In this document: positions 1-64,000 of the stretch, piece by piece
Layout of the letters: each line of letters opens with the position of its first letter
How positions within the stretch are numbered: position 1 is the first letter of the stretch
DNA from: Mobula hypostoma
Lineage: Eukaryota
Length of the DNA stretch: 64,000 nt
Assembly: GCF_963921235.1 (NCBI RefSeq)
Contig: NC_086107.1
Span: 96,908,001-96,972,000, forward strand
Direction of reading: 5' to 3'
Program-made: the position numbers and the translations under genes
Notes under the pieces: generated by a model
Told to the model about the DNA's origin: nothing
What the model saw: the letters and a program-made list of their open reading frames with translations, nothing else
Database searches by the model: none

Positions 1-2830
1 AGTCAGTAGACTGTTGTCAGTCCTCACCTTGAACTTGGTACGAAATAGATAGTCACTTATCTACCACAGCCCATTTCAATGCCAGGAACTCCAATTTGTG
101 CATCGGATAGTTTCATTCGGAAGGTGACAGACTCTGGCTGATGAAAGCAACAAGTCTCAACCTTTTGCCCTGGTCCTGATATAGAACACTGCCCTAGACC
201 CTCATGGCTGGCACTGGTGTGCAGGGCATACATGTATGGCAACTGGTGGTTTGCAAAGGCCAATACAGGTGCTTTAGTCAGCAGGTGGAAGGCTTCTTCA
301 CATTTTGCATCCCATCTTTCTCTGAAAGACTAGAATAAATGTTGCCTTGTCCTTTTGTTCTCCTCCCTTTCTTCCCTAGGAGAGGGTACCCACCCAGAAG
401 CTGATTCAAAGGGTGGCTTACTTTGGAGTAATCCTTCATGAATTTCCGGTAGTACCCACAGAATCCAAGGAAGGAGTGTAGAGCACTCACATTCTTGGGC
501 CTTGGCCATGTGGTCACTGCCTCTATTTTGGACAGATTTGTAGCTACTCCATCCTGTGAGGCTATGTGCCAGACACAGTTGACTGATGTCTTGCAGAACT
601 GGCACTTGTCCAGTGACAGTTTTAACCCTTCAGATTTCAGGAGGTCTCGCACCTTCAGTAGCTTTGTCTCGTATTCTTCCAGAGTGGACCCAAGCACTAT
701 GAGATCATCCAAGTACACCAGTTCCTCAAGCAGGTTCATCTCCGCAACAGTCTTCTCCATGACATGTTGGAACATAGTCAGTGCCCCTGATATGCCCTGG
801 AGCATTCTTTCAAACCGAAAGAATCCCACTGGACACATGAGTGCCATCTTCTCCTTGTCAACTTCACTCATGGGTATCTGATATTACCCACTCCTTAGGT
901 CCAGCACACTGAATCGTTTTGCTCCACTCAGGCATGCCAGCGCACCTGCGATCTGTGGAACAGTATATTGGTCAGGGACTATAGGCAGTTCAGTGTCCGA
1001 TAGTCAATACACATTCATACCTTCCCATTCTTCTTCCTCACCACTGTGCATAGGGACTTCTTGACTCGGTGATAATTCCAGTTTCCTTCAGTTTCAGCAG
1101 ATGCTGCTGAACATCTTCCACCTCCACAGGAGCTAACTGCTGAGACCGTTATCTGAAAGGGGTATTCTTGGAACAACCCACATCACTCATCAGTAGAAAA
1201 GACTTCTTCGAACTTTAACATCTTTTCCGTCAGTCTCCTTTTCCATCTCTCGGGTACCAGGGAGTCACCAAAATTGAATGACTTTGCTGTTACCTTCCTC
1301 AGTCCAGGAGATTGTCTCTCTTCTAGTTTTCTCATCTGAAAACTAGAGATTATGTTCACTGGGAAAAGATGTGCCATCGGCATCCCGCATCTGAGGGTGA
1401 CCCCTGTCACTGTGGTGTTCCTGACAATCACTGTCATTCTGTTTGCATGTACAGCTGACAGTTTCTGAAGTTCAGGCCTCTCCAGCAGGTAAACGTGACT
1501 CTTCTTCGTGATCCTCCAGAGCATCCACCAGGAGGGCCTCAGCATCAAGGATTCTGGGGAATTTGGGGTGTCCTGTCACTCTAGCTACTTCCCCAAGATG
1601 TAACACGATGAGTTTGGGCTGGGTGTACCAGACAGTTCCTTGTTTGTGCTCATCATCTTGCGCCTTCTCAGAACTTGGAGGAACTTGCACCTTCTCAAAA
1701 ACGCCTCCTGAACACTTGGTGAATTGACAAGGTTCTCAAGAAATTCTCTCCATTTCTCTCCTTGCTGGCTCCCACAAGCCTTCTCACAAGGGAAGTATTT
1801 GTTCCCACAATAATGGAAGCTTTACCTTTCTCACTAATGTATCAAGGCCCTCAGCTACTCCAGCACCTGCTTCTGAAAACTCCAGCTTCAAAGACAAGTA
1901 ACTAACATATGCAAAATCATCAGTACTGAGGCCCCAAACCTCTAATGCGTCAAATACCAGTTGTAGAAGGATCCGTACAGTATAGTAACCTTGGAACCAG
2001 TCAAGTATGGCTCCAGCATAAATACCCTCAATCTGTGTGGATACAATGAAGCTCAGCTCCAGTAAGCCTTCAGAAATTGGATTTTGCTCTTTAGTGTATT
2101 TCTTGATGCATTGATTGGAGTGTGTTTCCCCTCTGAGACGCCAGGCTATTCCCTTGCTGGTCTGTCCAAAGTTTCCCAACTTCCTTTTCTGTTTAAGTAA
2201 CTGTTAGTTTACGTTCTAAAAGTTATCTTGACCTTCACACTCCTGATTGAAATGTCCATCTTCCCCACAGTTGTGCAAAAAATACCGGTCATTTCCCTGG
2301 TTAAAAGACCCTGCTTTGTAGCAGCCCTCTGCTTAGTACGTCCTAGTGGTGGGTCCGGCTTCCTATTGGCCTTGTCGTGCTTGGTGGCAGCACTAGCCAA
2401 TATCAACCGAGATACCTCAGCTTGCAGGTCTTTAACTACATCCTGCAAAGCCCTCGCTTGTGTGTCATCGGGTCGCTTCAGCAACAGAGGCTAGTACTGA
2501 GGATTCTGCCCTGTTGATGGAGGCTTCCCACTCCTCCATTAGGTTTTCCACCTCTTTTTTTCTCTGATCAGCTCAAAAAATGAGAGGGGGGATACGTCAT
2601 ACAGGTCATTCAGAGGCTCAATGCAATCATGTAGAGTGACTGTGCGCCCTTCACCACTTGCTCCATCCTTGATTGATTTATCTCAGCCGGTTGAATATCC
2701 CCTTTACGGCACAAGCAATGCAGCTGTCTCTCTACCTGGAAAATGTAGGTAGAAAGTTTCTCCCCTTTCTCCTGGAATGTGTGCCTAAACCTCATCAGGT
2801 CTGTCTGTTGTACCAAAAACACTTCCTAAC

Positions 2831-3636
2831 TGAAACCCCTTTTTACCGGGCGTTTCTAGAAATATGGCTCGTTCACCCCTCACTAACAGCCACTGGACTC
2901 AGCGGTGAGATAACCACCTTTCTCTGATTCCGTACGTCTTTTGTCCCAGCAAAACAGGGAAGTTGCGATGTCTCACCCACCTGAACCCCAATCTGTGTGA
3001 ATACCACTGTCCCCATGCAATTAGCTGTCGGCAAGAAATAACAGATCGTACATGGCATACAATGATAAAGTATATTTACAAATGTCAGCTTTATCAAACA
3101 GTTAATAGGAAAATGAAAAAAAATAAAAAGAGCCCATTACAGTTAACCCATTCCAAATATGCACATAAGATGGAGCTCATCTTGAAGTTGTCTTTAACTC
3201 AAGCGCTGGACCCTCTGTCTGCGTGAAAGTACACACCACCTTCTGAATGTTGTTCAAAATCCATCTTGAACAAACGGGCTCCCCCACAGGTGTATTGGTC
3301 CTTCCTCCTTGAAGCCATTCATTTGTGCAAAGCACCTTGTGCAACAGGAACAGTGTCCTCGGCCATTTTCCCTCCTGTCTTTTCCCAGCTCCCGCCAAAA
3401 AGACCTTGACCCACACAAGTGTCCATCACAAAAAGCTCTCTGCCCAGCGTTCTCTAGAACCTTCTCCCAATTCCACTATCCTGATTGGCTGACACAACAT
3501 CTCTAAGTTGAATATCATAGCACCTTATCTTTAGCTCAAACTCAAACAGGCTGAAAGCAGAACAGAGTGCTCTTACAGAACTGCTAAAATAAAATTCCTA
3601 CAGCATAGCAGTAAAAATCTTAACCAGGGCATTAAA
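2831..3636 (-). mobile_element. Solo LTR nested in the gag of the related Gypsy element
   Basis: Clearly similar to the 4580-5345 LTR (shared aagaaataacagatcgtacatg and ttaaccagggcatta). Flanked by 4-bp TSD TAAC at 2827-2830 and 3637-3640. Gag joins across it (YMQAL|..SVFGTT). Confidence 0.85.
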
Positions 3637-4050
3637 TAACGCTTGCATGTAGCTCGCTGGCGCGGTAAATGGGTTCTCTTTAAGGACCTCCCCTCAGCAA
3701 CTGGAGTTTTTAGACTCTCTACCAGTCGCTGTCTTTTCATATTGTCTGAGCACTGCCACTCATCCAGTAACTAAGATGTCTGCTCTACCCAAGTCTCATA
3801 TTCCCCCTCCCACTTGGGGGTGGGCTTCACTCCCGAGAACATTCTCAGCCTACAATAATTCTGACTCTGCCAGTCGTAATTGCCGAAACCAACTCGGACT
3901 TTTCAGCACTCGCTGAGGGACCTATTAGACCTTTCACATCAGACAACTCCTTCCCCTCACTTTGCAGAAACGATAGCTACTTGTCTTTAAAGTATTTGCC
4001 CTCAGCTACAAGAAAATTGGCTTCAAATTCGTCACCCTTGGATTCAATCA

Positions 4051-4051
4051 A

Positions 4052-4092
<41 letters not shown>

Positions 4093-4150
4093 CTACCTCT
4101 CTACCTCTCTACCTCTATCTCTATCTCCTCTTCCCCCCCACCCCCACCCC
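4051..4150. repeat. (CT)n / CTCTAT microsatellite
   Basis: Directly visible. Confidence 0.9.
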
Positions 4151-5647
4151 AAAAGTATAGATGACTTATAGCCCTGCCTCTGCAGGTGCCCAGTCATACC
4201 AGACAGCACCACTCCAGTCACGTCACTGTTAGTCTGAACTAAAAAGACGTCTTTGCCTGTCATTTGGTCAAACTGCTGTTCGATGAGTGTAACTTTCCCT
4301 AGTACTGGAACTGAATTTAAAACTCTAATCAGCAATTCATCTGGGCTGTGGATATCCGCTCCGCTCAGAACACAAGCATTAGTTGTGGGTAATCACTTTG
4401 AATCACAACAAAGCTCAATCCCTGGGGCGTCCATGATCAAGTACCTTACTCGCTTTCCCCGACACTAGTTTAAACACAGACCATTTAAGTCAATTCTTAC
4501 CGCAATTACACAATATTCAGTGAATTAATCCTGGATGAGCCCACAGAATTAAATCCCCCTACCACCCTTCTTCTCCCCCCCCCCCCGGCTTTTACTGGGC
4601 TTCTATAGAAACTTGGCTTATTAGCCACTCTGCTAACAGCCACTAGACTCAGCAGAGAGAAGACTACCTTTCTCAAACTCTACATCCAGGGTTGGTATAA
4701 CTTGGGTTCCACCAAGCTGGAATGTTGGAAGGTTTCGACCACCCGAACTCCAATTTGAGCGGGTACTATGTAAATACTGCCCACGTACAATTATCCATTG
4801 GTAAGAAATAACAGATCGTACATGACATACAATTATAAAGAAGGTATATTTACTTGTGTCGGCTTAATCAAACAGTTATTAAAAGAAGAAAAAGAAAAAG
4901 GTCCCACTATAATTGAACGAGTCTAAATGTGCATAAGGTTTGAGCTCATATCTTCCAAAATCTGGATGTGTTCCTTATGGCACTGACTCCTCAGCACCGA
5001 TCACTGGTAGAACTTCCCATCTTGGACTCCATCGAATCTGCATTCCAGTTGAATCAAATCCTACAGCCATCTCTCCTGATCTTCTTTTCTCTCCATCTCC
5101 CACTAAAAGACCACAACCCCCACCAGTGTCTTATCACAAAACTCTCTCTGCCCGGCTTTCTCTAGAACCTTCACCCAATTCCACCATTTTGTTTGGGTGA
5201 CTGAACATTCCGAAATTGAATATTACAGCCCCTTATCTTTACCTGAAACCCAAACACTAGCAGCAGAACACGCTGATTCTACAGAAAGCTATTAAATGAA
5301 ATACCCTACAGCATTCACAGTAAAATTCTTAACCAGGGCATTACACTGGGTTTTACCCTATTGGATTATGCAAGTTGAGAGCAAGAGCAAATTTTCATTT
5401 GTGATTCCCACAGTGCAATTGCCAATGATAGGGCAGCAGATCTGTACAAATATTTGAATTAAGTATTTGGCCAAAGTGACTGAAAAGGTGCTAGTGTTGT
5501 CATTGGGACTTGCCACATCAAACAACTGTTGGTCGTTTCTGGCCTTTGTGATTAAAAATTGAGAATAACTCAACATTGGGGTTGGGGAGTGGAATCTTGA
5601 TGTGGTTCTGCACCTGTAAACACATTAAGCTTTGTTTTTAATTTCAG

Positions 5648-5727
5648 TGTAGAAACTGTGAGGTCATCATTGGCCTATGTCGATGTGAACTTCTTTCTTG
5701 GAAAAGTTTGCTTTATGGCAGTTGGGG
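5648..5727 (+). CDS. CENPM: CENP-M internal coding exon (equivalent to human exon 4)
   Basis: Acceptor ttttaatttcag| and donor |gtaagt. The 80-nt exon reads (S)[26 protein letters not shown], matching human CENP-M [27 protein letters not shown] as recalled. Confidence 0.95.
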
Positions 5728-6059
5728 GTAAGTTCAGTTAATTCTTTTCAACCACTTTCAAAATGTGCAACCTCACTTGCCCTTTTCTCTTGCATCCCTC
5801 AAGTCAAATTTTACATAATTACCCCACTGGGACTTTTTTGACTCTTGCTTTCTCAATTTCCTTTCAACCTTTGATAGTGCTGTTTTGTTTAGTTGCAGTT
5901 CAGTTTTGAAAATTTAATCAATTGAAATCTAATCTTGAAATCCATCAGTGGCTTAAAATCAAATCTAGATTAGTCAAGCTTGGTGAGAAAATGAATGAAA
6001 GCATGGAGTGATGAAACCCCACGATGAAGGTCAGATTCTACAGAATGGAGTGGAAATAG

Positions 6060-8280
6060 ACAAGCAGCGATATTTTGGAGTGTATGGATTTTAGTACTAG
6101 AAGTATTATGGGTATAGGTGATAAACTTAGAATGGATCACTACATGGAACTATGTTGTGACCATTACAGAAACTTGGTTTTGAGAGAGGGACATGAATGG
6201 ATCCTTAATGTCCCAGAGTTACCAAGTTTTAAAAAAGATAGGAAGGTAAAAGGGGGGGGGGGTGGTTAATCAGAGACAATATCACAGCTGCACTCGGGAC
6301 AGAATGAAAGGCTAGTCCACTGAGTCTATGGGTAAGACTCAAAACTAGGAAGGGTGTAATCTCTCTGAGATTATACTACAGACTCCACCCCAATAGCCAC
6401 TGAGGTATTGAGGAACAGATATGCAGGTAGATTAAGGAAAGGTGTAAAAACAATATTGTTGTTGTCATGGGGACTTCAACTTCCCTAATATAAACAGGGA
6501 CCATAGTGCAAGAGCTTCACATGGGGCAGAATTTGTTAGACGTATCCAGGAGGGCTTCTCAAATCAATACATAGAGAGTCCAACAAGAGGAAGGGCTGTA
6601 TTGAACCTGGTGTTGGGTAATGAGCCTGGTCAGGTGATTGACCTTTCAGTGTGTGAACAGTTAGGGAACGATGACTATAACTCCTTAAGTTTTAAGATAG
6701 TGATAGATGAGAATAAGTATGACCTTGTGAGAGATTATTAAATTGGAGCAGGGCAAGTTGTGAAAGCATTGAGTAGGAACTAGGGAGAGTTGGGAACAGC
6801 TGTTTTTGGGCAAGTTTCACATCTGACATGTGGAGGGTGTTGAAAGACCAATTACACAGTATAGGACAGGTATATTCTGGTCAGTAGGAAGGACAAGGAT
6901 GGCAAAGTTAGAGAACCTTGGATATTGAGAGAGGTGATGAATTTAGTCAAGGAAAAAAAAAGGAAAAGTATGTGAAGTGTAGGAAACCTGAATCAAACTG
7001 CCTTTGAGGCTTACAAAGAAGCCAGAAAAGAACTCGAAAAGAATTAGAAAAGCCATTAAAAGTCCTTGGCAAGTAGGAAATAGAGAATCCCAAGGCATTC
7101 TGTGTATATATCAAGAGCAAGAGGATAACTAGGAAGAGGATGGGACCACTCAATGATAAAAGGAGAATATTTGCTGGATGTGGAGGATGTGGCTTTGGAC
7201 ATTAGTGTGTACTTTACATCAGTATTTACCATGGAAAAGGGCATTTCGAGCTAGAGGTGGAGGTAGTGTTGTGTCTATTAGAACTCAAGTTCCCAGGGCC
7301 TGATGGGATATTTCCCAGGTTACTGAGAGAGGCAAGAGATGAGATTGCTGGGACTTGACCAATATCATGTCCTCTTAGGCCACAGGCGAGGTCCTAGAGG
7401 ACTGGTGAGTTGCTAATGTTGTTCCATAATTCAAGAAGGGAACCAGGGATAATACTGGAAACTAGACTGGCACGTCTCACGTCAGTGGTAGGGAAGTTAC
7501 TGAAGAGAATTGCTCGGGATAGGATTTATCCATTTGAAAAACCAGGGTCTAATTAGGGAGAGCCAGCATGGCTTTATACAGAGTAAGTCACTAACATGAC
7601 TGAGTTTTTTAACGAGGTGATAGGGGTGATTGATGAAGGTGGAGTTGTGGATATTGTCTGCATAGATTTTAGTAAAGCATTTGACAAGGTCCCCCATGGG
7701 AGGCTCATCCAGAAGATGAGGATGCACGGGATCCATGATGATCTGGCCGATTGGATTCAGAACTGGCCTGCCCATAGAAGTTAGGGGTGGTGGTTGAAGG
7801 GAGTTATTCTAGATAGAGGTCTATGATTAATGGTGTTCCACAGGAATCTGTACTGCGACCTCTGCTGTTGTGATGTCTATGAAAGACCTGGATGAAAATG
7901 TAGATGGTAAGTATGCCAATGATATGAAGATTGATGGTGTTGTGGGTAGTGTAGAAGACTGGCAAGGAATACAGTGAGATGTAGATCAGTTGCAGGTATG
8001 GGTGGAAAAATGGCAAATGGAGTTTAACCTGACTGTATCTGAAGTGTTGCACCTTGGTAGGTCAAATATAAAGAGACAATACAAAGTTAAGGGAAAGACC
8101 CTCAACACCCTTAGTGTTGATGAGCAGTGAGGTTGGGGTCCAAGTTCATAGCTCCTCGAAAGGGGCTACACGGGGTGATGGGTGATTAACAAGGCATGCT
8201 TGATTACTAATTTAATTGGATTGACACAACATTGTGTGCTGAAGTGCCTGTTCTTGGGTTGTAGTGTTCTGTGTTGTATT
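6060..8280 (+). mobile_element. Decayed CR1 (HER1-like) LINE, endonuclease to RT, in a CENPM intron
   Basis: Endonuclease motif VMG.DFNFPNI at ~6465. RT motif DFSKAFDKVPHGRL (ORF 7596-7784) and QMEFN motif. Heavily frameshifted. Confidence 0.88.
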
Positions 8281-8423
8281 GCAGTAGAATTATGGCATCT
8301 GTAAGGTTGTGTTCACTGCTAACTGAATTGGGAGCTCCACAGTCTATCACAAGTTAAATCCCTAAATCTATAAGGGCAAATATTCATTGGCTTGCAATTC
8401 AGACATTTTTCTGTTTGTTTTAG

Positions 8424-8515
8424 ACAAATCTGTTAAACACCAGTCAGTGGACATGTATACGCTGAAGCAACTGGCAGATTCCTACTTGAGCCCCTTGATA
8501 CCTGTTGAACTTGAG
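8424..8515 (+). CDS. CENPM: CENP-M internal coding exon (equivalent to human exon 5)
   Basis: Acceptor ttctgtttgttttag| and donor |gtatga. The 92-nt exon is phase-compatible with the previous exon and reads DKSVKHQSVDMYTLKQLADSYLSPLIPVELE (human ..[26 protein letters not shown]). Confidence 0.95.
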
Positions 8516-9317
8516 GTATGAATAATTGTGAGGATGACTCATGGTAAGGTGTTATATGCATGGTATGATTTCTCCTTTGGGAGAGTCATCTGTCACTATC
8601 TGTTTTATTTGATTTTTATCCATTCAATGGGTCTGATGGCTCAAGTTGGGAGGTCTGTATGGAAGTGTAGTGTTCAGTTTTAGATGGGGAAGAAAAATTT
8701 CCATTCCCATCTTAGTTCCATATGACTGATGTTGTGGGGTGGGTGGGGGGAGGTGTTGACAGCTGCAGAGAAACTGTGCCTCCTAGTTGCTGCCTGTGTG
8801 AGAAAAATGAGGCACTATTTTGAGAGTATTTGTTTTGATCTATGGCAAACCAAAATCTTTCCCAAAATGTTTTGCCATATCTGGTGGGACGGATGTCCAG
8901 CTCTGTCCTGGGAGGCTGGTTTCCATGGTTTTTCAGGGAGAGCCTCAGCCATCAGTTGCACTGCTGCAGAGATACCTCCAGAAGAGAACAATCATTTCCA
9001 ACAGGTCTAGGGAAAGCTGCATAAAGAATCTCCCTGGAATAAGTGTTATCTGAGATTGCAAAAGCGTTGTTCTCAAATTTTGATTGTAAAGGGTTCTAAT
9101 GTTCACATTAATGCAATGTAAAGTTACGCTTAAAAGGTATCAGGAATTAACAGCTGAAACTTAGGTCTGCATCCAGTAATGAAAAAGTTTGTAAGGTCCA
9201 ATAAGTTATATTTACTTTTCATGTTAAGACCTGGCTCTTTTGTGAAAACTTGAATATTTTAATCAAGTCTTGTTTCAAGACTATAAAGGTTTTTCCAGCT
9301 GCTGAACAAACATATGA

Positions 9318-9590
9318 CTTACTACCCGTTATGCCACTATCATTTAGGGCAGCAATGACTGTCTTGACCAGTCACGGTTGTTAGCCCTGACCTGAACCAC
9401 CTGAACCCCCTGAACCTGGAGGACTGGTGGAATGCTGTTAGTCTGTCCTCTACCCTTTGACCTGTTTGGCATGGGTGACCCTACCAAGAGCCAAAGCAGA
9501 AGGCCCTGACTCCAGCCAACATAGCTCTCCAGGTTATTGAGGTGTTCCAGCCTCCAAACCTTATGACAAGGTTGTGGTCCTCTTGGAGGA
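9318..9590 (-). mobile_element. Short interspersed repeat, probably an RTE-related non-autonomous element
   Basis: Reverse-complement similarity to 60113-60530 and 59706-59765 (gaggaccacaaccttgtcat, tttggctcttggtaggg, catgccaaacaggtcaaagggtag). Confidence 0.6.
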
Positions 9591-9978
9591 ACAAAGATGT
9601 GAATTAGAGGGAAAACAAGGGTTGTGTAGAGATGCCCTCCTACACTGGGGTGGTGGTGATGAGATTAGCACCAGAGCAAGAACTTTAATTTTAAACTAAT
9701 TGAACTCCAACCTGAGTTTGTCACTTACACCTTTGGAACAGATCACTGTTTGATCAGATGATAATTAAAATGAAATGAAAATGAGTAACAATCTTTGCAG
9801 ATGATGTGACGAGATGAAACAAGGGTGAAAGGGTTAAATGTCACGAAATGTGGCCAAACAAATACACCAGCCATGTGATACGTGAGAAGCACTAGAATCT
9901 GTCTTACAGTTGTGGAATTTCTAATTTTATATTTCTTTATGCCAATTGGGTCTGAGTGACATTTACTTTATTTATCAG

Positions 9979-10119
9979 TCCACAGAAAGAAGAGCAGTGA
10001 TAGCCAAGAGGCTCCTTCAGATGTTGAAGGTGGCGGCTGGCCTGGTCCCAGGTATCTCAGCCCTTGCTCTCAGTTCTTTGATAAGGCCTTCCTTCAAGAC
10101 CGAAGTGGAGAAATGCTAA
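9979..10119 (+). CDS. CENPM: CENP-M last coding exon with stop codon
   Basis: Acceptor tttatttatcag|. Reads STERRAVIAKRLLQMLKVAAGLVPGISALALSSLIRPSFKTEVEKC*, with TAA at 10117-10119 (human ..[33 protein letters not shown]..). Confidence 0.95.
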   Translation, partial: STERRAVIAKRLLQMLKVAAGLVPGISALALSSLIRPSFKTEVEKC

Positions 10120-10572
10120 ACAGCCTGTTGTATTATGGACATTTCCAACTTACAATTGCAAAGCATTCCATGATATTTCTTAATGTAACTCGTATAATAT
10201 CTTGAACTTCAATTCAGTGTCCTACCCAAATGTATTGTGGAAGCAATCATCTCAATTTAGTTTTCCTTAAATACAATTGAGATGTTGGGTAATTATTGTG
10301 TATGTGGCTGACTTGGTGTTTTCACTGTATGGAGTCAGTTGAAGTGCAGGTTTGGATGTAATATAAAACATTTTTGGAGCAACACTGGTCTGTCAATGAA
10401 CAATTAGTATTTGGGAGTGGGGATTGGACTGAGAATAGAAAACAAATTCAGAATAGAGAAAGTTTGAGCTAGAATTCAACAAAGAATATGGATTTTCAGT
10501 CTTGGGATTTTAAGGAAATGGTTTCTTCCTATTAGTTCAATGATGCTTGTAAATAATGCAATGTGTAATATA

Positions 10573-10578
10573 AATAAA
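10573..10578 (+). promoter_or_regulatory. Candidate polyadenylation signal of CENPM
   Basis: AATAAA about 450 nt after the stop codon, followed by T/GT-rich sequence. Usage is not verifiable from sequence. Confidence 0.4.
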
Positions 10579-10730
10579 GTATAAATTAACCATTTTGTTG
10601 GTTTCAACTTGTTTGTCTCTGGGTTTTTTCTAATTGTGAAGTAATGTACATTTAGGGAAATAGCTGGAGTAGCTATTTGCTCTATCATTTGTTTGTTATG
10701 TATCATGTCAGATGATGTGGGCGATTATAG

Positions 10731-11110
10731 TAACACACATAAAAGTTGCTGGTGAACGCAGCAGGCCAGGCAGCATTTATAGGAAGAGGTGCAGTCGATG
10801 TTTCAGGCCGAGACCCTTCGTCAGGACTAACTGAAGGAAGAGTGAGTAAGGGATTTGAAAGTTGGAGGGGGAGGGGGAGATCCAAAATGATAGGAGAAGA
10901 CAGGAGGGGGAGGGATGGAGCCAAGAGCTGGACAGGTGATAGGCAAAGGGGATATGAGAGGATCATGGGACAGGAGGTCCGGGAAGAAAGAAAAGGGGGA
11001 GGGGGAACCCAGAGGATGGGCAAGGGGTACCCCATCTGTTACTTATTTTTATAGACTTCTCTAACTTCCGCTAATGCCCCACCTCCCCCTCGTACCCCAT
11101 CCGTTATTTT
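10731..11110 (-). mobile_element. Penelope-like element 3' terminus fragment with hammerhead motif
   Basis: The - strand reads agtc-CTGACGA-agggtctcggcct-GAAAC-ATC-gact. The repeat family recurs throughout the window. Confidence 0.7.
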
Positions 11111-12599
11111 TATATTTCCCAAGCCCCAAATGTAAATCAAATTGTTGTGATATGTGGGAGAAACACACTTGGATTCCCTATCTTATACATCTCTACAAAA
11201 GGCAACTAAAGCAAAATTCGTTTTCTCTCTCAATTCTGATGGAGGGTCTTTAAGTTGAAACATTAATGGTTTGTCTTCATAGGTGCTGCCTGATCTGTTG
11301 TGTGTTTTCAGCATTTTCTATTTTATTTCAGTCATTGGTTAATGGCTGCATAATCAATGGATAAACTTTGGAGGGATTTTTAAAAGACAGTTAGGGATTC
11401 TTCAATAACATCATGAGTTTACATGAAACATTCCAAAATGGCTTATCTAGACCCTGGGTACGCAACCAGAGCCCCACTGGGACCTGATTATTCCTATCAA
11501 AAAATGAACTTGGTGTTTAAATTGGATAGGGTAGGATTGGCTCTTTATAAATTAGTGTGTCAAAACTCAGGATTTTATATGAAATTGTACAATCCTATAA
11601 ATGAAGATGTCAGGATCTGTTGGAGACTGAGGTTGGTTAATGTGGTTCATTAACTGAACTAAATGCTTGGTTAGTGGTGGGTATTAGTCCTGAATGAGGC
11701 CACACTGGCATTATGTCGGTTTTAAAATAAAAAGCAAGTAGCAAATTATTTCCCGATTTACTTTTATATTCCCCATCTTCAACAAGGCCTCCACTTGTTG
11801 AGACCCATATATTTCACAAATAATTGGTTTGTATGCCCTTAAGGTGTTTGTTTTTGCTGATTGTTTAATCAATCCATTAATATGACTTAATTACATAACG
11901 ATCTTGTAAAGGAAAAGCTTTGATTTAAACTCTGCATTTCACACCTATCACATTTTACATACAACTTTCTGTAGATAATTTTAACTCTGAACCCTACTAG
12001 ATCCTAAAGCTATCAAGTCATTTCGAGTTTCGACTAAATCAGTTTTGCGACTTTGGATAGATTTATTGTCCCAAATGGACTGCACGGTTTACATTGTGAT
12101 GCAGTACCATTCTGAATATCACTAGTCCAATTGTTGGTCTAAGGCCATAGCCAGTAGTGGTTTCGCCCTCGCTACACCCATCACATAATAGAAATTGCAA
12201 CACAAACAACCCATATTGAACATCATTTGTTGGGTTCTCATATCATTTATCAATGGGATTTCCATGTCAACTGCTTGTTTTCCACATTGTCCTTTCCTGA
12301 CTTACAACATTGGGACTAACGTAATGTAGCATGCAATTTGAGATTGTTTCGAAGTTCCTGGATTTCATTTTGATTTCCTGGTTGGCGTGTTTTAAACCTA
12401 TTTCTTTGGCGAAACCACAACTCTGAATGACAACAATTTTTATCGCAGGTTGGGTGGCGGACTTAAGTCAAGGATTAATTTTTTTCACCATAAAGATAGA
12501 AGTGCAGATATAAACAAAAATGCATAAATAAAACTATGTACTTAAAATGTAAACAGCATTATAAAAAGTGGTTTCGTGTTTACAGTATAGTGCAGTAGG

Positions 12600-12962
12600 A
12601 ATTTGCAAGTAGAAGTTTGCAAGTATTTTTGGTGACATACCAAATCTTAAACTCCTAATGAAATACACCTGAATAACCTTTATAGTTGCATCGACATGTT
12701 GGGTCCAGGTTAGTTCCTCAGAGATATTGACACCTAGGAACTTGAAATTGCTTGTTTGCTCGCTCCACTTCTGATTCCTCTATGAGGATTGGTGTGTGTC
12801 CCCTTGTCTTACCCATTCCGAAGTCTACAATCAGTTCTTAGGTCTTACATTAAATGCAAGGTCATTGCTGCGATGCCACTCAACCAGCTGGTATATTTCG
12901 CTCTTGTACACCCTTTTGTCACCATCTGACATTCTGCCAACAATGGTTGCATTTTCAGCAAA
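12600..12962 (-). mobile_element. Rex1/L2-type LINE RT fragment
   Basis: The - strand reads KTxELIVDF..THTPILI..VER..NFKFLGVNISEEL.W, as in the other Rex copies. Confidence 0.7.
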
Positions 12963-13699
12963 GCAAGGGAACTGAAACCCACCCTGTGTTAATGAGAGGA
13001 TATGGAACAGAATTCAGTGTGAAATCCATAATCTAGTAAACATAGGATAGAGTATTGGGACTGAAAGAGGCCATTCAGCCCCTTGACCTTTTTCTACCAT
13101 TTCTTTACATCAGTGCATTATAGTATGCATTATACATTATAATATCTCAAAGCTCTACCTACTGATCAGCAATATTAGACTAAAAAGGTCTATGGGAAAC
13201 ATCACAGGACTAGAATGGAGCAGGCAATAAGTTGACAGAACAGAGCAGCAAAGATTACAATCTGACAGTGTTATTATTTCAGTTTGTAGAGCAATGCTCT
13301 ATCCTGTTCTCAAGAAAACCCACACTTCCATCTTAAAAGCCACATAGATCATTATAATTACTCTCTCCTGTATGTTTCCATTTGAAATAGCTGCAGTAAG
13401 GACAGGTTGTCAGAGGGTGGCAGTGTTGCACTTTGTTCTCTTCTGAGGGTGAGTGCAAGATCAAAGTAAGCGCTGTCCAGCACAGTCTGTTCAATGCCAT
13501 TTAAATGATCTTCAAAAACCCCATAAATCACAAATCATTGATCAAACTGCAACCACATTTGTTTCTTGGTTCTATATAGGGGATGAGCTCTTCCACAGTT
13601 TCCCTACAAAAGTTCAAATACACTCTGTTCATTAATATATCCTGATTTATATGGCTAAATGCATGAAAACTGAGGGCTATGTATAGTTTATCAGTCTTA

Positions 13700-15925
13700 G
13701 TCATAGAACACTACAGAACAGAAACAGGCCTTTTGGCCCATCTGGTCTGTGCCGAACTATTATTCTGCCTATTCCCATTGACTTGAATAGACTATATCCC
13801 TCCCATCCATGAACTTATCCAAACTTCTCTTAAATTTTGAACTTTAACCGGCATACATTATTTTCTGCTGGCCGATCATTCTACACTCTTAACACCCTCT
13901 GAGTGAAGAAATTTCCCCTCATGTTCCTTTTAAGCATTTCACCTTTCACCCTTAACCCATGACCTCTTATAGTCTCATCTAACCCTAGTGGAAAAAGCCT
14001 GCTTACATTTACCCTATCTATATACTCCTTATATTTTGAATAGCTCTATCAAATCTTCCCTAATTTTCCTACGCTCCAGGGAATAAAGTCCAAACCTATT
14101 CAGCCTTTCACTATAACTTGAGCCCTCAATTCCCGACAACATCCTTGTCAATTTTCTCTATACTCTCTTGAACTTACTGATACCTTTCCTGCAGGTAGGC
14201 GACCAGAACTGCACACAATATTCCAAATTAGACCTCACCAACATCTTTTACAACTTCAACATAACATCCCAACCATTGTTTCTCAGTACTTTGATTTATA
14301 GAGAGCAATTTTAAGGCCCTGTTCACCTGCAATGGCACTTCCAAGGAACGGTGGACCTGTACTCCCAACCTCTTTGCAGGCCTACTGACAACCTTCCTCG
14401 CTGTACACTACGCCCCTGTTCTTGGTATCATACACAAATCTGGTGATCCAGTTTACCACATTATCATCCAGATCATTGATATAGATGACAAACATCAAAG
14501 AACCCAGCACCGACTCCTGTGGCATACCACTAGTCACAGGCCTCCATCAGAGAGGCTACCGTCTACTATCACTCTCTGGCTTCTCCCACAAAACCAGTAT
14601 CTAATCCAATTTACTATCTCATCATGAATGCCGAATGATTGAATCCTCTTGACCAACTTCCAATGTGGGACCTTGTCAAAGACTTTGAAGGCAACATCCA
14701 CTTCCTTTCCTTCATCAATTTTTTTAGTAACTTTTTTTGAAAAGCTCTGTAAGATTAGTTAAACACAACCTACCACACACAAAGCCATGTTGACTATCTC
14801 TAATCAGTCCCAAATTCTTATATATTTGGTCCCTTAGAATACCTTCCAATAAACTGCCCACTACTGATGTCAGGCCCACTGGCCTATAATTTGCTGGCTT
14901 TTCTTTAGAGCCTTTCTTAAAGAACTCAACAACATTGGGGCGCCATGGTACATAGCGGTTAGCACAACGCTATTACAGATTGGTATGTCGGAGCTCCGAG
15001 TTCAATTCCAGTGTCCTCTGTAAGCAGGTTTGTATGTTCCTTCCTGTGTGTGCTTGGGTTTCCTCTGGTTGCTCCAGTTTCCTCCCAAGGTCCAAAAGTG
15101 TACCAGTTAGTAGGTTAATTTTTCATTATAAATTGTCCGTTGATTAGGCTTGAGTTAAGCGGTGGGTTGCTGGGTGGTGTGACTCAAAGGACCAGAAGGT
15201 CCTGTTCTGCGCTGTATCTCTAAATAAAAAAATCAAATCAATAAATAAATTATCTATTCTTCAATCTTCTGGCACCTCACCTGTAGCTAAGGATGATTTA
15301 AATACCTCAGCTAGGGCCTCTGTAATTTCTGCATTAATCTCCCTCAAGATCTGTGGGAACACCTTGTCAGGCACTGGGATTTATCCATCCTAATTTGCCT
15401 CAAGACAGGAAACACTTCCTCCTCTGTAATCTGTATAAGGTCCATGACCTCCCTGTTGCTTTGCCTCACTTCTATAGACCCTGTGTCTGTCCCCTGAGTA
15501 AATACAGATGCAAGAAATCCATTTAAGATCTCCCCCATTTATTTCAGCTCCATGCATAGGTTACCGCACTGATCTTCCAGTGGACCAATTTTGCCCCTTG
15601 TTCTTGTCTTGCCCTTAATATATCTGTGGAAGACCTTAGGATTTTTCTACACCTTGACCGCTAGTGCAACCTCATGCCTTCTTTTAGCCCTTCTGATTTC
15701 TCTCTAAAGTGTTCTCTTGCATTTCTTATACTCCTCAAGTACCTCATTTGTCCCTAACTGCTTATGCTTGATGTGCACCTCGTTTTTCCTAACCAGAGCC
15801 TCAATATCTCTCAAAATCGAAGGTTCCCTAAATCTGTTATCCCTGCCTTTTATTCTGACAAGAACATACAAACTCTACTCTCAAATTTTCACTTTTGAAG
15901 GCTCCCACTTACCAGTACACTTCTG
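13700..15925 (-). mobile_element. Decayed CR1 LINE (5'-truncated)
   Basis: CR1 3' tail (tagaacactacagaacagaaacaggccttttggccca). CVQFWSP and FDKVPH remnants. ORF 15344-15538 reads GEILNGFLASVFT. Confidence 0.85.
14937..15250 (+). mobile_element. tRNA-derived SINE inserted in CR1
   Basis: A-box-like tggtacatagcggttagc, B-box-like gagttcaattcc, V-SINE-like body (gggtttcctctggttgctccagtttcctccc) and an (aaat)n tail. Relatives at 15935-16095(-), 41100-41620, 45965-46230 and 59878-60110. Confidence 0.75.
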
Positions 15926-18064
15926 CCCAATTGCACCCGTGGGACCAATTAACCTACTGAGAGAGTGGGAAGAAACCGCAGCCTCCGGAGGAAACCCGCA
16001 CGACAGTGATGAGAGTGTACAATCTCCTCATGGAACTCAGGTCGCTGGCGCTGTGATAGTGTTACGCTAACTGCTACATTGCCGCGCCGCCCACAAGGGA
16101 GGCAGGAAGGGACTGGATGGGATAGAGTCAAGGATAAGCTAGGATGTTCAGTGAGATGAGAACAAACTAAAACAATGGGCCAGTTTCTCTCGGGGCTTCT
16201 TGGAAAAGATCATATTGACTATGCGATGGGGCCAACCCCAGGAGGTGGTGATCACTTCCCTTGTGTCACCCAATAAAGGGGCTGCTTTGTTTGCCGCGAC
16301 TAGGTCTACCTCCGTTCTTGTTTGAAATTCCTCACAATACTGATATCCTTGGAGTGTTCCCACCCTAGACGTAGTTAAATCAGATTGGGAACTTGAGACC
16401 GAGATTCCCCTGCCAGGTTTTTGGACCTTTTCCAGCAATCAATGATAGTTCATGTAGTCATCGCAGTTTGGTTTTGACTGTTACCCTAATTGAAGCAAAT
16501 TCATAGCAGCTTTCCACCTTTGTTGTCCTTGTGGTTTCCTGTTTTGGCTCTGCACTGAGCCCATCTTATGAAACACTGAGCAGTTGCTCTCATTTTACCC
16601 AGTCATTCCAAGATCAGAATCACTATGAGTAAATCTTTCCTCTAGTGGAAATGACCATCCCAGGTCTTACAAGACCATGGACTCAAGCCCTGCTGAGAGT
16701 GGTGCAGTCAACCCAGCGCACTATTCAGGACATTTACAAAGACCGTTGTATAAAAAGGGTCTGAAAGACCATTGGGGACCGAGTCACCCCAACCACAATC
16801 TGATTCATTCACGTTGATAAAATTGTATTTCTATGCCATATTGACTGTCCTGTTGTACATACTATTTATTACAGATTACTATAAATTGCACATTGCACAT
16901 TTAAATGCAGACATAACGTAAAGAGTTTTACTCCTCGTGTATGTGAAGGATGTAAGAAATAAAGTCAATTGAATACATTGACACTGCAGAGTGTACTGAG
17001 AGATCACTGCATCAAAAAGGTGTCACCTTCAGAAGAAATTAGAGGCCCTGTAGGAGTGGTGACAAAAAATGACACGAGTGTAATTACTTCTAAGGTACAC
17101 TTTCTTTAAATCGTCAACAAATGGTGACATTTTATATATACACGAATATAAGGAAAAACCCCACCCCCAAAACTTAATAATGTACAACATAACACGTAAC
17201 TTATAACGACGAACTTAATCCTAAACAGTCTGGGTGAATTCTGTCTAATGAAATTATGGAGTCCCTACACATGCGCCCCCCCCACCCCGCCAGAATTCAC
17301 CCTAGCAGACAAAGTCAAACGAGCAGGGGCCCGCAAAATGGGTCCGAACCTACTCCTGCCTTCACCGGCAGGAAGAACAGGTGTGACCGCGGCATGCCAT
17401 GCTGCGTCGTGGGCACGGAGTGAAAGTTTCGGCGCAGTTCATACAAGGCGCCCGCTGCTGTGAAGCAGACCAGGGGAGCGTGGATGTTGGGAGAAACTCT
17501 CCCGGCACCGGCAGCGGTTGCCCGAAAACGAGCTCTGCAGAAGGGGACTGAAGGTCCCCAGGCCCAACATGACCCACGGCAGTCCGTCCACCCAACAACC
17601 GCCACGGAGGCATGCACGGAGCGCGGCTTTCATTGAACGGTGGAACCGCTCGCACAGACCGTCGGCTTGAGGGTGAGCCGTGGTCCAGTGCCGTTTGACA
17701 CCCGCCCCCCACCTCCCCCATTACGGGCGACCGCACACCAAAGCTTGGGCGTCGCCAAGGCTGATCTCGACGCCGTGGAGCGCTTCGGCATCGTCATGCA
17801 GTGCATGGGCGGGCACCACGTGCCCAAGCCCGCGCACCACGTGCCCAAGCCCGCGCGGCCCACGAGCCAGGGAACGCGCGCGCCGTCTCCGCGCCTGAAA
17901 TGCACGACAGCGGCGCTGCCTCTGGCCAACGTGTGGTCTTATCAGTGAGAGCGAGGAGGTGAGTAAACCCGGGGGACAGGGCCAACCAGACAACCAAACC
18001 CACATTCAGGTGGTCGAAGCGCTGCTCAGGGACTGTGAAAGGAGATAAAAGGAGCCTTGGCGTG

Positions 18065-18873
18065 TGTCATGTACCCCGTGACGGGTTAAAGAACCAGCAG
18101 AAATGGAAAACACCTTGGCGTCTGGTATTGCTGTTAACTAAGGCTCGTTTATTAGTAACGACGCAATACAGTAATATAAATTCAGATGTATCAAACGGGT
18201 TAGCAATGATTATACATATAAGTGTGGAAATATAAAAGCAAGCTTCTTCAAGTAAATGGATACTGTCTTACGGTGATGGGTAAATGAAATCAGTTCAGTT
18301 TGTGGTATTGAGTTGAGTAGTGATGGACAGAGAGAGGTGTTGTGGTTGTCTGAGTAAGCCGATGCCGTCGATTCTTCCCGTTGTCCTCCGAAACTTCCAA
18401 GTTAGCCAAACTTGACCAACTTAAGAGCACCGTCTTCAAGTGATAGTCTACCAACCCAGGCAAAGGTTAGACATACTGATTAGACTCCACAGGGTCGCTC
18501 TTTCACACACTAATAATCACAGATCAATACCTTGTTATTGATCCTCAGTCCCACACTCATGGGCACCTGAAAAGGATAGTGGTAACTTCACCACACCCTA
18601 GTGCGTCTGCGTGTCCTGTGAAACAGGCAATTACGCTGGTTTAAATGCTGTTGTACTGAACACCACCTGTCCATCAAGTAGCTCCTCCCTTCTCTCTCTG
18701 TAGGAACTCAGAAGCTGGCAGTGACCTTGCAGAAATCCCAAACAAACTGTGAGCAGTCTTCACCCTCTCTCTCTCTCTGTAACAAGTTGTTTGTGCTGTA
18801 CAGCTGCGCGCTCTCTCTCTCTTTTTAAAAGCACAGTCCCTAATGAATAAGTCAGGATATTGTCATTGTCACA
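18065..18873 (-). mobile_element. Solo LTR inserted in the Gypsy integrase
   Basis: TG..CA ends (tgtcatgtacc...cattgtcaca). TSD CGTG/CATG differs by one CpG-type change. AATAAA on the - strand near 18150. The integrase frame rejoins across it (AKVY*H|AKAP). Confidence 0.85.
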
Positions 18874-19193
18874 CATGTCAATACACCTTGGCATGTTGAC
18901 ACGCCAAACAAGCACTGGCCCAGTCCCTGACATCCTTCTTAAGCCCATGCCATACAAACTTCTCTGTTACCAGCTTCTGTGAGGCCCTCCAGCCCGGGTG
19001 AGAAAGCCTGCGGACCACAATGAAAATGCGCTGCTGCCAGCTCACTGGCACAACCAGCCTTGGTCGCCCCGTTGACGCATCACACAGTAGTGAAACGCCG
19101 CTGTCACAGAAAGCAACGTCCACCAATTTCAACCCTTCGTCAGCTGAACGCAGCGCCTACACACTCAGGCCCGAAATCTGGTCTGCTGCCATC

Positions 19194-20737
19194 TGTCACA
19201 ATGACGGGGGCTTTGGGAGCAAGGGTGGACCCAAATGCAAGACACATCTTGTGAGGTTACTTAAATTTAGTTTATTGTTCGAAACCAGGAGAGCAAGGCA
19301 GGAGTAGGAATAGTGAACTGGACAAGGACTGAGGACTATGACTAGGCTGGAACGAAGGGTCTGGGCTTGGACTCGGAATTGGCTCCCAGAACTAGAGGAG
19401 ACATGAAGAGGCTAGGGTATGGACTCCAAGCCCAAGACTGGGCAAGGACCCAGTACCTGGGTCTTGCCTCGGGCTCGGACCCCAGAACCAGGCATGGACA
19501 TGACATGGGCTAGGGAGAGGAGGAACATGGGAACACAGAGCCTCGGTCTCAGGAGAACAGGTACATGGAACCATGGACACATACACAGAACACAGAGTCG
19601 GGACCCCTCCTTGGGTACAGGACATAGGGCTGGGACTCGCACACAGAACAGAGAGCCGGGACCCCTCCTTGGGTACAGGACATAGGGCCGGGACTCATGA
19701 CCCTCCGTGGGGCAACGGCAAGACGGCCTGACTTACCCCACGCAGGTGAGGACAAGACACGACAAGACATGAGCCCCCGCGGGGCAATGGCAAGTCAGCC
19801 TGACTTACCCCACGGAGGCAAGGACAAGACAAGACAAGGCACAACTCTCCGTGGGGCAACGGCAAAATGGCCTGACTTATCCCAAGGAGGCGAGGACGAG
19901 ACAAGACAAGACCATCATGAATGAACACCAGACAGTACCTATCTAGCTCCGGTGATGGAACTAGACCGAAGTGCAGGCGGGGGCTGCAGATGAGGGCTAG
20001 AGGTGAGAGGGGCAGAGGAGGGATTCAGATAAGGGGGTAGGACAGGAATCACAGACCGCCAGGGCCAGGACTAGACTCAGAACTGGAAGCCGCCAGGGCC
20101 AGGACTTGACATGGTACTTGAACGCCGCCAGGGCCAGGACTTGACATGGTACTTGAACGCCGCCAGGGCATGGACATGAACGTGGTACTTGAATGCTGCC
20201 GGAGCCAGGACATGGACATGGTACTTGGATGCCGCTGGAGCTGGGACGTGGACATGGTACTTGGATGCCGCTGGAGCTGGGACGTGGACATGGTACTTGG
20301 ATGCCGCCGGAGCCAGGACGTGGTGCTTGGGACCTCCGGGTAGTGCCGAGCTTTCGACTCGGCCCGGGAACAGTAGACAGCGGCTCTTGATTCTCTCCGG
20401 CGGGTTAACTGACGGACCCACCTCGATGAGGAAACTTTGCAGGCTCGCTTCAGCGAAATAACTGGACAGGGTTGCTTCGGTGAGGAAAGGCGAATTACCG
20501 GCACTCGCTTTGGGCAGAGACAAGGCTTGCTCCGGCCAGATGACATTGGCATGCCGTGACTTTGCAGACGCTCCCGCGCCGAATGGCTGAAAGCCAGAGA
20601 CTATAACTACCGGTTCAGCCAAGCGTTAATTGCCTGTAATCACCGAAGTCAAGGGACACGGGAAAACAGGGAATCAACGGTCCGGATCGTAACATAAACA
20701 AGCTAAATTTAAAGGGATCCCGATCCGGACCATGACA
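19194..20737 (-). mobile_element. 1.5-kb LTR-like insertion with internal minisatellites
   Basis: TG..CA ends with a perfect 5-bp TSD CCATC (19189-19193 and 20738-20742). Host pol rejoins as MDYTQM|AADQ. Tandem arrays at ~19585-19690, 19700-19910 and 20055-20330. Confidence 0.85.
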
Positions 20738-23114
20738 CCATCTGAGTGTAGTCCATGCCCAAAGGAACAGCACCAAGGAAGGACCAGGAAAGGCAGTCAG
20801 CCACGAGATTACGCTTCCCCGCGACATCCTGGATGTTCATGGTGAACTCTGAAATAAAAGAAAGATGGCGCTGCTGTCGAGCAAACCAAAGTTCAGAGAC
20901 CTTAGCCATGACGAATGTTAGGGACTTTATGAGCCACAAAAACCATAAATGGACAGTCCTCTAGGAAAATATGAAAATGCCGTACTGACAAGTACAAGCC
21001 AAGAAGCTCACAATCAAAATGCTGTACTTGTGCTCGCAGGGAAGAAGCTGATGGTTAAAAAAAGGCGAGAGGCTGTCAAACGCCAAGAACCAACTTGCTC
21101 GTACACTGCGCCGACCACGCAATCAGACTCGTCTGTGGTGAGAGTGATCGGCGTGTCTGGGAGGGTGTGCATCAGCAACGTCGCATTAGGTAATGCCTGC
21201 TGAGTGTCCGGGAACACCTTGGACCTTCCCTCCGTCCAGTCTATGGTGCGCTCAGCCGCTTTGCCCCCAAGGGCCTCGTAGAGGGGGCACCTGAGCTGAG
21301 CCACTTTGGGGACAAAACGGTGATAAACGTTGACCATGCCCAAAAACTCCTGCAGGGCCTGAACAGTGACTGGCCAAGGGAAGTGCTTAACGGCCTCAAC
21401 TTTAGCTGGCAGTGGAATTGCCCCTGCTGCATTGACACGGTGTCCAAAGAAATCGACCACAGATAGTCCAAACTGGTACTTGACCGGGTTGACGATAAGA
21501 CGTACTGACTAAGGCATTCAAAAAGGGTTCTAGAAGAACTGGCTACCTAAGTGTCCTTTAGGTAAGCAAACAGGAATGGCACATCCCTGAGAACGCTGTC
21601 CATGAGGTGCTGAAAGGTCTGGGCTGCGTTCTTCAGCCCGAATGGCATTTGAAGGAACTCAAACAAACCAAACGGTGTAATAACAGCGGTTTTAGGGCTG
21701 TCACTTGGTGATAATTGCGAATGAGGTCCACCTTTGAGAAAACAATTTTCCCTGCCAGACGGGCAGAGAAATTCTGGATGTGCGGGATCGGGTATCGGTC
21801 AGGGATTGTGACGTCGTTGGGGCAGTGGTAATCAACACGTGGACGCCTTCCACCCCCGTGGTTTTTGCATGACGTGGAGAAGGGAAGCCCATGGACTGCG
21901 GGACTGCCTGATGAAGCCCAGGCTCCCCATGGCATCAAACTCAGCCCTGGTGATGGCTAGCTTCTCTGGGTCGAGGCGCCTGGTGGAGGCGTGAACGTGT
22001 GGGCCAGTGGTGAGGAAGTGGTGCCCCACCCAGTGGCGGAGGAAGTTGTCGGAGGCAGAAAGAGCGCTGGATAACTTTGAAGTGCCAGTAGAGCTGAGTG
22101 TGCCGGAGAGGGAGTAGAAAGTCTCTGCGTTGACGAGGAGCCGGTTCTGGATATCAGCGAGAAGGCTGTTGGTGCAGAGGAAGTCGGCTCCCAACACCAA
22201 ATTCCGGCGGATCTTCTGCCTGCCGAAGGACAATGCCATCTCACGCTTACCAAAAGTCCGGATGACACTGCTGTTCACGGCTTCGAGAGATGGTCCATAT
22301 TTCCCAGTCCATATGTCCAATTTAGACGCGGGCAGGATTCTCACCTGAGCACCCAAATCACGGAGAAAATGGCGCCAGGAAACAGAGTCTGTAATGAACA
22401 ACAAACTGCCTGACCTGCCGAAGCCCATAGCAGATCCAGTTTCCTGACTCCTTGAACCCGCAGGGTGGGCGCCACTTCTTATCTGTCGGCCCAAATCTTG
22501 TGTGTGGTAAAAACACAGGGTAGGAGCCCATCGTTGAGCCACGGCGATTGTCTCATGTTCAGGTGGTGGCGAGGCGGCGAAGTTGTCCAGCCACAAGGTC
22601 ACACAGGGCTTCTTAGTGACGGACAACAGCTTGTTAGCCTCTCTCCCTGGAGCCCGGAGGTCTCTGAGGGGCCAGTCAGAGCCAATTGCACCTTGCCTGG
22701 TAGCTGCTTCAGGGAAAAGCTCTCTGAAGATGAAACACGGCTGATGTCCGCCCAGGAGGGACAACATGTGGTCCATCAACTCCGACGACTTAAGAGTCGC
22801 CCAGGCTGGGCAGTGAGAAGAGCTGACGGCTGCACTCAGATTCAGAAAGTTCAAAAGTCTCTGGAAGGAGTTGCTTAAGAGGCCCATACCTGCCGACTTC
22901 TGGGGGGGAGGGGGCAGGACACTCATCACCCTAGTCGTTGTAGAGCTGTCTAATGCTGCAACAGCATAGTAATGTTTCGTGTCACCTTGAGAGACTCCCC
23001 ACACTGCGACCTAGGCGAACCAAATGGCGGCATGTTCCTGCCAGAATTCAGGGAGCTTGAGACCAATGGCGTTTGCAGTCATGGTTGTTTATTCCCACCG
23101 CCAACAAATGGCGA

Positions 23115-23146
<32 letters not shown>

Positions 23147-23424
23147 AAAAAAACCTACATCCAAAACATCATAATGTACAACGTAACACCTAACATACAC
23201 GGCAAACTTAACCCTTAACAGTCTGGATGAATTCTGCCTAATGAAATTAAGGAGTCCCTACAGCCCCGACAAAAGGAGGTTGACATAACAATTCTCGCAG
23301 TGCTGCATGTTTCAGGCCGATGACCCCTCACCCTCTCCTCACCAATACTTAGCCCTCAACCAGTTGTGGTAAAGCAGGTAATCTGGTGCATGGGAGGCTA
23401 TTGATCAGAGATTAGACTATAAAC

Positions 23425-23637
23425 CTTAAGACCGTAAGATATAGGAGCAGAATTAGGCCATTCAACCCATTGAGTCTGTTCTGCTTTCATTATGGCTGAT
23501 CCAGTTCCCTCTCCGCCTCAGTCTCCCGCCTTTTCCCTGTATCCCCTCACGCCCTGACTAATTGCGAACCTATCAACCTCTGCCTTAAATATGACTTGGC
23601 CTCCACAGCTGCCAGTGACAGTACATTCCACAGATTC
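23425..23637 (-). mobile_element. CR1 3' end
   Basis: taagatataggagcagaattaggccattc tail, the reverse complement of the tail of 36455-37050. Confidence 0.75.
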
Positions 23638-24059
23638 AATTCAATTCAATTCACTTTATTTTCCGTGAGGAACTTCATTTGTTCAGTGGTAAGTGCTTAA
23701 GATACACATCACCACACTACATATATAAAATACATATATAAAACACAATATAAAATACTCACAATAGATAATAAATACTGAGAATTAATGCATGTGTTTT
23801 AAAATACAAATACGAATAATAAACTGACTTTTTACTGTCAAAGGTGCTATGCCTACTACATATTCAAAATTGGGCGTTTTCTGTTTTCCGGTAATGTAGT
23901 GGCGTGCTTGGTCGCAGTGGCTTCTCCATGTCTGACAAATGGAGCAAATGTTTGTTTCAAAAAATTTTTCAAGACCCTGTTGGATATTGGTAATACACAA
24001 TACTGCAAGTATGGTTCATTGCCTCATTGGCAAGACCATGTGATCTCAGTTGTTAACCC

Positions 24060-24490
24060 TCAGGCCGCGGCGTCGTCTTTTACAGCCACCCATGGGAGAA
24101 GGCGTCAGAGGCGCGGTGAGTGCGCTGGGTTGTAGGCTGGCTCCTGCAGGCCAGCACTCCTGCTGCTGCTGCTCTCCAGTGTTCGCTCCCTGGGAGACAA
24201 GCAGGATTGCCTTAATCTGGGGCTGACCCAGAGTAAGATGAGGAACTGTTGCGTCCTTGTCCTTGCAGAAAATTGGCTCCAGGACAACATCCCATGCACC
24301 ATCAACCTTCCGACCATGCTACTCAGGGACTTGTGCTAATATTGTTTTGTGACTGTCTGTGCTGGACTGTAACAATATGTGCTGTGTGTAATGATATTTA
24401 CTGTGTTTGCTCCTTGGCCTTGGAAGAATGTTGTTTTGTTTAGCTGTATACATGTATATGGTTGAATGACAACTACACGAACTGAATTTG
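24060..24490 (+). mobile_element. Internally deleted Rex1/Babar-type LINE (endonuclease start joined to 3' UTR)
   Basis: Reads GRRRQRRGECAGL..LLLSSVRSLGDK..MRNCCVLVLAENWLQDNIP, an APE N-terminus, followed by a UTR-like tail. Confidence 0.6.
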
Positions 24491-24932
24491 AAGGGACATG
24501 AGCATGATCAAAATTTTAATTGGCTCGACACAACATTGTGGGCTGAAGGGTCTGTTCTTGTGCTGTACTTTTTTATCTTCAATGTTCTCAAGACTGAGCG
24601 GAGAGAAGCAATTGGAAATGATATCAAACTTGGCTTTAAAATACAGAAAATGCTGGAATCACTCAGCAGGTCAGGCAGCAGCTGTGGTAAGATAAATTGG
24701 AGATCCTTCATCGGAACAACTACTTCTCTTTCCACAGGTGCTGCCCGACTTGCTGTGTTTTTAGCATTTTCTGTTTTTATTTTAGATTTCCAGCATTTGC
24801 AGTTTTTTTCTTGATCTTCATTTGGTTTTTAAAAAGCCTGGAATCTTTTTGAAGCCCTCCTTTGCCATCCTAATACATGTTACAGTCCATAGAAAGATGT
24901 TTATAATTATGTTTAGCTTAACCTCTGTTGAA

Positions 24933-25275
24933 ATCATCATCATCATGTGCCGTGTTGTATGACGTGGGTGATCGCAGTCTTTCCATGACCATGATTGCTT
25001 CTTCTACAGAAGTGACTTTCTTCTGGGCAGTGCCTTTACAAGATGGGTGACCCTCAGCCATTATCAATACTCCTCAGAGATTGCCTGCCTGGCATCAGTG
25101 ACCACATAACCAGGACTTGTGATATGCACCAGCTGCTCGTATGACCATTCACTACCTGCTCCCACGGCTTCACGTGACCCTGATCGGGGGCGAACCAGGT
25201 GCTACACCTTGCCCAAGGGTGACCTGCAGGCTAGCAGAGGGAAGGAATGCCTTACACCTCCTTTGGTAGAGATCC
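24933..25275 (-). mobile_element. SINE-like repeat with (ATG)n tail
   Basis: Second copy at ~61977-62350 (ttctgggcagtgcctttacaagatgggt, ccttacacctcctttggtagaga). Confidence 0.7.
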
Positions 25276-25469
25276 ATTCTGTTAAAATATGGGAATCTAA
25301 ACAGGAGTTTCATTATAGCATGCATAATATACATATTAGTGAGCAGATATGATATGTTAAGGCATTAGTTGGACAATAAATATTGGCTAGAACAAAGAGA
25401 GCAGTTTCCCAGAACCTGGTTGTGCTGTTCTTTGAGAGAAGATAGAAAAGTATACTGAGAGACCAGTAA

Positions 25470-26468
25470 CACTGGACAACAAATTTTTTCAAAAGTGTTG
25501 CTTCCTCAGAATTTTTTTTGTTTATGATAGACTGCTTGAAGATGAACACAAATATAATTTCAGACTACTTGTATCACGTAGGAATTTGGAGAAACAACAA
25601 ATTAACTTTTATTGAATATAATGTGTTTAATTGCATAATGGTGCTGATGCTTTGCAATAGTTCAACTAAGTTAAAAATATTTTGTTAATGATTTTCATTT
25701 GTACTCAGTGTCTGAGGCTTCTCGCTTAAGTGTCCCAACAATAATTCGCCAGCATTGATGGATTCCAGTTGCCCTGGTATCTTTTCTCCATGACTGCAAT
25801 GTCCTGGTGAAACCTTTCACCATGCTCATTACTAATAGCACCAAGATTTGCAGGGAAGAAGTCTAAATGGGAATGCAGAAAATGAGTCTTTAGTGGCATG
25901 TTGCATTTCATGGTTTTATTTGCTTGAAGCATGCTTTCAACCAGCTGCATGTAGTTTGGTGCTCTGTAGATGCCGAGAAAAATTTCAGCAATTTCCTTGA
26001 ATGTGATTTTCTCCGGTCCCACTAGAAATTCTTCAAATTGCCTGTCATTGATTACCTGTTTGATTTATGGACCAACAAAAATGCTTTTCTTAATCTTGGC
26101 ACCAGTTACTCTGGGAAACATCTGTCTCAAATATCAAAATCCTTAATAGAAATTTTTGTGCCTGGTGATAGCAAATTCCATCCTTACAGTCCTAAACCCA
26201 ATAATTATTATGAAAATCTGTCCTGCCATGCAGCAACTGCGCCACCTAAGCGTGCCCAAGCATGCCTGGACAAGATAGAAAATTTTCCAGTTTACATTGT
26301 AGGCAACATTTTAATTGACTTGAATTATGAATTGAAATAATAAACATAAGAGATTTCAAAAAATGGTGCGAGATAGGGAAATTTCATAGTGATTTTCATG
26401 ATCAGTAGCCCAAAATTCACAAGATACACCTAAAGGTATTCAGGAAGCAAAATCTTTGTTGTCCAGTG
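25470..26468 (-). mobile_element. Chapaev3-type (CMC) DNA transposon, internally deleted
   Basis: TIRs CACTGGACAACAAA at both ends with a 3-bp TSD TAA on both sides. ORF 25726-26022 reads LKTHFLHSHLDFFPANLGAISNEHGERFHQDIAVMEKRYQG..MLANYCW, the transposase C-terminus. Confidence 0.85.
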
Positions 26469-26670
26469 TAATCAATATGTGTGTTAGAACAATTTTTGGG
26501 TCTAGCACATTTACATTTAGCAAATGACTTTGGCTACCAGTCTTCACATCTGAATATGAATTGTGGATTTAACTTGAAGTGCAGCTCTGAACAATGGATT
26601 CCCAAAAGCCATCAATGTCAGTCCAGACAATCCTGATTAAAATTCACTTCAATGTCTATGGTGTGTGTGC

Positions 26671-26895
26671 GAAGAGGGAGGTGTGAAGTTTGTATGTAGT
26701 TTTAAAGAAAGCATTGTCCATACATTATAAATATGGAGTTGCCCTTTGATGTTTGGTACATAAAATATCGAATCCCATGTTGGGCCAGCGTGACCCTTTG
26801 ACCGAAGGCGTCTCCATATGATGCCTACTGTACCTTGTTTTGTCAAATAAAGAAGCTGCTTCGTAACTACCAGTAACTTCATTGACACAACAACA
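26671..26895 (+). mobile_element. Probable PPT plus short 3' LTR remnant
   Basis: gaagagggagg followed by TGTGAAG, then TATAAAT, AATAAA and an acaacaaca end. No TSD found. Confidence 0.4.
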
Positions 26896-27737
26896 GTGTG
26901 GAGTGCAAACTCCTACAGTCGGTATAATGTGGGATGTATGGTAAATATTAGTCAGTGCATGTGGTGTAATTTAGGACATTTCACACCTAATTATGAGACA
27001 GTGCGTGTGCATCTGCCTGATGTGTAAGGTGTGTGAGTATATTTACACATGTCCTCTATGTGTGTGAGTGCATATGTGTGTGTATGTGTGTGTTTGGCTG
27101 CTTAAGCAGAAGGCGTGTATCAGATGAGATGTGCCTTGGGCAGGAGAAGGGTAAGAAGTCTTCGAGGCTCCGCACCCATAGAGTTCCTTTGAGTTCTATG
27201 AAGAAGTACTTCCTTGGTGGTAACATGTTTTTTTTTCTCTGAAAGAGGAAGCATTCTTGAAGTTAGCAAATGGTTTGTGGGTGCAGGTTTCTTTTGAAGG
27301 TGTTTGTAGAGCGGGTATAATGTGGGAGGTAGTCTGACATCAGAAGTCACTGATTAAAGGCATACACATTGATGTCATTTCCACTGAAGATGCCCACCTT
27401 GTATGCATAAATAACTTGTTTTTTTTTTGGTTCCTGAACTAATTTTGTCTTTAGCTGCTGTTTACTACATTCCAGTTCATTTCAAAACTATTTTATAAAT
27501 TTGGGTCTATGCAGGTGACCTGCAATGGATGTGCAGTAGTCTAAAGACTCAAGAGGGAAGGAGGAAGGTGCTTGGCCGGGGTGTCTAGTTAGCCATAGCA
27601 TAGGATGCAGAGTACGAGTTTAATGTGGCAGATGATCCCACAACACAGGACAACACATCCATGACTGTCCTGACCATTGGTGTTGTCTAAAACGGGGTGG
27701 GGGGGGGAGAACTTCCCATGAATCTGACCAAAATATA

Positions 27738-28367
27738 CACTCAGTGACCAGTTTAGCAGGTATCTCCTGTTCCTAATAAAGTGTTCACTGAGTGTATGTT
27801 CATGGTCCTCTGCAGCTGTAGCCCATCTACTTCAAGGTTCAATGTGTTGTGCATTCAGAGCTACTCTTCTGAACACCACTGTTGTAACATGTGCTTATTT
27901 GAGTTACTGTCTCTTTCTTGTAAGCTTGAACCAGTCTGTCCAATCTCCTCTGAACTGCCACTCACTGGGTGCTTTATTTCTCACCATTCTCTGTAAACTC
28001 TAGAGACTGATGTTCGTGAAAATCCCAGGAGATCAACAGTTTCTGAGGTATTCAAACCACCCTGTCTGGCACCAATAACCAAGAGATCAGTGGGTTTTAA
28101 GGTACCCAAACCACCCTGTCTGGCACCAGCAACCAAGAGATCAATAGTTTCTGAGGTACTCAAACCACCTTGTCTGGTACCAACAAACAAAGTCACTTAG
28201 GTCATATTCCTTCCCCATTCTGATGCTGGGTTCTGAATGACTGAAGCTTTTGACCATGTCTGCATACTTTTATGCATTCGTTGGCTGCCACACGATTGGC
28301 AGATCAGGTAGGGATTTGCATTAGTGAGCAGGTGTACAGGTGTACCTACTAAAGTGGCCACTGAGTG
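27738..28367 (-). mobile_element. Tc1/mariner non-autonomous element
   Basis: TA|CACTCAGTG(A/G)CCA TIRs with TA flanks. Transposase HTH remnant GARQGGLNTSETVDLLGFSRTSVSRVYREW. Confidence 0.85.
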
Positions 28368-29465
28368 TACTTGAGAGTCCAGTGGGGTGACTGGAAGCTA
28401 TAGTGGAGAATGGTGATCAACTTGCACATAACAAGGATTCAGTGTCATACAGAACAGAATGTTCCCCTTTACTGATGTGGACTGAAGTTAACTGGGACAG
28501 TAGGTCTCACTTAGGATTTTACACACATGTGTGTGGTTGCATAACCAAAGAAGTTAAGTGATGGTCTATCAGAGGAGCTTCGTACTGGCTCCAGGAGAAG
28601 AATATGGCTTCTCAATGCCCAAATTCCACCAATTTTCCTAACCCAGACTTCTGAACTACTCTACCTGCTCTTTTGTGTTTGCCTCCCCCTCTGTCTCTTC
28701 ACCCGTAGATTTCATTTCTCTCCATGATTCTCTGTGCCAGTATCATTGGCAGAGTGGCAGGGCCAGCAGAGTCACTGTTCAGGATCAGTCCCTGCCTGCG
28801 TGGCATGGGCACATTCACCCTGTGACCATCTGGGTTTCCCTTACGTTGTTCCAGTTTCCTCCCGCATTGCAGGGGTGGGGTTTGGTCATTTAGTTATCTG
28901 CTGTAGGTTGCCCCAGTGTGTAGGTGAGTGGTACAGGCTGGGGGAGCACGACTGGAATGGCTTAGCAGAGGATTAGTGTGAAAATGAGCGGCCGATGATC
29001 AGTGGGGCAAAGGGCCTGTTGCCATGTTATATCTCGCTAATATTCTAACGCAGATGGTAATGCCTGTGCTGATTGACTAGCTGTTTGTCATGTCAAACGA
29101 TGACAGGAAACCTGCGTGGGAGGGTTTTTAAAGTGGAAAAGCCATTGCACTGGGCCGTTCCGCTCTCTTGACCTCAGAAGTCCAGCTCCAGCGGTACAAG
29201 TGGGCATCACAGCTGGCGCCTTCTTTGGTTGCAGTGGATGACCATGATTTCTTCTGTCCCTTGTCATGCCCTTCGCTCTCCACAAAACTGCCTTCCTGGC
29301 CATTGGATGTCACTGTAGGTCTTATCTGCCTAGTGCACCAGAGATGACTTTACATGCTAGGACAGACATGTCTCTATTCAGCGCGGCTACTCTCACCTGA
29401 CTTACACCGCCTGTCCAAGAAGTATAATGGGATGTGGCTGCTGCCATGTACAAGTACCTACTTCA

Positions 29466-30397
29466 GACTTCAAAGTTCAAAAAAAAATTATCTAAGTACG
29501 TATATGTCACCAGATAATACCCTGAGATTCAGTGTCTTGCAGGCATTCACAGTAGAACAAAAAAATACAACAGAACCAATGAAAAACTAGGCAGAAAGAC
29601 GGAGCAAACAATCAATATGCAAAAGTCAAACTGAGCAAATATTTAATAATTAATTAATTAATTAGATTATGCTGCAAACATGAGCTGTAGAGTCCTTGAC
29701 AATGAGTCCATAGGTTATGGAATCAGTTCAGTGCTGAGGTGAGTGAAGTTATCCATGCTGGTTCAGAAGTCTGATAGCTGAAGGCTAATAACTGTTCCTG
29801 AACCTGGTGGCGAGGGACTTAAAGCACCCATACCTCCTTCCCACTGTAAGCAATGAGAGGTGAGCATGGCCTGGATGGTTGGGGGAGGGGATGGGTGTCT
29901 GATGATGGATGCTGCTTTCTTATGGCAGCGTTCCTTGTACAAAGTAGATGAGCTCAATGGTGGGGAGGGCTTTTCCCGTGACGGACTGGACTGTATCCAC
30001 TAATTTTTGTAGGCTTTTCCATTCTTGGGCATTGGTTTCCATACCAGGCTGTTGTACAACCAGTCAGGATACTCTCTACTGTGCATCTCCAGAAGTTTTC
30101 CAAAGTTTTAGACGACATGCTGAATCTGTGCAAACTTCTAAGAAAGTATCGGTACTGCCTGTGCCTTTTTTTGTGATGGCACTTACATGCTGATCTCTGG
30201 ACAGGTTGTCTGAAATGATAATGCCAAGGAATTGAAAGTTACTGACCCTCTCCAACTCCAGAGGACTGCCTCACGGACCTTCAGTTTCTTCCTCCTGTAG
30301 CCAATAATCGGCTCTTTCGTTTTGCTGACGTTGAGTGAGAGTTTGTAGTTGTGGTATCATTTGATCAGATTTTCCATCTCCCTCCTATATGCTGATT
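29466..30397 (-). mobile_element. Rex1/L2-type LINE 3' fragment
   Basis: ORF 29763-29957 reads CHKKAASII. 3' UTR and tail similar to 53280-53620. Confidence 0.7.
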
Positions 30398-31281
30398 AAG
30401 AATCAGACTCAGGTGTAAAATCACTGACATATGTTGTGAAATTTGTTGTTTTGTACATTGCAATACATAGTAATAATAATTATAAGTTACAATAAGAAGT
30501 ATATATAAAAAGTAAATTAAATAAGTCGTGCAAACAGAGTGGGAAAAAATACTGAGGAAAAAATAGTGAAGAAGTGTTCATGGGTTCATTGTCCATTCAG
30601 AAAGCGGATGGCGCAGGGAAAGAAGCTTCTCCCAAAACATTGATTGTGTGTCTACAGGCTCCTGTACCTCCTCTTTGATGGTAGCAATGAGAAATGGGTA
30701 TGTCCTGTGTGGTGAGGGTCCTTAATGATGGATGCTGCCTTTTTGAGGCATCACCTTTTGAAGATGTCCTGGATTCTGGGGAGGCTAGTGCCCATGATGG
30801 AGCAGGCTGAGTTTACAACTTCCTGCAGTTTCTTTGATCCTGTGCAGTGGTCCCTCCATACCAGATGCAACCAGTTAGAACACTCTCTATGTAGAAATTT
30901 CTGAGTATCTTTGGTCATATACTAATTCTCCTCAAACTTCAAATGAAATATAGCTGCTGTTGTGACTGCTTTGTAATTGCATCGATATGTTGGGCCCAGG
31001 ATTGATTTTCAGAGATGTTGACACCCAGGAACTTGAAACTGCTCACTGCTGATCCCTCAGTGAAGATTGGTGTGTGTTCCTTCAACTTCGCCTTCCTGAA
31101 GTCCACAATCAGTTCCTTGGGCTTACTGATGCTAAGTGTGACACCATTCAACCAGCTGATCTATCTCACTCCTGTATGCCTCCTCATCACCATCTGAAAT
31201 TCTGCCAACGAGAGTTGTGTCATTGGCAAATTTATAGATGGTGTTGGAGCTGTACTTAGCCTCACAGTCATAAGTGTAGAG

Positions 31282-32645
31282 CAGTGGTCCCCAACCACCG
31301 AGCCGTGGAGCAATACCGGGCCGCAAAGCATGTGCTACCAGGCTGCGAAGAAACAATACGATTTGGCTATATGAGTCAGCTGCACCTTTCCTCATTCCCT
31401 GTCATGCCCACTGTTGAACTTGAACACACGCCAGGTCATTACGCACACGTCATCCATGTCAGCGCGGGAAGAAGATCAATTCCTCAAGCTTGCTAATGAC
31501 GGCGGGCTGAAAAGTATGTTTGACATAACATCTCTGCCGGCATTCTGGATTAAAGTCAAGGCTGAATATCCTGAGATACCCACGAAAGCACTAAAAACGT
31601 TGCTTCCATTTCCAACATATCTCTGCGAAGCGGAGTTTTCTGCAATGAATGCAACGAAAACTAAATTATGGAATAGACTGGACATAAGGAACCCCCTTCG
31701 AGTATCGCAGTCTCCCATCACCCCTCGATAGGACCGTCTTGTTGCAGGAAAACAAGCCCAGCCAGGATTCAGCGATATTGGTGTGTTGCAATAATTTTAT
31801 ATGTTCATATGAGGAAAGTATGTGCTGTGTGTTTAATATCCAAACGTTACTTAAAATGTTATGATGCTATTGACTTATAAGTGACTTATAATTGACTTAC
31901 CACTATATTCATGCGAGGAAAATATGCGCTGTGTGCTTAATATTAAATTCATTAGATAAACCCTTTTAGAAACGAAATTGAGTATATTAGCCACTTATAA
32001 GTGACTTATAGTTGACTTATCAGCTATATTCTGGTTGTGATTAACACCGCCCCACCCCCCCAGGGTTGCCAACTGTCCCGTATTAGCCAGGACATCCCGT
32101 ATATTGGGCTAAATTGGTTTGTCCCATACGGGACCGCCCTTGTCCTGTATTTCCCCCGCTAAGGTAGAGCGTTCCTATGAAACTGTTCGTGCTGCAATGG
32201 CGTAAAACGAAGAAGCAATTACCATTAATTAATATGGGAAAAATTTTTGAGTGTTCCCAGACCCAAAAAATAACCTACCAAATCATACCAAATAACACAT
32301 AAAATCTAAAATAACACTAACATATAGTAAAAACAGGAATGAGATGATAAATACACAACCTATATAAAGTAGAAATAATGTATGTACAGTGTAGTTTCAC
32401 TGAACAGAATCGCCAAAAACAATTTGTAGAAAAAATCGGCACATACATGCATGCGCACACAGGTGCCCGCGCAAGGCTTCATGGTCATGGTAGTCTTTTT
32501 CAGGGTAAACACAAGTGTCCTGAATTTGACTGCTACTGTTGTCCGTCGGCAAACCTACCCCCGACCCTCACTCCGGTTGGCCGGTCTATGAGAATATTGT
32601 CAATATTAAACTGGTCTGCGGTGCAAAAAAGGTTGGGGACCCCTG
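31282..32645 (+). mobile_element. hAT (Charlie/Buster-like) non-autonomous DNA transposon
   Basis: TIRs CAG(T/G)GGTCCCCAACC with an 8-bp TSD GTGTAGAG/GTGTGGAG. ORF 31414-31731 is a hAT dimerisation domain (FWIKVKAEYPEI..LLPFPTYLCEAEFS..KTKLWNRLD). Confidence 0.9.
32061..32557. mobile_element. Second hAT-like MITE nested in the Charlie element
   Basis: Ends CAGGGTTGCC...GGCAAACCTA form an imperfect TIR, with subterminal gtcccg repeats. TSD is unclear in C-rich flanks. Confidence 0.55.
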
Positions 32646-32804
32646 GTGTGGAGTAAGTAGAGCTGTGGGCTAAACACACAGCCCTGAGATACGGCTGTGC
32701 TGTCTGGGACTGTGGAGGAGATGTTGCCAATCCAAACTGACTGGAGTCCACAAGTGAGGAAACCAAGGATCCAGTTACACAAAGAGGTTTCGGGCCTGTG
32801 TTTT

Positions 32805-33801
32805 ACATAGAAACATAGAAACATAGAAAATAGGTGCAGGAGTAGGCCATTCGGCCCTTCGAGCCTGCACCGCCATTTATTATGATCATGGCTGATCATC
32901 CAACTCAGAACCCCACCCCAGCCTTCCCTCCATACCCCCTGACCCCCGTAGCCACAAGGGCCATATCTAACTCCCTCTTAAATATAGCCAATGAACTGGC
33001 CTCAACTGTTTCCTGTGGCAGAGAATTCCACAGACTCACCACTCTCTGTGTGAAGAAGTTTTTCCTAATCTCGGTCCTAAAAGGCTTCCCCTTTATCCTC
33101 AAACTGTGACCCCTCTTTCTGGACTTCCCCAACATCGGGAACAATCTTCCTGCATCTAGCCTGTCCAATCCCTTTAGGATTTTATACGTTTCAATCAGAT
33201 CCCCCCTCAATCTTCTAAATTCCAACGAGTACAAGCCCAGTTCATCCAGTCTTTCTTCATATGAAAGTCCTGCCATCCCAGGAATCAATCTGGTGAACCT
33301 TCTTTGTAATCCCTCTATGGCAAGGATGTCTTTCCTCAGATTAGGGGACCAAAACTGCACACAATACTCCAGGTGTGGTCTCACCAAGGCCTTGTACAAC
33401 TGCAGTAGTACCTCCCTGCTCCTGTACTCGAATCCCCTCGCTATAAATGCCAGCATACCATTCGCCTTTTTCACTGCCTGCTGTACCTGCATGCCCACTT
33501 TCAATGACTGGTGTATAATGACACCCAGGTCTCGTTGCACCTCCCCTTTTCCTAATCGGCCACCATTCAGATAATAATCTGTTTTCCTATTTTTGCCACC
33601 AAAGTGGATAACTTCACATTTATCCACATTAAATTGCATCTGCCATGAATTTGCCCACTCACCCAACCTATCCAAGTCACCCTGCATCCTCTTAGCATCC
33701 TCCTCACAGCTAACACTGCCACCCAGCTTCGTGTCATCCGCAAACTTGGAGATGCTGCATTCAATTCCCTCATCCAAGTCATTAATATATATTGTAAACA
33801 A
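32805..33801 (-). mobile_element. Young 5'-truncated CR1 LINE with intact RT C-terminal frame
   Basis: Uninterrupted [49 protein letters not shown]. Tail is (TTTCTATG)n. Confidence 0.95.
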
Positions 33802-34489
33802 CATATTTTGGAGCTTATTGATTAGTTTTGAGGGAATGATAGTGTTGAATGTAGAGCTGTAGTCATTGAAGAGCATCCTGATGTATGCATCTTCACTGTC
33901 CAGATGTCCCAGGGTTGAGTGACGAGCCAATGAAGTGGCATCTGCCGTTGATCTGTTGTGATTGTAGGCAAATTGGAGCAGAGCCACATGTGAGAGCTGA
34001 ATCAGATAGGAACCAACGGTGAGTGAGGTGCAATCCAGTTAGACCCACCAGATTTGTAAGATTTCTCCTTTGTTTTAAAAGTCTGCTTTAGACCTGGGTG
34101 TAGCTGGCAGGACCAACATCTATTGCCCATCCCAGATTACTCTTGGGAGAGGAATGGACTATTAATTAATTTCATTTAGCAGGGAACAGGCCCTTCTGGT
34201 CCAATGATTACTGCTGTTCTCCTGGAGATCCCGGAACACTTCCAGGAGGAAGCTTCAGAGAGGAACAACAGTGTATTTTCCAGACAGGGTGCTGTGTGAC
34301 TTGGAGGGGATCCTGAAGTTGGTGGTGCTCCCAAGCACTCTCTGCCCTTGTCCTTCCATGGTGGCCAGGTTCACAGGCTTGGGAGGTGATGTCAGAGTGG
34401 TCTAGGGGAGTAACTGGTGCTGTTGGTGGACGGTACCCACAGCAACCACTGTGTGCACTGGTGGAATGAGTGAATGCTTACGGTTTACA

Positions 34490-34770
34490 GCTTCCACCTA
34501 TTCCCCCCTAGATTCTCAGTTCATCCTCCCTCCCCCACCCACCTACTCTTCCCCTCACCTATCATCTGCCAGCTTGTGCTCCTTCCCCTCCCTCCACCTT
34601 CTCATTCTGGCTCCTTACCCCTTCCTCTCCAGTTCTGATGGAGGATCTCTGCCTGAACCATCGACTGTTTATTCCTCTCTGTAGATGTTGCCTGAGCTGC
34701 TGAGTTCCTCCAGCATATTGTGTGTGTCACTCTGGATTTCCGGCATCTGCAGAACCTCTTGTGTTTATGA
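34490..34770 (+). mobile_element. Penelope-like 3' terminus fragment
   Basis: cagtt-CTGATGG-..-GAACC-ATC-gactg is a degenerate hammerhead, followed by the family tail tgctgagttcctccagcat. Confidence 0.65.
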
Positions 34771-35384
34771 CTTGTGTAGAGTGGTTGATGGGCCGTGTCC
34801 TGGTTAACGTTGAGCCTTTAGAGATCTGTAGGAGCTCATCCAGGCAACAGAAGATTATTCTATCAGGCTTCTGATGGTGGGACGGCAGTTACTACAGCTA
34901 ATCACCTTCTTACCTGCCCTTTTAGCCATGGCTTTTATCAAGTTGATCAGGTTAATAATGGTTGAGGTTGGGGGCTCCAGACTGATCATGTTATTGACTG
35001 ACTCTCTCTTATTAGCGATGACTATTTCCTGGCAATTTTATGATGCAAATGTTACAGGCCACTTATCAGGCCTTGCCTGAATGTTGTGCAGGTCTTGTGC
35101 TTTGCTGACTTGGGCTGCGTTATGCTGAAAAGTCATGAACGAAACTTAACTTTGTGCAGGCTTCAGAGGACGACCCGCTTCTGCTGTTAAGATGAACAGA
35201 AGCCGCTGCAGGTGGCTGGGTCTGGTTGCCTGCTCTGCACTGCACTGCTGCTGCAGTGGGGTCCTGGGGCACGGATGACTCATCTTCTACAAACATAACC
35301 ATCTATCTTTGGCTGACGTAAGGCTCCAACCATCGAAGTGTTCTCTATGGATGCTTTGCAAAGACTTCTTGATGCTATCAATAA

Positions 35385-35670
35385 TGGGGGGGAGGGTCTC
35401 ATTGAAACCAATCAAATATTGAAAAACATGGAGAGGATGTTTCTTATAGTGGGGGAGTCTAGGTCCAGAGGACACAACCTCAGAATACAAGTATGTTTCT
35501 TTAGAACCGAGACAAGGAGGAATTTCTTCAGACTGAGGGTGGTGAATCTGGGGAATCCATTGACACCGATAATTCTGGAGGCCAAGTCATTGGGTGTATT
35601 TAAAGCGGAGGTTGAAAGGTTCTTGATTAGTCAAAGCATCACAGGTTATGGGGAGAATGGGGATGAGCAG
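35385..35670 (+). mobile_element. CR1 3' fragment
   Basis: Reads ERMF..GESRSRGHNLRI..FRTETRRNFFRLRVVNL. Confidence 0.8.
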
Positions 35671-35821
35671 GTCATCTAGCCAATCCCACCTGTAGTATAT
35701 TGTGGATTAGTCGGGAAGTTGCTGGGTCCTAAGTGTTGGAGTTTGGAGATGAATTTGCTTGGAATTACGGTTTTGAATTTACTAGAAAATAAGGAAATGT
35801 ACCAGGAGAAGGCCTAAATGG

Positions 35822-36246
35822 GCTGACCCCCTCCTACATCACAGACCTTCTAACCCCTTATTCTACTTCTAGGTCCCTTAGGTCCGCTGACTTGGGGCTC
35901 CTGGCTGTCCCGCGATCTAAACTTAAGTTCAGGGGTGACTGCACCTTTGCTGTTGTAGCCCCTAGACTGTGGAATAGCATTTCCCTCCCTATCAGATCTG
36001 CCCCCTCCATTGACTGTTTTAAGTCCAGTTTTAAAACTTACCTTTATTCACTAGTGTTTGAATCTTCCTGATGTGGCTGATTTTTGGCTTGTGCCTAGGC
36101 TCATGTGTTGTTTATTTTGTGCCTATAAGCTGTGTGCCTTGTTGCTTCTTGTATTTGTGATTTTAGTTACCTGTTATGGTTTGTACAGCACTTTGGTCAA
36201 CATGGGTTGTTTTTAAATGTGCTTTATAAATAAATTTGACTTGACT
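35822..36246 (+). mobile_element. L2 LINE 3' end
   Basis: Reads PSYITDLLTPY..RSLRSAD..GDCTFAVVAPRLWN..FKTYL, with an ataaataaatttgacttgact tail. Confidence 0.8.
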
Positions 36247-36454
36247 GGAATTCATTAAAACTAAACATAAACAAGACTGATAAACAACCAGCCAATCAAC
36301 ATGCAAATGCTGATGGGAATGTGCGGAGAATAAAAATAGGATTAACCTAGGACTGGTGTAAATGGGTGGTTGATGTTGGCTACAGGCTTGTTGGGCTGAA
36401 GGGCCTGTTTCTGTACTGTCACTCAGAATCACCATCCTTGCCTGCTGAAGCACA

Positions 36455-37050
36455 TTTGTTATGCAAGGATGTCATGTTGAGACTTTATAAAGTACTGATG
36501 AGGCCTCACTTAGAGTATTATGTGCAGTTTTATGCCCCTTCAAAAGGATATGCTGAAACTGGAGATGGTTCAAAGGAGGTTCACGAAAATGAATCCAGGA
36601 TTGAACAGCTTGTTACTTGGAGAGTGTTAGATGGCTCTGGGCCTGTATTCACTAGAATTCAGAAGAATGAGGGATGACCTCATTGAAACCTATTGGATGG
36701 CGAAAGGCCTTGATAGAATGGATGTAGAGAGGATGTTTCCCGTGGTGGGAGAGTCTAAGACCAGAGAACACAACCTCCGAATAGAAAGGCATCCTTTTAG
36801 AATGGAGATGAGGAGGAATTTCTTCTGCCAGAGAGTGGTGAATCTGTGGAATTCGTTGCCACAGGCAACTGTGGAGGCCAAGTCTTTACGTGTATTTAAG
36901 GCGGAGCCTTAAATTCTTGGTTGGTCATATGGGGAGAAGACAGGAGACTGGGGCTGAGAGGAAAAATGGATCAGTCATGATGAAATAGCGGAACAGACTG
37001 AATGGGCTAAACAGCCTAACTCTGCTCCTGTATCTTATTGTCTTATGGTT
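36455..37050 (+). mobile_element. CR1 3' fragment
   Basis: Reads LYKVLMRPHLEY and [27 protein letters not shown], with a CR1 tail. Confidence 0.85.
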
Positions 37051-38089
37051 AGAAGTAGGACTGCCCTGGATCCACAGCACAGCACCATCATGATCATTTT
37101 CCTCAGCCATTTTATAATAAGAGTAAGAGATGCACTCATTATGTTCCTCCTGGGAGCCCAGGAAATGCCACGATGCTCTATAGCCAGTAAAATATTTCTT
37201 TAAAAACTGTATGATAACTGCCGTGACAGGGGGACAACAGCAACTAATTTACATTGGGCTTACTTCCACAACCAGCAGGATGCCTCCTGATCAGATCGTC
37301 AATGTTAATAATATTGGCTGAGGGATAAGTACTGGCACATTACCAGCACTACCATTCTGAAATGGCGCGCTGGGGCTTTTTTTCACATTAACTTGTTGGT
37401 GAGTCAAGGAGTTTGGTACAATATCTCATCACTTTTTCAATCCCAGCCCAGGAGTGTCATCAGCAGCTTGTGGTTACGTCTTTGCAATGGAACATCATGA
37501 CCTTCTAATATAAAACTGTGTACACCAAAACCGTTGAACCATGGCCAATGCCAGTAAATACAATGACATGAAGAACAGTGCCAAATTGAAATCCTTCACG
37601 TTAGTTTTGGCCAGAACTTTTGTTAACTAGGGTGATTCTGAAATATACTAACTGCATCTGCATGCAACTCTCGGGGAGATGAACTCCTGGAGGTTCCAAT
37701 GGCATTGAAGTGCAAATTTTGTTTCTATTTTCAGCGAATGGTGAAAAATACAGCAGTCCGATTGAAACTGGAAAGATCTCATTTCAGACTTGGTGTGGCC
37801 TTCTGTGTCCTGTCTCTTTTCTTCGCACCAAGGACCTGGGCTCCTCCTGTCTGAGATCCTTCCTGTTAGAGTTCCATAGAGGCCACAGCTCAGTCAGGTG
37901 CTCTCTCACCCACCAGCCCAGGGAGCAGCTGGCTGCACCCATGGGCTCTGCTCTGGGGAGAGGGGACTGAATGAAGAGCAGCAGATGTGGGAATCAGAGT
38001 GGTTCTCATGGAGATTTGGGTAGGGGAATATGGTGAACTGATTCCACAATCTATGGACTAACTTTCGAGGACTCTAAACTCATGTTCCC

Positions 38090-38092
<3 letters not shown>

Positions 38093-38139
<47 letters not shown>

Positions 38140-38394
38140 AATCTCTCTCAAACTCTCTCTCTCTTGCTCTCAATCTCTCTCTCTCTCACAATCTTTCTCT
38201 CTCTCTTTCTCCCTCTCTCTCTCTCTCCTTTCAACTTTCTCCCTCTCTCTTTCTCTCTCTCCAATCTCTCTCCCTCCCTCTCTCCCTCTCTCTCCCTCTC
38301 TCCCCCTTCTCCCCCTCTCTCAATCTCTCTCTCTCCATCTCTCAATCTTTCTCTCTCTCTTTCTCCCCCTTCCCTCTCTCCCTACTCTCCCTCT
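38093..38394. repeat. CT-rich microsatellite / polypyrimidine tract (~300 bp)
   Basis: Directly visible. It is the source of the SLSLSL and RERE ORFs. Confidence 0.95.
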
Positions 38395-38456
38395 ATTTTT
38401 TTTATTGTATTTACATGAGTTGTCTTCTTTTGCACACTGGTTGTTTGTAAGTCTTT

Positions 38457-39432
38457 AGCTACGTCCACACTACGCCGGATAATTTTGAAAACGAAGCTTT
38501 TTCTCTTCGTTTTGACCTTCCGTCCACACTGAAACGGCATTTTCAGCCCCCAAAAACGGAGATTTTCAGAAACGGTCTCCAGAGTGAATAAATGAAAACG
38601 CCTAATATCCGTTGCAGTGTGTATGGGGTAACCGGAGCTTTTTAAAACCGCTGTCATGACGTGCCGGAACAGATGGCAACAGCCCGGCATTTCATTGTTT
38701 TCTTCTTCTTATTACTACTTTATTGTCGCCAAAGAATTGATACTAGAGCGTACAATCATCACAGCGATATTTGATTCTGCGCTTCGCAGAACCTAACAAT
38801 TTCAGAACAGACGGCAACGAGACTGAAGCCAGAAGAGTTAGAAATGTACTCACCAAATACTTTGACCCATAGCTTACTGAATAAATAAGTGTACTCACTT
38901 TGCCCTGTTTTCTGTCCTCGCTTGTATGAAGGTGCTTTACCTATTTATGCAAGTACTTCTCTGACAATAGATGTATAACAGCCTAATGTAACATTGTATG
39001 GAAATACAAGATAACACTGAGGCAGACATGTTTCATACATTTAACAAGGTGCTTTATTAATGCAACAGAGTTAGTCAGTTTTCCAATGTTCGTCGTCAGC
39101 CGGGTCATACTGTCCGTGAACTCCCTGTTGGTTGCCTCCATACGCTCCAGTATTTGTTTTTTTTTAGTTTTAAGTCCTCCTGCATGAGAGCCAAGAGCAA
39201 TTCCTTTGAAGTTTTTCTACTCTGTAATTGGACAAACGCGCACTAAGTATTGTAGACTGTTTCCTCTTCGCTTGTTTGCTGTGTGTCCTGCGCATGCCCA
39301 GTAGGAGGAGATTCGCCGAAATATCCATCTAATGTGGACAGAGATATTTTGAAAAATGCTTAGTGTGGACGCCTGTCGTTTTTACTCGAAACCAGCGTTT
39401 TCAAAATTATCCGGTGGAGTGTGGATGTAGCC
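38457..39432. mobile_element. Non-autonomous DNA transposon, PIF/Harbinger-like termini
   Basis: About 37-bp TIRs: gctacgtccacactacgccggataattttgaaaacg and cgttttcaaaattatccggtggagtgtggatgtagc. TSD is not clean. Confidence 0.7.
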
Positions 39433-40009
39433 TCAGTTTGTGTGTCGTCTTTCACTGGTTCTATTATATTTCTTTGTTCTATTGTGAATGCCTGCAAGAA
39501 AATGAATCTCAAGGTGGTAAATGGTGATGTAGTATACACTTTAATAATAAATAGACTTTGAACTAATGCAGGGGCAGGCCTGGAGTAGAAGGGGCACCAG
39601 GGTATGGAGACATGGAAGAAGGGAATAACTGTGCAAAAATCCTTACCTCATACATCACTTCTGATGTGAACTACTTTAAATCTCAGATTTCAGATTAATT
39701 TATTGATGTGTACACCAGAGTGCATTGGCATTCCTTGCCTGAGTGCAGCGCACAGAGTAAGCATTTGTAAATATCATTACAAAGGCAAAACAGTCTGAAG
39801 ATGTACCAGTTGATAGGTTAATTGGTCATTGTAAAGTGTCCAGTGATTAGGCTAGGGTTAAATTGGAGATTGCCAGGAGGTGCGGCTCGAAGAGCTGGAA
39901 GGGCCTGTTCTGTCCTGACTCTCAATCAATGAACAAATGAATCAGTAAAATATTCCGAAGATTGTGGTGCAGTCTGAAGCAGGGCAAAAAGGAATGCTGA
40001 TTTGAATGA

Positions 40010-40400
40010 ATGAATTGAATTGAATTAATTTATTTAAATCTTCCATCTGACCCATGACATGAGGGAGTAAAAATCTTTGTGTTATGACTCCATCATAATG
40101 TACAGACATGTGAATTTGTAAGGCTTGTAGAAAGAAGCTGTCCCGTAGCCTGTTGGTCCTGGCTTTCATGCTGCGGTAGCTGCTGAAACAGTTTATGGTG
40201 GGGTGACTGGTGTCCCTGATGATCTTCCAGGCCTTCTTTATGCACCTGCTGCTGTAAATTCTTCGATGGAGGGAAGGTCACACCCACAGATGCACTGGGC
40301 TGTCTGTACCACTCTCTGCAGTGCCCAGTGATCAAGGTTGGTGCTGTTCCTTTACCAGCCAGGATACTCTCAATGGTGCCCTTGTAGAAGGTGTTGATAA
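40010..40400 (-). mobile_element. Rex1-type LINE 3' fragment
   Basis: Reads KARTNRLRDSFF with an (attca)n tail. Relatives at 16700-16970 and 52160-52730. Confidence 0.75.
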
Positions 40401-40704
40401 AGGAAGGAATTGAGAGAGAGAAGAAGATCCGAGAGCATGGCAGCACTTCAGGAAAGGAGATATGAAAGAAGTTCAGAAGTCTGATCGTAGTGGGGAAGAC
40501 GCTGCTCTTGTGTCTGGTCATCTAGACCTTCAAGCTCCAGTATCTTCTCCCAGAAGGTAGAAGAGAGAAAGGGGAATGTCCAGGGTGACAGGTATCCTTA
40601 AACATCAAAAGGAAACATGAGAGACAGCCCCAGTGGAGGGAATGGAGAATTTTCTCTTATTGGATGGTCCAAACCTGGTTGTGCTGTGACTGGCTGGAGG
40701 AGTG

Positions 40705-41050
40705 CTCTGGGCTCAGGATTAATTGTGAGTTTCAGTCCCGTTGTAGAGACGCTTGCATATAATCCAGGCAGAATCATACCCTCCAAGATGCTGCACAGTT
40801 TGTTGAAAGTTCACAATGAGACCACCTCTTTATTTGTGGGTGGACATAAAAAATCCCATTGCCGTATCTGAGTTTGTTCCAGTGTCCATCCACCATGTTG
40901 CCAAATCACCTCCACTGGCCCTTGTGGGGGCTCACTGCACACAAAATGAGCTTCCAAATTTCCTGGATTACAAGACTTTAAAATAACTTCACTGGTTGTA
41001 AGCTGCTTTGGTGTGTCCTAATGTCCTGGAAAGTGATAAGGAAATGTTCA
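40705..41050 (+). mobile_element. Ancient Deu-domain SINE (SacSINE1/AmnSINE1-like)
   Basis: gtggacataaaaaatcccattgc resembles the Deu core. The 3' part aacttcactggttgtaagctgctttggtgtgtcct resembles the recalled family consensus. Confidence 0.55.
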
Positions 41051-41280
41051 TTTCGTAATGCATAGAGAACAGCAAATTTTAAATAAGAAGAATTTTAAGG
41101 AGTGCAGCAGTTAGGGTTGAATTCCTGCCACGGTCTGTAAGGAGTTTGTATGTTCTCCCCGTGCCGCATGGGTTTCTTCCAGATGCTCTGGAGAGAGAAG
41201 AAGAGAGAGAAATTGCCTTTAAACTCACGAGAGAGCACAGGCCATCAACTTTTTGCTGTTGATGTTTCTGTAGCAGGCAA

Positions 41281-41421
41281 TTTCTTTTTTATGAGGTTGA
41301 GTTGTTAGCTTGATGCTCAGCCCAGCACGGATGGAAAGCATGCCAGGGGAGCCGGCTGGGTTCGAACTCGGGAGCCTTCACTCCGAAGTCCGGCGCTGAT
41401 GCCACTACGCCACCAGCCAGC
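41281..41421 (-). mobile_element. Short tRNA-derived SINE nested in another SINE
   Basis: The - strand reads GCTGGTGGCGTAGTGG (A box) ... GAGTTCGAACCC (B box) with an A-rich tail. A longer copy lies at ~51900-52156. Confidence 0.75.
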
Positions 41422-41699
41422 TAGCTGCTGTGGTTTCCTCCCATTTTTCCAAAGGCGTATGGGTTAGTGAGATGTGGGCGTGCTACATTGGTGCCGGAAG
41501 CATGGCAAGACTTGTGGGCTGCGCCTATCTGTGTTGGTCTTTGACACAAACGGCACATTTTACTCTGTTTCGATGTACACTTAACAAATAAAGCTACTCT
41601 TTAACCTTTAATATAAGCATCAACTTAATTAGTCAAATTGAAAGGAAACTAATAAAATTCAGAGTGCTGTAGGTACGAAAAGTAACTTTCAAGTGGTGT

Positions 41700-42990
41700 C
41701 AATACAGTCTTAAACAAATGTTCTCTGCAAAATCCGGAGTAGTGACTGCAACAAGTGCTACGTTGGTCAAACAGGAAGAAAACATGAGCATCAGCGAGTG
41801 AGCAGAGGGCACGACCCACTCTCGCCAGTATCAGCTCACGAAGACAAGAAGACACCATTTTTTAGATTAGATAGATTATGAAGACACGCAGTCCTCTTCT
41901 ATTGTCATTTAATAATGCACGCATTAAGAAATGATACAATATTTCCTCTGGTGTGATATCACAAAACACAGGACAGACCAAGACTGAAAAAACTGACAAA
42001 ACCACATAATTATAACATATAGTTACAACAGTGCAACAATACCATAACTTGATGAAGAAGTCCATGAGCACAGTAAAGTTCAAAATCTCTCAAATGTCCC
42101 ACATCTCACGCAGACAGGAGAAGGAAGAAAAACTCTCCCTGCCATGCCGACCACAGTCCGTCTCTGAGTCATCCGGAAATTTCGAGCCTCCGAATCAGCT
42201 CTCTGACACTGAGTACTGAGCGCCATCTCTGTCTGAACGTTTTGACCTCAATCTCGGTCGCCAACAGCAGGCAAAGCCGGGGATTTTGAGACCTACCCTC
42301 CGGAAGATTCCCAACCACGCAGTAACGACAGCAGCAAACGAGCGTTTCAGAAATTTCTCCAGATGTTCCTCTGTGCTTTCATGTCCATCTCCATCAAATC
42401 AGAATTGTCCACGGCCCCTATTTACCGGATACAATATCATTTTTCACCGGAGCGCTGTGCACGCGCGGCGCGCCGCGCTCTCTCCTCTCGCCGTCAACTG
42501 AACGACAAAGTCTTGACTCCAGCAAGAACAAGAAAAGAATGAGAATTTCTGGAAGTGTGGTTCCGTACAGAAGGATCCATCAACAAACCCATCGACATAG
42601 ATCCGGTATATGAACCCTTACGGAGAAAAGAGAAACAACAACCTCAACAATTAACAAATCGCCAGAAATCTCAGGGTCTGGACAGTGAAGGAAACACTTC
42701 CAATGGATCTCCTTCAAAGCTAGCCAATCAGAATCTTCTACTGCTGAACTGTTCACTGTGTTTTGAACCAGCTAACCAGATCACAACGTCCAATCAATAT
42801 CCACTTGTTCCCGGAAGGAGTAGATAAAGTGGCATTCCGAGGAGATAACATCCTCAATTGCACACTGATGTTGGCTTCTCAATTGGAGCTGAAATGTCTG
42901 CAAACACTTTGCCAAGCTCGGCGATCCACCAAACTTCCAAATTGTCTTAAATACGTTATGTGAAATAGTGAGTGACCGAGTGTAATATGC
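41700..42990 (+). mobile_element. Penelope-like element 3' part (GIY-YIG endonuclease remnant plus 3' UTR), split by an insertion
   Basis: NVLCKIRSSDCNKCYVGQTGRKHEHQ..HDPLSPVSAH before the insertion. EFLEVWF..SINKPIDIDPVYEPLR after it. Hammerhead motif at 42858-42903. Confidence 0.85.
41860..42496 (-). mobile_element. Non-autonomous non-LTR element with (TCTAA)n tail
   Basis: CpG-rich 5' end. The 3' end (aatgacaatagaagaggactgcgtgtc..tctaatctaa) recurs on the + strand at 51262-51385. Confidence 0.7.
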
Positions 42991-43319
42991 AGTCCCTGAA
43001 AATGAGGTAAAGGTAGACATGCTGAATAATTGCTTCGAGTCAGAAGAGGATCAAAGAACACAGAACATAAAGGATTAAGGGCTGAAAATCCCAACCGAAC
43101 ATGCTTGGGAACTGATTTGAACTCACTTCAGCAAAGTAATTTTCAAGAGGAGAAGTAACAAGAGTAGAGGCAGTCCCTGTGACTGGTTGACTTCCATACC
43201 ACAACCAGATGGGATGACTGATGAGCCCAAAGGATAAGAAGATAGCAGAAACCCAATGTATTGTCCTCCAAAATGCTCCCCATGCAGAAAATGATTGATC
43301 ACACTGAAAAATTGTATGC

Positions 43320-43385
43320 AGTACTGTGCACAAGTCTTAGGCACACATATATAACTAGGGTGCCTAAGACTTTTGCACAGGATTG
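43320..43385. mobile_element. Tc1-derived mini-MITE
   Basis: Inverted repeat cagtactgtgcacaagtcttaggcac / gtgcctaagacttttgcacaggattg. Confidence 0.7.
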
Positions 43386-43757
43386 TAGTAATTTTATGTA
43401 TTGCACTGTACTGATGCCGGAAAATAAAACAAATTTCATGACATACATGAGTGATGATATTCAGTAATGGGTCTCTATTGTGGACTGAGAGAAGGAAGGG
43501 GGCAGAGAGAGGGGAATCATAGTTGGGAAAAGATGAAGGGAGCAGGAAGCATCAGAGAGACATTCTGTAATGATCAATAAACCAATTGTTTGGAACTAAT
43601 TACATTGCCTGGTGTCTCAGGGCTTGGTGCGTCTGCACCTGCACCACACCACCCTCGCTACCCTGGCACTCCTCTGCCATCTGTTCCACACCCCTCCTGC
43701 AGCACTCCACCCTCGCAATTCCCAACAGACTTGCTCTCTACTCCACGTTGACAAATA

Positions 43758-45210
43758 CAGTACTGTGCAAACGTCTTAGGCACCTTTGTTGTGGCATCCG
43801 TTAGTCTCGCGAGACCATGGATCTGCGCCTGGAAAGTCTTGCTTCAGTCTGTCTTGGTAGAGCAGCGTCTGTTGTGGCTGTTGAGGTCCACATGGGAGTG
43901 ACAGTCTTGGCTGCAGTGACCACACTTGAAGGCGCTGTCCTTCAGTGTTGTCTTGGTGCTGTTTTTCCGACGAGTGCACTTTTCTTCAGCAGCAAGCCTC
44001 AGCTTCTCCTCTCCTCTTTTTAGACCTCTGCGTAGTTCCAGCCTCCAGTGAGAGCAATCGCTTGCGATGTCCTCCCACCTCTCGACGTTCATGATCAGTG
44101 ACTTCATATCTCTCTTGCAGGCATCTTTGAAACAAAGATTGGGCCGCCCTTGTGCTCTCTTGCCGGAGGCCAGTTCCCTGTACAGCAGGTCTTTCGGGAT
44201 CCTCCCATCTGACATGCGGTGTACGTGGCCCAGCCAGCGGAGACGGCGTTGTTGGAGCAGGGTGAAGAGGTTGGGTATCTGGGCACGGGCCAGGACCTCA
44301 TTGTTGGTGACTTGGTCAGTCCACATGATGTCCAGGATGCGTCTCAGGCTGCGAAGGTGGAAGGCATTGAGACGCCGCTGTTGTCTGTAGTAGAGGCTCC
44401 GGGTCTCGCTGCCGTAAAGCAGTGTGCTGAGGATGCAGGCCCTGTAGACTGCAACTTTGGTGTGAGTCGTCAGCTTTCTGTTCCCCCAGACTCTCTTTGT
44501 CAGCCTGGCGAATGTTGAGGCTGCTCGTTCGATCTGTCTGTTGATCTCGGGGTCTAGGGAGAGACTGTCCGTGATGGTGGAGCCAAGGTATGTAAACTCG
44601 TGAACTACCTCCAGCTCATAGTTGTTAATGGTAATGGCAGAGGGGGTGCCCAACGCCTTGGCCCAACACGTTGGTCTTCTTCAGGCTGATGGTCAAGCTG
44701 AAGTCCAGGCAGGCTCTTGAGAAGCTGTCCATGAGGCGTTGCAGTTGCTCTTCAGAGTGTGTTGCCAGTGACACATTGTCTGCAAACAACATGTCCCTGA
44801 TGAGTACTTCACGAGTCTTGGTTTTCGCCCTCAGCCGGGACAGACTGAACAGCCTCCCGTCTGATCTGGGTGGAGGTAGACACCATCAGTTGATGTTCCA
44901 AAGGCGTGCTTCAGCATGACTGCGTAAAAGATGCCAAACAGGGTTGGGGCAAGCACACAGCCCTGCTTCACACTGCTACGAATGTTGAAGGCCTCCGAAG
45001 AAGAGCCGTCAAACTGAACGACACCCTTCATGTCTGCGTGGAATGACTGAACTATCCTGAGGAGCCTCGGGGAACAACCGATCCTGGTGAGGATTTTGAA
45101 CAGGCCATCTCTGCTCACGAGTTCGAAGGCTTTCGTAAGGTCAATGAAAGCGACGTAGCGACCTTAGCTATATAAATACTGTATGCGGCTAAAACGTTTG
45201 CACAGTATTG
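43758..45210. mobile_element. Tc1-derived mini-MITE split by an RTE insertion
   Basis: TA|cagtactgtgcaaacgtcttag ... ctaaaacgtttgcacagtattg|TA. Confidence 0.7.
43787..45160 (-). mobile_element. RTE-clade LINE, 5'-truncated
   Basis: FIDLTKAF, VKQGCVLAPTLF and LFADN motifs. ORF 43844-44653 has FTYLGS..TLLYGSE..RRLRWLGHVHRM..IPKDLLY and a terminal C2H2-like CGHC..H..H. Flanking ACCTT direct repeat. Confidence 0.92.
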
Positions 45211-45423
45211 TACATCATTCTGTAAGAAATGTGAAGGAGAGATCAGGACATTATGGTTCAGTTGCACTGACCTTTCTTGTGAAGAAGTTTTCCAGTCTGT
45301 AGGTAAAAATAAAATATGAAGAATTTAATTTGAATCACAAGTCAGCAGATGTTCATGTTATCTTCATTTTCAGTGATGGAGACTAAATGTCACAGATACA
45401 TTGACTAACACTTCTCATACCAT

Positions 45424-45519
45424 ATTACCAGAATCTCTCTGAGATATCGAAAGATATTACCAGAATCTCTCTGAGATATCAAAAGGTATTACCTAAATCT
45501 CTCTGAGATATCAAAAGAT
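45424..45519. repeat. 30-bp tandem repeat, about 3 copies
   Basis: attaccagaatctctctgagatatc(g/a)aaag repeated. Confidence 0.85.
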
Positions 45520-47909
45520 AAGCAGTAAGTTAAGATAAGTACTTCAATGTACTGAAGAATTCACAGAATGGAACTGAGCCAGGCTCGCAACAAGTTCTGC
45601 TTAATGCCAGCTGTAGGAGCGGTGTATCTATTTTCTGCCTATCTGCATTATACTTTGTGTTGTGCCTTTTAATTAGTCATGTGGATTGGAGTGTGGTAGA
45701 AGCAAATGAGTACAGTCACATATTCTCGCTTTGTGTCATTAGTTTAGTTTGGTTAGAGAGTGGGTGAGCCAGGGAATTAATATGTTTTTTGTTGACCACT
45801 TATTTTGCTTATTACTCTAATGTTGTTATCGCCAATTTTGATTGCTCGTCTTTGCTGGCTTGGTGATAAAGGATTGAACACACTTTTTTCAACAGTGCCA
45901 AATCCCTCACTCAGTCTCTGAGTGGTTTTGGTTTGTCTTTCACGTAGATGCTACACCCGCCAGGGTGAAGTGGTTAGCACAACACTTTACAGTGCAGAGT
46001 TCAATTCCCCACCACTGCCTGCAAGGAGGTTGTACATTCTCCCTGTCACATTCGGGTACTCCGGTTTCCTCCCCCAGCCCAAGTTGGTAGCTTAGTTGGT
46101 CATTGTAAATTGTCCTGTGATTAGGCTAGGGTTATACTGGGGGATTTGCTGGGAGGTCTGGAAGGGTCTATTCCACATTGTATCTCAGTAGATCCATCAA
46201 TCAGTAAATAAATAGATAGGTAAGTAGATAAATAGCACTGAACTGTCCAATGGATTTGACTACCCTAATCTAATATTTCAAGAATGCTGTCAGGACAAAT
46301 CAAATAATATTCAGGCTCAAATATTGATATTGTCAGGGAATTTAAAACAACACTCGGACCCAGATATTCAATTGTCTTTTATTTCCATGGCCGCGTGAAA
46401 ATCGTTTCTCAGAGAGCGGCGATTCTGAATTATACAGTCCATAATGCTCCATTTTAAGACAAGCTACAGGCTTCAGGTCAAGGTTTCCTGATAGGGTAAA
46501 CAGGTGTAACAGTCCAATTATTTGTGAGACTGAGTAGAAGTTGCATTTCACAACAACCACTGCAGCTAGGGAAGGGTGGTTAGCAATTAGCTTAGCATCT
46601 TACTGGTATGTTTTAAAAATACTTGCTTTCCATATCCCCTTTTATTTTATTGACATTTCTGTTTCCTTCTACTAGGACATTCAGCAGTCACACATTATCA
46701 TTGACCCTCCAAATTCCCCCACAAACGCACATCGGGTAGCATTTTGTAGCATTTCATAAGAGCATGGAAATTCGGCCATCTCTCACTTTGGAGAGTCTGG
46801 TCACTTGGCTGTACTTCTACTCCCTGAGGGTAGAGAGGACCAAGAGGGTACGGACAAGGGAGGCACAGGAGCGCTTACAGGACTACTTTGAATTGGTAGA
46901 CCGGACTGTATTCAGGGATTCATCTTTGAATCTGGATGAGTATGCCACAGTTGCCACCAACTTCATTAAAGCCTGTGTGGACGAGTGTGTGTCTACAAAA
47001 ACTCACTGTACATTCTCAAACCAAAAGCTATGGATGAACCAGGAGGTTTGTTGTCAGCTGAGGGCTAGATCTGTGGCATTTAAGTCTGGTGACCTAGATC
47101 TCTATAAGGAAACCAGACATGTCTTGTGGAGAAACAAGAGAAAATCTGCAGGTGCTGGAAATCCGAGCAACGCACACAAAATGCTGGAGGAGCTCAGCAG
47201 GCCAGGCAGCATCTATGGAAAAAAGAACAGTCGATGTTTTGGCCCGAAACGTCGACTCTATTTTTTCCCATGACTTGCAGAGGGCTATTTCAAGAGCTAA
47301 GGAACAATTCTGAGTGAGGTTGGTGGCGACATCGGACGCACAACAATTCTGGCAGGGTTTGCAGGACATTACTTCCTACAAAGTGAAGCCCAATGGCATG
47401 AATGGCAGCGATGCTTCACTACCAGATGAGCTCAGCACCTTTTATGCCCGCTTTGAAAGGGAGAATATAACTACAGCTGTGAAGATCCCCGCTGCACCCG
47501 GTGACCCTGTGATCTCTGTCTCGGAGGATGATGTCAGGCTGTCTTTCAGGAGGGTGATCCCTTGCAATGTGGCAGGCACTGATGGAGTACCTGGTAAGGC
47601 TCTGAAAACTTGTGCTAACCGAATGCCAGGTGTATTCAAGGACATTTTCAACCTCTTACTGCTTCAGTGTGAAGCTCCCACCTGCTTCAAAAGGGCAACA
47701 ATTATATCAGTACCCAAGAAGAGCAGGGTGAGCTGCCTTAATGACTATCGTCCAGTAGCACTCACATCTATGGTGATGAAATACTTTGAGAGGTTGGTCA
47801 TGGCTAGAATGAACTCCTGCCTCTGCGAGTACCTGGACCCACTGCAATTTGACTATCACCATAATAGATCTATGGTAGATACAATCTCAGTGGCTCTTCA
47901 ATGGCCCTA

Positions 47910-48108
47910 TGATGTCGATGCTTCCCTTACCCCATCCCTTTGTCTTTCAAATTACTGATCTTTCAACCGAACCTACAAGCATTCTTCACATCCTTCCCCC
48001 TCCTTCATTCTTCAGTCCTGACGAAGGGTTCGGGCCCGAAACATCGACTCATCATTTCCACTGATGCTGCCCGACCTGCTGAGTTCCTCCAGCGTACTGT
48101 AAGTGTTC
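47910..48108 (+). mobile_element. Penelope-terminus insertion with hammerhead motif and 11-bp TSD
   Basis: TSD CAATGGCCCTA at 47899-47909 and 48109-48119. Contains agtc-CTGACGA-agggttcgggccc-GAAAC-ATC-gact. Confidence 0.8.
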
Positions 48109-49155
48109 CAATGGCCCTAGATCACCTGGACAATATAAACACCTGTGTCAGTATGCTGTTTGTTGTCTATAGGCCAGCATTTAACACCATCATTCCCACA
48201 GTCCTGATTGATAAGCTACAGAACCTGGGCCTCTGTACCTCCCTCTGCAATTGGTTGCTTGATGTTCTAACCAGAAGACCACAATCTGTGCAGATTGGTG
48301 CTAATATCTCTTCCTCGCTGATTATCAACACTGCTGTACTCTCTCTGTGCCCATGACTGTGTGGCTATGTCTAGCTCAAATTCCTTCTATAAATTGGCTG
48401 ATGATACAACTATTATTGGGAGAATCTCAGATGGTGATGACAGGGCGTACAGGAGTGAGATATACCAGCTAGATGAGTGGTGCCACAGCAACAACCTTGC
48501 AGTGAATGTCAGTAAGACCAAAGAGCTGATTGTGGACTTCAGAAAGGGTAAGATGGGGGAACACATACCAATCCTCATAGAGAGATCAGAAGTGGAGAGG
48601 GTGGGCAGTTTCAAGTTCCTGGGTGTCAAGATCTCTGAAGATCTAACCTGGTCCCAACATATTGATGCAGCTATAAAGAAGGCAAGACAGCAGCTAGATT
48701 ACATTAGGAGTTTGAGGAGATTTGGTATGTCACCTAAAACACTCAAACTTCTCCACATGTACTGTGGAGAACATTCTAACAGGCTGCATCACTGTCTGGT
48801 ATGTGGGGAGGGGGTGCTACTGCACAGGATCGAAAGAAGCTACAGAAAGTTGTAAAAATAGTTAGATTCATCTTGGGTACTAGCCCCTGTAGTATCCAAG
48901 ACTTCTTCGAGGAGCTGTGCCTGAGAAAGGCAGCGTCCATTATTAAGGGTCCCCACCACCTCTTCTCATTGTTGCCATCAGGAAGGAAGTACAGGAGCCT
49001 GAAGGCACACAGTCAGCGATTCAGGAACAGCTTCTTCCCCTCTGCCATCCGATTTCTGAATGAATACAGAACCCATGAACACTAGCTCACTTTTTATTTA
49101 TATTATTTCTGTTTTAGCACTATTTTTAATCTAACTATTTAATATATATTTTCAG

Positions 49156-49462
49156 GCATCCGTTAGCTTGCGAGACCATGGATCTGCGCCTGGAAAGTCT
49201 TCACTCTTCAGGGCGCAGGCCTGGGCAAGGTTGTATGGAAGACCAGCAGTTGCCCATGCTGCAAGTCTCCCCTCTCCAGGACACCGATGTTGTCCGAGGG
49301 AAGGGCATTAGGACCCATTGGGCTTGGCACCAGTGTCGTCGCAGAGCAATGTGTGATTAAGTGCCTTGCTCAAGGACACAACACGTTCCCTCGGCTGGGG
49401 CTCGAACTCATAACCTTCAGGTCGCTAGTCCAATGCCTTAACCACATGGCCACGTGCCCACA
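49156..49462 (-). mobile_element. tRNA-derived SINE with RTE-type 3' tail
   Basis: Head gtggccatgtggttaaggc..gagttcgagccc. The tail is nearly identical to the 3' end of the RTE at 43793-43840. A + strand copy lies at ~62962-63250. Confidence 0.85.
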
Positions 49463-50085
49463 CCTTAATATATACGTATACATGACTTATTTATTTATTT
49501 CTATATAATCGTGTATCGCATTGTACTGCTGCTGCTGCTAGGTTAACAAATTTCATGACATATGCCAGTGATATTAAACCCGATTCTGTACTGACCATCA
49601 AGTACATACTTACCCTAATCCCATTTTATTTTTCCATGTTCCATCAACTCCCCCTGCCCCACATCAACCCTGATCACATGAGCCCGTTACCCTAGCGGGA
49701 GTTTACAGCATCTAATCAAACCACCAACCTGCGTATCTTCGGGATGTGGGAGGAAACAGGAGCACCCAAGAGAAACCCTGCCAGTCTCAGGGAGAACGTG
49801 CAGACTCCACACAAACAGAGATCAAACCCAGGCCCCTGGAGCTATACGGCAGCAGGTTAATCAGCTGCACTGCTCTATTTAGTCAGGTACAACCATTCTT
49901 ACTGGGATACTTATCTAATATTACATGTCATTGGCGCTATCTTCAAGCTCAGATTTCAGACCATTGCCTCTTACTCTTCATGTGATGGACTTTATTTTCC
50001 CCTGACTTGTAACCCTTCGGGACTTGCAGTATTCCAGGTTTGTTCTATCAGGGGCACAAGAGATTCTGCAGGTGCTGGAAGCCTA

Positions 50086-50474
50086 CAGCACTGTGCAAAA
50101 TTCTCAAGCATCCCTAGGTTTTTTGTATTGTTTCAGGCAATATGGCCTCCACAGGGCCCTGATCTCAACATCATCGAGGCTGTCTGGGACAGAAGCAAGC
50201 GAGACAGCTAAAGCCTGCAGAAGAACTGTGGCAAGTTCTCCAAGATGCTTGGAACAACCGACCAGCTGATTTCTTATATAACTGCATGACAGAGTACCTA
50301 AGAGAATTGATGCAGTTTTAAAGGCAAAGGGTGGTCACACCAATTATTGATTTGATATAGTTTTTTACTGTTTACTCCTCTTGATGGTAAATTTAGAAAC
50401 TTTTCATTAGATTTGAAAGCATCTTCACCTTGCAGAATAATTTTTGCACGTGTCTAAGACTTTTGCACGGTACT
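50086..50474 (+). mobile_element. Tc1 deletion derivative
   Basis: TIRs of the same family as the mini-MITEs. Transposase C-terminus WPPQGPDLNIIEAVW..LQDAWN..VPKRIDAVLKAKGGHT. Confidence 0.85.
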
Positions 50475-52159
50475 GTAGAGCAACCCACAAAAATTGCTGG
50501 AGGAACTCAGCAAGTCAGGCAGAATCTACAGAGAGGAACAAACAGTCAATGTTTCAGGCTTAGACCCTTCTCCAGTCTTGGTGTTCCCCCAGGGCTGTGT
50601 ATGGTTGAAGCCCCATACCCAGTCCCCTGGATATCAAGATCAGAATTCCTCTGGCCATTTTTATTTTTTATATTTTAATAATCGATGTACATGCACCTGC
50701 CTTTGATGCTAGATTTCTGCTGCTTTGACGTCTGTTTGCATTCTGTTGTTTCTAGCTCCAAAGTGGCTGTCCTTTCTATACCGATCTCAATCTGCCAAAC
50801 TTGTTTAATGCCTCTTCATGACTGTGCGCTTCTGTGGACAATAAAAGCAGAGGATGCTCTTAGCCTGAGTGGCCCCCGCAGACAGAGGAGCAGCGGAGGC
50901 TTTGGATTGGGGGGGTGCCCTTCCTCAAAATTAGGAGAGTGAGAAGACAGGAGGTGCGGAAGGGAGGACAGAGTTGTTGTGGTGCAGGCCAAAGATGTCA
51001 TGGTAAAAATTACCATCAAGACCCATTTAGAATGAAGTGATGAAAAAGCAAAGTGCAGGCACATCAGTGGAAAAAATAATGCTGTTTATCGGAGATCATA
51101 GAACATCACAGCACAGTACAGGGCCTTTGGCCCACTACGTGGTGCCAGTCTTTGAACCTACTTTAAGATCAATCTAACCCTTCCCTCTTACATAGTCCTC
51201 CATTTTTCTATCATCCGTGTGCATACCTAAGAGTTATTTAATTGCTCTTAATGGGCAATTAATGGTTTGCCTTGTGTTTCTGTAATATCATTCATGGAGG
51301 AACATTGTATCATTTCTTAATGCATGCATTTCTAAATGACAATAAAAGAGGACTGCGTGTCCTAAAAATCTAAAACCTAATCTAATGCCCTTCTACCCCA
51401 ATGCTCTTGTTGAAGAGTATTCCTCAAACCCACCGCTCTTTGTGTAAAATCTACCTCTGATATCCCTCTATATTTTTCCTCAATCACCTTAAAGTTATGT
51501 CTCCTTATAAAAATCTCTGACTAACCACTCAATCTTAGAATGCAGAAGCCGAGTGTAAGGAAGCTGGCTGTAGGACCATTATCTACCCTGTGGAGGTTGG
51601 ATGCTGGGGCTTCATCGACACATCGATGACTGAGTTACTCTGTGAAATGGCAGTGACTGGAGGGAGGCTCAAGATGGTCACCAGAGAAGAGGCAGAAAAG
51701 AGCAGCTTTTGGCTGTGGCTGAGGAGGAAGGACAGAAATTGGGGCGAGGGGGGAACCCAACTAACCCCGTTGGAAGCTGAAGGGGGGCCCCTACCACTGA
51801 TCCACCACCAGGAGATGTACCAAGGCTAAGGGAGCAAAACATCAATGGCTGATGACCTAAGGGCACTGTTAGAGGTGTGCGGGCAGCAGGACTTTATTAG
51901 TTTTTTTTTGTGTGCCATACTCTGCCAGAGCCTCGGCGACCACGTTTTCAAGTGGCTGTCTTGGAGGAAAGATCCTGTGAGTGGTCCCCCACATCCTTCT
52001 CACAGCGCAGTGTTTTATTTTTACAAGGCCGATTTGCGAGCTCGACACTCAACCTGGCACGGATGGAAAGCGTGCCCGGCGGTGGCCCAACTGGGTTTGA
52101 ACTCGGGCACCTTCGCTCCGGAGCCCGGCGCTGATGTCACTGCCCCACCAGCTGGCCTC

Positions 52160-52730
52160 TTTATTACTTACATCCTTCATATATACGAGGAGTAAGAATC
52201 TTTACATTACACCACCGTCTAAATGTGCAATGTGCAATTTATAGTAATTTATCGTAAATAGTATATACAACAGGACAGTAGAAAGATGGTTAAATATGAA
52301 CAGTCAGTATAACATAGAAATACAGTTGTGTTAGCATGAATTAATCAGTCTGAAGACCTGGTGGAAGAAGCTGTCCCGGAGTCTGTTGGTCCTGGCTTTT
52401 ATGCTGTGGTACCGTTTCCCAGATGGTAGCAGCTGGAGCGGTTTGTGGTTGGGGTGACTTGGATCCCCAATGACCCTTTGGACCCTTTTTACACACCTGT
52501 CTTTGTAACTGTCCTGAATAATGGGAGGTTCGCATCTACAGATGTGCTGGGCTGTCCGCACCACTCTCTGCAGAGTCCTGCGATTAAGGGAGGTACAGTT
52601 CCCATACCAGGCAGTGATGCAGCCAGTCAGGATGCTCTCAATTGTGCCCCTGTAGAAAGTTCTTAGGATTTAGGGGCCCATACCAAACTTCCTCAACCAT
52701 CAGAGGTGAAAGAGGTGCTGCTGTGCCTCA
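52160..52730 (-). mobile_element. Rex1-type LINE 3' fragment
   Basis: ORF 52331-52564 reads VRTAQHI..LLPSGKRY..RTNRLRDSFF. Confidence 0.8.
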
Positions 52731-53837
52731 TCGTCTTGTAAATCCCATTGAACATAGAAGTTAAGCACAGGATTTACCTAAAATTGTTTGAAAGGGGGAG
52801 AAGGGACGTAGAATTAGAGTGACAGGAAGCTGGGATTGCAGGGCCATTTCTGTGGACGGAGTAGCTGCTTTCTGCTCCAATCTGTCTTTGGTTTCTCTGA
52901 TACAGTGAGGTGAGGTCCACATCATGAGCACTCGATCGGAAGAGATTCACGTGAACTGCTGCTTCACCTTGAAAGGATGGCCCTTGATGATGGGAGAGGT
53001 GATAAATCAGCCGCTGTTGGATCTCCTGCAGATAGATAGGGAAGGGGTGTGAGAAGGAGAGTCGTTGGTGGAGCTGGATAAATGGACCAGACCACCGTAA
53101 AGGGAACTGTGCCTCAGAACGCTGGAAGGCAGAGGGGTGGAAGATATGTGTGGTGGTGAAAACCCAAAAGAGGTGCTAGAAATGATAAGGGTGATCTGTG
53201 GAATGTGGATGCAAATGTGGGGGAAGATGAATTCACAGGGGACCCATATTTGCTCTCAAAATCATATATACTGCCCATGAAAGTTCAAAGTTCAAAGTAA
53301 AATTTATTACCAGAGTACATACATGTTACCACATACAACCCCGAGATTTTTTTCTGCGGGCATACTTAGCAAATCTATAGAACGGTAACTGTAAACAGGA
53401 TCAATAGACAACAGACTCTGCAAATGCAAATATAAATAAATAGCAATAAATAACGAGCATGAAGTAACAAGATAAAAGAGTCCTTAAATGAGTGTAATTA
53501 TCCCCTGATGTTTGAGGGGTAGTAACTGTTCTTGAACCCGGCGGGTGTGAGTCCTGAGGCTCCTGTACTTTCTTCCTGACGGCAGCAGTGAGAAGGGAGC
53601 ATGGCCTGGGTGGTGAGTGCAGTAACTTCTACTTTGAAAAAGGCACACCCGACAACTTCATGCCAAAGAAACAACTTTATCTCGAACTTCAAAACCGTTA
53701 TGTATCTACAGAGGCTTTCACAACCTGTACGGCATGGCAGGCACACTATATACAAAGCCCACCAGAAGTAAACCCCCCCCCCCCCCCCATTATCCTAATT
53801 AGTATTAACTTACTTTTATTAATGCTCACATTACAAC

Positions 53838-54335
53838 AGTGAGGATCTTTGATGATGGATGCTGCTTTTGTACGGCAGCGTTTCATGTAGATGTGCTCAA
53901 TGGTTTGGAGGGTGTTATCTGTGATATGCTGGGACGAATCCACTGCGTTTTGTAGGATTTTTTGCTGAAAGGCATTGGTGTCCCCATACCAGGCCATAAT
54001 GCAGCCAGTTAGCACACTTTCCACCACACATCTATGGAAGTTTGCCAAGGTTTTTGATGACATGCTGAGCCTCTGCAGACTCCTGAGGAAATAGAGGCTC
54101 TGCCGTGCTTCCTCTGCAATTATATTTATGTAATGTGGCCAGGACAGGTCCTCTGAGATAGTGACACCCAGGAATTTAAAGTTACTGATCCTCCAATGAG
54201 TACTGGCTCATGGACCTCTGGGTTTCCCTCTCCTGAAGTCTACAATCAGTCCCATGATCTTATTGACATTGAGTGAGAGGTTGTTGTTATTACACCACTC
54301 AGCCAAATTTTCAGTCTGCTTCCTGTATGCTGATG
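53838..54335 (-). mobile_element. Rex1-type LINE fragment
   Basis: ORF 53746-54063 reads LANFHRCVVESVLTGCIMAWYG..KAASIIKDP. Confidence 0.8.
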
Positions 54336-55062
54336 AAGATGTTTTCAGTGATCCCTCTTCTCTCTGGCTACTGGATATTTGAATATTGAGTCATCAGTAA
54401 CGCAGTGAACAATTAGGGCCCCAAGACTGAAGCTTGCACAATACACCAGTCCTATTCTCCATTGAAAAATCTTGCTGATGGTCGCTGCTCTCTCCTGCTA
54501 ACCAGCCCAATAACCTCCATTGAGTTCTAGACACCCCATCATTGTCTACTGTCTCTTACAGTGGGCTTTACTGACTGTGCTCAGCTGTAACAAACATCTT
54601 GCTTCCACTTCAGGCAACACTCATCAGATTCTGTGATCCTTCCCTGTCAGATTGCAACCGTTCTTAAAATGTGCAGATCAGCATGTGATCCTACCCCTTA
54701 CTGTGTACGGTAATCATCCGCAGACTGCAGACAGCTGCCGAACTCAGCCAATACTTACTGGACTCACTATTAATATTGCTTGGATCAATGCAAAGAAGAA
54801 TTGATTGGGATATGCCCCAACGTTCATTACTTTCAAGGATCACACATTCCACTTCATTCTGCATTGTAATTGCGAAATATTTGCAATTTTTAATATTCTC
54901 GACAGGTGTCTTAAATGTAAGGATGCAAAATATTAAACTTTGATTTGAACATTTACATCAATAATAAGATTATACATTCAGGTTACTTTAGGTCAGAATT
55001 TTTCTACTCACTCATCAAAGGAATTGCAAAACACACATCACTGTATCAGCTTACAGTTACAT

Positions 55063-55465
55063 TCCTCATTGTAGCATCCTCACTATAATATCCTCACTGT
55101 GATACCCTCACTGTGACACCCTTACTATAATACCTTCACTGTGACACCCTTATAATATCCTCACTGTGATACCCTCACTGTGACACCCTCACTATAATAC
55201 CTTCACTGTGACACCCTCACTATAATATCCTCACTGAGACACCCTCACTGTGATACCCTCACTATAATACACTCACTATGACACCCTCAGTATAATATCC
55301 TCACTGAGACACCCTCACTGCGACACCCTCACTGTGATACCCACACTGTAACACCCTCACTGAAACACCCTACACTGTGACACCTTGACTGTAACACCCA
55401 CACTGTAACACCCCAGACCTTAACACCCCGCACTGTAAGACCCCCCACTGTAACACCCCACACTG
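55063..55465. repeat. Minisatellite, ~14-bp unit CCTCACTGTGACAC
   Basis: About 400 bp of tandem degenerate units with variants (cactataata, cactgtgata, cactgtaaca). Confidence 0.9.
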
Positions 55466-56070
55466 AGCCCTGACACTGACTCAACACTGCTGAACACTGC
55501 CTTCTCACCCGGGGTGCCCACTCACAGAATGTGTAATGCCATGATATGTGTATCTGCAGTTCTGGGGTGGAAAAACGGACCTGATCTGCTTGGTCCAGAT
55601 GTTTATAGGGGTCCCAGTTCTAATTTGAGATGCGTGGGAGTGTCCTGCCATGTCTCCTCCCAACTCTTTCCATGTCTGGACCCCTATAGAAATGTCAGGG
55701 CTTGTCTGTAAGCCTCAGGAATTGTTTGTAATGTTACACCTGATACACCCAGTCCAGTCCTTGGGGCAGTGGGGGGCAGCAGAGCATTGTTAAACCTCAA
55801 CCCCTGGAAAAATGCCAGATTTTGCATCACTGACTGATCTCAGCACAAAGTTGACAGATTATGAAAATGCTTTGTAACTTTACCAGGAAACAGATCCTAC
55901 TGTAACCTTTATTTTACCAAGTAAACAAGAACTCAGCGGTCAGAATATGCCAACAGCGGCTCAGTGACGCCCTTACTTCTTGAATCAGAAGTTGTGCCTT
56001 CAAGCCCTGGTCCTGGGAACATATGATCAAAGTCAGTCCCCTTGCTCTGACCCAGCAAGAGGGAAGAGTC

Positions 56071-57277
56071 CATAGAACGTAGAAATCTGCAGCACATTTC
56101 AGGCCCTTCGGCCCACAATGTTGTACCGACCATGTAATGTACTCTGGAAACTGCCTAGAATTTCCCTACTGCATAGCCCTCTATTTTTCTAAGCTCCATG
56201 TACCTATCCAAGAGTCTTTTAAAAGACCCTGTTGTATCCGCCTCTACCACCGTCACTGGCAGTGCATTCCACACACCCACCACTCTCTGTGTGAAAAACT
56301 TACCCCTGACATCCCCCCAGCACCCAGTTCCAAGCACCTTAAAACTATGCCCCTTGTGTTAGCCATTTCAGCCCTGGGAAAAAGCCTCTGGCTATCCACA
56401 CGATCAATGCCTGTCATCATCTTATACACCTCTATCAGGTCACCTCTCATCCTCTGTCGCGCTAAGGAGAAAAGGCCACGTTCACTCAACCTATTCTCAT
56501 AAGGCACGCCCTCCAATCCAGGCAACATTCTTGTAAATCGTCTCTGCTCTCTCTCTATGGTATCCACATCCTTCCTGTAGTGAGGTGACCAGAACTGAAC
56601 ACAGTACTCCAAGTGGAGTTTAACTAAGGTCTTATATAGCTTTAACATTACGTCATGGCTGTTGAACTCAATCCTACAGTTGATGAAGGCCATCACACCA
56701 TACACCTTCTTAACAACACTGTCAACCTACACAGCAGTTTTGAGTGTCCTATGGACATGGACCCCAAGATCTCACTGATCCTCCACACTGACAAGAGTCT
56801 TGCCACTAATGTTCTATTCTTTCTTCAAATTTGACCTACCAAAATGAACACTTCACACTTATCTGGGTTGAACTCCATCTGCCATTTCTCAGCCCAGTTC
56901 TGCATCCTATTGATGTCCCACAGTAACCTCTGACAACCCTCCAGACTATCCACAACACCCCCAACTTTTGTGTCATTAGTAAACTTACTAACCCACCATT
57001 CAACTTCCTCATGCAGGTCATTTATAAAAATCACAAAGAGGAGGTGTCCCAGACAGATCCCCGCGGAACACCACTGTTCACCGTCCTCCATGCAGTATAC
57101 GAACCATCCACAACCACCCTTTGCCTTCTGTGGGCAGGCCAGTTCTGGATCCACAAAGGAAGGTCTCCTTGGATCCCATGCCTCATTACTTTCTGAATGA
57201 CCCTTGCATGGGGAACCTTATCAAATGCCTTACTGAAATCCATATACAGTACATCCACCGCTCTACTTTCTTCAATG
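56071..57277 (-). mobile_element. CR1 LINE, 5'-truncated
   Basis: Reads DFSKAFDKVPH, FVIFINDL..KFTNDTKVGG and [10 protein letters not shown], with a CR1 tail catagaacgtagaa. Confidence 0.9.
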
Positions 57278-58869
57278 AAGGTGGGTTTATGGTCAGATTA
57301 AACTGAAGCCCTGTCTGCCTTCTCAGGCATTACATGAAAAACAGGAGCATCCTGCTCAATTTTTATCACTGTAATTAATTCCGCGTAATGTAGTCCGGCA
57401 GCCCATTCCTTGTACCCACCACCCTCCATGTGGGGAAACCTACCCCACTGTTCACCTTTTCACTCTAACCTTAAACTTATGCCCTCTAGGTTTAGATTTC
57501 CCTACCCTGGGGAAGAGACTGTGACCATCCCCTTTTATCTATGCCACCTCCTGATATACCCGTCTCTATAAAGTCACCCCTCAGCTCCTAACGTGTTGGA
57601 AACCACTGACCTTTTTTAAATAATACTTTTAATAAGATTTGTACTTTTATAACAAACTGGTGTATTTTTCACACTCACTGGCAGAAAGCGGTATAGCAGC
57701 TAAACTAACGGTTTATCACCCGCAGGGGAAAATCTGCAGGTGTTGGAAATCCAAAGCAACGCACGCAGGATCCTGAAGGAACTCAGCAAGGCAGGCAGCA
57801 TCTGTGGAAAAGGGTAAACAGTGGATGTCTTGGGCCGAGACCCTTCAGCAGAACTTGTGACCCCTTCATCTGGCCTGCTGAATTTATCATTTCTCATCTT
57901 TCATTGGCTGAGTATTAGCACATGACCAACATGATGTAACTGTTTTAATTATGTAGACTATTAATTAATTTATCTGTATCTAAAGAATATCTTATCTATA
58001 AAAGTGATAGATTTTTCAGAAGCACCATCTTTTATTCTTTTGTCTCAAAGCCTGTAACATTAATTCCACTCTTAGCATCGTTTTTCAGCTCTTTACTTGG
58101 TTTGATGAGTATTTGCCTTTTTGTTTGTACACTAAAATAAACTGAAATCTTGGAATTAAGACTACTCATCATTCCTGACTCCCGGAAGATCCCTAAGGAG
58201 CAGAAATTAAGCAGTGATTCAACACATACAAATCCAGAGCAGGAGCTGGCCATTTCGTCCCTTGAACCCTGCTCTGCCACTTAATATCATGGATGACAAT
58301 AACCTTTCACCCCCTCAATGACCCAGCCGGCTATGTTGACTGAAGTTGGGGCTTTGACTTCATCTATCCTTGTTTTAAGAAGTTCAACATCTTCACTCCC
58401 CAGAGAACGATTTGCTCATCTCTGAGTGAACTGGGCAATGCCAGATATTGAACATTTATGGTTTTACGTTCTCTCACTAGAGGAAACACACCCACCCTGT
58501 TGGGACCCCACAGGATCTTGTGTGTTTTAGTCCCATGCAGGCAATGGATGGGGTTGCTTGGACAGATCAGGGAGCCTGTTAGATAAGAGTGTTTCATCAG
58601 TCTGGGTGTAGGGTGAGCAGCAGTATCATTGATTCTCTTTCTGAAGACTGGGTCTGCTTTTATTTTTAAAATTCCAGATAAATTTTATTCATATTAGAAT
58701 TCAGCAGAACATAATATAGGGCATTCAGATGAATATTTTCATAAAAGGTCGATAGTATATCATCAGTTCTCATTCTTCGTTCTTTCTTAGAAGTTTAAAG
58801 AAATTCAGAATGTAAATGAAGACAGAGAAACCTGTACACATGTACACTGGAAATATCATATGGTATGGA

Positions 58870-59512
58870 ATCTCCAATGCAGAGGGATGCAAGATGCTAA
58901 CGAGAGTGGGGTTCCTAAGGTTGTCATAGCCGGGGGTGGTGCTGGGAACAAGCTCCCACTACCTATAAAGTGCTCCAACTGGCATGCATCTCTAACAGCC
59001 TCTGTCCAACTCTTGGCTTGCATGTGTGGCTTAGCTACTACGCCTGAAGAAACTGTTTCTACTGACAAGGGAAGGGTCAAAGGTGGACCAGTGGCGCCTC
59101 AAAACTAGTTGCTTCGGGCTGGTGGGGCTCGTCAGCCTTGGATGGAAGCCTGCCTGGGAGAAGAAAACTCTGATTTTAGACCTCCACTGGCTTGCAGCCA
59201 TACCCACCAATGGGGAAGGCTTCGGGACTAAACCCCAAGGAAAAACTCTGGAGCCAGCGTCCCTAAGGCAGTTTGATGCTGTTTAGAACTTCACTCTGGA
59301 AACCTCTGCAACGACACTGGTGCCAACCTGAATCGCGCTTGCCCTTCCCTTGGACTATGTCAGCGACATGGAGAGGGGGAACCTGCTTCATGGCAACAGC
59401 CGGTTCTTCAAGTCTTCCCACCCAGGCTTGTGCCCTGGAGAGGACACAATCCACCAGAGGCGCAAACCCATGATCCCCTGGGATTGACGGCTGCCTACTA
59501 CTACTACTACTA
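58870..59512 (+). mobile_element. RTE-related non-autonomous retroposon with (CTA)n tail
   Basis: 3' end aggcgcaaacccatgatccc..gacggctgcc(tac)n resembles the RTE/SINE tail found elsewhere in the window. Confidence 0.6.
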
Positions 59513-62500
59513 CAACAGAGAGTGGTGAGCTCTGCTAGTTCCATCATGGGTACTGCTCTCCCCGCCATCGAGGCCATCCACAGGGCATGATGTCTCAGAA
59601 GGCAACATCCATTGCCATTATGATTGAGGCTGTACCCTCTTCTCGATGCTGCCATCGGAAACCTGAAGACATACACTTCAGAGTTCTACACCAGCTTCTT
59701 CCTCACCCATGCCAAACAGGTCAAAGAGTAAGAGTGGTCCACCAGTCCTCCAGGTTCGGGGTGGGGGGTGGGAGGGGAGGGAGAGGGGAAACTGTGAGGA
59801 CTCTGTGCCCTCAGTCCCTGGCACAGACAGGGAGGCAATCCTTGGGCTGGAAAGCTCATTGGTGAAATTACTTTTGTGGGCGGAGTGGCAGCGTGGTACA
59901 GTGACACAGCTGGTAAAGCCGCTGCCTCACGGCTACAGAGACCCTGGTTTGATCCTGGCCACAAGGGCAGTCTGTGTGGAAATTGCCTGATCTTCCCATG
60001 AACATGTGGGTGTACCCCTGGGTTGTTCTCTCTTTCACCCACATCTCAAAGATGTGTCCGGGCTGGTGGGGTAATTGGCCGCTGTAAATTGTCCCCACTG
60101 TGTGTAGATGACATCCAAGAGGACCACAACCTTGTCATGGTTTGGAGACTTCCATGCCTCAATGACCCAGAGTGCTATGTTGGCTGGAGTCAAGGCTTTA
60201 TGCTTTGGCTCTTGGTAGGGCCATCCATGCCAAACAGGTCAAAGGGTAGAGGCCAGACTAAGAGTGGTCTACCGGTCCTCCAGGTTCGGGGGTTCAACGC
60301 AGGGCTAACAAACCTGACGCATAGAACAGAATTGTTACTGAAACAGCAATGAAAAGTCCTTCTGCATCTGATTGCGAGGGTATTCCTGAGTCTCCACCCA
60401 GGACTTGCATGGCTGACAGCAGTGAAAACCAAGAGGAAGCTACTGACATGATGAAGGAAGCCCTGAATACCACCAGAGATGGAGATCCTTCATTGCTGTC
60501 CTAAACGTCAGGGGTGGAACGGTCAGTAAGTCAGTTATCTTTATATCAATGTAAGTGTACGTAACTGATGTTTGTCAGGTCTGTAAGGCACTGTACTTCT
60601 ACAATAAGTGCTAGTTTTCACAGCATCTATGCCCTGGGTATGTATCCCTCTGACAATAAACCTGACTGACCTTGAATCAAAAGCCAATAGAAGATGGGTC
60701 TTTGACACAAATTTCGGTAACTTTGGGTGGAGTAGATGGGAGGCTCCAAACTGCGGCTCCTGCCCCATCTCCCTTGCTGCAGCTGGCCCCCCAACTTCAG
60801 TCTCTCCCTCAAAGCTTGTTCCGGACCCTCGAGCAGACAGTCTGCAGTGCCCGATCGTGGATGACACCTTGCTCTGGATTGGGGGTGGGAGGGGGGACCG
60901 CCTCGATTATACCAGGGGACATCCCTGACCCTGTGATTCTGTGTGTGTTTGTGTGTGTGTGTGTGTGTGTCTCAGTGGCAGCAGCCCACACATGTCAGGG
61001 TTCTGTAATATACAGAGCACAGACCAGTCTGTGTTTTGGTGTTCTGGGGTGAAGGGGGAAAGAGAGAGAGGGATTGTTGATGTCTTGTTTTGAGAGCCTG
61101 CATCAGGACAGATGTGTCTCCCGTATTATACAGCTGTTTGGAGTGAGCCCAGCCGACGACCTCTCCAGCTTTCCCAGTTCTTCCTCACAAAGCTGCTGTC
61201 TCGAAGTAGACTGTCATCAGGATCAGGAGGCAGAGCGTGCTTTGACTGTTTAGAGCTTGGCTGATATCAGTAAGATGTGTCCATCTCGGGATATTGTTTG
61301 GCCACATCACTGGGCTTCCCACCCTAACGGTGCAGTGCATAAAGGTGCAGTGGAGGGCTAATATGCCACGCAGCACAAAACTATATTGTGTGTCTTTGCT
61401 GGAAGTGAGAATGATGGCACCTTGTCACAATTACCACTGGTTCATCCATTAGTTATGGGGTATGTTTTCACCCACGCGATGCAGGCAGCTTTGAGCTGGC
61501 CAACATGTAAATTCTTGCACACTCACCCTCTGTGATAAACACGGCTCTGAATGTCATCTCTGTGGTTTCGGAGGTTTCTGGCTGACATTTCACTGCTGTG
61601 TACAGACTGCACAGGGGTGAAATGCATGACCTTTGGATTGGCCACTTCACTGTTGGTAGCCAGCTGCAACCTAGCCATGGTGATATACCACTGACAACTG
61701 ACAAGATGGGGTCACCACCCAGACCTTCCCTGCAGGAAGGGGCATGAGGGTCGTCTGTCAGGTGAAGTGGTGATGGTGGTGTAGGAGGGGATCAGAGCCT
61801 GGAGTCAAGCAACACTGGAAAGTGACATTCCAGCCAACGTGCTTAGCACATGAAAGTTGTACACTTGGAGGTGTCCACTGATTAGGGACTGGACATCAGG
61901 GTTCATTTTCTTTTTGTAGGGGAAACCGTAAACTGAATTTAAATATAAAGGTTTGAGAATCATCTGTACCACCCCTCATCATCATTCTGTGCCATGTAGT
62001 ATGACCTCATCATTCTGTGCCATGGGCGATCATGGTCAAAGACCATGACTGTTCTTGGAAAATTTTTCTACAGAAGTGGCTTGCCATTGCCTTCTTCTGG
62101 GCAGTGCCTTTACAAGATGGGTCTCCCCAGCCATTACCAATACTCTTCAGAGATTGCCTGCCTGTGTTTGCATAACCAGGACCTGTGATATGCACCGGCT
62201 GCTCATACGGCCTGCTCCCATGGTTTTGTGTGACTCTCATCAGGGGGCTAAGCAGGTGCTACACCTATCCCAAGGGCAACCTGCAGGCTAGTGGAAGGAA
62301 GGAGAGCCTTACACCTCCTTTGGTAGAGACGTATCTCCACCCTGCTACCCAATGTTGTTGTACCAGACCCTGTCCCACATGTGAGTGTTACTGTCGTCAG
62401 TAAAGGATGATTTGGTTGTATCTGGTTTTGCAAGCAGTAAGGAGATTACTGATGTGCCGTTCTGCTCTGACCAGTATCTGCCTGCAGACATAGTGCATTG

Positions 62501-62961
62501 GATCCCTCAGTCCAGGGGTGATTGCACCACCTGCAGGCGTTGCCTGTGATCGAATGAATCAAAGAGAAGCAGTTTGCTTCCAGTGTCCTGTTTCCCAGTT
62601 CCAGCTGGAAGCACAAACTCTGAGGGCAGATTGTGGGAAGTGCTGGGAGATTCTGAATCAAGATTTGAAGATTGTTTCACACACAAAATGCTGGAGGAAC
62701 TCAGCAGGACGGCTTAAGGGTCTTGGCCCAAAACATCAACTGTACTCTTTTCCATAGATGCTTCCTGGCCTGCTGAGTTCCTTCAGTATTGTGTGTGTCT
62801 TGCCTATATATTATGGTCTTATTTCTTGAGTTTCTTGACCTTCATCATCCCTCCCTTCTAATTTCACTTTCTAAGGCCGCAGTCCTTCTCTAAACCACTC
62901 ATTCGTCCTGTCTCACTCTCCACGTTTAAGATAAATAAAGGTTAGGTGAGCTTTATTTGTT

Positions 62962-63250
62962 GACGTATGGCCAAGTGGTTAAGGCGTTCGTCTAGTGATC
63001 TGAAGGTCGCTAGTTTGAGCCTTGGCTGAGGCAGCGTGTTGTGTTCTTGAGCAAGGCACTTAACTACACATTGCTCTGCGACGGCACCGGTGCCAAGCTG
63101 TATGGGTCCTAATGCCCTTCCCTTGGACAACATCGGTGGTGTGGAGAGGGGAGACTTGCAGCATGGGAAACTGCTGCAACCTTGCCCAGACCTGCACCCT
63201 GGAAACCTTCCAAGGCGCAAATCCATGGTCCCATCAGACTAACGGATACC
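62962..63250 (+). mobile_element. tRNA-derived SINE with RTE-type tail
   Basis: Same family as 49156-49462. Confidence 0.8.
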
Positions 63251-64000
63251 TATATTGTCACAGGTACATCGGAACTCCCAGTGAAATGTGTTGCTAGCGT
63301 CAAATCAAATCAGCGAGGATTGTGCTGGGGGGTGGGGGCTATCACTTCCAGTGCCAACATAGCATGCCCCCAACTCACCAACCCTAACCCTAACTGTACA
63401 CCTTTGGAATGTGGGCAGAAACGGGAGCAACCGGAGGAAACAAGCATAGTCACAGGGAGGGGGGCGGGGAGAGACGTATAACCTTCATATACTATAGACA
63501 GTAGCAGGATTGAACCCCAGCCTGTGATCGCTGACAGAGATTGTGCTTACAGTTGGGCTACTGTAACCACACGTTGTCAGCCATCTGAGTATTATCTAGT
63601 ACAGTGTCCCACTTAGTATGTTAATGACCCCATTATAGTGATTATCACACTTAACCACATAAAATAAACTTTTTCATAACCACCCACACATCTCTGACAC
63701 CAGGGATCCCGATCACAATCCGAACTGCCCAGCCTCTGTACCCACAACAGAGCAATGACAGTTGTGGGCAACCTTCCTCTTGCCCATAGTTACTCACTGG
63801 TGGCCTGCTGACAGATGCCCTAGTCTGTGAGAGGTGAACAGAGTATGCCCACAACTCACCAACCCTAACCCACTCCGTGAGGCGGCAGCCAGCTGTCTGG
63901 AGTCCACCGACATGGTCAGACCAGAATCATGGGCTGGAAATCCATAAAAACTGCAGATGCTGGAAGTCTGGAATAAAATCCGTGAAAAACTCAGCAGGTC

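What the first reader, a model, noticed from the sequence alone, without database searches (positions are those of the whole stretch)
48012..48049. Dispersed family of minimal type-I hammerhead ribozyme motifs
Seen: cagtc-CTGACGA-a-gggt(tcgg)gccc-GAAAC-ATC-gact. This is stem I (agtc/gact), the CUGANGA core, stem II, GAAA, and an NUH cleavage triplet with almost no stem III. Related copies are at 10792-10828(-, best preserved), ~11235-11268, ~23308-23330(-), 34630-34668, 47229-47258, 50543-50570(-), 57819-57848(-) and ~62712-62742. Known: Penelope-like elements carry minimal hammerheads thought to cleave as dimers through a palindromic GAAACGUC. Inference: most copies are inactivated by CpG decay (GTC to ATC), and the family may be a very abundant ribozyme reservoir in this genome. 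This copy moved as a 199-bp unit with an 11-bp TSD.
Basis: partly seen in the sequence, partly recalled or inferred. Interest (0 to 1): 0.7.

Follow-up and report, generated by a model that had tools for sequence, protein, structure and literature searches.

The report
Hammerhead motifs in ray Penelope retroelements
The small self-cutting-RNA motif is real, but it is the known minimal hammerhead carried near the 3' end of Penelope-like jumping genes, here in broken, mostly decayed copies in a ray-like genome that holds tens of thousands of them.

Summary
The motif at 48012-48049 is exactly as described. It lies in a 199-bp, 5'-truncated 3' end of a Penelope-like element (PLE), flanked by an 11-bp target duplication inside a LINE reverse-transcriptase gene.

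BLAST confirmed 6 of the 8 other listed copies. It did not confirm 11235 or 23308. Only 2 of the 9 keep both catalytic boxes.

Elsewhere in the same 3.48-Gb genome the motif sits about 300 nt after an RT plus GIY-YIG ORF and about 70-105 nt before the element's 3' end. Head-to-tail tandems also occur.

Genome-wide, 46,104 copies of the 31-nt motif keep every CpG, and 98,092 match when CpG decay is allowed. At least five families share the core but have different, complementary stems I and II.

This is the min-HHR of metazoan PLEs (Cervera and De la Pena 2014), so it is a new member of a known kind. CpG decay of GTC to ATC holds for the window's old copies, but for only 15 of 94 sampled young ones. 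No RNA evidence of cleavage was obtained. Earlier reports of this scan reached the same verdict on other windows of this genome.

The parts
48012..48049 (+). Minimal type-I hammerhead motif. Helix I 5' strand is AGTC at 48014-48017, and the CUGANGA box is at 48018-48024. The unpaired A is at 48025. Helix II is GGGT at 48026-48029 paired with GCCC at 48034-48037, with loop TCGG between them. GAAA is at 48038-48041, followed by C15.2 at 48042, A at 48043 (G in the family), U16.1 at 48044 and C17 at 48045. The predicted cleavage lies between 48045 and 48046. Helix I 3' strand is GACT at 48046-48049.
   Evidence: aligned with family members
47910..48108 (+). 199-bp 5'-truncated 3' end of a Penelope-like element ('family B'), without the optional 3' tail. 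It is 94.6% identical to a longer relative.
47899..47909 (+). Left copy of the target-site duplication CAATGGCCCTA.
48109..48119 (+). Right copy of the target-site duplication CAATGGCCCTA.
47701..48330 (+). Host of the insertion: a decayed LINE reverse-transcriptase reading frame that continues across the insert once one repeat copy is removed.
   Evidence: the homologue in L010 hits RVT_1 at E 6e-11
10729..11029 (-). PLE 'family A' 3' end, 93% identical to the reference 3'UTR. Its hammerhead at 10794-10828 has a complete core, U at 11.1 and ATC in place of GTC.
34631..34762 (+). Old PLE 3' end (73.5% identity) with a mutated core (CTGATGG, GAACC).
47132..47258 (.). Head-to-head fold-back. The minus-strand arm (47132-47250) is truncated inside the hammerhead. 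The short plus-strand arm (47229-47258) keeps GAAACGTCGACT but has no CUGANGA box.
50479..50570 (-). Old PLE 3' end truncated inside the CUGANGA box (it starts at GAAGGG), with ATT in place of GTC.
57731..57855 (-). Old PLE 3' end (about 72% identity) with a deletion in the core and GAAAC changed.
62690..62787 (.). Head-to-head fold-back of two truncated PLE ends. The plus-strand arm lacks the CUGANGA box. This fold-back is also the source of the spurious Plastid-psbJ hairpin hit.
24652..24759 (.). Fold-back of tail sequence only, with no hammerhead.
11235..11330 (+). Probable very old copy with a decayed core (CTGATGG) and tail. It is recognisable by eye but was not found by BLAST.

Best explanation
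The motif is the minimal hammerhead ribozyme (min-HHR) that Penelope-like retrotransposons carry in their terminal repeat (pLTR, 3'UTR). The window copy is a dead by-product: a 199-bp, 5'-truncated cDNA of a PLE RNA, inserted by target-primed reverse transcription into an older LINE.

Shown here:
- In source elements the motif lies about 300 nt after the stop codon of an RT plus GIY-YIG ORF.
- It lies about 70 nt (short form) or about 105 nt (form with the optional tail) before the element's 3' end.
- It lies about 135 nt before the start codon of the next unit in a head-to-tail tandem.
- Because almost every truncated copy starts upstream of that point, almost every copy carries the motif. 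That explains the dispersed family.

Inferred, from published work on PLE hammerheads:
- In a transcript that starts in the upstream pLTR of a tandem, two motifs pair through the ACGU palindrome (A15.1 C15.2 G16.2 U16.1) to build the missing helix III.
- They then cut after GUC, possibly with help from the element's own protein, and so trim the element RNA from its co-transcript.

The RNAs that were actually copied into the genome were almost all uncut at this site. The window copy has ACAU in place of ACGU, cannot form that 4-bp helix III with a like partner, and is most likely inactive.
For: Motif and anatomy:
- Searches show the motif itself.
- In L018 the ORF ends at 2010 and the motif starts at 2315. 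The next open frame begins at 2400 and its ATG lies at about 2478. The motif occurs again at 5827, giving a unit of 3,512 bp.
- The ORF hits RVT_1 (E 1.3e-5) followed by GIY-YIG (E 3.5e-4).
- Its relatives (2,868 at E<=1e-10) carry PF00078 and, in part, PF01541.
- Relatives of the window copy run upstream into an ORF end reading ...LEEQHLIYRLGSLQPLGMNIEFSNFR*.

PLE signatures:
- Copies show two alternative 3' ends about 35 nt apart, which matches the optional tail. That tail is described in PMC11167929 (passages read).
- Inverted, 5'-truncated partner arms are common.
- Contig depth falls about 1000-fold at the 3' end of the element.

Conservation of the ribozyme:
- Families A and B align only from helix I through the tail (92 of 123 positions, E 3e-14), not across the roughly 300 nt before it.
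- A pattern that excludes families A and B finds 284 motifs against 16 for the control. They fall into several families with the same core and different self-complementary helix II sequences.
- On 22 representatives, 79.2% of cells pair against 63.3% after shuffling (0 of 500 shuffles reach it). Six of 9 pairs change on both sides, and slid controls give 24-54%.
- On 56 unique types, helix II positions 2-4 pair in 48-52 of 56, against about 26-31 after shuffling (0 of 2000).

Abundance.

Published frame: PMC4209133 (main text read) describes min-HHRs in PLE pLTRs, the unpaired base after A9, the G10.1-C11.1 pair, the palindromic 15.2-16.2 positions, and low activity seen only as dimers.
Against: - No cleavage was observed. 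No RNA run on record was found, and only contigs could be laid.
- Rfam hammerhead models give no hit at E<=10, even on 261 nt around an intact copy.
- 94 of 100 tail-anchored copies read straight through the cleavage site.
- Copies whose homology starts exactly at the site are about 1%. That is no more frequent than at +6 nt. The corrected estimates at offsets -6, -3, 0, +3 and +6 are about 228, 157, 377, 121 and 391.
- The most numerous subfamily (84 of the first 100 CpG-intact copies) has U at 11.1, a G.U wobble in place of the conserved G10.1-C11.1 pair.
- Thermodynamic folds favour an alternative GACG/CGUC pairing, or an extended duplex, over the active fold.
- Both Pfam hits are below their curated cut-offs.
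- For an anole PLE, ribozyme mutants did not affect insertion in vitro and no RNA-seq ends were seen at the site (PMC11167929, passages read).
Confidence: 0.9

Rival explanations
1. The hammerhead-shaped sequence is kept in these PLEs mainly as a structural or protein-recognition module near the reverse-transcription start. It would serve RNP assembly or template choice, and cleavage would be marginal or absent in vivo.
For: - 94 of 100 inserted copies span the cleavage site, and there is no spike of 5' ends at the site.
- The dominant subfamily carries a G.U at 10.1-11.1.
- The motif lies only about 70-105 nt from the 3' ends where reverse transcription must begin.
- The tail just after it can form a long hairpin (z -2.1).
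- Published: ribozyme mutants did not change insertion in vitro, and cleavage needed the element protein (PMC11167929, passages). Dimer activity in vitro is low (PMC4209133).
Against: Every catalytic-core position (C3 U4 G5 A6 G8 A9, G12 A13 A14, U16.1 and an H at 17) is invariant across at least five families whose helices are otherwise unrelated. A simple protein-binding hairpin would not need that. The ACGU palindrome is also kept.
Confidence: 0.2
2. The 199-bp copy and its many short relatives are members of a non-autonomous, retrozyme- or SINE-like element. Such an element would be a short pLTR-derived RNA carrying the hammerhead, mobilised in trans by PLE proteins, and not a set of random truncations of the full element.
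For: - 5' ends of family-A copies that hold a perfect motif cluster within 50 nt upstream of it. They account for 14 of 28 independent loci, against only 2 ends in the 250 nt further upstream.
- Locus L030 starts at the same base as the window copy.
- Family D units share 5' ends at -116 to -124.
- A 2026 preprint argues that animal retrozymes derive from PLE pLTRs (10.64898/2026.07.22.740005, abstract and Results read).
Against: - 10 of the 11 closest relatives of the window copy continue upstream, most into the ORF end.
- No direct tandem arrays of the unit lie in the window, and tandem arrays are the defining layout of non-LTR retrozymes.
- The sample is small and was selected for an intact motif.
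- A pause of the reverse transcriptase at the structured, C/T-rich region would give the same cluster.
Confidence: 0.15
3. The match to a hammerhead is a chance likeness in a conserved repeat.
For: Rfam models do not score it. The descriptor is short, and 2 of its 4 window matches are chance-like.
Against: Reversed-pattern controls give 0 against 98,092 and 16 against 284. Helices covary in independent families. The position beside an RT plus GIY-YIG ORF is the published one (PMC4209133).
Confidence: 0.01

Closest known systems
Minimal hammerheads (min-HHR) of metazoan Penelope-like elements (Cervera and De la Pena 2014, PMC4209133; dimer cleavage attributed to Lunse, Weinberg and Breaker 2017, which I saw only as a reference and in the summary given by PMC6765202)
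   Same: - Type-I topology with a short helix I of 4-5 bp.
- An unpaired base between A9 and 10.1.
- A G at 10.1 paired with 11.1.
- No real helix III, but a palindromic ACGU.
- Position in the pLTR beside an RT plus GIY-YIG ORF.
- Several consensus families per genome with compensatory changes.
- Pairs on opposite strands about 100 bp apart.
- Most motifs occur as single copies in truncated elements.
   Different: - Host lineage: an elasmobranch, most like a ray by protein identity. My searches found no paper on hammerheads in cartilaginous-fish PLEs. One preprint samples a single chondrichthyan for tandem retrozymes.
- Scale: 46,104 CpG-intact and 98,092 CpG-tolerant copies of one 31-mer, against about 4,000 (coelacanth) and about 9,000 (Xenopus), which that paper called remarkable.
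- Helix II of the main families is 4 bp, not 7-8.
- The dominant subfamily has G.U at 10.1-11.1.
- Sequence variability is low within the main family.
Poseidon PLE of Anolis carolinensis (PAc), characterised in vitro (PMC11167929, passages read)
   Same: - RT plus GIY-YIG ORF and pLTR-ORF-pLTR repeats.
- Two alternative 3' ends that define an optional 30-40 bp tail.
- A hammerhead close to the start of the ORF.
- Inserted copies derive from RNA that is uncut at the ribozyme.
   Different: In PAc the ORF starts inside helix II, and reverse transcription starts 111-118 bp into the ORF. Here the motif lies about 135 nt before the ATG, and both 3' ends lie before the ATG. The clade of the ray element was not determined.
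Non-LTR retrozymes of animals (tandem hammerhead repeats that give circular RNAs; PMC7229834 seen in listing and abstract only; 10.64898/2026.07.22.740005, abstract and Results read)
   Same: A type-I hammerhead with a short palindromic helix III, a proposed origin from PLE pLTRs, and many solo monomers.
   Different: Retrozymes are direct tandem arrays of 150-400 bp units. The copies here are dispersed, 5'-truncated or head-to-head, and their relatives run into a protein-coding element.
Rfam hammerhead families (type I and III models; names recalled, not returned by any search)
   Same: The same catalytic boxes.
   Different: No hit at gathering score or at E<=10 in the window, or on an intact copy. 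The missing helix III is a likely reason, but this was not tested.

Membership tests
min-HHR of metazoan PLEs | Catalytic boxes CUGANGA and GAAA | tested here: met
   Present at 48018-48024 and 48038-48041. They are invariant in 22 of 22 representatives of five families.
min-HHR of metazoan PLEs | U16.1 followed by H17 at the cleavage site | tested here: met
   The window copy has AUC. The family has GUC.
min-HHR of metazoan PLEs | Helices I and II formed and supported by compensatory changes | tested here: met
   79.2% of cells pair against 63.3% after shuffling (0 of 500), and 6 of 9 pairs change on both sides. On 56 unique types, helix II positions 2-4 and helix I positions 1-2 pair beyond all 2000 shuffles. 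Caveats: the rows are related, helix I of family C pairs poorly, and position II.2 was constrained by the search pattern.
min-HHR of metazoan PLEs | One unpaired nucleotide between A9 and 10.1 | tested here: met
   A at 48025. It is A in most types and C, T or G in a few.
min-HHR of metazoan PLEs | G10.1-C11.1 pair | tested here: met
   The window copy has G-C. Across 22 representatives there are 19 G-C and 3 G.U. The dominant family-A subfamily has G.U in 84 of the first 100 CpG-intact copies.
min-HHR of metazoan PLEs | Palindromic 15.2-16.2 (ACGU), allowing a dimeric helix III | tested here: not met
   The family consensus is ACGU, which meets the feature. The window copy reads ACAU at 48041-48044, so this particular copy fails the feature through decay.
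min-HHR of metazoan PLEs | Location in the terminal repeat of an element encoding RT plus GIY-YIG | tested here: met
   L018 is a tandem with RVT_1 (E 1.3e-5) and GIY-YIG (E 3.5e-4). Both are below the curated cut-offs but in the right order. Relatives carry PF00078 and PF01541. The window copy itself is truncated, but its relatives reach an ORF end.
min-HHR of metazoan PLEs | Self-cleavage, as a dimer | not testable with these tools
   No RNA run is on record, and contigs cannot show RNA ends. The genomic proxy (copies that start at the site) shows no clear excess.
Penelope-like elements | Optional 30-40 bp 3' tail (two alternative 3' ends) | tested here: met
   Families A and B end either near ...GTGTTGCTT / ...GTAAGTGTT or about 35 nt further on. 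Family C ends at +74 or +115. The window copy has the short end.
Penelope-like elements | Head-to-tail tandem (pLTR-ORF-pLTR) and frequent inverted, 5'-truncated partner | tested here: met
   The tandem is in L018. Inverted partners occur in 8 of 28 loci, and 24 of 100 tail-anchored rows lie in 12 close head-to-head pairs. The window has three such fold-backs.
Rfam hammerhead models | Score at or above the family's gathering threshold | tested here: not met
   There is no hammerhead hit at gathering score, none at E<=10 in the window, and none on an intact copy.
Non-LTR retrozymes | Direct tandem repeats of a short unit, each with a hammerhead | tested here: not met
   Window copies are kilobases apart or head-to-head. 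No tandem-repeat search of the whole genome was run.

The most novel reading that the evidence does not exclude
This ray-like genome may hold the largest reservoir of sequence-intact hammerhead motifs yet counted: about 46,000 CpG-intact copies of one 31-mer, mostly a G10.1.U11.1 variant. The short 'motif plus tail' copies have 5' ends that pile up within 50 nt upstream of the motif, and about a quarter of them lie in head-to-head fold-backs. They may record a distinct short pLTR transcript that is retrotransposed by internal initiation at the upstream tail. That would be a retrozyme-like side cycle run by an autonomous PLE. If so, thousands of intact motifs embedded in host transcripts could also pair in trans and cut them.
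Probability: 0.15. Interest if true: 0.55.

Novelty: new member of a known kind. Interest (0 to 1): 0.25.

Why it matters
For annotation, these dispersed motifs should be masked as PLE 3' ends and not called as ribozyme genes. Rfam-based scans will miss all of them.

For PLE biology, the family offers an unusually large and young natural data set: tens of thousands of near-identical copies plus several older families with different helices. That allows three questions to be asked:
- Which ribozyme positions are kept in source elements?
- Why does a G.U variant at 10.1-11.1 dominate?
- Were the inserted RNAs cut? Here, almost none were.

Beyond that the finding is an ordinary case of a published pattern.

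Tried and rejected
- **Rfam.** Scans of the window at gathering score and at E<=10, and of 261 nt around an intact copy, gave no hammerhead hit. The listed weak hits (mir-9256, Plastid-psbJ, UnaL2) are hairpins or fold-backs.
- **Pfam on short ORF pieces** of L009 and L010: no family. A longer ORF was needed.
- **RNA evidence.** No RNA holder was listed. All 22 runs are 'RNA?' by guess and kept as contigs. Laying 4 of them showed only copy-number-like depth and the element's 3' boundary. There were no places where many molecules begin or end. This says nothing either way about expression or cleavage.
- **Thermodynamic folding** of monomers and homodimers. The minimum-energy structures keep helices I and II in 3 of 4 constructs, but they add a GACG/CGUC pairing or an extended duplex. 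This does not inform on catalysis.
I used the loci in hand and pattern counts instead.
- **Test of the idea that copies starting at the cleavage site record in vivo cutting.** Raw counts at offsets -6, -3, 0, +3 and +6 are 64, 97, 159, 51 and 110. After correction for detection there is no clear peak at 0. The offset-0 set is also inflated by junctions made ambiguous by the helix-I palindrome (CAG|GACTG) and by an 8-nt deletion variant (CCT|GACTG). The idea is rejected as unsupported, not disproved.
- **Splice site.** A polypyrimidine-CAG lies just 5' of helix I, but I saw no convincing donor site upstream by eye and did not pursue it.
- **Lunse et al. 2017** could not be read because it is not held.

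Full report
**Observation.** A loose descriptor (CTGAYGAR, 6-30 nt, GAAAC) has 4 matches in the window, against 0.22 expected. Two are the family copies at 48018-48042(+) and 10800-10824(-). The other two have no helix II.

I extracted all nine listed sites and ran BLAST with family 3' ends. Six of the eight other sites are confirmed: 10729-11029(-), 34631-34762(+), 47132-47250(-) with a short plus-strand arm, 50479-50570(-), 57731-57855(-) and 62716-62780(+). The site at ~11235 is recognisable only by eye, and ~23308 is not confirmed. A tail-only fold-back at 24652-24759 had been missed. Only two copies keep both catalytic boxes. The others are mutated in the core or truncated inside it.

Rfam gives no hammerhead hit at gathering score or at E<=10, and none on 261 nt around an intact copy.

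**What the copy is.** CAATGGCCCTA occurs at 47899-47909 and at 48109-48119, and the 199 bp between them is the insert. The flanks translate to one LINE reverse-transcriptase frame. The left flank is 66% identical to an RT piece that hits RVT_1, so the repeat is a target duplication. Its last four bases also match the element, so the duplication is 7-11 bp.

The genome holds the window at G000:C45 and is 3.48 Gb. Searching it with the 199 bp gave 41 matches at 92-100% identity. I aligned the window copy with its 11 closest relatives (12 sequences in all). Ten of the 11 relatives continue upstream, most through a C/T-rich 3'UTR into an ORF end reading ...LEEQHLIYRLGSLQPLGMNIEFSNFR*. One relative (L030) starts at the same base as the window copy. 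The 199 bp is thus a 5'-truncated end of a longer element, which I call family B. The copy at 10729-11029 belongs to a second element, family A, at 93% identity.

**The element.** Walking upstream from perfect family-A motifs led to ORF pieces with YIDD and GIY-YIG-like motifs. A protein search of the genome gave 134,396 first-look candidates, with open frames of up to 935 aa.

In locus L018 two units lie head to tail:
- an ORF that ends at 2010, with RVT_1 at E 1.3e-5 and then GIY-YIG at E 3.5e-4, both just under Pfam's cut-offs;
- the motif at 2315;
- the element's 3' end near 2448;
- the next open frame, from 2400 with its ATG near 2478;
- the motif again at 5827.

The unit is 3,512 bp. The closest named proteins come from rays (88-94% identity) and sharks (about 71%), and relatives carry PF00078 and, in part, PF01541. 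This is the pLTR-ORF-pLTR layout of Penelope-like elements.

Copies of families A, B and C end at either of two points about 35-40 nt apart. That is the 'optional 30-40 bp tail' described as a PLE signature and explained by two internal reverse-transcription start sites (PMC11167929, passages read).

Contigs of four public runs show summed depth falling about 1000-fold at L018 2445-2490. That fixes the 3' boundary. The kind of those runs is only guessed, so they say nothing about expression.

**Is it a ribozyme motif or only a conserved repeat?** Families A and B align only from helix I through the tail (92 of 123 positions, E 3e-14), not across the roughly 300 nt between the stop codon and the motif.

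A pattern built to exclude families A and B (10.2 not G, 11.2 not C) found 284 motifs, against 16 for the reversed control. These fall into further families with the same core, the same unpaired base after A9 and the same GAAACGUC, but with unrelated, self-complementary helix II sequences. Examples are GAUGGC...GUCAUC, GCC.CUC...GAG.GGC, GUUGCC...GGUAAC and GUCACC...GGUGAC. Helix I also differs between families: AGUC/GACU, AGAA/UUCU and UUGCA/UGCAA.

- On 56 unique types, helix II positions 2-4 pair in 48-52 of 56, against 26-31 after shuffling. Helix I positions 1-2 pair in 37 and 46 of 56, against 26 and 33. None of 2000 shuffles reaches these values.
- On a 22-row alignment, 79.2% of cells pair against 63.3% shuffled (0 of 500). 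Six of 9 pairs change on both sides, and slid controls give 24-54%.
- Caveats: the rows are related, one pair was constrained by the pattern, and helix I of family C pairs poorly.

All features that Cervera and De la Pena (PMC4209133, main text read) list for PLE min-HHRs are present in the family. The window copy lacks only the ACGU palindrome.

**Abundance and decay.**
- The 31-mer has 104,944 matches with up to 2 mismatches.
- It has 98,092 matches when only the five CpGs may vary.
- It has 46,104 matches with every CpG intact and C or T at 11.1. Controls are 0 in each case.
- Of the first 100 CpG-intact copies, 84 have T at 11.1. The other CpGs are intact in them, so this is a subfamily marker giving G10.1.U11.1 and not random decay.

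In a sample anchored on the tail, and so unbiased for the motif (37,736 hits, first 100 rows read), 94 read through the cleavage site and 15 of these carry ATC or ATT. It does not fit the family.

**How it most likely works.**

Shown here: the motif lies in the terminal repeat, about 135 nt before the next unit's ATG and about 70-105 nt before the 3' end. That is why nearly every truncated copy carries it.

Established elsewhere:
- In tandem PLEs the downstream unit's transcript starts in the upstream pLTR (PMC6765202, passage).
- Hammerheads without a stable helix III act as dimers (PMC4209133; PMC6765202).
- Activity in vitro is low (PMC4209133; PMC6765202).
- In one PLE, activity depends on the element's protein (PMC11167929).

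Inferred: two motifs pair through ACGU and cut after GUC, trimming the element RNA.

Against a large role in the inserted RNAs: 94% of copies span the site. Copies whose homology begins exactly at the site are about 1%. After correction for detection, the estimates at offsets -6, -3, 0, +3 and +6 are about 228, 157, 377, 121 and 391 (raw 64, 97 with 31 palindromic rows set aside, 159, 51, 110). There is no clear peak.

Genome-wide, such starts are no commoner than at a neighbouring offset. The result agrees with the in vitro report that uncut RNA is the main substrate (PMC11167929).

The window copy, with ACAU, cannot form the 4-bp dimer helix with a like partner. It has no promoter context that I could see, so it is best read as inert.

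**Comparison and novelty.** This is a member of the published min-HHR/PLE class. What differs:
- the host lineage, since my searches found no paper on cartilaginous-fish PLE hammerheads, and a 2026 preprint samples one chondrichthyan for tandem retrozymes only;
- the copy number, about ten times the roughly 4,000 and 9,000 that the 2014 paper called remarkable;
- a 4-bp helix II;
- the dominant G.U subfamily.

Supplements of the cited papers were not read, and species tables there might already list sharks or rays. Earlier reports of this scan on other windows of the same genome reached the same verdict.

**Verdict.** Interest is 0.25.

Noticed in passing
G000 loci L008 and L061-L088 (family A): 5' ends of copies that hold a perfect motif cluster just upstream of it. 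Of 28 independent loci, 14 run at least 110 nt upstream (12 of them into the ORF). Six stop 4-48 nt upstream without inversion, and 8 have an inverted partner arm. Only 2 ends lie in the 250 nt further upstream. The cause could be a pause or template switch of the reverse transcriptase, or a short pLTR transcript.
   Followed up: partly
G000, rows; window 47132-47258, 62690-62787 and 24652-24759: Head-to-head fold-backs are very common. In the first 100 tail-anchored rows, 24 lie in 12 pairs less than 130 bp apart. In one search, 14 pairs are perfect palindromes centred exactly on GTC|GAC, the predicted cleavage site.
   Followed up: partly
G000; window 10794-10824(-): The most numerous subfamily has U at 11.1 (a G.U wobble at the base of helix II) with all other CpGs intact. 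This is a source-element variant, not decay.
   Followed up: partly
L018 2290-2314; window 48000-48013: A polypyrimidine run ending in CAG, like a 3' splice site, lies directly 5' of helix I in families A and B. In Drosophila virilis Penelope the intron end maps to the 5' end of helix I (PMC4209133). I saw no donor site.
   Followed up: no
L018 2350-2430; L021 1650-1730: The tail after the motif can form a long hairpin (AGAUGCUG pairing with CAGCAUCU) that spans the two alternative 3' ends. The fold z-score is -2.1 in family A and -1.27 in family B. There is a weak likeness to the UnaL2 LINE 3' element at E 2.5.
   Followed up: partly
L017 2330-2480: A copy with a 935-aa open frame begins about 8-12 nt downstream of the predicted cleavage site, so it carries tail, ORF, 3'UTR, motif and tail. 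This is a single case.
   Followed up: no
window 27733-27799: A near-perfect 67-nt hairpin scores on both strands against mir-9256 (39 and 37 bits, below the gathering score of 80). It is probably an inverted-repeat element.
   Followed up: no
L009 and L010: The loci around PLE copies are packed with fragments of other LINE reverse transcriptases (RVT_1 at E 5.7e-34 and 6e-11). PLE ends are often nested in them, as in the window.
   Followed up: no
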